Shown here piece after piece: positions 1 through 64,000 of a stretch of DNA of 64,000 nt. The stretch is from Sarea resinae (Eukaryota). The notes beneath the pieces are model-generated. The model was not told the origin of the DNA. It did not search any database and saw nothing but the letters and a program-made list of their open reading frames with translations. The DNA lies in NCBI GenBank assembly GCA_026026165.1, contig JAPEUD010000046.1, positions 62,001 to 126,000 on the forward strand. The letters run 5' to 3'. The first letter of the stretch is position 1; each line of letters starts with the position of its first letter. The translations under genes and the position numbers were made by a program.

Positions 1-2199
1 ACACACGACATCACACATCAGACAGTGGCTTAGGCTCAAGCATTACCGGAACATCGGAAGCTGATGATGAATTCAATATTGGTATGATCACCCTTCATCC
101 TGAATGTCCCATCTGGCTGCTAACTTACGCCTCAGGTGACCATTACCAGCATTCGTCGACATATGCCTCCGCTCAAGCAGGAATCCGAATCGGCGAAGCC
201 GGTCGTTTCATTCCGACTTGCCCTTCCCAATCCGCGATATCTCGATCGCTCTCATCCTTGATCCCTTCCGACAACAGCCACGAACGTTGCCTCAGCCAAT
301 ATGCAACTGAGCAGATTGGAAAGCACATTATTGATCCCATCTTGCTGTTGGCAAATCTGAAGGAATTCCACCCGCTCATAGAAGATGTTCCTCGTTTGAT
401 CAAAGAGCGGCAGATAACCTGCCTTCGTGATTTGGAGAAGACCGTTCTCTTCTTGGCACCGGTAAGCCGACCTTTCTTTCCCGGGAAATTGGCGTTTACT
501 TATTGGTATTGTTTCGTGAAGGTCTGGGCGGCGTCCAAGTGGTCCTACCTCCACTTCTGCGAAACCTCCATCCAATGCATACACACTACTGTCAACTACC
601 TCAATGAACGCGACCAGCGACGACCTACCGACCGACCGTATACTAACGGATACTTCCTTGACCTCGTCGAACAGATTCGCCAATACGCAAGCATGGTCAC
701 TGCTGCCCGGGAGCGCCAGGCAGCCGGACACAGCTCAAATGAGATGGATTATTCACCGTAAGTTCTCCATCCCACGCGATCACTGGCAAGGACTAATGAG
801 GATGTAGTGATGAGACGGTCACCTTGCAAGGCGGCTTAAGCCAGAACGGCCGTCCTGCCCAGCTAGTCAGAGTCAAGGAAGGCAAGACCATTCCTTTGGG
901 TGGCTCGCAGCCTATGGAGCAAGGGGGCAGCTCCTCGAGCAACTTCAGCTCCGAATCGAACCTGAACAGCACGCAGACCATGAAGAGACCTTTTAGCGAC
1001 CAATTCTCTGATGATGATGGTGTTCGACGATCCATGGCCCGGAGGAAGAAATCCTCGCAGCTTGCTAGTCCTGAATCTCCCAAGGTTTGCGGTGTGTGCG
1101 ACAAAAAGTTCAAGCGGCCTTGCGATCTGACGTGAGTCACCCTGACCCTACTCCTCGACAGAGTTGTGCTAACGTATCCTCAAGCAAACATGCCAAGACA
1201 CACTCCCGTCCATGGAAGTGTACCCAGTCTGATTGCGAGTACTATCACAAAGGATGGCCCACCGAGAAGGAGCGGGATAGACATGTTAATGATAAACACT
1301 CGGCCAAACCCGATATGTTTAAGTGCCACTACACTGGCTGCTCGTACCAGTCCAAGCGCGAGAGCAATTGCAAGCAGCACATGGAGAAGTCACATGGGTG
1401 GAATTATATCCGGTCTAAGAGTAGCAAGAAAGCTCCAAAGGTCGAAATCGCCAAGTCTGCTATGGAGGCCGAATCGCCCGCTTCTAGCCACGTCGAAAAT
1501 GCCACGACTCCTACAACCTCAGCTACATACTCCCCGTTCGAGCCGATGGATGGTGACGCCTCGATTTTCGAGGGCGCCATCGATCCGGCCCTTGTGTCTG
1601 CTGATGTCTGCGATGCTCCTTCATGGTTGGAGAACCTGGATGTCCCTGACAACAATCGTTACGTGCGGACGCCGCCCATGGGCTCGGCATTGACCGACAG
1701 CTCCACTGCTTCTACTTCTTTTGAAACACTCCTTACTCCAAATGACGTTGATCTCAACTTTCCCTCTGCTCAATGGCCCATTGCCACCCAGAACCAGCCG
1801 TTCACCAACTTTAATCCGCAATTTCCAACACCTTCTCAGTCTGCTGGGACTGAATCTTTTGACACATTTCCGCATGACCCGTTGATGCCATCCCATGACA
1901 CTTACTTGAGCAACGAACACAACCTCTCCATTAATTTGCAAGGGAACCCGATGCTCTATTCTCCAATCTCGGCGAATGGGTACGGCGGGGACGAATGCAT
2001 GGAGGAGCCCAGCGAGGACTACACGAGGCCGAGTGCCGACTTTGACCTGTACCCATCCGGATTCTCCTCGGGTTTGGATGGGACATCGAATGACAGCATG
2101 TTCCAAGATCTGTCTACCTTTACCAGCAACCAATGGATACTCGAAAACACGAACGCGCCTCCGTTCAATTTTAATGATGATATGGTTTACGAAGAATAA
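1..2199 (+). CDS. ace1: C2H2 zinc-finger transcription factor, Ace1/SltA(StzA) family; 5' end lies outside the window. Exons <1-81, 136-757, 808-1131, 1185-2199
   Basis: Introns 82-135 (GTATGA..GCTAAC..CAG), 758-807 (GTAAGT..ACTAAT..TAG) and 1132-1184 (GTGAGT..GCTAAC..AAG) join the ORFs in frame. The spliced fingers read CGVCDKKFKRPCDLTKHAKTHSRPWKC..GWPTEKERDRHVNDKH..YQSKRESNCKQHMEKSHGW, preceded by RSMARRKK, as in Ace1/SltA proteins. Confidence 0.88.
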
Positions 2200-3160
2200 G
2201 GCAACATTTGGATGCAAATATCGATTGTTTGATCTCTGTTTGGTTTTTAATACTTTGTGCGACTGGAAGTATCTCTGGCGTTTTTCTCTTCACCTTGATA
2301 ATGACGATGGAGACGATTGGAGCGTTTCAAGAACAGATGGGATTTTGACCACAGGTGCTAGACCTGCAAGCTATATCGGACGCAAATGTTGCAGTCCTTG
2401 ATTCTTTGATGGAGACGCGGAGCGAAAACGTCTTTTTGTTGTACCCATATATCGCAATCAGCGACAATGCAACTCTAATCTACTCTCAAATGGCCAATGA
2501 TGTGAGCGATGCAGACTTTTCGTGGGATGCCGAAAGAAGACTTCCTACCCTCTGTCTCCCGCCAATGATGGTACCCTAATTCTAGTTATCACCTGTTGAG
2601 GCAATTCGTTGGGCCCACGTGGGGTGTCCTTGAAGTTGACAAAGGGTAATAGGTAGTACGAGTAGGGTCGGCAAGGGGTACTAGAGCAAGTCAACCATGT
2701 CCGATCCTGGATTCCAGAAGGCTGACGGACGGGCCGATTGCATAAGTGGGCGACTACCTTACCTACGGAGGACTCCGTAGTGCCTTAGTACGGAGTAGAG
2801 CAGATCAATTGATGCAGGGGAGCCCGAGCTCGCCTCGACAAGGCGCCCTCCGCTCCGCTCGGCGACGCTGTGGATTTGCGCAGCAGGGCTACTGCGACGA
2901 CCGTAAAGTTTTGGTATCTGGCAGCAGATACCGAGACATTTCATGCTGCACAGAATAGCTACCCTATCTTCCCTTGCGTTGCTTTAGAAGGCTATTGCAG
3001 ACACGAGCTTCCCAAACTGCCATCTGAAGCTGCATTGGCTGGCTTGAAGCTGGGCTCGTGGTATCATTAGGGTTTTACCTTCTCAGGAAGGAAGGCATAT
3101 TGCTCAGTGCGGCCAGTTTCGGGGAAAAGTCAAGATCTCTTTCATTGAGGGATATCGACT

Positions 3161-6100
3161 ATGGCAGGTGAGCAGGTGCTCCGATCTTTATATGACCTCA
3201 CACCTCCATCTGGTTCAGGTGCGCGCTTCTTGTGCACACGGCTGACACACGGCAGATATCAATACAGCTTCCAATTCCCCTCAGATTGGTCCAACCGGCA
3301 TTGGAGGGCCGGATTCCTGGTCTGACGACGATGACCAAGGAAACCTCCATGCGGCCCCCTACCCAGACGGCTCATTGCATATAGACGAAAATGGACCGCC
3401 TGACTCCAACGGCGAGCAGATCGGGCAAGCGAACTTGGATTTCGCTGGGGCCGAATCTCCTGAGGATGGTGCTGAGGATGGAGTGCTTCCGAGAGACAAA
3501 CAGCGAAAGACGGCATTCTATGATTATGCCTCTGAAAAGCAGATGAGCCATGCAGAGTCAAAGATGTTCTATCGGCGGCATCAATTGGAAAATCAGAAGT
3601 CTGATGGAAGCAATTGGTCCCAAGGCGATAACCTGAGTCCTGTCCTTCGAGCGCGAGCATTCTCTGGACAAGAGCCTGGTCCACAGAACAGGCGAGACAG
3701 CATCGCATCGAAGCAAAGCACCCATAAATCTCCTCAAGCATATCCTTCTACCAGCTTCGACCAATCTGCACCAAACGTGGAGATGAAGTCGTTAGATTTG
3801 GGTATTGCCGATTCGTTTCGACGAGAAGAAAGGATTGATCCATTCGTTGCGGCAGATCGTGCCGCAAGAGATCATGCAAATCATCCGGGGCTCCCACACG
3901 AGCACAAGCCACCGATTCTGGCTAGTGAAGGAATCCACGGAGCAGGTGCTGGCGTGGGGATTGGGAGCAATGGCGGCTTCGCGGCCAGCGATGCCCAAAT
4001 TGCGACAGAACTCAGCGCCATCTACGCGAACATCCAGAAGGTGCTAGACATTCGACACAAATACATCCGCCTCTCATTGCAAGGCCCTAGTGATAACCCC
4101 AAAGATGATCCCAGTTGGAAGATATATCCTCCTCCACCAGAACCCGTCTGGGACGATGACAGAGACCGTACGGGGCACGCACCAGGCAGCGTCAACAATA
4201 GTAGCGCCCTTCCGAGTGAAGATGCTAGACCGGAGCGGATTGGCCAGGAGCATTCTAATATGGCGCATGGAGAAGATCAATCAGCTCAGCAGTCTTCCCG
4301 AGCGCGTAGAAGAAAGCCTGGCCAGGATATAGGATCGGACTTTGATATATCTGACCTGCTGCCTTTACCCGAAGCCGGAGAGATGACATTCCGCCTCGAT
4401 GACAGTAGCGTCTTTCAGGTGTACGAGACTGCAAAGTCGGCAGAACTCGATACTCCGATTATAAATTTACCTACGATACGAGAATTCTACATGGACCTCG
4501 ACGAGATCCTAAATGTCTCCTCGGATGGTCCTAGCAAGAGCTTTGCATTCAGGCGCCTACAATATCTGGAAGGCAAATTCAACCTATATGTACTACTCAA
4601 CGAGTATCAAGAAATGGCAGACAGCAAGAAGGTGCCGCATCGAGACTTTTATAATGTGAGAAAGGTCGACACTCACGTTCATCATTCAGCATGTATGAAT
4701 CAGAAACATCTTCTCCGCTTCATCAAGAGCAAGATGAAGAAGTCCCCTGATGAAGTCGTTCTATTCAGGGACGGCAAGCACCTCACTCTGTCCGAGGTGT
4801 TCAAGAGTATTAATCTTACAGCGTACGATCTCAGCATTGACACGTTGGATATGCACGTATGTCAACCAATTTTCCTCGTACAGTCGGGATGCTAATTGCA
4901 GTCAAAACAGGCCCATACAGACTCCTTTCACCGTTTTGATAAATTTAATTTGAAATATAATCCTATCGGCGAATCACGTTTGCGAACGATCTTCTTGAAG
5001 ACGGACAATTTCATCCACGGCCGATACCTCGCGGAGATCACCAAAGAAGTCATCTCTGATCTTGAGTCCAGCAAGTACCAGATGGTCGAGTGGAGGATCT
5101 CCATCTACGGCCGAAGTCTGGACGAGTGGGATAAGCTTGCGGCATGGGTTGTGGATAACAAATTGTTTTCACACAATGTTCGTTGGCTGATCCAGGTGCC
5201 GCGACTCTATGACGTCTACAAGTCGACGGGTCTCATGGACAATTTTGAACAAGTTGTCATCAACATCTTCCAGCCTCTTTTCGAAGTGACGAAAGATCCA
5301 TCTAAACATCCCCAGCTCCATGTGTTCCTACAGCGCGTTATTGGGTTTGATAGTGTGGATGACGAGAGCAAGGTCGAGCGCAGGTTGTACCGAAAGTTTC
5401 CCCTTCCAAAAGCATGGAATACGACGCAGAACCCTCCATATAGCTACTGGATCTACTATCTGTTTGCCAACATTGCTTCGCTCAATGTTTGGCGAAAGCA
5501 GCGAGGGTTCAACACCTTTGCTTTGCGACCACATTGTGGCGAAGCCGGTGATACAGACCATTTAGCCGCTGCTGTCCTCTGCTGTCACAGCATAAGCCAC
5601 GGCCTACTGCTCCGAAAGGTTCCTCTCCTTCAGTATATCTTCTACTTGGAACAGATTGGCATAGCGATGTCCCCGCTCAGCAACAACGCGCTGTTCCTCG
5701 CGTACGAGAGAAATCCATTCCTTCAATATTTCAGACGGGGCATGAACGTTTCTCTCTCCACAGACGACCCATTACAGTTCGCATTTACGAAAGAACCTCT
5801 CATCGAAGAGTACTCGGTTGCCGCACAGATCTACAAACTCAGTGCTGTTGATATGTGCGAGCTGGCCAAGAACTCAGTCACGCAGAGTGGGTTCGAATAT
5901 GTGATCAAGCAGAGGTGGCTAGGCAATGACTTCAATCTGCCGGGCGTGGCCGGTAATAGCGTTGCCAAGAGCAATGTACCCAACATCAGAGAGGCTTTCA
6001 GACACGAGACGCTTCTACAGGAACTTTCCATGTACGGTGTCCCTATCTAGCTTTGAATACTATAGAGTGACTCAACTTTACTTCCTGCAGGATCGACCGA

Positions 6101-6616
6101 TACACTTCTTCTTCCACGGGCCAAGGCATCAATAGCACCAACCTCCAAGCCTCGGCCAAATCGAGCCCTCATCCAAGTCAAGCACAGGGCCCGCTTTCTA
6201 CGACTGCGTCCGCCCACACCAACCCGTCAGCAGTCAATCCTACACCCGAGGCCTATCATCCTTTTATACCCAACATCTCCCTGCCTGCCTCCCACTCTGC
6301 TACTGCACCAACCGCCCAAACTGCCCGCTTCCTGCCATATACGCCGAAATCCACGCCCGATCAGACTTTCAACCCCGCTTCGCCCACTGCCGCCTCCCAG
6401 CCACAGACTGGCTCCCACCGCCGCTCTACATCGGCCACGAACAATAATCAGACTACTTCCCCTCTGGATGCAGCCGAGCCCAGGATTTTCCCGGGCATGG
6501 TGATCAAGCAGCGGGATAATCAGAGAAGAGGCAGTGTGGCTGAGAGGGATGTTGACGGATATGGTGCTGGCGCCGGTGCTGGAGGTGATTCCGGTATTCC
6601 AGCCGAGAACGAATAA
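3161..6616 (+). CDS. AMD1: AMP deaminase. Exons 3161-3167, 3256-4856, 4911-6031, 6091-6616
   Basis: Motifs [36 protein letters not shown] and [10 protein letters not shown]. Introns 3168-3255, 4857-4910 and 6032-6090 have GT/AG ends and restore the frame; the last exon encodes EPRIFPGMV and ends at TAA 6614-6616. Confidence 0.96.
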
Positions 6617-7392
6617 GGGACGAAAGGGAGGCTCGTCCTGTCTTGGCTTGATTCCGCACGCTACCATCCACTGGTTGGCTGGTGCTTTCTCTTTTGCCTG
6701 GAACCGATGAAATGCTCTTGAGCGTTTCTGTGTTGTCATGATAGAGGATCTGGTTGCCTGGGTCGCAATCCAACGACTGTTTGGTACCTCATTAGCGCTT
6801 TTGATGTTGATGTTGATGTTATCTCTCGTGGGGTAGTCGCCCCATTGAAGCAATGGCGCTTCGGACGTGCGCATGCATAACTCCCCCTCTCTCATCTCAC
6901 CTCATCTCATCTCATGTCATCCTCTACTTCCCCTCCCCCTCCCCCTCTCTTTTCTGATCCCTTATCCTTATCCCTTATCCCCTACCCCTACCCCCCAACT
7001 TTTCTTCCCTCAATCTTTCTTAGCATCGACGAGAGAATAACCGCACCAGTAGATATTCTGTGTGTGTCTGTATCCTGTATCCCGTATTCTGTATTCTGTA
7101 TTCCGTATATTCCATATCCCTATATTCCATACTCCCTGCTTCCCGGTAGTTTCTTTATATAGTCTATCTATCGTCCATCAAGCACTCTCGCACGGGTAGC
7201 CAATCTACTTCTTCGGTACCACGTTTGAGTTGTGGTAAATGTATTATGTGTGTATATGTGTATATGTGTATATGTGTGTACGTGTATCTGTATGTACATG
7301 TTTGTATGTAGGTGCATGTATGTATGGACAGGCATACACATATCATCAAGCTGCGACTCGAAAGTCTCCCCAAACCGATAGACCTGATTAGA

Positions 7393-7394
<2 letters not shown>

Positions 7395-7424
<30 letters not shown>
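7395..7424. repeat. C30 homopolymer within a low-complexity intergenic region (about 6890-7790) rich in TATG/TGTA and purine repeats
   Basis: 30 consecutive C read directly from the sequence; lies between the convergent 3' ends of AMD1 and PTC7. Confidence 0.95.
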
Positions 7425-7426
<2 letters not shown>

Positions 7427-8015
7427 TGTCCCTCTTTCGACGCGAGCCGATTCAAAAGAAAGAAAAAAGGGCTGGCTGGAACGAAGCACATGAAAAAAAT
7501 AAGAGAGGAAGGGAGAAGAAAAACGCCGCCGCCTCTGTACGGAATAAGAGATCAGAGATAAGAGATAACAGCCCCAAGGAAAGGATGAGAAAGATTTTTG
7601 ATGATATTAACATGTAGATTGACCCCGTTCTTGGTTCATTAGGTTTTTTTTTGGGGTGGATAGTAGGCCATGGATGAATGTCAGGGGGTGAGTGAGTGGG
7701 TGAGTCGGTGGATGTCAGTCCCATTTTGATGTTTGTTTGTTTGTGTGTATGTTTGTATGTGTATGGTTGGGTGTGTGTGTGTACTTTTCTCTATAACCTG
7801 CCCCAGGCCCGGGGCCCCCAGTCTCCAGCACTACCTAGCGGCTGGCTTGTTGACGCCAAACGCGTGAATCCAAACAGATGATAATGACGAGAGAGAATAT
7901 CCGAGAAAGAGAAAGAGAAAAAAAGCCTGGAATTCGACAAAGCTCCCACACAAACAATGATGTTGTTCGCCCTCGGAGCAACCAGATCCAAGAGGGTGTT
8001 TGCTTCTACTTTACT

Positions 8016-9452
8016 TCATGCGTCAGCGGCGACGGCGACGGCGACCACGACGCAGATGTCGTCGACCTTGCCGCCGCGGTAGTCCTCGTGTGGGTAGTAT
8101 TTCCGGACTTCCTTTGCAAAAGGACCGTCGAGTTTGGTGTTGATGCTGGCCTGTTTTGCTTCTCGCGCGATGGAGGTTGCCAGGAGGGCTTGCAGGCTCT
8201 TGGCCTTGTTGTTGTTGTTGTTGTTGTTGTTGCTGCTCTGAACAGCAGCCTCCTTCTTCTCTGCCGTCTCCTTGGACAGGGCGGTGAGCTCGTCCAGGTT
8301 TTCTCCCACGACGACGCCGCCTTGCTCTTCGTCGGCTGTCCATCCGTCGCATGCTTTCATGTGCCGGCTGACGAGCCGTAGGATGTCGCTTGCGGCTAGA
8401 TTGTCCCAGACGCCGTCTGTGGCGAAGACGAGGATGTCACCGTGGCGGAGCTGGTGCGTGGAGATGTTTGAGTCCGTGGGGAGGTCGACGAGGGGCCGGC
8501 CGCCAAAGAGGGCGGCCTGGGCGAGGAGCTTGGGTGGGACGATGGCGAGTTGGTAGGGGGTGTTGAAGGCGTGGGTTTGGGGATGAGAGGCGTAGTGGAT
8601 TGCATTCAGGCGGAGCTGAATGAAGCCCGAGTCGCCGAGACTGACAGAGATGAAATTTTAGCCAGGATTTTCATCGCGGGCGAGAATTCAGGAAAAGAGG
8701 GAGAGGTACTTTGCGACATCTAGGTTGCCATCGTCTCTGCCAATCGCAACACATGCGGTTGTGCCCCCGCCAGCTATAGTTCTGTCCTGGAGTGCTCTTC
8801 CGTAGCCGATCTCCATCAGACTCTGTGGGCTCAGATGCCCCCAGTGTGCTTTCGAGCCGTACTTCTCCTCGCAATTCCGGGCGATAGCCGCCATATACTC
8901 GCATAGACCGTGTGAAAAATCGGCCGAATCGATCCTTGACGCACTGTATCCTCCAACGCCGTCGGCCACCCCAAATGCTACGTTCGGTCCGTCTCCGACA
9001 CTACTGACAAAGAACGAATCTTGTCCGCTGGCGGGCCGGTGCTTCTTTTTCCTTCGTGGGCTGCCATGTTCCATGGAGGAGCATGGGGTCTTGTCGCCGG
9101 GCGTGTAGTTATATAGATTGTTGTTCGGGTCGAAGTTGCGCCCCTTGGCAGAAAAGGCAGCTGAGATGCGATACGAGAACTGAGGTGACGACTGCGCGAT
9201 CGAAGATGTCTGGAACCCTCTCGTCGCAGAAACGACCTTGACCTTGCGGGATCTGGGACCGCTCCATCGAGACGAAATGCTGGCGCATTGGGGGTTCCGT
9301 GCGGACGAGAACAAGGCAGAGTAAGATCGGTGCGATAAGGATGAGGAAGACGAGTTGTGACATATTCGAGAAAGTGAAGAGACCAGCACGGAGCTGCTCC
9401 AAAGAGGCGTTATCGATACCCGCCGCGCATAGTTGGTGAGGCTTGATTCCAT
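8016..9452 (-). CDS. PTC7: PP2C-family protein phosphatase, PTC7/Azr1 type, probably mitochondrial. Exons 9452-8710, 8640-8016
   Basis: Motifs SGQDSFF, FGVADGVGG, GGTTAC, spliced ANLGDSG (intron 8641-8709, GTACCT..CAG), FNTPYQL, ATDGVWDN and GGKVDDICVV. The N-terminus is Ser/Arg-rich like a presequence. Start at ATG 9452 is inferred. Confidence 0.9.
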
Positions 9453-9964
9453 CGCACGCCGTACGGGCAGCGTAAGCAATGTCAACAAAGCGGTAAGGCG
9501 AGAAGAGTGCCGCGGTTGGCAGACAATATCTCCTTCAAAGAGTCCCGATGTAAGTTGGCGCTGTTGAAGGTAGGTTCCAAGATCAAATGCGTATGCCAAA
9601 GGAGTAGGGAGAGGACCGTCGCTGCGATCATCTGCTTATATGATTGCAGGATTGGAGATCGTCGTATCCGCTGACTTGAGGTATTTGAGGTATTTTGTAA
9701 ATACAGAAAAATTATAAATTGGCTGAGACTTGAGACGTCATGGCGAGACTTCTGATTTGATACACCGACACTTGCATTGCTGGGGTGCGCAGGGTAACGT
9801 GCCGTGGGTCGGTGTAACGAAAAGTGAAGATTGATACTCCATATGGGCACGGATAGATGCGCGCCGACACCAAAGCTGCATCGCCTGGAACCAGACTCCT
9901 TTGAGCTTCAGATTGCGGTCTCGTTGACGCGTGGACTGTCCTGCCACCTGCACCCGCCGCCAAG

Positions 9965-11744
9965 ATGATGCATCCCGCGCGCCAGGCATATGTGGAGGAG
10001 GAACAGCCCGAGGTAAGAGCAATTGCCAGTCCTTGTAGCTTTTCATTCCGCAGTGTTCACAACATCACCAGAGGCATGCTTTTGCAGTTCTTCGAGGCGA
10101 TCATTTCTGGGCGTGCAAGAGGTAGCAGCTGATGGAGATGGCTTCGGTTCTAGGGCGAGGATGAGGGTGTCGATATCAACAACATCCGTGAGTGACATCT
10201 ACAGACTCTCCTTGTCTCTGAAGTTCAAGCACCGACACTTTTACTAACAAGTCTTCATCACCTTAGCGCTTGATCGGGATTATATGATGCCCGCTGGTGG
10301 AGATGGGGTAGCACCAGAAAAAGCATCGGCCATTCTTTCGCAATTCTCAAGGAAACGGCGCGCAGCGGCTATCGCAGTACCTACGGACGACGGGCGGGTG
10401 CGCGCACGTTTGCGAGAGCTCGGAGAGCCGATTACATTGTTTGGAGAAGGCCCAGGGGACAGACGGGATCGATTGCGGGAGCTTTTGACATTACAAGATG
10501 AGCAAGAAGGAGATGCGGAGGGTGACATTCTGATGCAAGATGGAGAAACACCGGAAGCCCAAGGCGAGGCCGAGGAAGAATTCTATACGGAGGGGATACC
10601 GGAGCTTCTGGCAGCTCGGAAGGACATTGCACGATACTCAATACCAAGAGCAAAGAGTCGGATAGCATCTCAGAAACTCGAGTCAACCATTCCACTCCGA
10701 ACGCACATCAAACATCGTCGAGAAGTAAAGGAAAGGTTACAAGGATTCGATCTTTCCGGCACACAGATTGCTGGCGAGAGGCCGGTCAGTATCACTCGAT
10801 TTTCTCCTGATGGCCAGACAATAGCTGCGGGGAATTGGGCGGGTGGCATCAAACTCCTTGACGTCCCAAATCTGGATGAGAAGAGGAGTCTCCGCGGCCA
10901 TTCCGATCGCGTAGGGGGCCTCAGCTGGTTCCCAGGCGCAACATTACCCACCAGTTCCGTCTCCCCATCCTCTGTGAATTTAGCTTCTGGTGGTGGAGAA
11001 GGCAATGTCAACCTCTGGTCCCTCGAGCAAGACACCCCGTTGTCGACGTTATCCGGCCACAGTGCCCGTGTCTGCAGAGTCGAATTCCATCCGTCGGGTC
11101 GCTATGTGGCGTCGGCGTCCTACGATACTACGTGGCGTCTCTGGGATGTCAACACAACCACTGAACTCCTCCTCCAAGAAGGTCACTCGCGCGAAGTCTA
11201 CGCCTTGAGCTTTAATACGGACGGCTCGCTACTTGCCTCTGGAGGACTGGACAGCATAGGCCGCATTTGGGATCTCCGCACGGGCCGTACAGTCATGATC
11301 CTCGACGGCCACATTCGCGAAATCTATGGCCTCGATTGGTCTGCCGACGGGCATCGCGTTCTCTCCGGTTCTGGTGATGGCTGGGTCAAATGCTGGGATG
11401 TGCGTATGGTGAGGTCGATCGGCGGCGTCGGGGCTCACCGAGGCGTCGTCTCGGATCTCCGCTGGTTCAAGGGCACGGACAGTCCTGCATATGGGCATGA
11501 GCCCGAAAGAGACGAGAAAGGCGACATCAAACCTAAGAAGTCGGGGACATTCTTCGTGTCCAGCGGGTTTGATAAGAACGTCAACATCTACTCGGCCGAC
11601 GACTGGGCGTTTGTGAAGTCGTTGAGTGGGCACTCGGGGAATGTGTTGAGTGTCGATGTCAGCGCCGATGCGAGGTGGATTGCGAGTTGCGGTCATGATA
11701 GGACGGTCAAGCTCTGGGGAAAAGACGATGGTGAAGGGATATAG
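9965..11744 (+). CDS. PRP4: U4/U6 snRNP WD40 protein Prp4. Exons 9965-10012, 10154-10187, 10267-11744
   Basis: PRP4/SFM motif [37 protein letters not shown], then EEFYTEG and a C-terminal WD40 array. Two short upstream exons ([12 protein letters not shown]..) splice in frame through introns 10013-10153 and 10188-10266. Confidence 0.94.
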
Positions 11745-11999
11745 GGGACTGTATGGGATTTGGCATTTGGCATTGGATGGTGATGGCGTTAGGGGGACAT
11801 GTACCTTTGTATCGCACAAGGATGGAGCGCTTCCGCGTCCAAAATCAAGACAGACGTCATAGGCCTGCAGCCACTGACAGAAGATGAAATTCCCACCTCA
11901 TTTCGTATCCTTTCCATTGTTTCCACTGCAAATCATCGATGTGGTAAGATAGCTCTCGCCAGCCGATATCACATACCTCTGAAGTCTCGACCGCAGATC

Positions 12000-12413
12000 A
12001 TGGCCCCCGAAATGGACCGAGAGCCCGAAGACCAAGTCCGATCCTGGGGGTTCTCCCATGTCTTCACCTGGAGCGATGGACCGTAAGTGTTCCCCTTTGC
12101 ATCCGGAATACGAATGGCGCAGCAAGGCGCATCACAGGAAGCGAAGAAGATGACTACGGACACAGGGTAGAGCATGAGACAGCTCATACGTGCTGACGAA
12201 CTCTCCCGCAGGAATGCTTACTACGCTCCCCATTCGCACAGCGGACTGACGACGCATCTCATCCTTGACGGCGAGTTCACCGTCCGCTACCCCAAGGATG
12301 CGCAACCGTCGAAAGAGACGTTCGGGCCTGGTGCCAGAGTCGATGTCGACAAAGGTAGGCTCCACGAGGTTTGGATGGGAAGGGATGGATGTACGTACGT
12401 TATCGGGGAGTAG
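12000..12413 (+). CDS. Small cupin (RmlC-like) domain protein. Exons 12000-12082, 12212-12413
   Basis: Intron 12083-12211 (GTAAGT..GCTGAC..CAG) gives WGFSHVFTWSDGPNAYYAPHSHSGLTTHLILDGEF..GPGARVDVDKGRLHEVWMG, containing both cupin motifs. Confidence 0.85.
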
Positions 12414-12768
12414 AGAGGGTGGTCAGATAGGGGCTCGTGTTGATCTGCCGGCCTTGACTCGCTGTTTCGATGGCTGCATTGCGTTGGGCGATTTACAGCG
12501 GCGCGTTGAATTCGATCTTCAAAGATGCAGCGGCCTTGGAGGCTGTCATATGGACGGCTCGAAAGGCCCCCAACGTGGCTGGTGCTGCTCGTGCGCCCGG
12601 TACGGTAGATCTTCGTCGAGGCAAGCGATAAGACTCTCTGGCATCCTGATGATTATTACCAATTCAAGTATGGAGTACTGCGGGCCCCCAAATGCCCATT
12701 TCAAAAGCTTGATAATTCGCATTGCGGATTGGGGCATTACGGTGATAGGGCTAGGGGCGTCTCTCGGC

Positions 12769-12825
12769 GTCTCGATGTCTCGATGTCTCGATGTCTCGAT
12801 GTCTCAATGTCTCAATGTCTCGATG
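12769..12825. repeat. 8-bp tandem repeat (GTCTCRAT) x7
   Basis: gtctcgatgtctcgatgtctcgatgtctcgatgtctcaatgtctcaatgtctcgat read directly. Confidence 0.9.
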
Positions 12826-14080
12826 AGGCTCTAGACTCTAGCCGATCTCTATTTATGACCTCCCCGGTTGTCTGGTCTGTTTTGATATCAAGGCCACCCC
12901 CTTACCCCTCGTGATTCCCGGTGTTGGAATACGAGCCCATATGCACGACGTGAGCACGGTGCCACGGGTGTGCAGTGTGCATGAGAGTCTCCCAGTCATG
13001 GCCCAGTGAAGTCCGCTATCATTCATGCATCCATTGGCAGGCGCCGTACGAGATATTGCTTCGCTACCCATGTTCCGGATGCGGAAATCTGCTGCATTGA
13101 TCCAGGATATCCCGTCCAATATGAATCCTTGCCATTGCACAGACTGGAGTGTAGGAAGTGGAACTCCTTTCCGGATTGATCTCGGTACATCTGATGTACT
13201 CCTCTCTTCTACTGACGATGATGGTCAATCGGGGTGAACACGATTGCTCGCGCTTGCTGTCAGTCGTGTGGTGATCAACAGACCTCGTATCCACCGTCTG
13301 GTACGACCTGAGAGCAGTTGTGACTGCCCTGCACCACCTCCAAACACATCCGTGGATCTCGACATGTCACGCTTCTTCATTACATCCCGCTCTGAGATGC
13401 TGCTTCTGTTCAGACGATCGTCGCTTCAAGTTCAGATCTAATTTCCGTGCGGATGCTGTTCAGGGCTGCTCTGACATGAGACAAGGGCCCCTTTGCGAGG
13501 GGCCATCCCGCAACGAACGATGCAAATACCCTAGTAGCACTTCCCGCACGGGCATTGGGGGCATTGGGGGCATCGGGGCGTTTTTCCAAATGGTGATCAT
13601 TGGACAAGTCCATCACTTATCTATGACCTATGTTTGCAAATGTGTGCATCTTTCTCTTTTGGCTGTACGGAGACGGAGTACGAAGCTCCCGTAACGTCCG
13701 TTCTGTCGGACGTCAACCCGAGGAAGGCTGACCTCGTTACAGCGTTTCGCAGATCGCCCAGGTCGATTGCACTGCTGGTGGCGGCAGGGATGACGCCACG
13801 CTCGCGGGCTCAACAAAACATTACACAGGAACAATGCGATCAGTCTGTGCCGCCATATGCCCTTGTCAGCACGGTGAGACCACTGCCCAGGCTGCAGCTT
13901 GGCGGCTGGCAGAGCTCCTCCTGTTCCAACTTGCTTTGCTGTTCTTCATTCCATTCCAATTTGCATCAAGTCATTCGTTATTCCTGAATCCGTTTCTTGG
14001 ACATCGCCATTACCTTCACTCTTGTGAAGCGCCTCGAGTAGGCGGACTGCGCTCATTTTCTGTACATCCGGACACAGTAC

Positions 14081-17000
14081 ATGGCTATGCCATACAATGG
14101 GGTCAATTGCTACTCCGTATGTTCTCAATCACCGACCCGTGCCTGGGTCTCTCCGCTAAATCTGAACAGAGAAAAGATTCCTCTTGAAAACGCCTACATC
14201 GGCGCCCTTCAGAGCCTTAGGGCACTGCGAGATGCTGGACAGGTCTTGTCTGTCGACTACGATATCGTGACCAAGACCGAAAGGCCCCAGGATATCCTGG
14301 AATGCGTCAATGATGCTGTCCGTGATAGTAGCTTCGACGATTCCGACGCCCGGAGAAAGGGTCGAGGTGTTCTGGAGCCTCTACTCCTCCGACTGGAGAG
14401 GTTCGGAAGTGCGATTGGTATACTAGCGCAATCAGCGCAGCCTTATTCAGACCCTAGCCCTGTAGGATTGATATGGGGTTTTATGAAATTTCTCGTGGTT
14501 GTCAGTCTACATTCGTTCATTGCCCACGTCCTCGATTCCATTTCTAATTGCCATGCAGATTGCGGGTGATGTTAATATTGCTCTGAATGTCGTGTTGGAT
14601 GTAATGGAGGATATCAGTCTTGCGATCCCCGTCTTAGAGACATATGATTATTACCTTGGATCCTTGAGACTTGGGATCCTCGAAGTCCCACTGACGCATC
14701 TCTATGGCGCGTATTTGGCATTTGGAATCCAAGCAGTGAGAACCTTTAATCGCTCTGCACTTCGTAGGCAGCCTCTATCTTGGACTTTCATCGGTGGCTC
14801 GAGTCTGAGTCATTCTACTAGGTACAATCGGGCGCTCTGCCATGAATTCACTCCACGAGGATTTCAGGCCGATCATTTCAAGAATGATCAAATCCACAGA
14901 GGCTTTGAACGGGTTGGCAACCGTTGAGCACATACATCACGCAGATGAAGCATACAAGGGTGCGTTTGGCAAATATACTCTTGATAAATTGCTGACTGCG
15001 TCGCTTTTAGTCCAAATACGAGAAGGTGAACGAGCGGAAAATTTCCGACTAGGTTAGTGAATTCCTTCTTGGCCGAGTGCCAGCAGTAACACCAATTTCT
15101 TCTATAGAAGTCAGGACACTGTTCGCACAAGGCCTAAACGGCCTTCCGCCTCAGGATGGCATCCTCAAGAATCTCAACGATGCCCCTGTAGATATGTTGT
15201 CAGAGTACTTCATAGGCCGCGAAAACGAACTAGATTCATTAGCTACGACTTTCAAGTCAAATCAGGCCGACTCCCCCAAATGTTGCGCCATATTTGGTAT
15301 GCCAGGCCTCGGCAAAACACAATTGGCATTGAAGTACGCAAAGACTTCTTACGAGAACCAGAAATACTCTCACGTATTTTGGATATCGGCTGCTAGTGAG
15401 GAAAGGCTCATTCAGGGTTTCGAGAAGATTCTAGTCCTTATCAACCATCCAGACCGATATCAGCACGAGCAGCGAACAAAGATGTCTGCGGCCCAGCGCT
15501 GGTTAGAGGAGCCAAACGCGAAGAACCCAGTCTACTGGTTGCTCGTAATCGACAATGTCAATAAAAAGACGGCCAAGTTTCTTCGAGAGAATCTACCTCG
15601 GCGAAACTCAAAAGGACGGATCCTACTCACTAGTCGGACAGAAAATGCCGTCGAGGCTCTTGTAAGTGCAGCGGGAAAGCAGCAAAAAGCATTCCGGCTA
15701 CAGCCTCCCAACGAACAAGACGCCATTACTTTATTTCTCAAAGACTCTGCGGTTGAATGTCAAGATCCATTGACCACTTCAAAGGCAGCAAAATTAGTCA
15801 AATGTGTCGGATATCTTCCGCTGGCCGTTGATCAGGCAAGGGCATTGATGAAACAGTCGCAGCGAAGCGTTGACGAAGTACTAGGTATTTGTCACGGCAA
15901 ACAAAAACTCGAGGTTAGTGCCCTCCCCTGAATCTGGTTCACCAACTATTCTAATGCCTAGAAAGGTCCTTGGATGGAAGAATGACTTGACCACTTCTGA
16001 GCAAAGATCCGTCGCAGCAACCTTGAAATGCCAGTTGAATGATCTGCATCGACTTTCGCCCGAGGTCTACGATCTTCTAAAGATTCTCTCCTTCTTCGAC
16101 CCTGAATGCATATCTGTGAATATGCTTGTGGAGGGGTCGGAAAGCCTCCTAGCCTTGAAGCCGACCTCGGTAGAGCAATTGCACACTTCAGTCAGGCTCA
16201 CGCCGGCCAAAAGATTAAGTCGTCTACAGAGGATTAAACGATTCATGTGCCGTCTTTGTCGAAAGGGAGGGTGTCTGGCTGCGGATCCTAGCGATGAAGA
16301 TGTTAGGCTCAAACCACCCATGCCGGAAATGCTACCACTGCTACAGCCGGTGGCGCGCCTCGTTGGATCTCCTGTACGACTTTCAAGAGCTATACAGCAG
16401 CTTGAGGACTTCTCCCTAGTCAGTCACGAAACCCGTCCTGGAAAATCAGTTCTTCGATTGCATAACCTCGTCCAATCGGTAATCCAAGCACATGCGAAGC
16501 AAGACGGGTTTTATCGACAATGGTACGATACCGCTGGTGGGATTGTCTATTGTGCAATTTCATCCGTGGGAGATCCGTACTCGTACAAGTCTTGGGCCAA
16601 ATGCGAAGAAATCACCCCACATATTCAATCGCTGGCAAACATAAGAGGTACAGATGCCGACGAGGATCCCCAGATGTCCTGGGCAAGGCTGGCAATGGTG
16701 GGGTATTTCCAAGGTCGGGGTCGATACGATGAGGCCGAGACGCAAAATAAAATCGCGCTCGCTGCCTTGACTAAGCATCTTGGTGCGGACGATGTCCAGA
16801 CACTTCGAGCGACGGGCAATCTGGGGAGAAATTATATTCTCCAGTGTCGATATAACGAGGCTGAGATTATTTGGGAGCGCGTATTCGCTGGCATGGAGAA
16901 GCAGCTTGGAGAAAAACACCGGGACACTCTAGTAGCCATGAGCAAGCTGGCAACTGTCAATGAGCGGCAAGGCCGCTACGGGGAGGCCGAGACCCTTTTG

Positions 17001-17585
17001 AGGCGTCACCGAGCAATAGCAGAGAAGACCTTAGGACACGACGATATCGAGGTATTGGAAGTGATCGGAGAGCTTGGAAATCTTTATCGACTTCAAGGTC
17101 GGCTCAAAGAGGCGGAGACTGCCCTCATTATCGCGCTAGTGGGAATGAAGAAACACCTTGAACCGGAACATTTAGATACATCGATGGCCTATGAGCATCT
17201 CGGCACATTAACGGCTTCTGAGAACCTCGGAAACGTCTATCTGTTGCAGCATCGGTATAGTGAAGCAGAGGGACTATTCGACTGTGCGATAGCAGGATAT
17301 GAGAAGTTCCTCGGGGCAGATCACCACAACACTTTACGATGCAAAGCCAACCTTGCGTCCGTGTACGATTTTACCGACCGATACGATGCGGCTGAGACGC
17401 TCTTGAGCGACGTACTGGCAGGAATGAGGATATCGCTCGGGGCGGACTGTCCCGAGACGGTAAAAGCAAAGGAGCATCTGGAAGCTATTCGAAAGAAATA
17501 TCACCCTTCCGAAAAGGTGAAGCCGATGGAGGGTTATGCTAATTCTATCTTGACGGAGACGTCGGTGGATATTTTGTGTCCATGA
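14081..17585 (+). CDS. Fungal NLR-like STAND protein: N-terminal helical domain, NB-ARC-type NTPase, TPR repeats. Exons about 14081-14500, 14559-14763, 14822-14959, 15011-15052, 15108-15913, 15966-17585
   Basis: Motifs YFIGRENEL, Walker A GMPGLGKT, VFWISA, Walker B WLLVIDNV, GRILLTSR and GYLPLAVDQA, followed by about 42-aa TPRs (LGxxHxxTL..NL..GRYxEAE). Five GT-AG introns join the ORFs in frame. The start codon is uncertain. Confidence 0.88.
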
Positions 17586-18739
17586 AAGAACGAAACGGCA
17601 GAGGTTGATCGCAGATCGCAGATGATATCGGAGGGGTCATACATAGTATAACTATGCACGGAATAATGATGCGTATGATCTCTGGACTCAACTTCAGTAG
17701 AATAGGGCGCATATTGAGGCAGGTGGGTTTGGCCCGATTGGGATCTAGTTTTGCAGGCTGATGGAGGGTGGCGGGTGCATTCGTCGACCCCCGGTGGAAT
17801 GAGGATATCTGATTGGAGAGTACGTCGCTGGAAGAAGAAGCTTTGGAGGCGTCCCGGACACAGTACGAGACGAGCTTCGTATTCGTAGCCTTTTTCGACT
17901 AGCGGGCCCTACGGGGTAGCAGGTATCCGTCGTAGTGCAGGACCGAGTCGATACATGATTTCTAGTGTGCGAAGCGGAATGAAGATGTGCATCCCTTGAA
18001 CATTTGTACATGGTTATGAATGCATGGCAGAGGGAGTCTGAAGGCAAAGTGGCTGAGGACCCTACTCTACGGAGTACTACATGCAGAAGAGTGAGAGTAC
18101 GGAATACTACGTAGGCGCTGAGAGGCTGTGCTGCGCGACGTGTGACTGCTCCGGGTCGCAAGGGGTGGTTCCGCCTGGTCCCATTGGTCTCCGCTGCCCT
18201 TCGGCCTGCTTCCACCGCCCCGGCCCCGCCATCTGAGGAATGGAAAGAGCACTCCGTCGCCCGTACCGCCACCCTTAGCCGCGTGGCTTGTCACTCGGAT
18301 GACCTAAAAGTAGATCCCCCAGCGCCAGCGAGCTGAGCACCGGCGCGGCGCTGAGAGATGAGAGGTGGAGAACGGAAGCCTCCGTCCGATATCTACGTAC
18401 CAAGTGACTAACCCAAGGAGAACCCCCAAACACTCACTCAAACATTCAAAGTCCCAAACCTGCGACACCACCTCTTCTCCTCTGCAACTCGATCCAAAGT
18501 CGGTCGATCTTCTCTTCCCCATACTTCAAAGAGGCCTCCCGCTTCTTTTCACTCGCGCCCCCTCTCTCTGTAACCACTTGACACCATCTCGTTATCCATC
18601 GCCGTGTCGCGCTCGCATTCCATATCCAAGACTCCTGTATGTTCGATCTACTTCACTTTCCCCTCACGTCGTCAGCTCGATTGCAGGTCCGATATCTAAC
18701 ACGTCACCGTCTTTAGTTGAGCTACCTCACTCATTCGCC

Positions 18740-19208
18740 ATGTCGAACCAACAATACTACGCCCCCCCTCAACCAGCGTAAGTCGCTGTCCGACCTAGCT
18801 TCGCATCAAATGCAAGATCTCATCCATTTGACATCTGGTACTGACGCCCGTCGCAGCTATGGTGGCTACCAGCAACCGCAACAGCCGTACTATCCCCAAC
18901 AAGTACGCTCCTATCCGCCCCTTCTTTCAGGAGGCACCCCAATCTAATCAACCATCGCAGATGCAATATCAACAAGGTCCACCGCCTCAGCAAGTCATCG
19001 TGAAGGAGCGCAAAAACCGCGGCTGTCTCGAAGCCTGGTAAGGCCCCCAAACCCCCAAGTCACCCTTGGCATTTCGCCTTCAAATCTTCTCAGTATCAAG
19101 GCTAATGGCTTCTCGAACAGTCTCGCCACTCTCTGCTGCTGTTTCGTCTGCGAAGAGGGCTGTGATTGTTGCGCCGACTGTTGCGAATGCGCTGAAGATT
19201 GCTGTTAG
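18740..19208 (+). CDS. Small CYSTM-type protein (Pro/Gln/Tyr-rich N-terminus, Cys-rich C-terminus). Exons 18740-18777, 18857-18902, 18961-19037, 19121-19208; probable 5' UTR intron 18637-18716
   Basis: Three canonical introns give MSNQQYYAPPQPAYGGYQQPQQPYYPQQMQYQQGPPPQQVIVKERKNRGCLEACLATLCCCFVCEEGCDCCADCCECAEDCC*. GCLxACLAxLCCC is the CYSTM signature. Confidence 0.9.
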
Positions 19209-19231
19209 GGTTAGGGTTAGGACTTAGGGTT
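19205..19231 (+). repeat. Interstitial telomere-type repeat: three perfect TTAGGG units plus one TTAGG
   Basis: ttagggttagggttaggacttagggtt read directly. Confidence 0.8.
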
Positions 19232-19811
19232 GCGAACAGTCACCCTGTCTCACCCTCCATCCTTCCCATGATCAAGAATGAAACGCGCAATCTGATATGC
19301 ATCTCATAATGAATCCCGGAGGATTGGCTTGGCCTGGCTGGCTGTCTATTGCATTTGTCCCGCTGCCTCGAAAGGATACTCAAGTTTACAGAATTTGACC
19401 CGGCCACGATGGCGGAGGCGTGCATGGATTGAACCCTGGGTACTCTGGACGCAATTGGCATTGGGACTGGGATGGTTTTTAAACGGCCGATCTCACAGAC
19501 ACCCAACTAAGGAACCAGGCATCTCATTGCCCGTCCGTCATATAGCGCCGTGTGTGGCATTATATTGCGTTCGTTATCCTTCCTATCTCCTTTGTCTGCG
19601 ATCACCGGTCTTCTCTTTGAGTTAGTGATGAAAGCTTCTTGCAATTCTACATGCGAATTTCGTGCGTTTGTGCGTGCGTGCGTAGGCCGGGTCTGACCAG
19701 GCAGTGGAACACGGGACACTTTTTTCTCTGCGTTTATTACTTGTTTGTAAATTGAATCAGTTGACGTTGACGTCCACCCCCTTGTCTATCTATATAGTAT
19801 GTCTGTGAACG

Positions 19812-19868
19812 CCGCAGCTATACCGCGGCTATTCTGCAGCTATTCCGCAGCTTTCCCGCAGCGATCCC
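19812..19868. repeat. Degenerate 11-bp tandem repeat (CCGCAGCTATT) x5
   Basis: ccgcagctata ccgcggctatt ctgcagctatt ccgcagctttc ccgcagcgatc. Confidence 0.8.
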
Positions 19869-21125
19869 CTCTTCATCCATAACTATCGCCCTCCACCCCT
19901 GAATAGCCCATGCATCTATCCACCTACCTCTACATCAACATAACAAAACAAACAAGAACCTGTAGATCCATCCATCTATGCCACCCATCCACTAGACACC
20001 CCTATCACCTCATCCCACACAAAGCCAGCAACAAGGCAGAGCACGTACCAAAACCCCCAGACCTCCCACCCCCAGCCCAAGGCCGAGAACAAAGAGACGA
20101 AAAGCGAAGGATAGGAAGGGGGAAACAGTACTCAGGCAGGCAGTGCTGTCGATGGTATAAATGGTCCTATATAAGGGTCTGTCTGTCTTGATTCGACTGA
20201 GCTGGACTGGACCGCTTGGACTGTTTGGACTGTTTGGATTGCTTGGGGCCGAGAGTGTTCCGTCTGAAGCTTGTCTTGCTTGTGAGGCCGGACATGGAAT
20301 CCGTATAGTCAGGGCTCGGTCGGCGCGGTGTTCGAAAGGCCGGTAGGATTGCCTAGGTAGTCGGGAAAGCTTGGTCGTCTGGATAGTCGATGCGGTCGGT
20401 CGGTCGCCTTTGGCCCTTGGACTGGAGCGATAGACTGCACGGAATGGACCATTCAGACCGGCTGGACCGGTGTGAACACGTTTTCCCTGCTGGATTCGTC
20501 GCGTTGGTTTTTCAATAAGCTCTTTGGAAGTGGGATCAAGTCAACATCTATTAGGGAATACAGATGTAGGGAGATGTGCAGGAAAGATCAATAGAAATTG
20601 GTGGGTAGTAGAGACCTAGATGTGTATTAGAGTGAAACCGGAAGGAAAGATACGAGGTAGATGGCTCACTGAGCGTTACCAGTGCTGCCAGCGGTCCAAG
20701 ACCCTTGGACCAGACCGATAGGGGTTGGACCATTTGGACTGATAGGATTGAGAGTTTCTTCATTGGGCCAAATTACCCCATGCACGGAGGGCTGCATAGG
20801 ATTGCTGGTAGGATTGCTTAATAAAGAAGAGTTTGGCGGTTCAAGTGGTCAAAATAATCTAAGTAGTCGGCCCATGACCCTTGAACTGCGCCAATAGACT
20901 GCATGGACCGGATCGTTTGGGCCATTTGGACCGATGGACCGACCGACCATTGGCAGCACTGCGTACAGAAAAGATAGATGTAGAGTGGTGTAGATTAGAG
21001 AGCTAGATGTGTATACTGAAGCCGGACGTAAAGAAATGAGCCATTTGGCTCAATCATCACTACCCAGCAATTGACAGAGTCCTATCCGTGAAAAGAGGAA
21101 AACTTTCAAGGAAGAAAATAATCTC

Positions 21126-24100
21126 TCATGCCTCCTTCACCAAATCCCTGGCTTCCTTCTCCAAGCCCTGAAGCCAGCCCTTCCCACTATTTCCGTCCGA
21201 CACCGTATCGTCCAACCAGGTCCTCGCCTTCTCGACCATGAGTTCCCACGCCTCCTTCTCGTCTGCAACCCTGAGCTCCAAGAAAACAATCGCCAGTAGC
21301 GTCGCAAACACGGACTTGGTGGTCTCGTGGTTCGTATCGAGCGTGATGACCTGTGAGGGGGATGAGAGGACCCTGGAGACTGACTGGGCGACGGTATCCG
21401 CGGATAGCTGGAGGGTGTCGAGGAGAGCCGGTGCCAAGTCCCAGGATCCGGAAAAGGTTTGTAGGCTCACCAGGATCTCGAAAGGTGTAGGGGTGCTGCT
21501 GGAGGACGAGGACAAGGAGAACGGTGTTGCACCGTCGAATACTGACATTTTCTTCTTCTTTTTTGCCGACGAATGGGCCGCATTGTTGCCTTCGTCTGGG
21601 AGTGACGCTGATGCTGATTGTACGGCTGCACCAGGTGAGGGAGACATTTGTGCGGGAAAAGTCGAAAGCTGCGGTTGAGGCTGATACAGTGGCATTTGAG
21701 TGCCCTCTGCCTTGGCATAAAGTTGGGGGGCTGTGGCTACGGCTGTGGTGCCAAATGTCCCCAAGTTAGTACCTTGGGCTTGGGGCAGATCGCTAATATC
21801 TTGCGATCGGCTTGCTCCGAACAGACCGCCTCGTCCCTGAATTGTCGGAGTGGGGGCGCCACCCATCCATGGGGTACCCTGTCCCTGAGCCATTGGAGAA
21901 GCGGCGTTGCCGGAGACGGTGCTGAAGTCGGCTCCTTCCCGCCCTGACGGTACCGGGGGTGCGCCCGTGCGTTGTAAATTTCCAAACGATACTGACCTGC
22001 GGGCTGCTTTGCTAGCAAGCTGTTTCCTAATGCCACCACGGCCCCATCGTGATGTTTCTCCCACTCTAGGCATTCCGATATCCGAGGTGCTGATCTCTTC
22101 CCAGGACTCCGATGTTGAATTCGAATCGTCGTCATCGAATGTTGTATTTTCATCGGAGTTGTCCTCTCGATCCTTTTGATCACTCTTTTCTAGTGTCTCA
22201 CTTCCGGCTCCGTATATGGATACATGTCTGCCACTATTCCTGGAGTTCTTAGACTCCCTTTCAACGGCAACAAAAGAGCACCATTTTCCTCCGACTTGGT
22301 ACTTGACGCCTAATCTGACGGCCTCTCTTTCGACCAGATCGTCCCATTTCGATTCAACTTTGTCGTTGTTACCCTTGATAAGCTTTCCGCTGGTGTCCTT
22401 CAGGCCTATCATCCATCCGCGACCTTCCTCGAGATCAAGGATGGCCTTTTTTGCGGCCAGTTGGTGGATCGTCTGGCAGGGTTGTTCGAGTACTTGCACA
22501 TCAATTTCAAGCTCCAGTGGACCATGGGGAGAAATGCCACTGAGTATGACTGACTTTGGTGTCTGCAATGTCTCTGAGGAGAGCAGAAGGTAGACAGTTG
22601 TCCTCGTGAAGGGGAATAAGGGTGGTATGACAGCTGGCGCTTGGAGCACTCTCGGTGGAGTCAGGGATGGAAGATCAGCGTACTTGTTTTTCGGTAGAGC
22701 GGAAGAGTTGGACGTTTCCCTATCGGGGTCGGCATTGTCGTCAAATAGTGAAATGGGAGTAGATACGGTGGCTCCAGGCCGGATTATTTTTGACGTCGGA
22801 GTTCCTTCCAGGTCCACCGGCGAGCTTTCATTGATTCGTTCCAAGACACCTTCTCCTTCTCCGTCGGAGGGATCGTATTTCAATTGTAGGCTGTAGTTCA
22901 TGACGTGAGGCGAGAGTCCCCCTTTCAGCATGCGAACAACTTTACTGTCAAGTTTCTCCTTTTCACCTACGACCTGCGAGAAGCCGTTACCAGCCCTGGC
23001 GGCGCCTTCCAAAAGGGAGTGAGATATCGCATCGCCGATGCCCAAGGTGAATAAACGAATAGGCTTTGTCGCATCGCCGACTTGTTGATTGATCATGGAA
23101 AATAATGTCCACTGGCCCCGTATTTCCCCGTCGGTGAGCAGCATCATCTCTAAAGCAAGATCCTTGTATCTTCGCTCTATAGTCTCCTTAATTGGTCTAA
23201 CCATATCTGTGCCTCCATAATTAGCCGAAAAACTTTCAACGTGTTGTACGGCCTCATATAGCGTATGCTGGTTGTATCCCTGGCTCTTATCCCATAGGAA
23301 AGAAGATCGCGAGCCGAACGAGCAGATGTTAAACTTCACCCCGACCGGCAGAGACTTCAGGAAGACTTTCATAGCTGAGACCAAGGTCTGGATTTTGCCT
23401 CCCATGCTGCCACTGCGATCAGCAATGAAGACAATTTCTGGGCGAGATTGCGGGAGTGAGAATTTTGGAATGAGCGTGACCATGAGGGCTCGTTGGTTAG
23501 GGATCGATGAGTGCGTTTCTAAGAGCGCTTTTGGGCGGCCACGCTCTTCTGCCAACACAAGGAGCACAAAGTCTGCGTCCAGTGTGGCTTCTCCAAGCGA
23601 AAGGGTCGCAGAGGCTCTGCTAAAGGAAGGTGGGTCCTTGAGCGCAACGGACGTGTTGCCTATTGTGACGGAGATTGGATGACTCGGTGATTGGATTCCC
23701 TTGATGAAAGACCCTTCCTCTATTTCTGCATCAACCGTGATCTGGATACTAGAAGCTGTCGATGCAGAGACTGCCCGAGCATTGCTGGGCTGGGTAGGAA
23801 AAGGTCCATGTTGTCCGTACCGTGGAGCTATAGCTGTTGGGATGGTGTATCGAATTCCACCAGCTTCTGCATCATGTTTCAGTTCACCAAGATAGGTAAT
23901 CTCAACGATAACCTTCTTGCCGGCGGGGATGTTGCCAAGTTTGGTGGTGAATACATCAGAGCTCTGTTTGTCCTCTTCCAATAGCCCGGCGGTCTCCCCT
24001 CGCGAAATAGTTTGGTCATAGACCGCTTGGGCTTCCTGCTTCTCTTTGACAACTCCCTTGATACGGCGCACACCAATGCGGCAATTGAAGCCCACCACGC

Positions 24101-24341
24101 TGACACCGTCATAGAGCGGGAAAGTATAAACGGCTTCCTTGATTACATCAGTCTCCGACGGATTGATGAAAGTCTGGGTAAGCAGCGTTCTCGAAGTAGT
24201 AGACAGAATTGAGGCGTGGACCTGGAGATCGACTTGGGGTAGATATTGCTTGACATGCCCATGACTGTAAGGGACAGTATAGTAGCAGCCACAAAGGGGC
24301 AAAGGAACGACTCGCTGATGCTGACGAACGAACCCAGACAT
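21126..24341 (-). CDS. VIT + von Willebrand factor A domain protein (vWA5A-like), 1071 aa, intronless
   Basis: VIT region (LTQTFINP..EAVYTFPLYDGVSVVGFNC..AGLLE..DVFTTKLGNIP), MIDAS motif FIADRSGSMG, LLTDGEI, RLFTLGIG, and a C-terminal LQTFSGSW..WELMVEKARTWL block typical of the family. Confidence 0.93.
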   Translation of the reverse strand: MSGFVRQHQRVVPLPLCGCYYTVPYSHGHVKQYLPQVDLQVHASILSTTSRTLLTQTFINPSETDVIKEAVYTFPLYDGVSVVGFNCRIGVRRIKGVVKEKQEAQAVYDQTISRGETAGLLEEDKQSSDVFTTKLGNIPAGKKVIVEITYLGELKHDAEAGGIRYTIPTAIAPRYGQHGPFPTQPSNARAVSASTASSIQITVDAEIEEGSFIKGIQSPSHPISVTIGNTSVALKDPPSFSRASATLSLGEATLDADFVLLVLAEERGRPKALLETHSSIPNQRALMVTLIPKFSLPQSRPEIVFIADRSGSMGGKIQTLVSAMKVFLKSLPVGVKFNICSFGSRSSFLWDKSQGYNQHTLYEAVQHVESFSANYGGTDMVRPIKETIERRYKDLALEMMLLTDGEIRGQWTLFSMINQQVGDATKPIRLFTLGIGDAISHSLLEGAARAGNGFSQVVGEKEKLDSKVVRMLKGGLSPHVMNYSLQLKYDPSDGEGEGVLERINESSPVDLEGTPTSKIIRPGATVSTPISLFDDNADPDRETSNSSALPKNKYADLPSLTPPRVLQAPAVIPPLFPFTRTTVYLLLSSETLQTPKSVILSGISPHGPLELEIDVQVLEQPCQTIHQLAAKKAILDLEEGRGWMIGLKDTSGKLIKGNNDKVESKWDDLVEREAVRLGVKYQVGGKWCSFVAVERESKNSRNSGRHVSIYGAGSETLEKSDQKDREDNSDENTTFDDDDSNSTSESWEEISTSDIGMPRVGETSRWGRGGIRKQLASKAARRSVSFGNLQRTGAPPVPSGREGADFSTVSGNAASPMAQGQGTPWMGGAPTPTIQGRGGLFGASRSQDISDLPQAQGTNLGTFGTTAVATAPQLYAKAEGTQMPLYQPQPQLSTFPAQMSPSPGAAVQSASASLPDEGNNAAHSSAKKKKKMSVFDGATPFSLSSSSSSTPTPFEILVSLQTFSGSWDLAPALLDTLQLSADTVAQSVSRVLSSPSQVITLDTNHETTKSVFATLLAIVFLELRVADEKEAWELMVEKARTWLDDTVSDGNSGKGWLQGLEKEARDLVKEA

Positions 24342-25961
24342 TGCGAAGGTAAATAGAGTGGAGAGTCTCCTGCATAAATAAGTTTTTCCCGTAGAAGGTC
24401 ATATTCGCCATGTTGGACATGTCGGGTGTTTAAATAACAGAGCGGTAGAAAAGAGAAAGCTGCTGCCTGGTGAGCTTGCCTCTTGTCTGCTCCTAGACTT
24501 ATCCGAGCCAAGGCATGACCTTACGAAGCTGCACGAGCTCGGCTGGCCGCATGATTGTCGTTATGCCCCTCATGGGGCCCCTGAGGGGAAAACCATTCAC
24601 CCTCGTGAAACCATATTCCTCCCGTCTCCGTGAGTAACCCGAAGCAACGATTCTAGCGAAGCCCAAACCTCCACTCTCTGATGTCAACGAGGAAACTGTA
24701 CGGGGAAAGCGAGTAGACGCGCGCTTGCACAGACCTTCTCCGAGTAGAAAAGTCTGGGTGACTCATCAATCTCCACATCTCGATTCGAGCACACAGGCCC
24801 GAGGCCACGAGCCAAGAATGACTGCGTACATATGTGGGAAGGTAAACAAAACGGTGACTTAGTCATCATTCCGGGCGTCGTCCCCGTTGCGATCATGCGG
24901 CCTTTGCTACTGCGTACTCCTCTACTACCTTATTACGACGACGACATGGCTATGATCGCCTTTCGGGCAGTTGTGGTCTCCAGCTGGCCTTGATGTGGCA
25001 ACGATCAAATGACGACAGCTCGTTCTTTTCCCGCAAAGTATTTCCAAGTCTCTATATGAGTCTATCAAAAGACTCACGATGGTTGAATCAACCTCAAGTG
25101 TGCTATATTGATCGACATTACTCGTCGCCTTGTGCGATTTGTGTCTCAGGTGGCCGAGCAGCTCTATGCCAGCGCACAAGTTCTCGGCTTGCTCATCGCT
25201 CTAGGGTCAGTCCCGTGACAGCAGAGACATGCCCTCCTTCCCCCAAGTTCCCCTTGCCCCCCCTCCCCCTAACCCAGGCCGAGCCGTCGATGCCCGATAA
25301 TCTTCCACAGGCACCCAACCCACTGTCTCCACGCATGAACGGTGGGGCGCGAAGCTCTTTCGGATCGAATTTCTCGAGGCGACCGACCAGATGGCTTGAT
25401 TCTTTGGCAGCAGCAGTATCAGAAACTGTTTTCTTTCCTCCCTGTGCGACGCTGCAGTTGCCTTCGAGGTCTCTGCCAGCGCCTAATTCTTATTCTGCGA
25501 CTCCTCGCAATCCCATTTGATTACCTGCCACCGAAGCGAGCAAGTCGAAGCTTGACATTTGTTTATGATGCATCTCCAGTGTCGTGCAATGCTGCATGCA
25601 TCTATCCCGCTCGCGCATATCGACCGTCTCATTGGAACATATTTGATGTCCCCTGCTGCGTTTAATCTTTTGCGCGAATGCATACCCGGTCCTCGTATAC
25701 GTCATTTGAGGGGTCCAACCTCCCGTCGTTATCTCCCCGTCGCGGCCACGTTATGCCAGTTCTGGAAAAATCTGCACCCTTGAGCTGAAGTGCATGTTTG
25801 TATTTAACAACGACTACTGCTCACTGCTGCCACGCAAGCAGATCTAGATCGAAGCAATGCGACAACAGAAGCCCTGCTGGTTGCCGGAGCGAACCTGATA
25901 AGAGTCCCAGCTCTGATCCGCTGATTATTTGATTGTCCAACTTCGCACATCTCCTTCCATC

Positions 25962-28900
25962 ATGCCGACGATATCAGTGGCACCTTCGCGTGCCCACAGG
26001 CTTAAGGACAGAGAGTCCCGCAGCAGCGCACCAAGAAGCAGCAGCAAAGGCTCCCGGAAACTCTCGAAATCATCCGCTCGCACTCCTCCAAGGAGCCCAT
26101 CAAGAAGCTCGGGATCGATATACTCGCAGCAGAACTTCACTCTCGATACGCTGCCGCCCCTACCAGAATCGACACCGGCATCCCCAGCATCAGTCTCCTC
26201 AAAGATCCACCCAGGTCGATCGACGCCAATCGACTTGGCTCGAATTGGCTCTCCTCCCGTCCCTCGAGCACTCCAAGCTTACGTCGAAGACGACCAGAGT
26301 GACGAAGAGACGAGGCCTTCACCGTTAGCTGCCGTGTCTCCAATCAAGCCAATTATAGAGCCCGTTGAAAGTTTGTCGAAATCGGATCCAACAGCGTCGG
26401 ACGATTCAGGGATACTGCCGGAAGGGGAGTTGCTACCACCAGCAGAGCAGACGAGATCCGCAGAACCGGCACAACCAGCGATCCCGACACCGCAATCTCG
26501 CTCTCCTGAAGCTACCCCATCGGAGCCAGATACTGAGACGCCTCTACCGACAGCACCAAATCCCCCCGAAGAAGACATCCCAAAAGCGCCATCCCCAGCA
26601 CCCTCTCAAGCCCTGCCATATCAAAGTGTCCCACCTAGCCCAGCTGTCCCGCCATACTTTGAACAACGGCTCTCGCCTCAGCTATTTAGCCCAGCCTTTC
26701 CCTCAACATCTTACCCCACATCACCTCCGATCCAAGGCTACACTTCACCGCATCAGTATTATTCACCGCCATACAATAACCCGGCCTATTATTCAATGTT
26801 CCAACCCCAAGGATACTCGCCGGCTCCCGGATATCCTGTCAATCCACACCAATTCGCACCTCAATACCAAGCCCCTCAATACCAATCCCCTCAATACCCG
26901 GGGGCTTACCCTGGCTTTGTGCCCCCTACTCCCGCTGCTATGTTCTCCGCCAGTCCAGCGCAAAGCCCCTCACTTCAGCGAAACGGTTCGGTAGGCTCGA
27001 GGTCTAGCCTACATGCAAACGGCTCAGTCGGCAATCCCTCGACACCTCCTGCGGCTCGCAATGATGAGCGAGCGCCCACTATTGACGGTGGCGGAGGCGG
27101 AGCAGCGGGGCCAGAGGATGCTGTCGACCTTCTTCAACGTGTCCAGAGCGCCATACCTGACCTGCATGCACTTCTCAATCGGTATCGTGACACATACGGT
27201 CAACTTGGCATGAGAGAGGAGACTCTTAGGAAGTCCGAGTCCGAACAAGCGGACGCAATCCGACAGAAACAGCAATACATTGATTCACTTGCTAAGCAGA
27301 TGGAGGACTCCTCCAACAAACATTCCGCCGAGACCAACAAATTGCGGCTCGAAATTGGAAATCTTGAGGAGAAGCACAAGGAGCTCCAAGAGAGCCTGGA
27401 AGCTACTAAGAAGGCGAAAGAAGAACTCGAGGAGGCCAAGGCTTCTCTAGAAAATGACAAGATGGATTTGGAGAAGCAGCGGAAGCTGGAGGCAGAAGCT
27501 CTGGCTCAGGAGTTTGTCAAGTTCAAAAAGGAAGTCACGGATGGATATGCGACCGAAAAGAAGTCTCTCGAGGATAAGCTGGCGGCTGAGTTGAAAGAGA
27601 AAACGGATGCTTTCGAGGCCGAAAAGACTGCCCTGGCAAAAGCTCATGAGGAAGCGATGAAGTCTCTCGAGGACAAGCTCGATGCTCAATTAAAGGAACA
27701 GGCAGACTCTTTTCAGACAACGAAAGCTGCCATAACCAAAGCCCATGTGGAGGAGAAAGAAGCGTTGAGAAAGGGCGCCGCAAAACAGAAGCGCGACATG
27801 GAAGCTGGTTTCGACAAACTGAGAAATGAGTTGGAAAGCAAGCTGAATGGGACGCAAAAAGACCTCGAAGAGGCATTGAAGAAGGAGCGCGAAAGCCGTG
27901 AGGGATGGAGCAAGGAGCGTGAAGAACTGGTAAGAGGGTGGGAAGAAGAGAGAACAGCGATGGGTTCTGGCTGGGAAGAGCAGCGTGCTGTCCTCACCGA
28001 GCACCATGAAAAGGAGAAGGAGGACCAGCTGAAGACGTGGACGGATCTCCAAGCTGAGATGACGAAGAAAGCAGAACAAGAAAGAAGTACATGGGAAGAT
28101 GAAAAAGCCGCGCTTCAAAAAGGATGGGATGACGAGAAAGCCAAATTTGAGAAGGCGTACGGGGAGTTGAAGAGTATGACAGAGCATATGGGAGCTGAGA
28201 AAGATAGGTTGCAGAAGATGGTGGAAGCTTTTGGTGAGGTGACAGACCTAAAGAGCAAGGGCGATGCGTATTAGTAAGTTTCGAGAGATTTGTGTGATGT
28301 TGTTCTTGCCTTCGATGCTTTTGTTCTGTTTTCATTTCCTTTGCAAATTGCAGTATCTCGTAAAGCCATGTTGTCTAGCAATCAATTCATTCGCTCCTCA
28401 GATTTCACCTGCAGTTATCATCTTGCACACAGGCTGACCGCAAAATCGGTATTTTATCCAGTTTAGACAACTTCAGCAAGCTCACCAAACTCATAGAATC
28501 GGTCGCCTCGGAATATTTTCAAAACATTCCCGTCCCTCCCCCCGAGCACATCCTCAACGAAATCCCTGAAACCATCCCCTCGTTTCTCTCTAACACGCCA
28601 TCCTCCCGTCACCTCCGCACGGCCTACATCCAATACAAGATTTCCACAATCCTCTGCTACCGGGTTTATTCACCCTTCCTTTTCTCTCTCGGCCGCCGCT
28701 ATGACAAGGCGGATACCCTCTTCCAAGCCATGTCGAACGACCTTCGTAAGAAATCTACCCGTCGTGAGGCTATCTGGCGCCAACATACCCTTTATTCAGC
28801 GTACACGGCAGCTAACGCCAAGGAAACTATCAATGCCGCGGCCGGGGCCGTAGTCGAGGAGATCGTGAGCCACATCAAACACTTCACGGATCCGAAATAT

Positions 28901-29929
28901 GTGGACAAAATTTACGAAGCCGTTAGACGCATTGTCAAGCTGGGGGCTGAAACATGGCGTCTTGCACGTTTGGAGCGCGAATTGATCACTGCTAGACTCC
29001 CTGCGGCAGAAGATGATGCGGAAATTGAAGACGACTGGGCCCCAGCCACCTTTGATGATGATCATTTGCCCGCTACTACTTCTGCTACTGCTATGGCTAC
29101 AAGCACAAAGAGAAAGCCAATTCTACGCCTCTTCCCCATTATCGCCCGCGAACCCATCCACGAAGGGTTTCGCAGCCTAGCTGATGCGCATGACGCCGGC
29201 TGCGTGTATTCGCATGGTGTAGCTCTCTACGATGACGCCCAACCCGTACTCACCAGGCTTGAAGAACTCCGGACTCAGTCTGTCGAGCGGCAGAGCTCGT
29301 TCGGGCGGCACAGAAGACGCGACTCGGCAACGCCACCGAGTCCGCTGTTCCCAGCAATGGATGAGATTGACGGCATGAGCCCGAGTGGTAGTAGTCTGTT
29401 GGGTGAATCTTCATCATCATCACATAGGGGAAAGAAAGTAAGAGAGACTGCCGTACCGAAGGATCGGGAGGGTGATGGGGTCTGGGAGGCTCCTAAAGCT
29501 AGGGACTCTTCTACGAAACGGGAGGCTTCCACGGTGCGAGAGACGCATAAAGCTAGGGAGTCTTCTACAATGCGCGAAGCACCCAAGGCCAGAGAACCGT
29601 CTAGAGAGGCTCCTAAGACCAGGGAATATTCTACAGTCCGGGAGACACCCAAGGCTAGAGAATCGTCTACGGTCAGGGATAACTCCATGGCTAGGGAGGC
29701 GGCACCCAGGGTTAGGGAGGCGTCCAAAGCTCGAGAGACACCTATAGTCAGGGAAGCTTCTACAGTCAGGAGGTCATCCAAAGCTAGAGAACCGTCTAGA
29801 ATCAGAGAGGACGCGAGAAGAAGGGATAGCGGACTTGAGGGCCGGAAGCCTCGCTCACTGAGCATTTCATCTGACAACATTCCTCGATGGGACGCGTCAC
29901 GGGGCAGGGTCTCGAGTGAGATGAGATGA
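25962..29929 (+). CDS. Uncharacterised fungal protein: Pro/Ser/Tyr-rich N-terminus, long coiled coil, globular segment, repetitive C-tail. Exons 25962-28273, 28462-29929
   Basis: Two long ORFs are joined in frame by intron 28274-28461 (GTAAGT..GCTGAC..CAG), reading DLKSKGDAYYLDNFSKL. An E/K-rich heptad region spans about 27150-28250. Confidence 0.85.
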
Positions 29930-32900
29930 TCGTGGGCTTCACTCATTCACTGTACGTTTTGTTTTTGTGTAAGTCAAGCCATGCATCGAGCACCTGCATG
30001 GCATTTTGAGCGCGGTGTATACAGTACTTTCATGTTTACAAGGGATTTAGCGTGTGTTGCATTTTGGAAGTGACCTAGTACAGCATTTTAGATAGGAAAT
30101 GACGAGACTCTGCATATACATGGCTATCCACGTCTATTCGATGACCCAAACAAGTGGCACAGACTCGGCAGTGCTGAGGGTGTGGGGAGTGGAGAAACGA
30201 CATGCATAGAAGATCGGGAGAAGGTCTGAAGAACGATCGAGAGACGATCCTTACTGGAATATGGCGCAAGGCTGCCTAGATGAAGATGAATTAATGTGCT
30301 CACATGGACCCAGATAAGACATGCACGAAGCGTAGAAGGTTGGAAGGACCAGTTGAAAACGATGTGGGATGATGCCACCGGCTTTAGTGATTCGGGTGCA
30401 TGCATCGCATCCCTGGCTGTCGTTGTCTGACGCAGAATCCTTCGAGATGGCTCCGGCAACGGTTCCCCCCTCCACAGTGGCGCTCGAAACGTCGGAGAGG
30501 CACAGATTGTGGAGGTGTGGAGGTGTGGAGGAGGTTAGATATGCATGGAAGGCTGAAAGAAGCCCCGAAGAACAACAAATGCCGCAGGAACACGGATCCA
30601 TGGATCCATCCATCCATCCATCCACTTGCTGTCATCACTTCTATATCGCAGGTGAATCTATCCATACCTACTTCCGCTATTTTGATATTGCCGAGACTGC
30701 ACCCCAAGCCTCACGCCAGCAGCGAGCAGCTGAAAGCATCATCGGGGAGATGCCTGAGGCTACGTAAGCATTGCATCTCGGCTGCCAGTGGCTCGCTTTC
30801 AGCGCCTTGAATGGATCACAGTAATGCGCACCAGGCAACTCCCGATCTGCTTGAGCGCCTTCCTCAATCGTCTCCGATGGCTCTGAAAATCGAATGCGTT
30901 GGCGATAGATGGACCAAACGAGGCATTCTAGCACCACGTCGTCTACTACGTAGTACACGCTGCTTTGAATGCCGCCGGGACAGATTCGCACGAGATGGCG
31001 GAGCTGGAGATAGAGAGTACATATACATCGGCGACTGTACAGGTTCGTATCTTCGTACAGCCAGCTGAGAGGATGCTGCATGACGTGAAATGCCCTGACA
31101 TGCCCTCACCAAGGCAATCAATCGGTACCTACTTCGTACCTTAACTACCTTATCCAGCTTACCTTGCCTACTATCTACGGAGTAAGTACTTGGGTAGCCA
31201 GGCCGATCCGCAGTGCCTCATACCTACTTGGCTGTAGGCAACGAGGGCATCGTCAGATGGCCGATCCGAACACACTCATCCATTGGCATACCTGCACTCA
31301 ATATGTCGTGCATCGATATGGGGGATGAAGCCGACTTGAATCGATTGAGGCAGGGTACTGGCGCAAAAGACGCGATCGACGCAGCTCATGATACATCATA
31401 CCCATAGGGACGAGTACAGCAGCCTTGCCGTACCAGTCGGTTCGATGGTGCGTTCTTGACCTCATATGGACCGGCATCGTGGCAGCAAGAATGATGGCGG
31501 AATGGCTTCGCTCATCACAGGAATCTACGGATGCTTCGTACAGAGTACTCTCCATCGTTACTATTCTACCGGACTCTTCCGCGACAGAGATCATGATCAT
31601 CGCCGGATGGGATGTACCCGGTACTGCAGTCGATCCATTGAGTTGCTGCTGTTCGCCGGCGCGCCATCGCACCTCTTGATTGGTGTGACGTTGTGGAGGA
31701 GCGGCAGTAGTGGGTTTAGGGACAGCAGAGACGCGAAAAGGGCAGGCGGTGTGCCTGGTGTGTTGCCCTACGCCCTGACTGGACTCTCATCCCGCCCGGC
31801 CCCCCCTTGATCCTCCAAGTTGAGTTGCCTGTGCAAGGGACTCCGTGGACCCCTGGCGAGCTTGGCCTTGACCTTGGCCTTAGCGGCCCCCCTTCAAGCC
31901 CGGTTCCGACTATCACCAACTTCCCGTCAACTTACCTTCCCGGTAGCGGGTACGCAGTAGTGAGTTCCGAAGATACGCCTTGGGCTAATAATGGTGAAGG
32001 CACTCGGCGGAATCACGATGATATAGATCCCGTGTGTCGATATCTTCGTCATGATGCAGAGCGAGAGCGATATCACCTCAATCTCGCAAAGTACAAAGTA
32101 CCTCAATTACTCAGTCATTCTGCCATGCGTGATATGATGATGGCTGCCTTGAGGTTGCGAGTCGAATGAATTCGCCACACGCTCCATGCGAATCCAGCTG
32201 CAGCCGATACAGTAGCCTTGGGCGCCGTCCACCGCCCGACTCCGCACCACTCATCACAGACTTGCATCCCCTCCCCGTCCCACCACCCCCCCCCCACAAT
32301 AACACAAGCGGGCGGCTAAGATCTAGAGCTTGGGTTTATCTTCATACGTCCATATATCGTCGGGTCAGCTAGGCTAGGTATGAGCAGCCGCGGAGTGTCT
32401 TGAGGCTCTCGTACTACCACGCGAAATTGACATTGTTATTCTGTTGGACTCTCTGTCCATCGACTTTGCGCTTACAACATCCTCTTCCTTCTTATGAGCG
32501 TTTGATGTGTCTTCTTCGGCGAAACTCATTTCCTTGCTTCGTCGACTTCTTTCAATGTCGCTCTTTGCTCTCTGTTGTCAGCTATCGGATAAGTGCTAGG
32601 CAGCCGCCGATCCTCTTCTGCGGGGTTTCATTGGCGCGCTTTGTACCGGCCGACATCCTCCAGTGTCGCTGTCGCTATCTTACACCTCGAGACTACCTGA
32701 GAGAGCATCTCTTTTCCCACGACGAGACATCTACGGCGACATTTTTGCTCAAGCTGACTGCAGCATGATATGAGTGACGAGGATCGCACAATTCGGAGAG
32801 TCTACGTGGGAAGACTGTGCTTCTACGTCGTTTGGAAGCTTACCATGTGTATGCGCGCGTGAGCACTGCTATACGCCAACCTTGACAACGAAGTCTTACC

Positions 32901-32940
32901 CCCACCACACGACACAGAGGCTGTCCAGGGCAGATCAACC

Positions 32941-35900
32941 ATGTCGTCCGTCGGCTCCCCAAACACCGAGGCATATATGCGCAATCTTCCCTCGATCGAC
33001 GATCAGACTGGAATCTTTTCATTCTCTTCCGCGGATACAGATTCCAATCTTTTCGAAAGCTTGTCTTTGCATAGCCTGCCATCTTCCACATCCGAGGCGC
33101 CTTATGCGATCGGCACCAAATCTCAGAAATCCATGCCCTTGGCACGAGGTGACGACTTGAGCAGATCCTTTACAAGCAATCCCCGTGTGTATGGTGGCCA
33201 TCCAAGCAATTTCCTCACAGCCCCTCGATATCCGCCCAGCTATGCGGTACCAATCGACAACAAAAACAATAACAACGACTCATCACTATCGCCAGCCTCA
33301 GTCAACAACCAGTTGAGCTCAACCGCTGGATGCCCGTCAGAACATTCATATAGCGAGATTAGTGGGCACACAACGCCGTTTCCCGATACGACATTTATGG
33401 AGAGCAATCTCGCCCTACCATATCTGGAAGAGAGCTTCATGCAATTGGGTGATTTCGATAACGCGACCTTCTCTGATGGAGCGCCTTCTCAATCTCGCAG
33501 GACCTCCATCTCGAACCGAAATGCGAGCGACGGCCTTCATACTGCTGCTAGTTGGTCCTCGTCGATGGGAGTAAGCCCACAGGATTTGATGAGTCCCTAT
33601 AGTAGGAACGATGAATTCTCATACTCAGGACCCAATTCGGCTCTTGTAGATCAAGGCGAGTCGGATCGAACAACAGCCGGCCCCCGGAATGCGGATCCTG
33701 TTCAGACTCGAGCTCAGCATCTAGACCTCGATAGTGCGCTCGCATTGGCCAATAATTCTAGAAGGAACAGCGTCCACACAGATAACGACCGCCCAACCGC
33801 ACACTTTATAAGTCCGAGTCCTATTGTCCGAGTCGAAAGCTTTAGCCGGGGGGATTCTCCACGTCGTAATCGTACTAATCGGAATTCGAACAGAGATGGC
33901 ATGTCTGATCATCGATCCTCAAATCATCTATCGCCTTTTCCTGCAGGTGACTCGTCTGAAGGCGAGTCCGAAGATTCGGGGTGTGACGCAGCTCTGCCGG
34001 AGATTTGCGTTGCTGCTCAAGCAGGTCGCGCGGACGATGGATCTTGGCTACCAAACACTGCTACTGGTCAAGCAGGAATCGAACCCGAGCTTCGGGAGCA
34101 GATGAATCAGATTGAGATGCCAACTTTGAAAGAGCAGGATGCTGACCGAAAGACGGCAGAAAAGAATGCCGAAGTCAAAGAGTGGCTAGAGCGGAGCGAA
34201 GCCGGAAGTGAGGCCGGAGAAGACCTAGTCCAGACTGGCTTTCTAGATCCGTGGAGGCCCGAAGCAAATCGTCGAAGAGCCAAGAGCACTGGCGATTGTG
34301 ACTTTACCGGCGATGGCTCTTTGGATATACTTGGCGGACCTGCTTACAGATTCGGATATGGAGAGGCCGATGTCACTGATGCAGAAGGAGCTAGCGGTGA
34401 TGAGCAGAACGATCGCTCCCAATCTCATGAAGACAATCAAACGATATCTCGACCTGGTTATGTCGGTCCAATTGATAGGGAGCACACCAGACAGACTATC
34501 CCGACAGTTGACAAGGAGCCAGATCTACGTCAATTTTATCGCGCGAAATTCTGGGACGATGCACCTCCTGGCCCGGTCAGGGCCGATACCAGAGCTCAAC
34601 CCCCGACCTCTATCGCAGCTATTGTGCGATTCCGCCAGCGAGCGGAGAATATTGAGACTGCATCGCGTGCGGCTACATGGGGTACTCGCCGTCTAAGTGA
34701 GACGGACGTGGACAGATTACTTAGACCTCCCAGTGTATTCAAACCATTCACATTCGGGAAGGACAAAGAGAAAGAGAGAGAGAAGGGCAAAGATAAGACA
34801 GACAGACGTGAGAGTCTGTTCGGCAAGGCCGCAACGCTTCTTCATCATAAGCGGAGCAATAGCAACACGAAACGCAAGACTAGCGAGCCGACGCAGCAGA
34901 CTTCTTGCGATCCTGCAGACAAAACCAGGAAAGAGAGCACCGGAAGCGTGAACCTACCAAAGCGCATTGGTAGCTGGGGTAGGCCAAAATCGCCCAAGTT
35001 CAGCCCTACTGGACTCGGTCCGGTAGCTGCCTCCGGAGAAGGTGAAGAGTCTGGGCCAACGAGTCCCTCTTCGAGCAATGCTGCTCCTGGGCCGTGGGGT
35101 CAAGCCAAAAGCATGATGTCACGGAATAGGAGTTCCAGTAACCTCCGAAGGACATCTAGCGCTTGCGAAAAAGGTCTTGCAGAACTCATGGTGCAGCATG
35201 GTGGTCCGCCTATGCCGACTCTAGCCTCACTACCACGAGATAAGGATACCCCCCATGCGAGGGGACCTCCTCAAAACGGCGAAGACGTCGACGAAGACGA
35301 AGATGGTGAGGGTCTGAATGACAAGGACGACACAATAGATCTGAGCACGAGCACAGAGCCTATTGTACCAAATACGGAAGGTTTCAAGGCGCACATTCGT
35401 CGCATAAATCCGGCTTTGGATCCGCTACTAATTGATCGAATGGCTGGCGAGCAAGTCAAGCGGTACAATCGACTCAAAGAGATACTAGCCAAGCATGCCA
35501 TAGCCATCAACACACAAACGTGCAGTTCTGGCGAATTGTGCACGCACTTTGATGGATGGAAACTGCCGCTGCAGAGAAGCCTTCAAGCTAACCAGTCTTC
35601 GTTTGCGGATCCTAGCAATTATACAAAACGGATTGACGAAGAATTTGATGATTCTAAGGAAGGGATAATCGTCTTGTCCACACAGTTCCCCCGAGGTGTT
35701 CCATCGCCGCCTGTTGCACGACTCCCGGCTAGATTTGAGTGTCCTATCTGCTTTGTGGTGAAGAATATCAAGAAACCATCCGACTGGACGAAACACGTCT
35801 ACGAGGACGTGCAGCCTTTCACGTGTACTTTCGCAGATTGTACCGGACCAAACTCATTCAAGAGGAAGGCTGATTGGGTCAGGCATGAGAATGAGCGGCA

Positions 35901-36948
35901 TCGACATCTCGAGTGGTGGACTTGCAATGTGGCAGACTGCAATCACACGTGCTACCGTAAGGACAACTTCGTACAACATCTCACTCGGGAGCACCAAAAG
36001 CCCGATACGAACCTAAGGCTGGGGAAGAATGGCCAGCCCGGCGCAGAAATGCGACGTCATCAAGATAGCAAAAGTCATGCCATTCCTTCAGAAGGTACCG
36101 ATCTCATCACGAAAGACAATGACAGAATCTGGGCCCTTGTGGAAGAGTGCCGGCACCTCACTCCAATGAAGCCGGAAGAGGAACCCTGCAGGTTTTGTGG
36201 CCGTGAATGCAGCAGTTGGAAGACATTAACAGTCCACCTGGCCAAGCATATGGAACAAATCAGTATGCCTGTTCTTGACCTTGTTCGGCGAAACGGCTCC
36301 GGCAATACGGCAGTCGTCAGTCGAGTGGATAGATCCTGGCAACAACAACGCCCTTTCCCTTCAGCCACCATGGCGCCTGGACTTGAAGCCGCGGCGTTGA
36401 ATCCACCAATGCCTCACCAAATCATGATGATGAACTCAGCCATCGGTGATTCCTCGGCAGACTCGCGAGACTTTCCAAACTATCGCTCCTACCCTGGTCA
36501 TCCAAGTAATGGGTCGACGAACGCTTATAACCCACCACAAGCCCAATCCTATATCGCACAGGCGTCTGGTCAAGCTTCAGCGGGAGGTCATAGACATAGC
36601 ATGGACCCCGGTACTGCCGCTGCTACTTTCTCCTCTGGAATTTCTCCCTCTGAGGAAGTCTCCAAATACTATGGGTATCCAAATCAAATTGCAAATACGC
36701 AAATCCGATCAAATGGGGTGCCCACTTCCACACGTGCGAATGGAGATCAGTCATCATCAGCAGTGCGTCCGTCACCTTATTTTCCTCAAGCCGTATCTAC
36801 CACGAATCCCCAGACGCAATGGGGCTTAGCGGTACCAGCGCAGTATGGCTTCTGTGACGATGCAGGCGGCTATGCAGCAGAGGCGCCGCGCGCACCGCCC
36901 CAGTACTATGTGCAGCAGCAACAAAACTTTCCCTTTTATGGGCAATAG
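32941..36948 (+). CDS. C2H2 zinc-finger protein, 1335 aa, single coding exon (cluster gene 1)
   Basis: FECPICF..KPSDWTKHVYED, FTCTFADC..FKRKADWVRHENERH, WTCNVADCNHTCYRKDNFVQHLTREH, CRFCG..WKTLTVHLAKH. Confidence 0.92.
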   Translation: MSSVGSPNTEAYMRNLPSIDDQTGIFSFSSADTDSNLFESLSLHSLPSSTSEAPYAIGTKSQKSMPLARGDDLSRSFTSNPRVYGGHPSNFLTAPRYPPSYAVPIDNKNNNNDSSLSPASVNNQLSSTAGCPSEHSYSEISGHTTPFPDTTFMESNLALPYLEESFMQLGDFDNATFSDGAPSQSRRTSISNRNASDGLHTAASWSSSMGVSPQDLMSPYSRNDEFSYSGPNSALVDQGESDRTTAGPRNADPVQTRAQHLDLDSALALANNSRRNSVHTDNDRPTAHFISPSPIVRVESFSRGDSPRRNRTNRNSNRDGMSDHRSSNHLSPFPAGDSSEGESEDSGCDAALPEICVAAQAGRADDGSWLPNTATGQAGIEPELREQMNQIEMPTLKEQDADRKTAEKNAEVKEWLERSEAGSEAGEDLVQTGFLDPWRPEANRRRAKSTGDCDFTGDGSLDILGGPAYRFGYGEADVTDAEGASGDEQNDRSQSHEDNQTISRPGYVGPIDREHTRQTIPTVDKEPDLRQFYRAKFWDDAPPGPVRADTRAQPPTSIAAIVRFRQRAENIETASRAATWGTRRLSETDVDRLLRPPSVFKPFTFGKDKEKEREKGKDKTDRRESLFGKAATLLHHKRSNSNTKRKTSEPTQQTSCDPADKTRKESTGSVNLPKRIGSWGRPKSPKFSPTGLGPVAASGEGEESGPTSPSSSNAAPGPWGQAKSMMSRNRSSSNLRRTSSACEKGLAELMVQHGGPPMPTLASLPRDKDTPHARGPPQNGEDVDEDEDGEGLNDKDDTIDLSTSTEPIVPNTEGFKAHIRRINPALDPLLIDRMAGEQVKRYNRLKEILAKHAIAINTQTCSSGELCTHFDGWKLPLQRSLQANQSSFADPSNYTKRIDEEFDDSKEGIIVLSTQFPRGVPSPPVARLPARFECPICFVVKNIKKPSDWTKHVYEDVQPFTCTFADCTGPNSFKRKADWVRHENERHRHLEWWTCNVADCNHTCYRKDNFVQHLTREHQKPDTNLRLGKNGQPGAEMRRHQDSKSHAIPSEGTDLITKDNDRIWALVEECRHLTPMKPEEEPCRFCGRECSSWKTLTVHLAKHMEQISMPVLDLVRRNGSGNTAVVSRVDRSWQQQRPFPSATMAPGLEAAALNPPMPHQIMMMNSAIGDSSADSRDFPNYRSYPGHPSNGSTNAYNPPQAQSYIAQASGQASAGGHRHSMDPGTAAATFSSGISPSEEVSKYYGYPNQIANTQIRSNGVPTSTRANGDQSSSAVRPSPYFPQAVSTTNPQTQWGLAVPAQYGFCDDAGGYAAEAPRAPPQYYVQQQQNFPFYGQ

Positions 36949-37546
36949 ATGGGGCTACCGGCAATCCAAAACACTTTGTCTTCGGCGAATATTCGGAAGG
37001 TCTGGTAATCAGATTAGCATGGGGTATCTTTCTGCAGGTCGGCGTTTGGGTATCTCGACGTCTGTATGTCTTGATGACGAAATGCGGGGAGAAGCAGGGC
37101 GTGCAATCAGGAGGCAGCTTGTGCATGGCACCATTATGATATCTTTCGTCTTGATTCCTCTTGGATGATCTCAATTGAACGGAGAAGAACAGAAGCTATT
37201 CTATGCGCATCACGACGAGCCACCTTAGCTATTGGTCCTATCAATAGATCTGCCTCGGGTAGTCTATGTGTACTTCGAAGTAGTCGTAGGCCGAGTAGTC
37301 GTAGTAGCAGGGCAAGGACGTGCAACTTCCCGTCAGTGATGAGAGGTATGAGTAGTCTGATATGGATGTAGATCGATTCGCGAGCTCCACTCCAGCCGTG
37401 ATCTCCAGCTCGGCTGGATCCTGGATCCATCCTACTACCTTAGAGTATGTACGATGTAGGGTGGCTGCACTCGCCATTTGACCCTACTTCATACCCACCT
37501 TATCTACTCCGTAGTATCTGACCCCATTCGACACTACGATGGGAAG

Positions 37547-37596
37547 GCAGCAGCGGCAGCAGCAGCGGCAGCAGCAGCGGCAACAGCAGCGGCAAC
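37547..37596. repeat. 12-bp tandem repeat (GCAGCAGCGGCA-type) x4
   Basis: Read directly from the sequence; intergenic. Confidence 0.85.
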
Positions 37597-39067
37597 CAGG
37601 GATTCCCGCAACATCACCTACCGACCTACCTGACTGCAGCACATACTTGAGGCGGTGGCTCTCTACATAGTAGGTACCTTGGGCACTCAGCATGTAGGTA
37701 GGCCTTTGCAGGCATCTGCACGCATCTGCACCCATCAATCCGTTGGCCGACGAGAATCATGGGACGAATCAAACAGCTTCCGCCATCTAGGCAGCAACGC
37801 CCCAAGGACACAGCGCCCGTCACCAATTCGACTGGATCGACGACATGAGCGACGGCATGCGCAGCCAGAGCAGCCAGAGCAGCCAGAGCTTCGGCCCAAG
37901 CAACGGCCAACGGCCATCCCTCAGTCATGAACCCTGCCTCTCTTCCCGATCGAGCACGGTTTGATGCATCGCATTTACGCATTCTCTCGCCCAAGCAAGA
38001 GCGCGAGACACGACACGTCGGCAGCCTGCTCGACGCTCCATCCGGATGCACAGTATCGCTCCCGCCTCACTTCCATCATACCACATACCACGACAAAAGC
38101 AATTCTGGGCGACGATGGTCGGCAAGAGCATCATGGTCCTGATCATTGCCGAGGGAATCTGACATCTGATATCTGATATCGCATTTGGTCTTGCCATACC
38201 TTCATTGTCTCTATCGCGCCGATGCCATCTCGTCTTGTCCGAGAGATCATCGTCAGACGCGAGACGATGCCCGGCCTGCTCGTCTCGGCTTTCTCTCTTC
38301 CAACTCGGATTGCATGATCTCATCTGTGTAACGTATCTCCGTACTGGCAAGACGCAACGTCCCTTGCCCCGTCTAGCCCGCTGCGTCCTGGTGCGGACCA
38401 TCACCTCCATCCATCTTGCCAGGCTCGGATTGACTCGATGCCCTTCTGACCGCCACCGAGAAGTAAGAAGCAACGGCCATCTCCATGAGGTATGTTTACC
38501 GCCATCTCTTGTCCCGTCATCTGTCGTCTTGATAAGCTCGAATCTCGAATCTCGAGCTTCGCTTGGCTGCCGTGACCGCCCTCATCCCTGACCACCATGT
38601 CAATGCCGACAAAGTGTCGCGTATCTTAAGTACTCGGACCGCTGACTTCTTTCGATTGTCCGCTCGAGTCGACAGCTTGATCATACCGCTGACCTGGTTC
38701 AGGAATCGGCTATGGCACAGCAGAACTGGTATGGCCAAGAATGTGGCCAACCACCCAATGTAGGGCTGCCTAGAGAACTCACGTCCGTCTCTGGAGTTTG
38801 GGCGATCGGCTTATTATCCTACAGCAAAATGTTGATCAGCCTCTCTGGCTCTCATCGGAGCCTCCTCGAACTCCATGGGGTTCGCAGCCAGCCTCTCGGT
38901 CTCTTGACGTCCCCCGGCCGATTAACCCTCGCGTCCAATGTTCATGGCCGCAGACCGTGGCGGCTTCGTCGCCCGGAGTAAGACAGGAGAGCTCATTTCC
39001 TTCGTCTCAAGAAGATGATGGATCTCGATTAGGGGACACTGGTCAAGCTCGTCCTCAACCATTGCAG

Positions 39068-41829
39068 ATGTCAGGTTTTGGTGGTATAGATGAGGTAGAG
39101 ACCAATCCGATCTGGAGGTTCTACACTGATAATGATGGACCGTGGAACCAACAAAAGGTGCCTAATATGGTAAATGTCCCCCTTTTCCCCACCGGATACA
39201 GTGGTCTTCGACAAACGCGCGCGCCAAATCTCACCAGAGACCCATACCATGAAGGCGCGAATTCCGAGGTAGGCAGTAATGCAACTGGGCTTTGTCGTTC
39301 GGATTCCGGCTATGGAAGCCGAAGTCAAGGGGATCCTTCAATCTTCAGCGCTGAGCCAACAGCTCATCGCAGCCACTCGGACTTGGCTAGTCAAGTCCAT
39401 AATGTGCAGGTGTGCTCCAGGAGGGACGAGCGAGTGCCAAACACATCCCTTGAAACTAGCCAAGAGTGCTATCAATTTGATATTCTCCCTGTGGCAACTG
39501 CTCCTCAACAACTAGAAAATCTAGACTGTGCTGTTTGTCATCAACGACTCAGATGTCAATCCGAGCTTAAGTCTGTCTCCAACATTCAGCCGATACCTGC
39601 TTGACTAAATTCTGGTAAACAGGAAGCACATGCGTCGACATGAAAGGCCCTACAAATGTGATTATCCAGGATGCCAGAGAATCGAAGGATTCACCACCAT
39701 GAATGACCTGGATAGACACAAGAAGAGCTTGCATCGAGCGAGGATATCGCATGGTAGCGAGAAGAGCCATATTTGTGCTGCTCCAACCTGCAAGAAGAAA
39801 AGGAGGCTTTGGCCGCGCTTAGACAATTTCCGACAGCACATCAGAAGAATGCATCCCGAAATGGATGTCGACGTCTTGCTGCAACAGTAGGTTACCGAGA
39901 CTTGCGACTCTGCCTCAAAAGTCACTGACATTGGCAGATCTGTTGTCATGCCAGAGCTGCTCCCGCAGCCAGGTTCAGTTGAGGAGCTTCCCTTTGAGGA
40001 CGACGACGCTAACGACTCTAATGTGCCATCATTTACTCGTTCGGGTACCCACCCACGCTCGCCTTCTCGGCGCTTTGGTCAGGGCCGCTGGGATAAGACA
40101 TCACGAGAGGGACGCAAATCTCATACCAACGGTCCTAGTCGTCGAGGACCACCGCGAAAGGCTAGGGAACGTGATGAGGTCGACAAGAAGCAACGCGATG
40201 CGACAGGACAATACCCTGCCTACTCCGCTGCTCCAGAGACGCGAGATTTGGCAAATGACAGGAGTCCGACTGCCAGTGGAGAGATGCTCTTCGATGCACA
40301 AAACAATGACACGACTGGCCATCCCGATAGCACAAGACTCTCGGTGTCAAGAAGGCCGCTATCTGCCAACGACATCAGGGGCGTAAATAGCACGGAATGC
40401 CGCGAGAGAAGATACAGACGCCAAAATACCAGTACTGCTGCACAATCCCAGGATACACCGTTACTTGATGATTCATCGCTCGAAAGTCGTTCCCCTTGGG
40501 CTGACTCCCAGAGCAATGCCACTGTGTCTGCTCTTCACCCTCCAACATTAGCAAATGTAGAGCGATACTGGCAAAGGAGTCAGGATATTCCTAACAGGGT
40601 CGAGGGAAATGAACAATGGGTTTCAGTTGATGATAGACAGCTGCGGCAGCAAAGTTCGGGCCTTCAAAGCCTTTGGACTCTAGAGGCGGACACAAGAAAG
40701 GGGGTAAAGTGCAAACATTGCCCGAAAGTTCTGCCGCGCCAGAGTGACATGAAGTTTGTTCTCGGTCCAGACTACCTGACTGGGTCTTTCCACTGACTAA
40801 AGTTCAAAGTAAACATCAAAAACGCCATCTCCGGCCCTACGGCTGTACATATGTCCATGTAGGCTGCCATAAGGCCTTTGGTAGTAAGAATGACTGGAAA
40901 AGACATGAGAATGGGCGGCATTACCAGCAGGAGCTCTGGCGTTGTCATGAGAGCGTCATCGATGGAGCAGGTAAAACCCGATCGACGAGAGAATGCGCGA
41001 GGCCTTTTCATCGTCGTGAAGCTTTCCAGAACCATCTTCGGAGTCAGCACATGATTGATTCGGCAGCGAAGATCAAAGAAGAATGTCAACTTCGTCGCAT
41101 CGGCCGCAATTGCCAAGACCGATTCTGGTGTGGCTTCTGTGAAGACATCATACCTTTAAGAGGTCGAAGTCGGGAGGCATGGGATGAACGGGCTGATCAT
41201 ATATGTAATCATTTCAATGAAGGACTACGCATGGTCCGATGGGTGCCCGTTTACCGAGACAGCTCCAAGGACGAACTCGAGGATACGGATGGGGAGTCTG
41301 ACCTAGATGATGCGGATAGCCACATCGAGGACGACCAGATACAATCCTCGAGCGCCACCGTCGAAGCCAAACCTGCCCCGCCAATGTTCACGCCAACAGC
41401 ATCATCGTTCCCATTAGCGCAGCAATTGTCCGACTACCATATCGAGACGGGCTCGAGCGTTTCCCAGGTCAGCCCCATTGCGCAGCATGGGTTCCACCCA
41501 GCAGCGTCACCGTCCACGCATCACATCCACGGTCAGAAACGTCCGCCTGTTGATGACCGGTCCGCCGCAAACCTGGAACCGGCTGCAAAAAGACAGTCCA
41601 GGGAGAGGGACGTGGTGGTCACATGTGTAAGTCATCCACTTTAATGCCGTTGAAATACGAATACGCTCAATACTAACAAGCTCCGACGCGATAGTGCAAA
41701 TGCCACGCGGGACCACAATTGATTATCAACACCTCTCGATGCACTGGTGGCAGTCTTGGAGACTGGTGTGGTGGACATGAGTTCTGTCGAAATTGCGATT
41801 TCAGATATAGGCCTACGGAGAGCATGTAA
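39068..41829 (+). CDS. C2H2 zinc-finger protein with Cys-rich C-terminal exon (cluster gene 2). Exons 39068-39570, 39623-39886, 39938-40753, 40810-41626, 41695-41829; 5' end uncertain (frame open from 38774)
   Basis: Four introns join the ORFs in frame and complete the fingers: CAVC..SELKKHMRRH, YKCDYPGC..NDLDRHKKSLH, CAAPTC..WPRLDNFRQHIRRMH, CKHC..SDMNKHQKRH, YGCT..FGSKNDWKRHENGRH, RIGRNCQDRFWCGFC..WDERADHICNH. Confidence 0.88.
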
Positions 41830-41959
41830 ATGAGCATTCGACTCTTTGACCAATTTAGACTTGACATGTGATGTATACTGCCTTACTTGGGCAAATCAAT
41901 ACTATCATTTTCAGTTCCTTCCTACGAGATAGCTTCTGCAACAAATTGAATGTTGTACA

Positions 41960-42720
41960 AGGTAGACTAGTTATTGATTAGAGAGTGGTAAGATCTCTAC
42001 CAATTAGAAGTGCTTACTAAACCTCTTTAGTAAGGTATATAGTAGTAAAGTAATTCTGCATTGATAATAATACATTACCTTGCTCCTCTACTTTAAAAGC
42101 CTATACCTTACTACTTAAAGAACTTTATATAAGTAAGGTAAGATTAGAGTTACTAGCTTACTTTAGACTTTAGCGATAGCCTCTTATTAATTGAATATAT
42201 AGAAACAAGTGTCAGACTATATAAGACCTAGCGAAATTTAATAAACTCTATAATATCTACCTTGGTATTAAAACTATACATTACCTAGGTAAGTAGGGTA
42301 AGTAAGCTATATAATAAAAATTATAGGTTAAGTATTGTTAGGACTAGTAAATAGGCAAACCTGTTCCTAACTTTCTATATTCACTCGCTAAAAGACGACT
42401 ATAACCTAGCTTATCTAGGATATACCTACCTATTTACCTACCTACTATATAGTAAGTAGCACGCTCTATATAAAGTAGAGAAGGTGTCTAGCCTATAAAG
42501 CTTACAATTTAATAGAGATTAGCTGTCTTAACTTAGGTACAGTAGAGTAGTAGTAATATTAAGGATTTCAAAGGTTTTCTAGAGGCTGTAATAAGCTTAG
42601 TGTATTGTGCGTGATTACCTTTTACCTACTAAGGTTAATAGGAGAGGGTTTTTTTCTTTAGTTTTTTTTTTTTTTTTTTGTAGAGAGTTAGAGACTTTTA
42701 ATAGAGACAGACTCGTGTGC
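41960..42720. mobile_element. AT-rich, RIP-like degenerate repeat or transposon relic; family not identifiable
   Basis: Abrupt drop in GC, visibly abundant TpA (TAG/CTA/TAA), scarce CpA/TpG, and no ORF of 60 aa or more in the track. Boundaries are approximate and indices were not computed. Confidence 0.65.
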
Positions 42721-43145
42721 TATGTTAGCCTACCTTACCTACCTATTCTAGGTATGTAAAGTATTGTTTGAGCGGGCTCAGCACACAGTGTAGAAGGTAA
42801 GGTAAGGTAAGGCAAGGTAAGATACTAGGTAAGGTACTAGCTAAGGAAAACGTGTACGGAGTCGACAAGGGGTCGGCGTGCATTGGACGCGACGCGTCTC
42901 GTTGCGGCTCTTCAGAACTCGTCTCAATGTTGGCGCCGACTTCCAGTGCGTTGCGTTGCGTTGCGCTGCGTTGCGCTCACGTCTCGGTGCGTCACCAGGG
43001 AAGGGCGAGGGGAAGGGTGGATTGCGGCTCTTCGGCCTCTGGGGTTTTTTTTCTGAGCTCCAGCTCGTTGACAATCGAATGTGTACGGAGCACGGAGGTA
43101 TTGCTGGCATGGCGCGGCAGAGCAGGGGCATGGTATGGCAGGCTA

Positions 43146-43170
43146 TGGTATGGTATGGTATGGTATGGTA
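43146..43170. repeat. (TGGTA)5 microsatellite; nearby (AAGGT)n about 42794-42820 and (CTAA)n about 43325-43341
   Basis: Read directly from the sequence. Confidence 0.9.
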
Positions 43171-43808
43171 AGGCATTGGAGGGAATGATTTGGTTTGGTA
43201 TGATTTACAGCAATGATCTGCGCAGTTTGATCGGCGCGTATACTCTACTCGAGTAGTGATGTGCGTAAAGGTGACTGACTTGCCTAAGGTAAAGTAGAGT
43301 AAGGTAAGTAATGCTGACTAACTACTAACTAACTAACTAACCAAGTAACCTACCTTACCTTAGGTACCTAGGCACAGGTGGAGTATGGATATGTCGCCCC
43401 TGCTCACTCATCATAATAGCGGGACCGTTGCGCTGTTGCCTGGAGGGCCGGGTAGCAGAACATTGCATTGCTCTGATCATGGATTTCGTTCTTAGGTGGG
43501 GGATCGATCCGGTGGGGGGAGGGGACGGGGGGATAGGGCGGCTGGGAGAAGAGGGATGGATGGATGGATGGCGGTGAGGTGGGGGGGAGGGCTGATTGAT
43601 TGTTCTCTCCTATGTTGAAGGAGGTGCTCGGGGCAGTCGAGCACTACGTAGTCGAGGAGATCATTGACGCGGGAGTTGCTGGGCAGTGTTCTACGATGAT
43701 TCTCGGGTGTGCCATGCCACGATGCCATCATTCCCTCACAATCAAGGTAGGCAGGTAAGGTAGCTAAGGTAATAGCCGGCAAAGTGAGGCGGTGTCTCTG
43801 ACTATTTG

Positions 43809-43856
43809 TCTGTCTGACGACTGCCTGTGTACCTACACAGGCAGTCGTCAGACAGA
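43809..43856. repeat. Perfect 23-bp inverted repeat with 2-nt spacer
   Basis: TCTGTCTGACGACTGCCTGTGTA-CC-TACACAGGCAGTCGTCAGACAGA; the arms are exact reverse complements. Confidence 0.95.
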
Positions 43857-45118
43857 GGCGTATACTTCACGAACCTCCATCTCGTACTTTGTACAATTGT
43901 TTGCTCTCGGACTCGAATGCAATCATCAGATTCAGCTACGAGCAGTGGATGAGGACCCGAACCCGACGGGCGCTTGGCTTTAGCCTTTTGACCGCTTCTC
44001 ATTCCCGACCCTTTGACCCAATGGATCGATCCGATCGAGAGGTCGTCACTAACTGGGCACTAGAATCGGACCGCCCTGGAGCGCCCCCAGCCGGCCGGCC
44101 AGCCTTCCAGCGATCTAGGACGTATCGGCTAGGGATGACGCTCCAGGGAGGGCTATACTACGTAGTAGAGGGGCAAGTAAGAAGTCAGAGTAGGGCTACT
44201 ATAGGATAGTTACCATGCGTGGTACCTGTTCATCTGCCCTGGTCCCCCCGGTTGCAGTGCCTGAGGGTCGACCCATCACGTCCGGGGAGGAGAGGTGGAT
44301 GTTCGACCTCGTCTGTTGCCTGCGATGTTGCCTACAGGGCCGAATGGTCGGGGTCGAGGTGGGGGTGGGGGTGAGGTGTTTGGCGTTGGTGGAGGCTGGT
44401 GGAGTGGAGTGGAGTGGAGTGGAGTGGAGATGGTGAAGAGGTAGAGAGGTGAAGGCGGCATGAGATGGATCTACGGAGTATCTACAGAGTATCATAGTAT
44501 GAGATGGACAAAGGACAGATGCTCGAATGGAGAGCGGGGCGGCCTGTCGTGTGCAATGCGTCGCGCTGCGTTGCCTTTGTTTCGTGGTGCGGTGCGATGT
44601 GTTGTGATGCGATGCAGCATGCGATCTCATTTGCCCACCTCACCCGGCGACCTGACCCCGACGACCATCATCGTCATGATTGCCTGCTTGTTCCTCTCGG
44701 TCGCTGCATTTGGCTCTTGGGACGGATGGGCTTCGATCAGGGGTGCGGGCTGATGCTATTCGTAGCCATGGCCATGGCGCGGTCGGCGGTGTGTGGGGCG
44801 CCCGCAAGCCCCTTTCGGCTCTGCACGACTGCAACCGCCTTTCCTCTTCCCTTCAGACTGGGTGCTTCGTACGTTAGGAGGGAGGTAGCAGAGGAGGACA
44901 CTTGTTCCCACTGCGGTAGATGACTTGTGCAACCGAAGACATGCACGCGCACTGTGCCCAGCTGTGACCTGCAACCTGCACGCAAGAGAAGAAAAAGAAG
45001 GAGCCAGATCGAGGATCGAAGATCATCATCTGTTCTAGCGGCTTCGTCTGCCTGTTGCACCCGAAAGTGTCAAAGCCTCCACCTTTCTGGTCCGTCGAGC
45101 TGACGCACGCCGCTTTGC

Positions 45119-45120
<2 letters not shown>

Positions 45121-45150
<30 letters not shown>
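45121..45150. repeat. (GCT)10 microsatellite
   Basis: Read directly from the sequence. Confidence 0.95.
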
Positions 45151-45151
<1 letters not shown>

Positions 45152-46112
45152 GCTGGCAGTAATCCCCTTTCGGCATGCGCTGTTCCGGGGGGCAGGTCCC
45201 CTGATGCGCCCGCCCAGCACCAATTGTTCCGTCCCGTCCATGACAGGGACCAGAGGACCTGACACGGCTGCGCCTTCGGGCCTTGGCTCCAAGTATACGA
45301 TACATGGGGCATAGATGGGCCAAGCGTGCAATGAGGAGATGAGGATATGCACGCAGCTTGTGGCGTCTTACATCTTACATAGCACTTACTACTCTGGAAA
45401 GAGAGAGGAGCCCCTCCAGCGACAAGACGGACCGGGATCAGTGAGGCCCCCAATAACGACTCCGAGACGGGAATCCGGGCTTAGTTGGTCGGCTGCACAT
45501 GCTGGCTGCTTTGGCTCGAAGGGGGTTTGGTTTAGCGACCGTCCTGCGCGAGGGCACCACCTGCATATGTTGGCGCCTGGGGGACTGCGCGGGCCATGGT
45601 GCTTGCGGCTCTGCGATGTTTTTTTGGTCTTGACAGCTGCTGCTCTACCGAACATGGAGTTGAGATGAGATGGGAGGGAGGGGGGGGGGGGGGGGACGGC
45701 GGGGGAAAGCTGACTTGATGTGGAGGCGTATATTCCTGGTCGTGATGATATAATAGTCCTGTCTGCCCTGCGAAGAGCCCTATTGTTTTTCGAACAGGCA
45801 CGGACTTGGACACAGACTTGAACCCGGACTTGGTTTTGGACTCCGCCGCCTCAGACATATCGCTTGAACCCTGAGTCACCGCTTCCAGCATACTTGTCTT
45901 ATCTTTCTGTCATGTCTATAAAGGATCTCTTGGTTTGACGTTGTTTGTTCACACATCCTGAAACGAAACCATTGTGCCGCAATTCAAGCACCTTATTTGC
46001 ATATCAGATATATCCGGAGCCATCCCGGCATCTCGATTAGTCCGGAGGGAGCGCTGCATGCAACTCAATTGCTCGTGTCGGTCTTTTCCTCGGCCTCGAC
46101 TTCGACTTCAGC

Positions 46113-48938
46113 ATGGCAAACCTCAACCTCAACGTCTTCCCCGATCTACCCCAGATCCACTTTGATAGCGACACCGTGCTGGCCAACGCGGAGTGTGATG
46201 CAACTCCATACGATGAAACGCCCCAACGGAGCTATCTCGACTACCAGAGGTACTGTGATAGCATCGATTTGCCTTTGAAACCCTTCAACGTGTCCAGCCC
46301 CTCAATTTCTGTTTGTCGTGGCAAAGGCGTGCCCACCAACATAAAACAATACCTACTCGAGTCTGAGAGAAGCGGCTTTGATACGGGGGCTTTGTGTGGA
46401 TACTCCACCGATCTTTCAAGTGCATCACCAGCCACAGAAGCCGAGTACTTCTATCCTGTCGAACCATTCACGCCATGCGAAGCCGTATCTCCATACCTCG
46501 GCATGCTGGAACAAAGACATCTCTCACCCGCATCTTCCTTTACCGATGATGCCTCGCTGTCTTCATTGAGCACAGGTGCCAGTCAACGGTCTATCACGTC
46601 CAATCCATCGGATATGCCACTTGCCTACGACACACCGTCGTGCACGTCCAACAACTTTAACTTTGATTTCGAAGTTGACTCCTCGCCGAGCCAATACTGC
46701 TTCCCTGGATTCGAACAACAGCAAAGCCCTTGGGGCTCCAGTCCAGCTTTGCCACAGGAGCAGGGGTTGGGCTTGATGCATATTGGCCACGCGTCGCAGC
46801 TCTCACAACCAGCCCAGACGCCCGAATTCATGGGGACGAAGAGGGAGAGGGATGGTGAGGATGATTGGGATGATTATGAAACAACCGAGAATCAGTTTGA
46901 CGACAATGACGAGAGCGAGATGGGCAATGCCGTCAGTGGCACGTACGTTGCTCTGAGGCAGGTCCAGGGCTTTGCGGACGATTCGAATGAAGCAGGAGAA
47001 GGACAAGACCAACAAAATGACGAGGGAGACGTGAGAGCCCTACCGGGAGTCCTACCGGGGAACCGACAGAGCAATTACTGGAATCAATGTGCCACCCACC
47101 TACCGCTCGACTCCAACCCAAACAAGTCGGAGCCGGAACAACAAGCATACCAGCACCAGCTCCTGTCTCGTACATTCGCCAGAGAAGAAATACACGCCGA
47201 AACCTCGGATGAAGACGATGATTACATGCCCCCCGGGCAGCCCTTACGAAAACGTCGCCGGCTCTCCACCGCCATGGCCGCTGTGGACGATTCAGTATCA
47301 AGGCTTCGACGCAGACCGAGTCGTGTTGCTGCCACCCACAGTATTGCTATCACTACCCCAGACTCTGTTACAACCCGGAAACAACCAAACAACGAACGGA
47401 ACAGCAAGCCGACCGCCACGAAAGGCAAAGGCAAAAGTAAAGGCAACGGCAAGAAGGCACCAACAAGAGGGTCCAAGACGAGCAGATTCCCATGTCCGTT
47501 CTCTACCTCCTCTTCCACCAGCACCACGATCACATCATCTCAGAAACCATGCAATCCCTCTCAGACATATAGCTCGAAGAACGAGTTGAAGCGTCATCTA
47601 CTGACGCAGCATTTCTGCCTGGGCGTCTGGGTGTGCGATTTTGCACCTTGTTGCCCTTTGTCACCTACTCCTCGTTTACCTTCTGGTGGTGAAGGGGGTA
47701 GATGGGATGATGATGCTGATGCTGATGACGACGAAGGATATGACGAGGGAGAAAGCAAGGGCGCGCAAGCACTCGACACCGAAACCATTAAGCTCGAGCG
47801 TCAGAGCGACAGTCACGCTACTGTATCAACTTCACCCTTTACGCCACCACCAGCAAAGACTCCACACCCTGCACAGCACACCAGCAGCAATATGTCCTCT
47901 TGCCCTCGTGGCGCCCGAGCTCGACCCTCTGTGGTCGAGAAAGCCGTTGAAAAGGAAAATCCACAAGATCAACCCACAGCCACAGCGACACTGAAAAGGA
48001 ACGACAGCGGCAGCACCGACGGCGTGAAAAGATTCAATCGCAAGGACCTGTTTGTGCAGCATCTGAAACGCATGCATGGCCTTCAGCTCTCTGGTGCTGG
48101 GGAGGTAGAGGTTAGAATAGGGGTGGAGGCGGACGTGGACACGATCACGCTCCTCCCCTTTCAATACCCTGCTCTCAGCCCGGCTCCTAGCTCGACCTAT
48201 GCCAGCACCTCCTCACGCGCCACCTCCGCCGCAGACAGACGCCAGCCACAGACTCAGAAAGACCAACTCGCCACAGCTACGAAAAGCAAGACCAGAGTCA
48301 GAGCCAGAGCCAAAGCTCCAGACCCCGAGCTCAAGCCCAACCTGGAAGAAGCCGCACAAGCTAGATCGACAGCGCAAGCGATCGAAGCCGCGTGTGAGCG
48401 GTGCTATCATCCTACCACCTTCCAGCGCCCTGCCCCTGGGACTACTACTGTCATTGCTACCGCAGCTCCGTTGTCCGTGTCATCATCTCCTCTGGGCTCT
48501 TCTCCTCCTGAAACGGTAGCAGAGGTCGACGCAGAGGTCGACGCAGAAGCAAAAGCAGAAGCAGAAGCAGAAGCAGACACACACAGCCCACTTCCACCAC
48601 TCCCAGCAGCAGCTGCAGCAGCAGCACCACCACCACCACCACCACCACCACCACTAACAGCAACACCGCTCCAATGTCCCTCATGCCATCTGTCCTTCCC
48701 ACCTCCATCTCCATCTCAATCTCCATCTCCTTCTCCTTCTCTTTCGCCTTCTACTTCCCGATCCTCGTCATCTCCCACCAGCTCCTACCCACGCGCCCAT
48801 CTCCGAGCCGAAGTCCAGACGCCTGGGCGTAAGCGGTACCAGCGCCGCGCAGACGCAGACGCCGACGCCGACGCCACTGAGAAACTGATCCTGGCGCTGG
48901 TCGATCATATCGTGGGATGTTGGCTGCGGGGACGATGA
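46113..48938 (+). CDS. C2H2 zinc-finger protein, 941 aa, rich in low-complexity tracts (cluster gene 3)
   Basis: FPCPF..C..YSSKNELKRHLLTQH, VWVCDFAPC..FNRKDLFVQHLKRMH, CPSC..DHIV; basic NLS-like LRKRRR. Confidence 0.85.
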   Translation: MANLNLNVFPDLPQIHFDSDTVLANAECDATPYDETPQRSYLDYQRYCDSIDLPLKPFNVSSPSISVCRGKGVPTNIKQYLLESERSGFDTGALCGYSTDLSSASPATEAEYFYPVEPFTPCEAVSPYLGMLEQRHLSPASSFTDDASLSSLSTGASQRSITSNPSDMPLAYDTPSCTSNNFNFDFEVDSSPSQYCFPGFEQQQSPWGSSPALPQEQGLGLMHIGHASQLSQPAQTPEFMGTKRERDGEDDWDDYETTENQFDDNDESEMGNAVSGTYVALRQVQGFADDSNEAGEGQDQQNDEGDVRALPGVLPGNRQSNYWNQCATHLPLDSNPNKSEPEQQAYQHQLLSRTFAREEIHAETSDEDDDYMPPGQPLRKRRRLSTAMAAVDDSVSRLRRRPSRVAATHSIAITTPDSVTTRKQPNNERNSKPTATKGKGKSKGNGKKAPTRGSKTSRFPCPFSTSSSTSTTITSSQKPCNPSQTYSSKNELKRHLLTQHFCLGVWVCDFAPCCPLSPTPRLPSGGEGGRWDDDADADDDEGYDEGESKGAQALDTETIKLERQSDSHATVSTSPFTPPPAKTPHPAQHTSSNMSSCPRGARARPSVVEKAVEKENPQDQPTATATLKRNDSGSTDGVKRFNRKDLFVQHLKRMHGLQLSGAGEVEVRIGVEADVDTITLLPFQYPALSPAPSSTYASTSSRATSAADRRQPQTQKDQLATATKSKTRVRARAKAPDPELKPNLEEAAQARSTAQAIEAACERCYHPTTFQRPAPGTTTVIATAAPLSVSSSPLGSSPPETVAEVDAEVDAEAKAEAEAEADTHSPLPPLPAAAAAAAPPPPPPPPPLTATPLQCPSCHLSFPPPSPSQSPSPSPSLSPSTSRSSSSPTSSYPRAHLRAEVQTPGRKRYQRRADADADADATEKLILALVDHIVGCWLRGR

Positions 48939-50028
48939 TGGGTAGGTTTGGTTTCGTTAGGTTGCTGGGGTCTTGGGTTTCAGATCCAGGTGCAGGTTCA
49001 GATTCTGCTTAGGGTCCAGCTCTAACGGGGAAGGGTATCACCTAGTCCATCCTCCTGGGGCGTTCTCCTAGGGAATCAAAAGCGGTATCCATTGGGCGCG
49101 ATTCAGGCGTATTCTTATCTCTTGCGCTTTCTGCTTTTCTTGGTTTTAGGTCTTGCTAGGGGTGTTTGAGGGGGTGTTTGAAGGGGTGTTTACTTGGTAG
49201 TTTTGTATACCATCCTGTTCATACTCTCTATCTATACTCTCTATGCCATCTATACCATGCCTCCTATTCATACTATTCATTCTATTTAAAGCATCTATAC
49301 CATCTATCCTCTCCATACCATACCTTCTATTCATATATTTATACTATTTATACTACCTACACTATCAACATCATCTTAGATACCTTATACTATCCTCTCT
49401 AAACCATACTATACCATACCATCTATGTCCTCTATACCATCCATATTCTCCATACCCCCTATACTCTCTATCCTTTATCATCTCTACCATCCACCCTCCC
49501 TATCCTCCCTATCCTATCTATCGATATAACAAGTAGATGTAGATGTAGATGTAGATGTAGATATCACAACATTGGCATCGAACGGATCAATAGATATCAT
49601 GCATATCACGCCCATCGGATCAATCAATAGATGGACATTAGATAGACATTAGATAGACATTAGATAGATGGATGGATGGATGGATGGACGAATAGATGAA
49701 TCAATAGACAGATGTAAAGCAAGCACGCCCCCATAGCATTTTCTTCTTTCGAAGGGGGTTTTTTGGGGCTTTTTTTGGGGGGGGAGGGAGTGCGTCCGAT
49801 CGTGTTGTGTTGTTGTATTATGCCCTAGTGATGGGTTTGGGGCTGATGGGCACTTGGATGCTTGGGATACTTGGACGTTTGGACGTTTAGACGCTTGGAT
49901 ACTTGGACACTTGGATGCTTGGGCACTGGGGGACGGGGGACGGGGGACGGGGGCACTTGAACAGATACACAAACGGACAGACGCATCGCATCCATGGAGA
50001 CCTGGACACACGGACAGAGGACCAGCTC

Positions 50029-50055
50029 AAAAAAAAAAAAAAAAAAAAAAAAAAA
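50029..50055. repeat. A27 homopolymer downstream of a simple-repeat-rich intergenic block (49150-49960)
   Basis: Read directly from the sequence. Confidence 0.9.
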
Positions 50056-50210
50056 CACTCAATACCGTCAAGACCGCAAGGGGCAACTTCTAGAAAGAAG
50101 TAATACAATTGGATAGAAACACTTCATCTCGACGTGGATAGAACAAGCTAATCTGGACTGAACGGATAAGGAACGGATACGTCTACTACAAGGACATCAC
50201 GCCCGCACCG

Positions 50211-51994
50211 TCACAGCTCGCCGTCGCCAAAGGCACCGCCCAAGTCGATGTCGCCCTCATCGACAACGATCCACCGTTCCCTCTCCCGGCCATCGCCATC
50301 GTCCTCATCGTCGTCTCCCCCGTCCTCCCCATCACTGCTGCCCCCGCCACCCTGACCGTCCCTGAGGATGTCCCCCCGCAGCACCCTCGCGCCCTCGTCG
50401 TCATCCACGACAAATAGCCTCCAATCGTCCCCGGCGGCCAGGTTCTGCAGCTTCTTTTTCAAGGCCTCGAGGACGGCCGGGTCGATGTCGAGGTTCCGCA
50501 GGTCGGCGTCGGGAAGCTGCTGGCTCGAGGTCGAGGAGCCCGACGCCACGATTTCCTCGTCCTCGCCCTCGGACGACAGCGGCCGTCTCGTGGATTCGGA
50601 TCCGGGCGCTTGGTTGGGGGGTCTTTCGTTTCCTCCGGAACCACCGCCACGGCCGCCGCGAACAGCAGATGACGTCTCGATCTTGCGCCCCTCGCCGCCA
50701 ACGAGCGTCTTGGCGCCAATCTCGACTCCGCCGACCACGGGCCTCGTTTTGGCCGTGCCATCTTCTCCGCCGACGGACGAGGGATCTTGTTCGCTAGAAG
50801 CAGAGGCTGCCCACGCGCTCGGGTGGCTGTACAACTCCCACTCGTGCACGGCATCGTTGGGGATGATTTCGCGGCAGGTGATTGCGTTGACCTTGTTCTC
50901 GCGCGGCGGTCGGAATGCCATGTCATTGCAGAGGCGCGGCGTGTAGATGACCATCAGATACGTGCACGTTGCGATCTCCTTGATCCAGCCGATTTTGTCC
51001 GTGATGGATGGGTTGCAGTGGAACTGGGTGAAAGTCAGTCTCTGGGGCAATGGAAGACAGACAAAACGTACTTGGACTTCAATCTTTCTTTCTTTCCCCG
51101 TCAGATCGCACGTCGTGCCCCCGCCCAGTCGCTGCATTAGATATCTCGTGTCGCCCCGCGCCTGTAGTTCCGCCGCCTCGAGTCCTCCCGCGCCGGCGTC
51201 AATGCCCAGGTTGGCCCGTCCCTTGCCCAGCCCGCTCTCTCTGCCAGGCTTGAAGCGGCCCAAGATGTACGACGGCGTGTTCGGGTCCTCTGCGGGTGGG
51301 TAGAACGGAACGCCTTTCCCGGCGGGCAGCTGGTGGAACTGCTTCACATGCGAGTTGTAGCAAAAGGCATACGACCACCACCCAGAGATATAGTACAGAC
51401 AATCGCGATCCAACGGCTTCAGAAGCTCCCAGCCTCGTTCCGTGGCGCGAGCAAGTTCCTTTTCTTCTTCGAGCCGCGCTGCTGCTTCCAGCGTTTCATT
51501 CCTTGCGGGGGTCTTGACCGTGGGGATGGCGCAGAGGAAGCGCACGCCGTCCGCCCATATCTGCTCGTAGGACGAAGACCCTCTGGTGCCGGGAAGGCTG
51601 CTGCTCTCATCACTGGAAGAGGATTCGGCATCATGGCTGGTGCGAGTGTTGGCTTCGCGCCCCGATAATTCGCTGGCCCTTGCTTGAGGAGAAGAGACAG
51701 TCTCGCCCTGCCCTGCTTTGCCGGTCTTGGGGTCTTTCCAGACAGACGATTTCAGTCTAAGTACGGCGTCCGCATCGGCTTCGGTGACATAGTTGCCATC
51801 GAAAACGACATCATACTGTCGGACAATTGATCAGGTCGAGAAGCGCTTGCGTAAATGGACGCAGCGTGAGAGGACACGGCGGGACTGGAGGGACTCACCT
51901 GCGGATATGCCAGCAGATCATCGTGGACGCTGAAGATGCTCGGACTTGCGAGAGCGACCGTGATAGCGGCCAGAAGTGGCAGAGTCGTCCGCAT
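50211..51994 (-). CDS. YOS9: ER lectin Yos9/OS-9 (MRH/PRKCSH domain). Exons 51994-51899, 51815-51072, 51023-50211
   Basis: Signal peptide MRTTLPLLAAITVALA, FSVHDDLLAYPQY, CLYYISGWWSYAFCY..VKQFH, GTTCDLTGKERKIEVQFHC, IKEIATCTYLMVIYTPRLC. Introns 51816-51898 and 51024-51071. Confidence 0.93.
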
Positions 51995-52432
51995 CGTGCT
52001 ATGGGGCCATCAACGGATTCCGTGGTGCAGCTCCAGCCGCGAAGTTGTGGACGGATGACGCACGAGACAAGAGCTCAAGGTCAATGTGTTCAGTTCAGTG
52101 TCAAGCGATATCGATAGCATTGCTTCTGTCAGCTATGAGCTCCCCAACCCCAAAGACATTCTAGATGCGCATTTCGCCACCGATCACAGAGAGCACATCT
52201 CACGTTGATCTCGCATCAAATTACACTCTTCTTCAATCAATATTCATGGCAGTCGTTGTAGCTCTGACTCGAATATCTGAAGTCATAAGGTATCTATTAG
52301 ATCTCTGAGCACTCAGCACTCGAGCAAGGCTCTGTACCAGAGACACGGAACACTGGTGCCCCGCAAATCGAGATTCCAAAAACATACTCCGGTGTTGATC
52401 TGCATACTCTGCCATACCCCGAAGCCTCATGC

Positions 52433-53173
52433 TTAGTGAACCAGAACTACCGGCTTGCCCTTCTCCCACCCGTGAAGGCTCTCCCTGATGTTGATCCAAT
52501 AACGCAACCGCACCGCCTCCTGACTGGCCGTATCCAGATCATCCTTGCTGAAAGCCTCCTCGAGGACCTTGACGCTAGCTTCTATCCGAGACTCATTCTG
52601 CTCCTTCAGAGGTTCCAGTTCTTCCTCCTCTTCGGCAGCTTCAATCTCCTCTCGCGTCTCCAACACTTCCATCAGCAGGTCCGGATCTTCCACCTTGGCG
52701 CTCTCGTCTTCGGCCACATCGATCCCTCGTAGTGAGAGAAGGTATTGCGCTCGTAGCAGAGGATTCTGTAGCACTTTGTAGGCCTCGTTGATGCGCGCCG
52801 AAGTCGCCTCGGCCCGAGACTTGGCTTCCTGCGGATGTCGGTCCGGATGCGCTTTGGCCTGGAGCTGCAGGAACTCTTTTCGGAGATCGCGTTCATCGAC
52901 CGAGAAGGATCCTTTCGGCGGAGGACCTGACGAGATGGATTGTGGGAAGAAATCATAGTGTGTGATTGGCCTGACGGCTTCCTTGTGCAGAGACGGCGAC
53001 GAGGATAGCCATCGCCGTGAGGGTAGACGAGATCGCGAGTGGCTTGATAATCTAGTCTGGCAGATCAGGCAGGGCTGCTGTGATGGCCGGGAGAGTCGAG
53101 AGGAAGCGGACTGATCGCAGAGAGCTTGGAGATGCTTGCCGGCGGAGATGGCTGACACTGCTGAGCGCCGCAT
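52433..53173 (-). CDS. JAC1: Mitochondrial J-type Fe-S cluster co-chaperone Jac1/HscB
   Basis: Arg/Ser-rich presequence, J domain LRKEFLQLQAKAHPD..SARINEAYKVLQNPLLRAQYLL, and HscB C-terminal DLLMEVLETRE..VRLRYW. Confidence 0.95.
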   Translation of the reverse strand: MRRSAVSAISAGKHLQALCDQSASSRLSRPSQQPCLICQTRLSSHSRSRLPSRRWLSSSPSLHKEAVRPITHYDFFPQSISSGPPPKGSFSVDERDLRKEFLQLQAKAHPDRHPQEAKSRAEATSARINEAYKVLQNPLLRAQYLLSLRGIDVAEDESAKVEDPDLLMEVLETREEIEAAEEEEELEPLKEQNESRIEASVKVLEEAFSKDDLDTASQEAVRLRYWINIRESLHGWEKGKPVVLVH

Positions 53174-53879
53174 GCTGGAGATGTCTCGGATTGGTTGTCA
53201 ACGTAGATGGTAGGGTCTGTCCGGTGAAGCAATCGGAAGAAGCTGGGAGGCTTTCAGAGTGCGTTGGTCGTGGAGTTGGAATGGTGAGGAAGTTTGTGGG
53301 TGGCGCAGGCTGATAAATCTCGAGGTGGGTTGGCGTCGTCATTGATGTTTCTCATCGTCGAACCCAAACAGACTGTGTATTAGCAATCAAGACTGTCCAG
53401 AAGTGGCCGCCATCACGACCACCACATTGGACCATCGTGGACCATCGTGGATTATCGTGGATGATGCCCGTTCCATTGTCCGTCTGCTGTGACGATTGTT
53501 CCTCTTCAGCAGAACCTGTCGATGGCAGGTTCGTATTTCGAACATCTTGCGACGCATGTACAGTATCTCTGCCAGCTCATTGCACTCCAGCCATTGCTTG
53601 TTGCTCCTTCCAGGTTGCTTTGGAAATTCAGGTCGAGACCACTTGACTGGACCAGCTGCACACGCACATGCTGCCCACGCTGTGAACCACTCGTCGGTGA
53701 TTTTCCAATGGAATGCATCACACCGGCATGACTGTGACCGTATCCTAGGACACCTCATACCTATTGCTTCATCCTTTCGCTACTGTCGTGATATTGCCAG
53801 TTGTTCTAGACCTCAACTTCATCTCCCTGACCATCGCTGTTATTGCCATTTTCGATCTCCTACCCCCTCTTCTTGCACG

Positions 53880-56562
53880 ATGGATACTGTGCCGCTCAAA
53901 GAGGCGACATTGCAGGCTGGTGGCGGTCATCCGTCGGCCAGTGCCGCAACAGAGAGTGTCGAGAGCCTCTCTCCCACGCTCATCGGCCACCTCAAGGCCA
54001 TCTTCCGCGCCGTCGCCGGAGAGGATCGTGCTCTCGACCATGCGGAAGCAGTATCCTTTTTGGAAAAGGTCCAAAAGGTCCAAAAGGCACAGCTTTCCCA
54101 GCAACAGCTGGTCTTTTCTACCAACGGCCACATAGGCTTCAATGACTTCCTACGCTACGTGACCTCGTCCGACTTTAATGCTTTGAGTCCGCCGCAACCC
54201 TGCAGTCTCAGCTACCCTCTCTCGAATTACTTCATCTCTTCTAGCCACAACACGTATCTCACTGGGAATCAATTATACAGTCAATCGAGCGTCGATGGCT
54301 ACAAAAATGTATGATCAAGCCTAGCCGTATGCAACGGTGTTTTAATCGTCTATAGGTGCTCTTGAGAGGCTGTCGTTGTGTCGAAATCGACGTCTGGGAT
54401 GGGGATCCACGGCTTGCAGACGATGACACGGACAGCAAAAGAGAAGAGACAAAACGCTGGTTTCGACGCCACAAGGCCTCTCTGTCCCCGCACGCACACA
54501 AAGATACTCAGCAGCAACCAGCTGCCCCAGCAACTCCGACCAAACCTACTCCATGGGTGTCAACGACAACTGCTACCCGTCCTGAGCCTCGTGTCCTACA
54601 CGGTATGCTCGAGAGTATAGTCCTTGAAGATCTCCGGCTGACAGGCCGAAACAGGACATACTCTTACTCGAGAGGTCTCGTTTCGAGAAGTCTGCGCCGC
54701 AATACGGGATACGGCCTTTGTCAGCAGGTAAAAGCAATGAATTCCAATATCATAATATAGCTGACCATTAAAGTGACCTACCGGTGATTGTGAGCCTGGA
54801 GGTCCATGCTAGCCTCGAGCAGCAGGAAATAATGGTGGAGATTATCGAAGAGACATGGAAAGGGCTTCTTATTGACGAGTCATTCGCTGCGGCGAGGGCA
54901 AGTGTGGAGAGGCTTCCAACTCCGGAAGAGCTCCGTCGCAAAATTCTGATCAAAGTCAAGCCTGCTTCTTCGAAACCACCTTCGGAAAAGGCTAGAGATG
55001 TCTCATCAAGTTCCGATGACGATGTGTCGGTTGTTTCAGAGGGGAAGAAGACCGACAAGAAGAAGGGCGCAAAGAAGAAAATATTGGAAGCTTTAAGCCG
55101 TTTGGGCGTTTACACAAAGAGCTATCATTTTTCCAGTCTCTCACAGCCGGGTATGTGAACCAGTAATTGTCTCGAATCTAGATCCAAACGATTGACCGTG
55201 AGGACAGAGGCGGCCCTACCAAGCCATATATTCGCTCTGTCTGAGAAGGCATTGTTGAAAGTACACGAGGCCCATGCTCCTGCTCTATTCCAGCATAACA
55301 AGGTATTTTCGAGGGCATCACCCAGATAACAAAGCATTCGTCTTACATTCACAGAAATTCTTCATGCGAGCCTATCCCGCTGGTTTCCGTGTCTCGTCAT
55401 CGAATCTCGATCCATCTGTCTTCTGGCGCAAAGGCGTCCAGATGGTGGCATTAAATTGGCAGAGTTGGGACGAGGGCATGATGTTAAACGAAGCCATGTT
55501 CACTGGTGGAGGCGGATGGGTCCTGAAGCCTCCAGGATACCGAGATATAGATGGAAATCAATACCAAAAAGCAACTCAGCCGACGGGCGCGCAACAATCG
55601 CACACCGGAACGATTCCCCGACAAAACTTGAACCTCAGCATCAAGCTTTTCGCTGGCCAAAATATCCCTCTACCTCTCGGCCACGAACGCGCAAAAGGCT
55701 TCTCTCCGTACGTGAAATGCCAATTGCATGCCGAGCGCCCAGAGGAGAAAGATGGGAAACCGTCGGCGACAGACAGCGAGGACGACAGCAAGGACAGCAA
55801 GTTTAAGAGGCGGAGCAAGACCTCCAAGGGAACCGATCCCGACTTTGCGGGTGAGGCGATGGAGTTCTCTGGTATTCGGGATGTGGTTCCCGAGTTGAGC
55901 TTTCTGAGGTTAGTCACCTGCTTTCTTTTTTGCACGCTGCCACGCCTTATCACTCGCCGCATCTTGATCGGGTCATGTTTTCCGTGCCGGGACTCCTGTA
56001 CGTTTGCTATGAGTGTACAATGGGATCGCCGGTCGGATGTTGAGACGGATAGCCGCCTTTGCCAAAGTATGCAGGCCCAGTACGAGAAACATTGATGGAT
56101 AGCGACATGCCTCGCGGAGATCCAACGCCGTGGTCGTCTTTGTGCCCTTGTGCTTTCTTACACGTCCTTTGTCTCATCCAGAATAACCTCCCAAAACATC
56201 TGCTCCTCTACTCTACCAGCCGGACCACTTTCACGGGTCAGAAATCCGGTCATCCGACACAGGTCCCCTAATCTCTCTGAACCACCCCGCTCGTCCCCGC
56301 TTCCAAAATCCGTGCTAGTATTTCAGAGAAAAGCTGACAGACCGCTTTCCCCGTTGCACGTAACAGATTCAAAGTCTTCGCCAACGAGGAGTTTCGGAAG
56401 GATTCCCTGGTCGGCTGGGCGTGCATCCGGCTGGATCGGCTGCATGAAGGCTACCGCTTCGTGAGACTGCTGGATGTGCGTGGTTTGGAGAGTGGTGCGG
56501 TCTTGTTGGTGCGTGTTGTCAAGAACGTCGTTGTTGATGGGGATGGCGCTGGAGCGTCGTGA
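53880..56562 (+). CDS. Phosphoinositide-specific phospholipase C (EF-like, X, Y and C2 domains; no PH domain seen). Exons 53880-54308, 54356-54602, 54655-54727, 54774-55150, 55208-55302, 55355-55908, 56367-56562
   Basis: X box PLSNYFISSSHNTYLTGNQL..GCRCVEIDVWDG..VLHGHTLT..PVIVSLEVH; Y box MRAYPAGFRVSSSNLDP..GVQMVALNWQ..GWVLKP; C2 end IRLDRLHEGYRFV. Six GT-AG introns restore the frame. Confidence 0.94.
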
Positions 56563-57204
56563 GTCTGGATCTGGATCTGGATATGGATATGGATATGAAT
56601 AATGGGAAGGGAAAGGAGAGGAGAGAGGAGAGCGTTGGCTGATCTAGCAATGACATGGCATAGGCGTGATGGGGCCTAGAAACGAAGCCCTGGGTTTCAT
56701 CGTCTAGACTATGTTGGACTGGATCACACTGACTGACTGGCCGGCTGACTGACTGCATCTTTTGCTTCTGTATTCACCTACTCTCACCCCCCTTACCTAG
56801 TTGACGTTTCCCCTTGCAACGACTATAACGAGAATGAAAACGATAGCAATGAATGAGGATGACCAATCTCTCTCTCCCCCTTTCTCTCCCCCTTGTCGCT
56901 ATTCACCAGCTCCAACCAATAGAAAAAGAAACAAGCATTGCAAGAACAAAAGCAATGCCTCCTTCTGCCCTCCTCTCTCCCTCTACTCCTTTCTTTCTTC
57001 TAACTTCTAAAGCGCACAGTGCACACAGAGCAGCACAGAGATAGAGACAGAGCACACAGAGACAGACACAGAGCAGAGAGCATTCAAGTGCCTTTTACGG
57101 TCTGCGGTCTACGGTCTACAGTCCACGGTCTGTTGACGGTTGATTGGTGTTGTATTTATATTTAATAAGTCATAGGTTGTTTGATTGTAAGGTGTTTTAG
57201 AACA

Positions 57205-57243
57205 GCAATAGTAGTAATAATAATAATGACGATGATGATAATG

Positions 57244-57281
<38 letters not shown>

Positions 57282-57337
57282 GACAATAACAACAACAACA
57301 ACGACGACAACGACGACGACGACAACGACAACGGCGA
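57205..57337. repeat. Compound trinucleotide microsatellite grading (TAA)n, (GAT)n, (AAC/GAC)n; (AG)n follows at about 57372-57391
   Basis: Read directly from the sequence. Confidence 0.92.
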
Positions 57338-60300
57338 AATAGGCTAGACCAGACTCCAGCCTCTAGTAATAAGAGAGAGAGAGAGAGAGAGAAGTAGGTA
57401 GGTAGGGCAAATCGCGTTAGTGCCACATAGACCGTATACAGATTACAGGTTGATATGATATCAGGGTGAGTTTGGCTAGGTTTGATTAGCTAGTAGCGTT
57501 GATAGAAAGGGGAGAGGGTAGGAGAAGGAGAGGAGGGAGAAGAAAGAAGAGGGAGAAGAAAGAGGGAAGAGGGAAGAGAAAAAGGAGCAGTGGGCAGGGA
57601 GCAGAAGAGAGCAGAGAGGCTATCAGACGGTTACACGGAAGTGTACGAAGTAGTACTGTCTTCCAATTGTTCCAGGGCTTCATTGTTCACGAGATTGTAG
57701 AGGTGGACTGTAGTAGACTGTGATAGTAGTAGTAGTAGATTATGTGAGCAGTAGCTACGGTGGTAGTGCCGACATCATGATTGTCGGAACCCAGTCTGTA
57801 CCCAAACAGATGAAAGCTCACCAGGGGAGCGCTTCCTTTTTGGTTCAGACATCTCGACAATACTCAAAGCGGAGGACCACTAACCGAGTACCTCAGACGT
57901 AGCCAGTAACATAGATAGTAACCCATTACCAGCGCAGCCGCAGCAAAACAGTAGAAAGTAATAGCGCAACAGCGTCGTAAATCCAGCCTCGACATACCCC
58001 GTAAACAAAAGCATAATCCCCCGAATCGATAACCTTATTCCTCACTCCTCGCTCCGCCCTGCCTCGCCTCACGTCTTCACCGCTTCTTCATTCGGTAAGG
58101 GGGCGGGAGAGAGGGAGACAGATGACGACGAAGAAAGCGATAAGCTTCTAGCTTTGGAAGACAAGGGGCGTGGAATTTAATGCAATGCGGTGTGAGGTGG
58201 TGGATCTACTGTACGAATAGAGAATAGAACAGCAGAGCGGACTGAAGGTCAAGTAGACTGAAGTAGAGAGTGGTGAAGAGATCAAAAAGTATGAGAATGT
58301 TCCTTACCAGCTTAGGTGAGAGGGAGAGGGGGAAGCCATCATGCGGCAGTAGGTAGCGTACACTTGTGGCGGAAGGCAAATGCTCTCATCTGCGTGATCG
58401 GAGTGTGCTGTATATGTGGAGGAGGAATAATTACCATGATCGTGCGTGCAATGGCCAAGCAAACTAAGCAGGCACGTACGAGGCTTGACGAGGAAAATAT
58501 CGAAGATAGAAACATCCACCTGCCACTGCTCGTCCACGATATGGCAGACATGAATCGAAAACGAGGGGAAACCGAAAGTTTTGTTGGGCTGCGAGACTGC
58601 ATTCCTTTCTGCAGAATCGTGGCGCACTACGTACTGGTACTAGCACGGGCACAGACGCAGACGTATGCAAGACACCTTACGCAAGACGGATGCATTAAAG
58701 GTAAGAGACGGAGGCTAAATCACGCGTTTTCCCATCGAGGGGTGCTCTCGGTATTCTCGAGAATAGGATGCTTGTCAGGTTGCGGACGGAGGCATCCCGT
58801 TACCCTAAAACGGCTTTGCTGAGTGGACAATCTGTTGAATCGATAGCTCAGCTCTCGTGCACAAGCGGTCGGGGCCCTTGGCGATCCTGGGACTTGGTAA
58901 ATAGATATCCAAGGTCAGCTGTTCTCTGCGAAGGAAGGACAAAGGTTTCCGGGGAATTGAAAATGCAAATTGCCATCCCATCAATTGCCGTCCCGTCGCT
59001 CTGATACGGATAGATGAGTGAATGGGGAAATGAGAAAGGTCGCCGAGACTAGACTGATGGGATTCCGGGTCGTATGTTTTGCGCGTCCTTTGACGTGTCA
59101 GAAAAATATCGATATGGCTATCATTTCCCGCTCCTGTTGCAGGCCTTCGGCTTGTGGATGCATACATCCTGAGGTCTTGTGCTGCTGGCTCGGCAAGGTA
59201 AAGCCCTTTTCGAATTTGACTCATCAGGGTGTGCGTCGGGGAATTAAGCTCAAGCTTCTCCAGCCACTTGGCCTGGCGTGTGGCTTCAGGGTCGGGCCAG
59301 GCTGAAGGCGTGGCAGGTTGGGCGGCGGCAGTCATTGCGTAAGTTCAGAGCCGCTGAAGTTTAAGTCTGCCTTGCGTGCCTAGGTGATGGAGCCACTCCA
59401 CCGTTCCCGCCCACTCGATTGAGTACCTCACCCAAATTCATGCAACCAGCAGGCCTTTGACTTTCCCTTGTCGGTGCGCTTTGACTCCCTCCTCTTACCT
59501 TAGGACGACGGATCTGCACACACGACAATGGGTACCTGAAAGCGTGGATTCCGGGTTAAACAGCTGACAACCTTGTATCACCCTGCCTTCATTCTCGTAC
59601 CCCGGATGCGGATCCTCCAGTCCAGGGTAGAGGGTCGTGAGGCGTCCGACCCGGGAAAATGAACGAGGACCGTTGCGAAAGTCTGATGTGAACTTTAAAA
59701 GTTTGAATGGACGTCGATCTTTCGCCTCTCATGTTTCGCATACAAATGTGTTGGCAGAGGCCACAGACTAATCCGGCTTGTTCATCAGTGGGAAAAATAA
59801 TGCCCAGAGACGAGAGAATCCTCACTGTGGGACTCGAAATCAAGCTTTTCTTTCGCAATCATCGCGACTTCCTTTTTTGGTTGTTTCGATTACGATGACG
59901 GATGGGAAGTCTGGTGGCTACCTGCAGATTGTTCGAATGTGACGTGTCAAATAAAGAGAGTTCATGTACCTCGTCTGCAGAAACGCAGCGGTGTATCCCG
60001 AACCACGGGTTGCTCACGCCGTGAAGAAGGGGTGGCCTCGTCGAGAGCCACGGCGAGAACAAGGGCAATCATGCTCGAAGGTTTGCAAACCTCGCGGGTG
60101 TTTACTCCGAGTGCAGAGTAGGTTATGTCAGAAGTACTCCGTACAGCGCCTCCCGCGAACTTGTGTAACAGACAGCTGTCGCGCTAGGAACATTCCGTAT
60201 GATGCTTTTCTGGGAGCCGATATTTGAGTATCATTTGTGACTTCGGGAATTGCCTGGTCTCGGATTTCCCGCGAATAAAGAGAACAAGAGGGAAGAGTCT

Positions 60301-63234
60301 CGCCAAGATCTCGCTGGCTGCAGGTTGTGGAGTTGAAATGGCCCATGGGTCAACCGTCGTCCGAGACAAGGGACACTGCCCAATGAAAGAAAGACTCGAA
60401 TTGGTAATTGCCTTCTTTTCGCTCACACATCTGCCGAGGCGTAGATTAATATGAAGCCAACTCGCGATAGTATGGAGTCGAGGCATGTAACAAGGGTCAT
60501 CGTGTCGTTAGGGCAAAGATCATCCGCTAAAGATCGCCGGGAAGATCCATGAGATAGATCAAAAAAAAAGTAAACATATCACAGATGTGACGAAATCATT
60601 TCTACCCTGTAGGGTCTCTTCCTGTTTCCAGACCGTGCCCAATCGATACCGATAAAAAGAAAGTCTAATCGCAATTCCAGAAATCTTGCTCACGCGATGT
60701 TTCCAGTCTTCAACATAGGCCCTAAAGACGGCCCGCGACCCAGCCGTGCGGAGTGCAAGCTTCAATTTCTCCCCCATCAGATGTTACAGACAATGTGATC
60801 AATTTGTGCCTGACCCACTGATTAGAGTTCACGCTTGAAAACGAGACCACTTCTCGTCTCAAGATCTCTTTGATCAAAGGACCGCACGCATTCTCTGGTG
60901 CAATTGCTTCTATCGGATTGCCGCTGGGTCGTGTACCTTCTGGCGGATAACAAACAAATCCGTATACCATCGCCATTGGACGGCTTCAGTGTCGTGCAGA
61001 AGGCGTCTGGCGTCGAGAGCATTTGGGCGATCGGATAAAAGCATTACAGCGGAAACCCTGTTGCAACTCTCTCAACGTCTCCCAAGCACCAGCATTATTA
61101 GGAGACGAGTCCTCGAAAGAAAAGAAGGCAGACGGCAAAACCTCGCCAGGTCCACGAATCCTTGTCCTTGGTATATGCACTGAACCGGTCCCGCTACATG
61201 TACGCCATAGACGAGGTGTTTAAACGCGGATTCGACTACCATTTCTATCAGCCAGTTGAAGGTGAGCCGCAACGTGTGATATCACAGCGTCCTCGGAAAG
61301 AGCTTAGTCCCTCACCAGAACATCGGATTGACTTTGCATCAAATCTCTCAGTCTATGTTTTTCTGCATCCGCTTGGATAGAGATTGTTTCAATTCAGTGG
61401 ACTTGTTAAGCTCGCGGCAAACTCGAGATTATATCTGTAGTACAGACTATTCTCGCTGGCAGCGTGTAACGGCGGTAAGAGTGATTGAGGTCTCGGAGCT
61501 GTCAAGCAATCAATCAACTGGAGCCTTCAAATTTCCCGTTCGTGTGACGGCTAAAGCCAAGGCGCGGTGTGGAACTGAACTGTCCTCTGTCGGGATAGTG
61601 AGGCGTCTTTGGTGTCTTTGAGAAGTATAAAGTCGGCTCCGTGGCTCGAAAAATATCGTCCTTGAGAATCCAGATCCAGCTTCTATCACGTACAATCCGT
61701 CTATCCCTCATTCAGAGTCTTGAGTCATCTTCGACATACTATCTCTATTACCGCTCAAGGCAAAATGTCTTCCCTATTTGCTCGGTATGCACTGCTCGCG
61801 GGTTCGCCAATGGAATCAATTATAGAATCGATTCTTCCAACAAAGGATTCGGTGGACCTGGGAGCGGACGTTGGAGGAGTTGAGTGTCTGCCAGTATGTT
61901 CTTTTGATGAGAACCTTGTCAAAACCCAGGGGACCTGCTAACAAGAGACTGGCATTGTAGATGTCGGGGAGAAAGTGTCCCACATGCGCCGGTCGAGGGC
62001 AGGAGGTGTGGGTGATCAAGGGAAAGCATTGTCCCCACTGTGGTACGGCTTGCTAGCCCATCAAAAGGTATCAGTCAACTCTCATTGCCTCGAAAGAGCT
62101 CTGGCTAATTTCTTCACAGTGAAGACACCGCTTCGAAAACGATAGTATTAAATTCGTCGTCAACAGCAGGCTGTGCCTGGCAACCTTTGAGGCACTGGAT
62201 TGGGCATTTAGCATTTCACCTACTTTTCTATGTTATTGATGGGCAAGGACGGGAATCCGGGGTCTCCAAAAGTGTTTTTAGCGGCATCGTCTTGCATTGT
62301 ACCTTTATAATTCTCTGATTAGCTTGCAAATGAAAAGTCTGCACCTCTCCTCAAGGCAGAGCTCGAGAGTAGCACCGCGAAGCAAGGCCAGCCATCGGAG
62401 AGGCAAAAAGTATTTGCACTTTAGTAGAGGCCTCAAAGCTAAAGTACGCACCTCACGACGGAACCGCTCCACAGGACCTGGTACGACTTATCGAGTTTGT
62501 AATAGCAGCACAGCCACTGCTGAGAGGCGAATATCGGCATTTTAGGTAGCAAAGGGCCATTCTCAAGACTGCCCAGGTGTACAGTCTGCAATGATTTCCG
62601 ACCAGGGTTTGCGGTGAAGCTGACAAACAGGATAAATAGTACGACAAGCTTGGACGATTATTCGAAGCATTTCAGAGAAAACCTGAAGATGGGCGCGGCA
62701 CTTGATTCTCATATTCTCTGATGTTGGGGCTTCAATGGAAGCCCGCTCTCTGAGAACCTTCAGCATCATCGAACTTCAGCAACATCAGCTTGCTGACAGC
62801 AACATTTTCCGATGGAAGTCTAGGCGATGCTCTACGTCTGCTTCTGCGTTGGGCTTGCAATTGAGTGAACGGAGCCGGAGGTATTGAAGTTTCTATACGA
62901 AGTTGACGACGCTGAGATGATCTGAAGTGCAGTGGATTACTGAGTATTGAAGTGAAGTGAGGTGAGATGGATACGAGTCGAGTCGAGTTGTGTGTTGTTG
63001 CTGTGAGTCGCTGCACTACAGAGTTTCTGGTATGGTCACAGCACGGGAACAAGGGTCCTCGAACTCTCCCGGTCGCAGATCACCGCGCCCACCAAAGGTC
63101 GAGCTGACGTGGCTGCCGCGCAACAACGTCGCGAAAGGCCATCGCGACCTCCAGATCGAGCAAATTGATAGAGAAGTCTTTTCAATAGCTTAGCCTTTTG
63201 AACCCCGGAAGCAGGTAGACATTGAGCGGGCAAC

Positions 63235-63705
63235 ATGGCCACGACGGCCTCGACGCAGCTCGATCCTCGACCCGCCAGACCCGACCAACTACACGCCGTC
63301 GAGGACATCGTTCGCCGCGCCTACTCGCCATATGTAAGCCGTATCGGACGAGCGCCAGGACCGATGCTGGACGACTATGGCGCCCTGATCCGCCATGGCC
63401 GCGTCCATGTCGTCGAGCGGGATGGCGTCGTCCAGGGCATCCTGGTGCTCATCCCCGACAAGGACACGATGCTGCTGGACAACGTCGCCGTTGCTCCATC
63501 GGCCCAGGGATCGGGGCTGGGGCGCAGGATGCTCGAATACGCGGAGCAGTCCGCTCGGGAGGCAGGCTACCGCTTCATGAAGCTCTACACCAACGAGGCC
63601 ATGACCGAGAACATTGGCCTCTATTCCCGCATCGGTTACGTGGAAACACACCGGGCCGAAGAGAAGGGACTGAAGCGGGTTTACATGCTCAAGACCTTGG
63701 CCTGA
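63235..63705 (+). CDS. GNAT-family N-acetyltransferase, 156 aa, intronless, bacterial-type
   Basis: Acetyl-CoA binding motif A LDNVAVAPSAQGSGLGRRML and motif B LYTNEAMTENIGLYSRIGY; good start context (CAACATGG); strongly G/C-ending codons. Confidence 0.92.
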   Translation: MATTASTQLDPRPARPDQLHAVEDIVRRAYSPYVSRIGRAPGPMLDDYGALIRHGRVHVVERDGVVQGILVLIPDKDTMLLDNVAVAPSAQGSGLGRRMLEYAEQSAREAGYRFMKLYTNEAMTENIGLYSRIGYVETHRAEEKGLKRVYMLKTLA

Positions 63706-64000
63706 CCTCCTCGGGCTGCCACCTGCCATCCATCTTCATCTCGGTCTGCCTTGCTCGATCTGATCACGACAGATCCTATGCCGCTTTTCAAGCGTTTCGA
63801 CAGAAACGAAAGCCCACATGAATGTACTGTGGATTGGTCCAGCAATAACTTACCTTGCTCGTAGCTGAAGATCTCGCACCTTTGGCAACCTACGAGCTAG
63901 CTTAGTCAGAAAGTAAATATTAAACGTCATTGTGTCGCCGTGCGATTCCACGCAGCAGGAATGGCATAGTCATGACGTCTGAGCTGCAATGGGCTAACAG

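Follow-up and report, generated by a model that had tools for sequence, protein, structure and literature searches.

A histone H3-tail-like segment in the disordered tether of fungal VIT-vWA proteins

The VIT-vWA gene and the architecture of its product

The window analyzed here is a stretch of 64,000 nucleotides from a contig of Sarea resinae. It carries on its minus strand, at 21126..24398, a stop-to-stop open frame of the ORF list that runs uninterrupted for 1090 codons, with a probable ATG at 24341 and the stop codon after 21129 (translation P0001). A sequence search recovered a public record, P0002, which is identical to this translation and is named a hypothetical protein of Sarea resinae. 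The predicted protein has a mass of ~115 kDa, and its N-terminus, MSGFVRQHQR..., is not obviously hydrophobic when read in the translation. Pfam searches identified a VIT domain (VIT, E=1e-37; VIT_2, E=2.9e-20) at 23892-24230 and a vWA domain (VWA_3, E=6.6e-27) at 22974-23438, both on the minus strand, the latter with the MIDAS-type pattern DRSGS...GGTD...(L)TDGE. This agrees with the first-pass annotation of the locus, made from the letters alone, which described a MIDAS-containing, vWA5A-like protein.

Together with subsequent β and helical parts, these two domains make up a folded body (22236..24260, minus strand): in the AlphaFold2 (AF2) model m8555ef711597, residues 5-679 of P0002 mostly have pLDDT >90, with a Rossmann-like alternation of strands and helices in the vWA part at residues 279-466. 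A disordered tether (residues 680-924; 21501..22235, minus strand) joins the body to the helical C-terminal domain of the VWA5A-like family (21129..21500, minus strand), which is modeled as six helices at residues 930-1047, again with pLDDT >90, and whose family consensus features the motif LQTFxGSW...WEL. The whole tether has pLDDT ~30 and is without secondary structure. The neighboring ORFs at 25917-28271, 18362-18778 and 18948-19205, all on the plus strand, match no Pfam family and offer no context. A metatranscriptome run (X2) contains 6% of the sampled words of the VIT-vWA gene, its two contigs corresponding to 21126-21269 (0 differences) and 21331-21546 (8 differences), i.e. to the 3' end encoding the C-terminal domain only, outside the H3 motif described below.

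A copy of the H3 tail in the tether

The tether displays a series of short elements, all on the minus strand and listed here from the N-terminal side. An acidic tract, DREDNSDENTTFDDDD, read in the translation at 22125-22172, is followed at 22089..22112 by the acidic-aromatic stretch SESWEEIS, which matches the pattern acidic-[WFY]xx[LIV] that we take to be a putative Atg8-interacting motif (AIM/LIR). Next come a 14-residue decayed relic of H3 ~2-16 (22029..22070), recognized by HMMER against yeast H3 2-34 and by local alignment to H3 2-37, and the 12-residue copy of H3 17-28 (21993..22028). Three FG-type motifs are spread over 21744..21995, namely SVSFGN (21978-21995), RGGLFGAS (21810-21833) and NLGTFGTT (21744-21767), and a lysine run, SAKKKKK, lies at 21549-21569; to judge by its composition, this basic cluster may resemble a classical NLS. 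Both the acidic tract and the lysine run had been reported as neighbors of the H3-like peptide and both are present, but the latter lies ~140 residues downstream rather than adjacent to it.

The translation of 21993..22028 exactly reproduces the H3-tail mimic of the first-pass annotation: it is identical to fungal H3 17-28 at 11/12 positions, including Ser22, with the fused gene models P0179/P0175 and yeast H3 chains, e.g. 6gej_A, as reference. The sole mismatch is an arginine at the K27 position, the equivalents of K18, K23 and S28 being retained, and the codons read AGG AAA CAG CTT GCT AGC AAA GCA GCC CGC AGG TCA. When a 37-residue peptide from the window was searched against the PDB, H3 chains came first, but merely with E=0.1; with BLOSUM62 it attains a local score of 61 to H3 1-45, whereas 40 shuffled family linkers reach no more than 38. 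The resemblance to H3 is not a matter of chance because it recurs at the homologous position of the tether in relatives, as detailed below.

Upstream of the 12 residues, HMMER aligns the relic R..ET.R...GG to R2, T6, R8 and G12-G13 of H3. The Sarea copy is what decay has left of a far longer copy of the tail, comprising H3 2-31 or more: the parts with K4, K9 and K14 are absent from it, and those with K4 and K9 are often altered in relatives too. The resemblance is confined to the tail. Pfam searches with the Sarea protein did not match the histone fold (PF00125), and at E<=1e-3 tblastn with full-length H3 had no match in the window, its matches in the related loci (80 loci) being of tail length only.

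Recurrence across fungal classes

An unbiased search found an H3-like segment with a score of at least 45 against H3 1-45 at the same tether position in 22/120 listed members of the family, the threshold of 45 being set against the shuffled-linker maximum of 38. If 20 further proteins from a tail-directed search are added to these 120, 24 of the resulting set of 140, enriched as it is by those 20 finds, score at least 100, with Trichoderma and P0235 as examples. In the same set, 98/140 score below 45 (Neurospora crassa scores 21), and the H3 module is therefore dispensable for the core function of the family. The named carriers belong to four classes, viz. Sareomycetes, Sordariomycetes, Dothideomycetes (two orders) and Candelariomycetes. 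In Trichoderma and Pleosporales proteins, H3 5-31 is perfect over 27/27 consecutive residues; the Trichoderma stretch matches H3 in the PDB with E=9e-12. A further copy, in P0235, spans H3 2-43, with residues that are similar though not all identical. At the other extreme, the Ilyonectria group retains mere traces ('ARKS.GG...KKKSSAAP', scores 34-44) and other relatives have nothing. The R-form 12-mer of Sarea recurs in identical form in Lasiosphaeris hirsuta, a Sordariomycete.

Internal H3 tails are likewise borne by the SET-domain proteins P0166 and P0203. A second tail-bearing family, provisionally labeled 'rvt', yields either nothing in Pfam or RVT_1 below threshold, and in a PDB search it matches H3 alone.

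Conservation, selection and descent

A conservation map built on 27 non-redundant H3-tail copies reveals an island in a variable linker, the very pattern that the first-pass annotation had proposed looking for: the frequency of the top residue is 0.80 in the core (H3 16-28) versus 0.18 in the flanks, and the tether of relatives is unalignable except for short motifs. Identity to H3 by position is 0.63-0.93 at 16-28, 0.26-0.70 at 8-15 and <=0.30 from 32 on. Within the core, the fungal copies adhere most closely to H3 in the block ASKAAR (0.70-0.93); KQL at 18-20 is at 0.70-0.81. The lysines fare differently from one another: position 18 is K in 21/27 copies and position 23 in 19/27, and position 14 is K or R in 17/24 (K in 14/24), while K4 is retained in only 3/14 and K9 is often M, I, A or R, with M (4) or I (1) in the Dothideomycete copies. 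Position 27, which the first-pass annotation had treated as a defining K27-to-R form, is not fixed: the 25 non-redundant aligned copies have K in 17, R in 5, Q in 2 and P in 1.

Nucleotide-level comparisons agree with this picture. Across codons 17-26 of the window and five metagenome loci (15 pairs), a small sample of 10 codons in 6 sequences, the summed pS is 0.91 (saturated) versus a pN of 0.185; Ser22 is encoded by an AGY codon in 5/7 copies. As read from these alignments, codons and residues alike show the H3 copy to be kept by purifying selection. The substitutions K4->R/N and T6->P are common to several classes, which points to long-standing vertical inheritance and not to recent capture, and the copy must have been retained over hundreds of millions of years.

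Other copied modules in the tethers of relatives

The tethers of relatives also hold copies of other cellular peptides: the H4 tail, the heptads of the Pol II CTD, the C-terminus of the ribosomal P-stalk, an R-SNARE motif and GLFG repeats. Checks of these modules against solved structures gave E=1.3e-4 for the P-stalk, E=5e-4 for H4, E=2e-4 for the R-SNARE and E=2.5e-49 for the Pol II CTD; all the Pfam matches of the extra modules in 11 chosen proteins, including Nucleoporin_FG, were below the gathering thresholds. Of the 8 matches to the P-stalk-like stretch among long proteins, 7 are VIT-vWA proteins. One locus, L010, encodes the VIT and vWA domains, an H3-like segment, Pol II CTD heptads, a P-stalk-like segment and the C-terminal domain in a single ORF of 947 codons, and the combination is thus present in real DNA and is not an artefact of gene models. 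GLFG-type words are the most enriched 5-mers in the linkers of the family, and FG repeats and basic clusters accompany the H3 tail in many of them. The AIM/LIR-type pattern occurs near the start of the linker in 15/79 non-redundant relatives versus 4.3 expected from shuffles. In all three H4-like copies seen in VIT-vWA linkers, K16 is lost (replaced by M, F or I).

Interpretation of the H3 copy

The reading that we prefer, with a confidence about evenly poised between right and wrong, is that the H3 copy acts as a mimic short linear motif that would engage binders of the H3 tail, as one of the modules of a display linker. A copy of the N-terminal tail of H3, ancient and originally spanning ~2-31 or more, would have been inserted into the VIT-vWA tether, and 12 of its residues would survive in Sarea. 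Exposed on the flexible tether (no confident intramolecular docking of the motif is predicted in the AF2 monomer, in which the whole tether has pLDDT ~30), it could be bound, and possibly modified, by recognizers of H3 16-28, which would thereby be brought to the VIT-vWA scaffold or diverted from histones. Some readers of the H3 tail require the free N-terminus of H3; since the copy is internal, such readers could not engage it. The H3 copy would then be one interchangeable module among the hub-peptide copies of the linker. That the peptide mimics the H3 tail, as the first-pass annotation had it, remains the natural reading, but the purely chromatin-signaling role that was attached to it is too narrow, because copies of the P-stalk, the Pol II CTD, the R-SNARE and GLFG repeats share the linkers of relatives.

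The main rival to a display motif, which we consider a real if rather unlikely possibility, is that the copy functions as an H3-NLS: a karyopherin of the Kap123/Kap121 (importin-4) type would read it and import the protein (~115 kDa) into the nucleus. Such an import signal of the histone type would account equally well for a large part of the conserved core. FG repeats bind karyopherins, and their presence together with basic clusters beside the H3 tail in many linkers would fit such a function. Residues 1-28 of H3 have been designated an NLS and assayed with GFP reporters, K14R having only a minor effect, and in the crystal structure of Kap123 with H3(1-28) only 12-GGKAPR-17 and 21-ASKAAR-26 are ordered, K14 and K23 entering two lysine pockets; the consensus is given there as XSH-K-XSH-(X)6+-K, with XSH being Gly or Ala (PMC5677370). 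Set against this description, the best-kept block of the fungal copies is the contact block ASKAAR, K23 (19/27) and a K or R at 14 (17/24) are largely kept, and the Sarea copy has ASKAAR (the second site, S-K-A) with G-R-G ten residues upstream, in which R replaces K. However, KQL, which Kap123 does not read in the same account (PMC5677370), is conserved like the contact residues; H3 5-11 and 29-31 are letter-perfect in many copies, far past the loose Kap123 consensus; and K16, which enters a Kap123 pocket (PMC5677370), is lost in 3/3 H4-like copies. The linkers already possess classical-looking basic clusters, and the P-stalk, Pol II CTD and SNARE copies are no import signals.

Three further alternatives appear weaker. 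The copy might be a decoy or pseudo-substrate of chromatin enzymes, with the non-methylatable R27 acting on PRC2, acetylases, Aurora kinase or readers, which we deem improbable. Several features would suit it: the Sarea copy retains the equivalents of K18, K23 and S28, position 18 is mostly K among the relatives, R-R-S-V would be compatible with the consensus of an Aurora/Ipl1-type site, and H3 tails also occur internally in SET-domain proteins (P0166, P0203). K9M/K9I-type substitutions jam SET-domain enzymes, and K9 is replaced by just these residues in the Dothideomycete copies. Nonetheless, the variation at position 27 shows that the R form is not fixed, and one transition (AAG -> AGG) suffices to turn K into R, which is not an inhibitor-type change; moreover, the non-chromatin modules in the same linkers favor a wider logic. 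Equally doubtful in our estimation is a cleavable bait, in which a protease cut in the H3 copy would split the VIT-vWA body from the C-terminal domain and so switch the protein on or off. Yeast H3 is clipped near A21/S22, and the ITIH heavy chains, which are VIT-vWA relatives, mature by C-terminal cleavage; the most conserved core, KQLAS-KAAR, would lie in a tether predicted to be exposed between two folded parts. For Dictyostelium Vwa1, autoinhibition has been proposed from over-expression of domains (PMC10539598). Against cleavage, conservation reaches well past any plausible cut site, and several modules, e.g. FG repeats and CTD heptads, are familiar as sites of binding rather than of cleavage. 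Finally, the decay of the upstream part in Sarea, and the presence of traces alone (Ilyonectria group) or of nothing in many relatives, might suggest that H3 coding sequence inserted long ago has left a relic without function, now in neutral decay; this is already disfavored and we hold it to be very improbable, as the peptide is kept while synonymous sites are saturated, the island stands out from its flanks across four classes and the identical 12-mer is found in a Sordariomycete.

One more reading, which we put forward tentatively and consider unlikely, though less so than the three foregoing alternatives, is that fungal VWA5A-like proteins might act as sensors or sponges with multiple baits, an 'integrated decoy array' of eukaryotes in which H3 17-28 is one bait among the H3 tail, H4 tail, CTD heptads, P-stalk, R-SNARE and GLFG repeats, often with an Atg8-binding-type motif as well. 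If an effector, toxin, protease or capsid of an invader or competitor were aimed at one of these hubs, it would instead bind or cut the tether; the C-terminal domain would thereby be released from the VIT-vWA body, or the complex passed on to autophagy. The C-terminus of the ribosomal P-stalk is a docking site of ribosome-inactivating proteins. Taken together, the H3-tail copy and the other tail copies point to an undescribed bait or docking device.

Comparison with known systems

Relative to the H3 tail itself, the Sarea peptide agrees at 11/12 positions of 17-28, and in relatives identity to H3 extends over as many as 27 residues in a row (5-31) and similarity over 2-43. The copy differs from H3 in being internal, with neither a histone fold nor a free N-terminus, and in its treatment of K4 and K9, the former kept in 3/14 copies and the latter often M, I, A or R. 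Known histone mimics include the ARSK motif of influenza NS1, the automethylation motifs of G9a/SETDB1, EZHIP and JARID2; to our knowledge, the recorded cases of histone mimicry are few and consist of motifs of 4-6 residues, mostly viral or automethylation sites. As in these, a histone-tail-like peptide is displayed in a disordered region of a non-histone protein. In contrast to them, the fungal copy is 12 to ~40 residues long, clearly derived from H3, conserved across classes and centered on H3 16-28 rather than on K4, K9 or K27. The animal H3TMs have an N-terminal M-Z-R-X-K pattern (PMC8166343). The likeness to the H3-NLS bound by Kap123 (PMC5677370) lies in ASKAAR with K23 and often GGKAPR with K14, which are exactly the ordered contact segments of the crystal structure; the difference is that conservation is stricter and longer than the karyopherin needs, and that the Sarea copy is without K14.

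A true H3-tail copy, 12 to ~40 residues long, is thus present in a cellular family spread through the filamentous ascomycetes, including Trichoderma and Fusarium. The conservation map, with 16-28 marked, K4 and K9 expendable and K14, K18 and K23 mostly kept, is a testable hint at the H3-tail binder. That the same tether gathers four or five other hub peptides suggests a principle, by which copied cellular 'handles' are displayed on a vWA scaffold. Literature searches, whose terms were partly too loose, found no paper on a copy of the H3 tail or the P-stalk tail in VIT-vWA proteins, and no description of such a display in the literature searched.

Immune systems present several bait or decoy regions, e.g. 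the bait region of alpha-2-macroglobulin, the protease tripwire of NLRP1 and the integrated decoys of plant NLRs. The fungal tethers are like these in being exposed, fast-changing regions that copy sequences targeted elsewhere by enzymes or effectors; they differ in that the VIT-vWA proteins belong to a different domain family.

The family has a relative in the human tumor-suppressor candidate VWA5A, and the display principle could offer a first functional handle on VWA5A-like proteins, which are a poorly understood family. VWA5A/BCSC-1 and Dictyostelium Vwa1 have been assigned to the intracellular VIT-vWFA clade B2, which includes fungi though not the model yeasts (PMC10539598). The Sarea protein shares the order of parts described for them: a VIT domain, a vWFA domain flanked by further parts, then a variable stretch and finally a C-terminal domain, the last corresponding to the ~100-residue conserved CTD (C-terminal domain) of Vwa1 and human VWA5A (PMC10539598). 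In the main text of that source, where the word 'histone' occurs 0 times, they are described without histone-like or hub-peptide copies. The partner of Vwa1 given there is a WD40 F-box protein (PMC10539598).

The host protein and its disordered tether

The 12-residue peptide resembling the histone H3 tail (window 21993-22028, minus strand, by translation) lies within the uninterrupted open reading frame of a VIT-vWA gene (21126..24398, minus strand), whose translated product combines a VIT domain and a vWA domain with MIDAS-type residues. The public record P0002 (1048 aa) is an identical entry, annotated as a hypothetical protein from Sarea resinae (class Sareomycetes). An AlphaFold2 model fed with a 109-sequence family alignment (mean pLDDT 74.9, pTM 0.75) resolves residues 5-679 as a folded body, 680-924 as a disordered tether (pLDDT ~30) and 925-1048 as a six-helix C-terminal domain (pLDDT >90), and places the peptide in mid-tether at residues 749-760. 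Both the lysine run and the acidic tract pointed out by the first-pass annotation occur in the translation. The succession of VIT, vWFA, a variable stretch and a conserved C-terminal domain is the layout described in PMC10539598 for the intracellular VWA5A/Dictyostelium Vwa1 clade, which is described there as taking in fungi, without the model yeasts. Because every sequence-level defining feature is present, the protein is assigned by sequence to the VIT-vWA/VWA5A-like family. A histone identity was rejected, as the protein has no histone fold.

The P0002 gene model begins MSG|HGHV, implying a 69-base intron (window 24270-24341, minus strand) that drops residues including CGCYY, where the family consensus retains CGxYY. 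This intron is probably a mis-annotation, and the likelier structure is an uninterrupted frame that begins with the ATG at 24341. Elsewhere in the window, a short frame at 18948-19205 (plus strand) with a Q/P-rich frame upstream has a very cysteine-rich end (CCCFVCEEGCDCCADCCECAEDCC) and no Pfam match; it may encode a small metal-binding protein or be spurious.

Recurrence of the H3-like segment

The fungal H3 reference comprised two fused gene models containing a complete H3 (P0179, P0175) and HMMER-aligned yeast H3 chains from the PDB, and against these tool-derived sequences the originally claimed 11/12 match to fungal H3 17-28 holds. The best PDB matches of the window peptide are H3 chains, yet at E=0.1, which is weak evidence taken alone; its local score against H3 1-45 is 61, the maximum for 40 shuffled family linkers being 38. 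The resemblance goes beyond chance because relatives carry H3-like segments too. Searching with the protein's C-terminal half gave 1026 relatives (E<=1e-3), and counts were made on the best 120: 22 of these 120 have an H3-like segment scoring at least 45 at the same tether position, five match at 11/12, and a protein of Lasiosphaeris hirsuta has a 12-mer identical to the window's, while no close orthologue of the window protein is among the 120. A second search, using only the Trichoderma tail region against proteins of 628-1999 residues (172 matches at E<=10 among 229 candidates, best 120 used), added 20 further VIT-vWA proteins among those 120, many with H3 5-31 unchanged. One VIT-vWA protein covers H3 2-43, and the Trichoderma stretch retrieves H3 from the PDB with E=9e-12. 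Named carriers come from Sordariomycetes, Dothideomycetes (Pleosporales and Mycosphaerellales), Candelariomycetes and Sareomycetes; family frequencies rest on the best 120 of the 1026 relatives and the tail-directed sample.

Conservation and descent

Across 27 non-redundant copies in ungapped register, identity to H3 is 0.63-0.93 over residues 16-28 (S22 and A24 0.93, A25 0.89), 0.26-0.70 over 8-15, 0.52-0.67 over 29-31 and 0.30 or less from residue 32 onward; the most frequent residue at a position averages 0.80 in the core, 0.51 across the shoulders and 0.18 in the flanks. In one metagenome scan, 7 of 80 family loci contain the tail copy, two of the seven being identical to each other. Over the ten codons of residues 17-26, nearly all synonymous sites differ between the window and five independent loci, with a summed pS of 0.91 and pN of 0.185 over 15 pairs from this small sample of six sequences. 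At the codon level this pattern shows the product of long purifying selection on the peptide, centred on 16-28; recent capture is argued against because the synonymous sites are near-saturated. An old copy, inherited vertically and decaying repeatedly, is consistent with the substitutions K4R/N and T6P that different classes have in common, with the AGY codon for Ser22 in 5/7 DNA copies and with relic forms of the tail copy in the Ilyonectria group.

A FastTree built on all well-filled columns of 140 proteins has low resolution around the window's protein, which has a long branch. Near-perfect copies sit at no fewer than five separate places, a topology compatible with one gain and many losses or with several gains. 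The copies are real DNA, since the metagenome locus L010 holds VIT, vWA, tail copy and C-terminal domain in one 947-codon ORF, and the window, L006 and L007 also hold theirs in single ORFs. In the one metatranscriptome run with matches to the gene, contigs covered parts of its 3' end and C-terminal domain, none of them the motif. Within the family the H3 copy is modular and dispensable. Six Mortierellomycota members (P0049, P0054, P0066, P0096, P0112, P0113), none of which has a tail copy, nest in a Dothideomycete clade on this tree, a placement for which an artefact, contamination or gene transfer may be responsible.

Residue states

The K27-to-R form pointed out at first is not a constant feature: the K27 position has K in 17, R in 5, Q in 2 and P in 1 of 25 copies, and the R27-equivalent codon is a single transition from a lysine codon. 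Lysine is kept at K4 in 3/14 copies, at K9 in 9/23 (M in 4, I in 1), at K14 in 14/24, at K18 in 21/27 and at K23 in 19/27; upstream of residue 17 the window copy has only a faint relic. In Dothideomycete copies, namely P0230, P0117, P0213 (ARMSTGG), P0204 (ARISTGG) and P0231 (ARASTGG), Met or Ile takes the K9 position while the K9 context is otherwise perfect, a change of the type seen in K-to-M histones. At K4, the residue in Trichoderma copies is M, L, V or R. Parts of the tail copy are duplicated in tandem in P0154 (aa 714-775) and P0156 (aa ~700-744); in the latter, the two H3 ARKS motifs mark the join, as expected of slippage or unequal exchange between them.

Further modules in the tethers

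A census by simple-pattern motif counts of 130 linkers (79 non-redundant), together with a reading of the ORFs around the tail copies, found the H3 copy accompanied by further recurring modules. The first is a copy, at an internal position, of the C-terminal tip of the ribosomal stalk proteins P0/P1/P2 (..EESDEDMGFGLFD); it is present in 12/79 linkers, mostly with DGP after it: P0154 aa 783-807 (AKEEEAEESDEDMGFGLFD) matches human P1 96-114 at E=1.3e-4, as well as P0 and P2, and the C-end of Pfam Ribosomal_60s at E=2e-5, below threshold. It recurs in P0078, P0026, P0006, P0230, P0075, several Fusarium proteins, L010:925-3765, L073:6475-6921 and L009:6111-6803; of the eight long proteins matching it at E<=10 among 55 candidates, seven are VIT-vWA proteins. 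H4-tail copies (GLGRGGAMRHRKV and the like) occur at L009:6495-6608 (SRGGRGLGRGGAMRHRKV; H4 peptides, E=5e-4), at L073:6733-6846 and in the P0032 linker, with M, F or I at K16 in these three VIT-vWA copies and R at K5, K8 and K12 in L009. Pol II CTD heptads (YSPTSPT/G repeats) are found at L010:3157-3300 (RPB1, E=2.5e-49), P0077 aa 1106-1119 and the end of the L009 ORF.

An R-SNARE motif (synaptobrevin/Snc/Ykt6-like) of ~35 residues, lacking a membrane anchor, stands at the tether start in P0076 (aa ~705-750; VAMP4, E=2e-4, also Ykt6 and Snc1), P0044, P0060, P0074, P0036, P0059 and P0077, from the Ilyonectria/Dactylonectria group and some Dothideomycetes; precomputed PF00957 matches occur in six listed proteins. 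GLFG-type repeats (Pfam Nucleoporin_FG, below threshold) appear in 29/79 linkers. An acidic [WFY]xx[LIV] motif near the linker start (window 22089-22112, minus strand, SESWEEIS; in relatives DDFEELS, DDEFEIVD, EDWEMVE, EDWEFLDE) is present in 15/79 versus 4.3 by shuffling, and has the pattern of a putative Atg8-interacting (AIM/LIR) motif. Among these modules, the window's own tether has the H3 core, three FG-type motifs and the acidic-aromatic motif. Aurora site, H3 clipping site and RIP docking on the P-stalk are putative labels.

Mechanistic interpretation

We propose that the copied H3 peptide, exposed on a flexible tether, would by mimicry serve as a putative docking (or substrate, or bait) motif for a reader of that part of the H3 tail; in this general form the mechanism seems to us evenly poised. 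The strongest specific rival, a histone-type import signal, is possible though rather unlikely. In the Kap123-H3 structure (PMC5677370), the contacts that are ordered lie in GGKAPR, with K14, and in ASKAAR, with K23, and ASKAAR is the best-kept block in the fungal copies. However, K18-Q19-L20 is equally conserved, which is more than Kap123 needs or reads, 5-11 and 29-31 are letter-perfect in many lineages, again beyond its needs, K16 is lost in the H4-like copies, and non-import modules lie alongside the H3 copy.

That the peptide engages chromatin enzymes with a special role for R27, as the first-pass annotation had it, is improbable, the R form not being fixed. Equally doubtful is a cleavable bait, though a position between two folded parts would suit it, as would the autoinhibition proposed for Dictyostelium Vwa1. 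A neutral relic is disfavoured by the codon data and very improbable.

Animal H3TMs have a short N-terminal M-Z-R-X-K motif (PMC8166343). Unlike known short histone-mimic motifs, the segment here is a true cellular copy of 12 to ~40 residues, of ancient origin and centred on residues 16-28. The literature searched, most subscription journals lying outside it, yielded no account of VIT-vWA proteins with histone-like or P-stalk-like copies. A multi-module 'display linker' would, if that reading is true, represent a device of a new kind.

H3-tail copies in other proteins

A second conserved fungal family of ~970 residues, 45-90% identical among members (P0163, P0171, P0174, P0159, P0170, P0181, P0193, P0194, P0205, P0207, P0223, P0226, P0191, P0234, P0157, P0158), has, within an acidic loop around residues 420-450, a nearly perfect copy of H3 2-31 that retains both K4 and K9. 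Pfam gives no family or only RVT_1 below threshold, and the name 'reverse transcriptase domain-containing' is attached to some members; the family may consist of rvt-type RT-related cellular genes. P0226 also has an H4-tail copy, and the variant GGRFRHRK is common to a VIT-vWA protein and this unrelated family. Two SET-domain proteins, P0166 (aa 1027-1053) and P0203 (aa 539-565), one of them also with FHA and 2OG-Fe(II) oxygenase domains, contain an internal, nearly perfect copy of H3 4-31, a candidate pseudo-substrate or automethylation site. Gene-model fusions could account for the H3 tails at the N-termini of P0161, P0183, P0224 and P0227, which are a HECT-SPRY protein, a vWA-U-box protein, a vWA-RING protein and a helicase.
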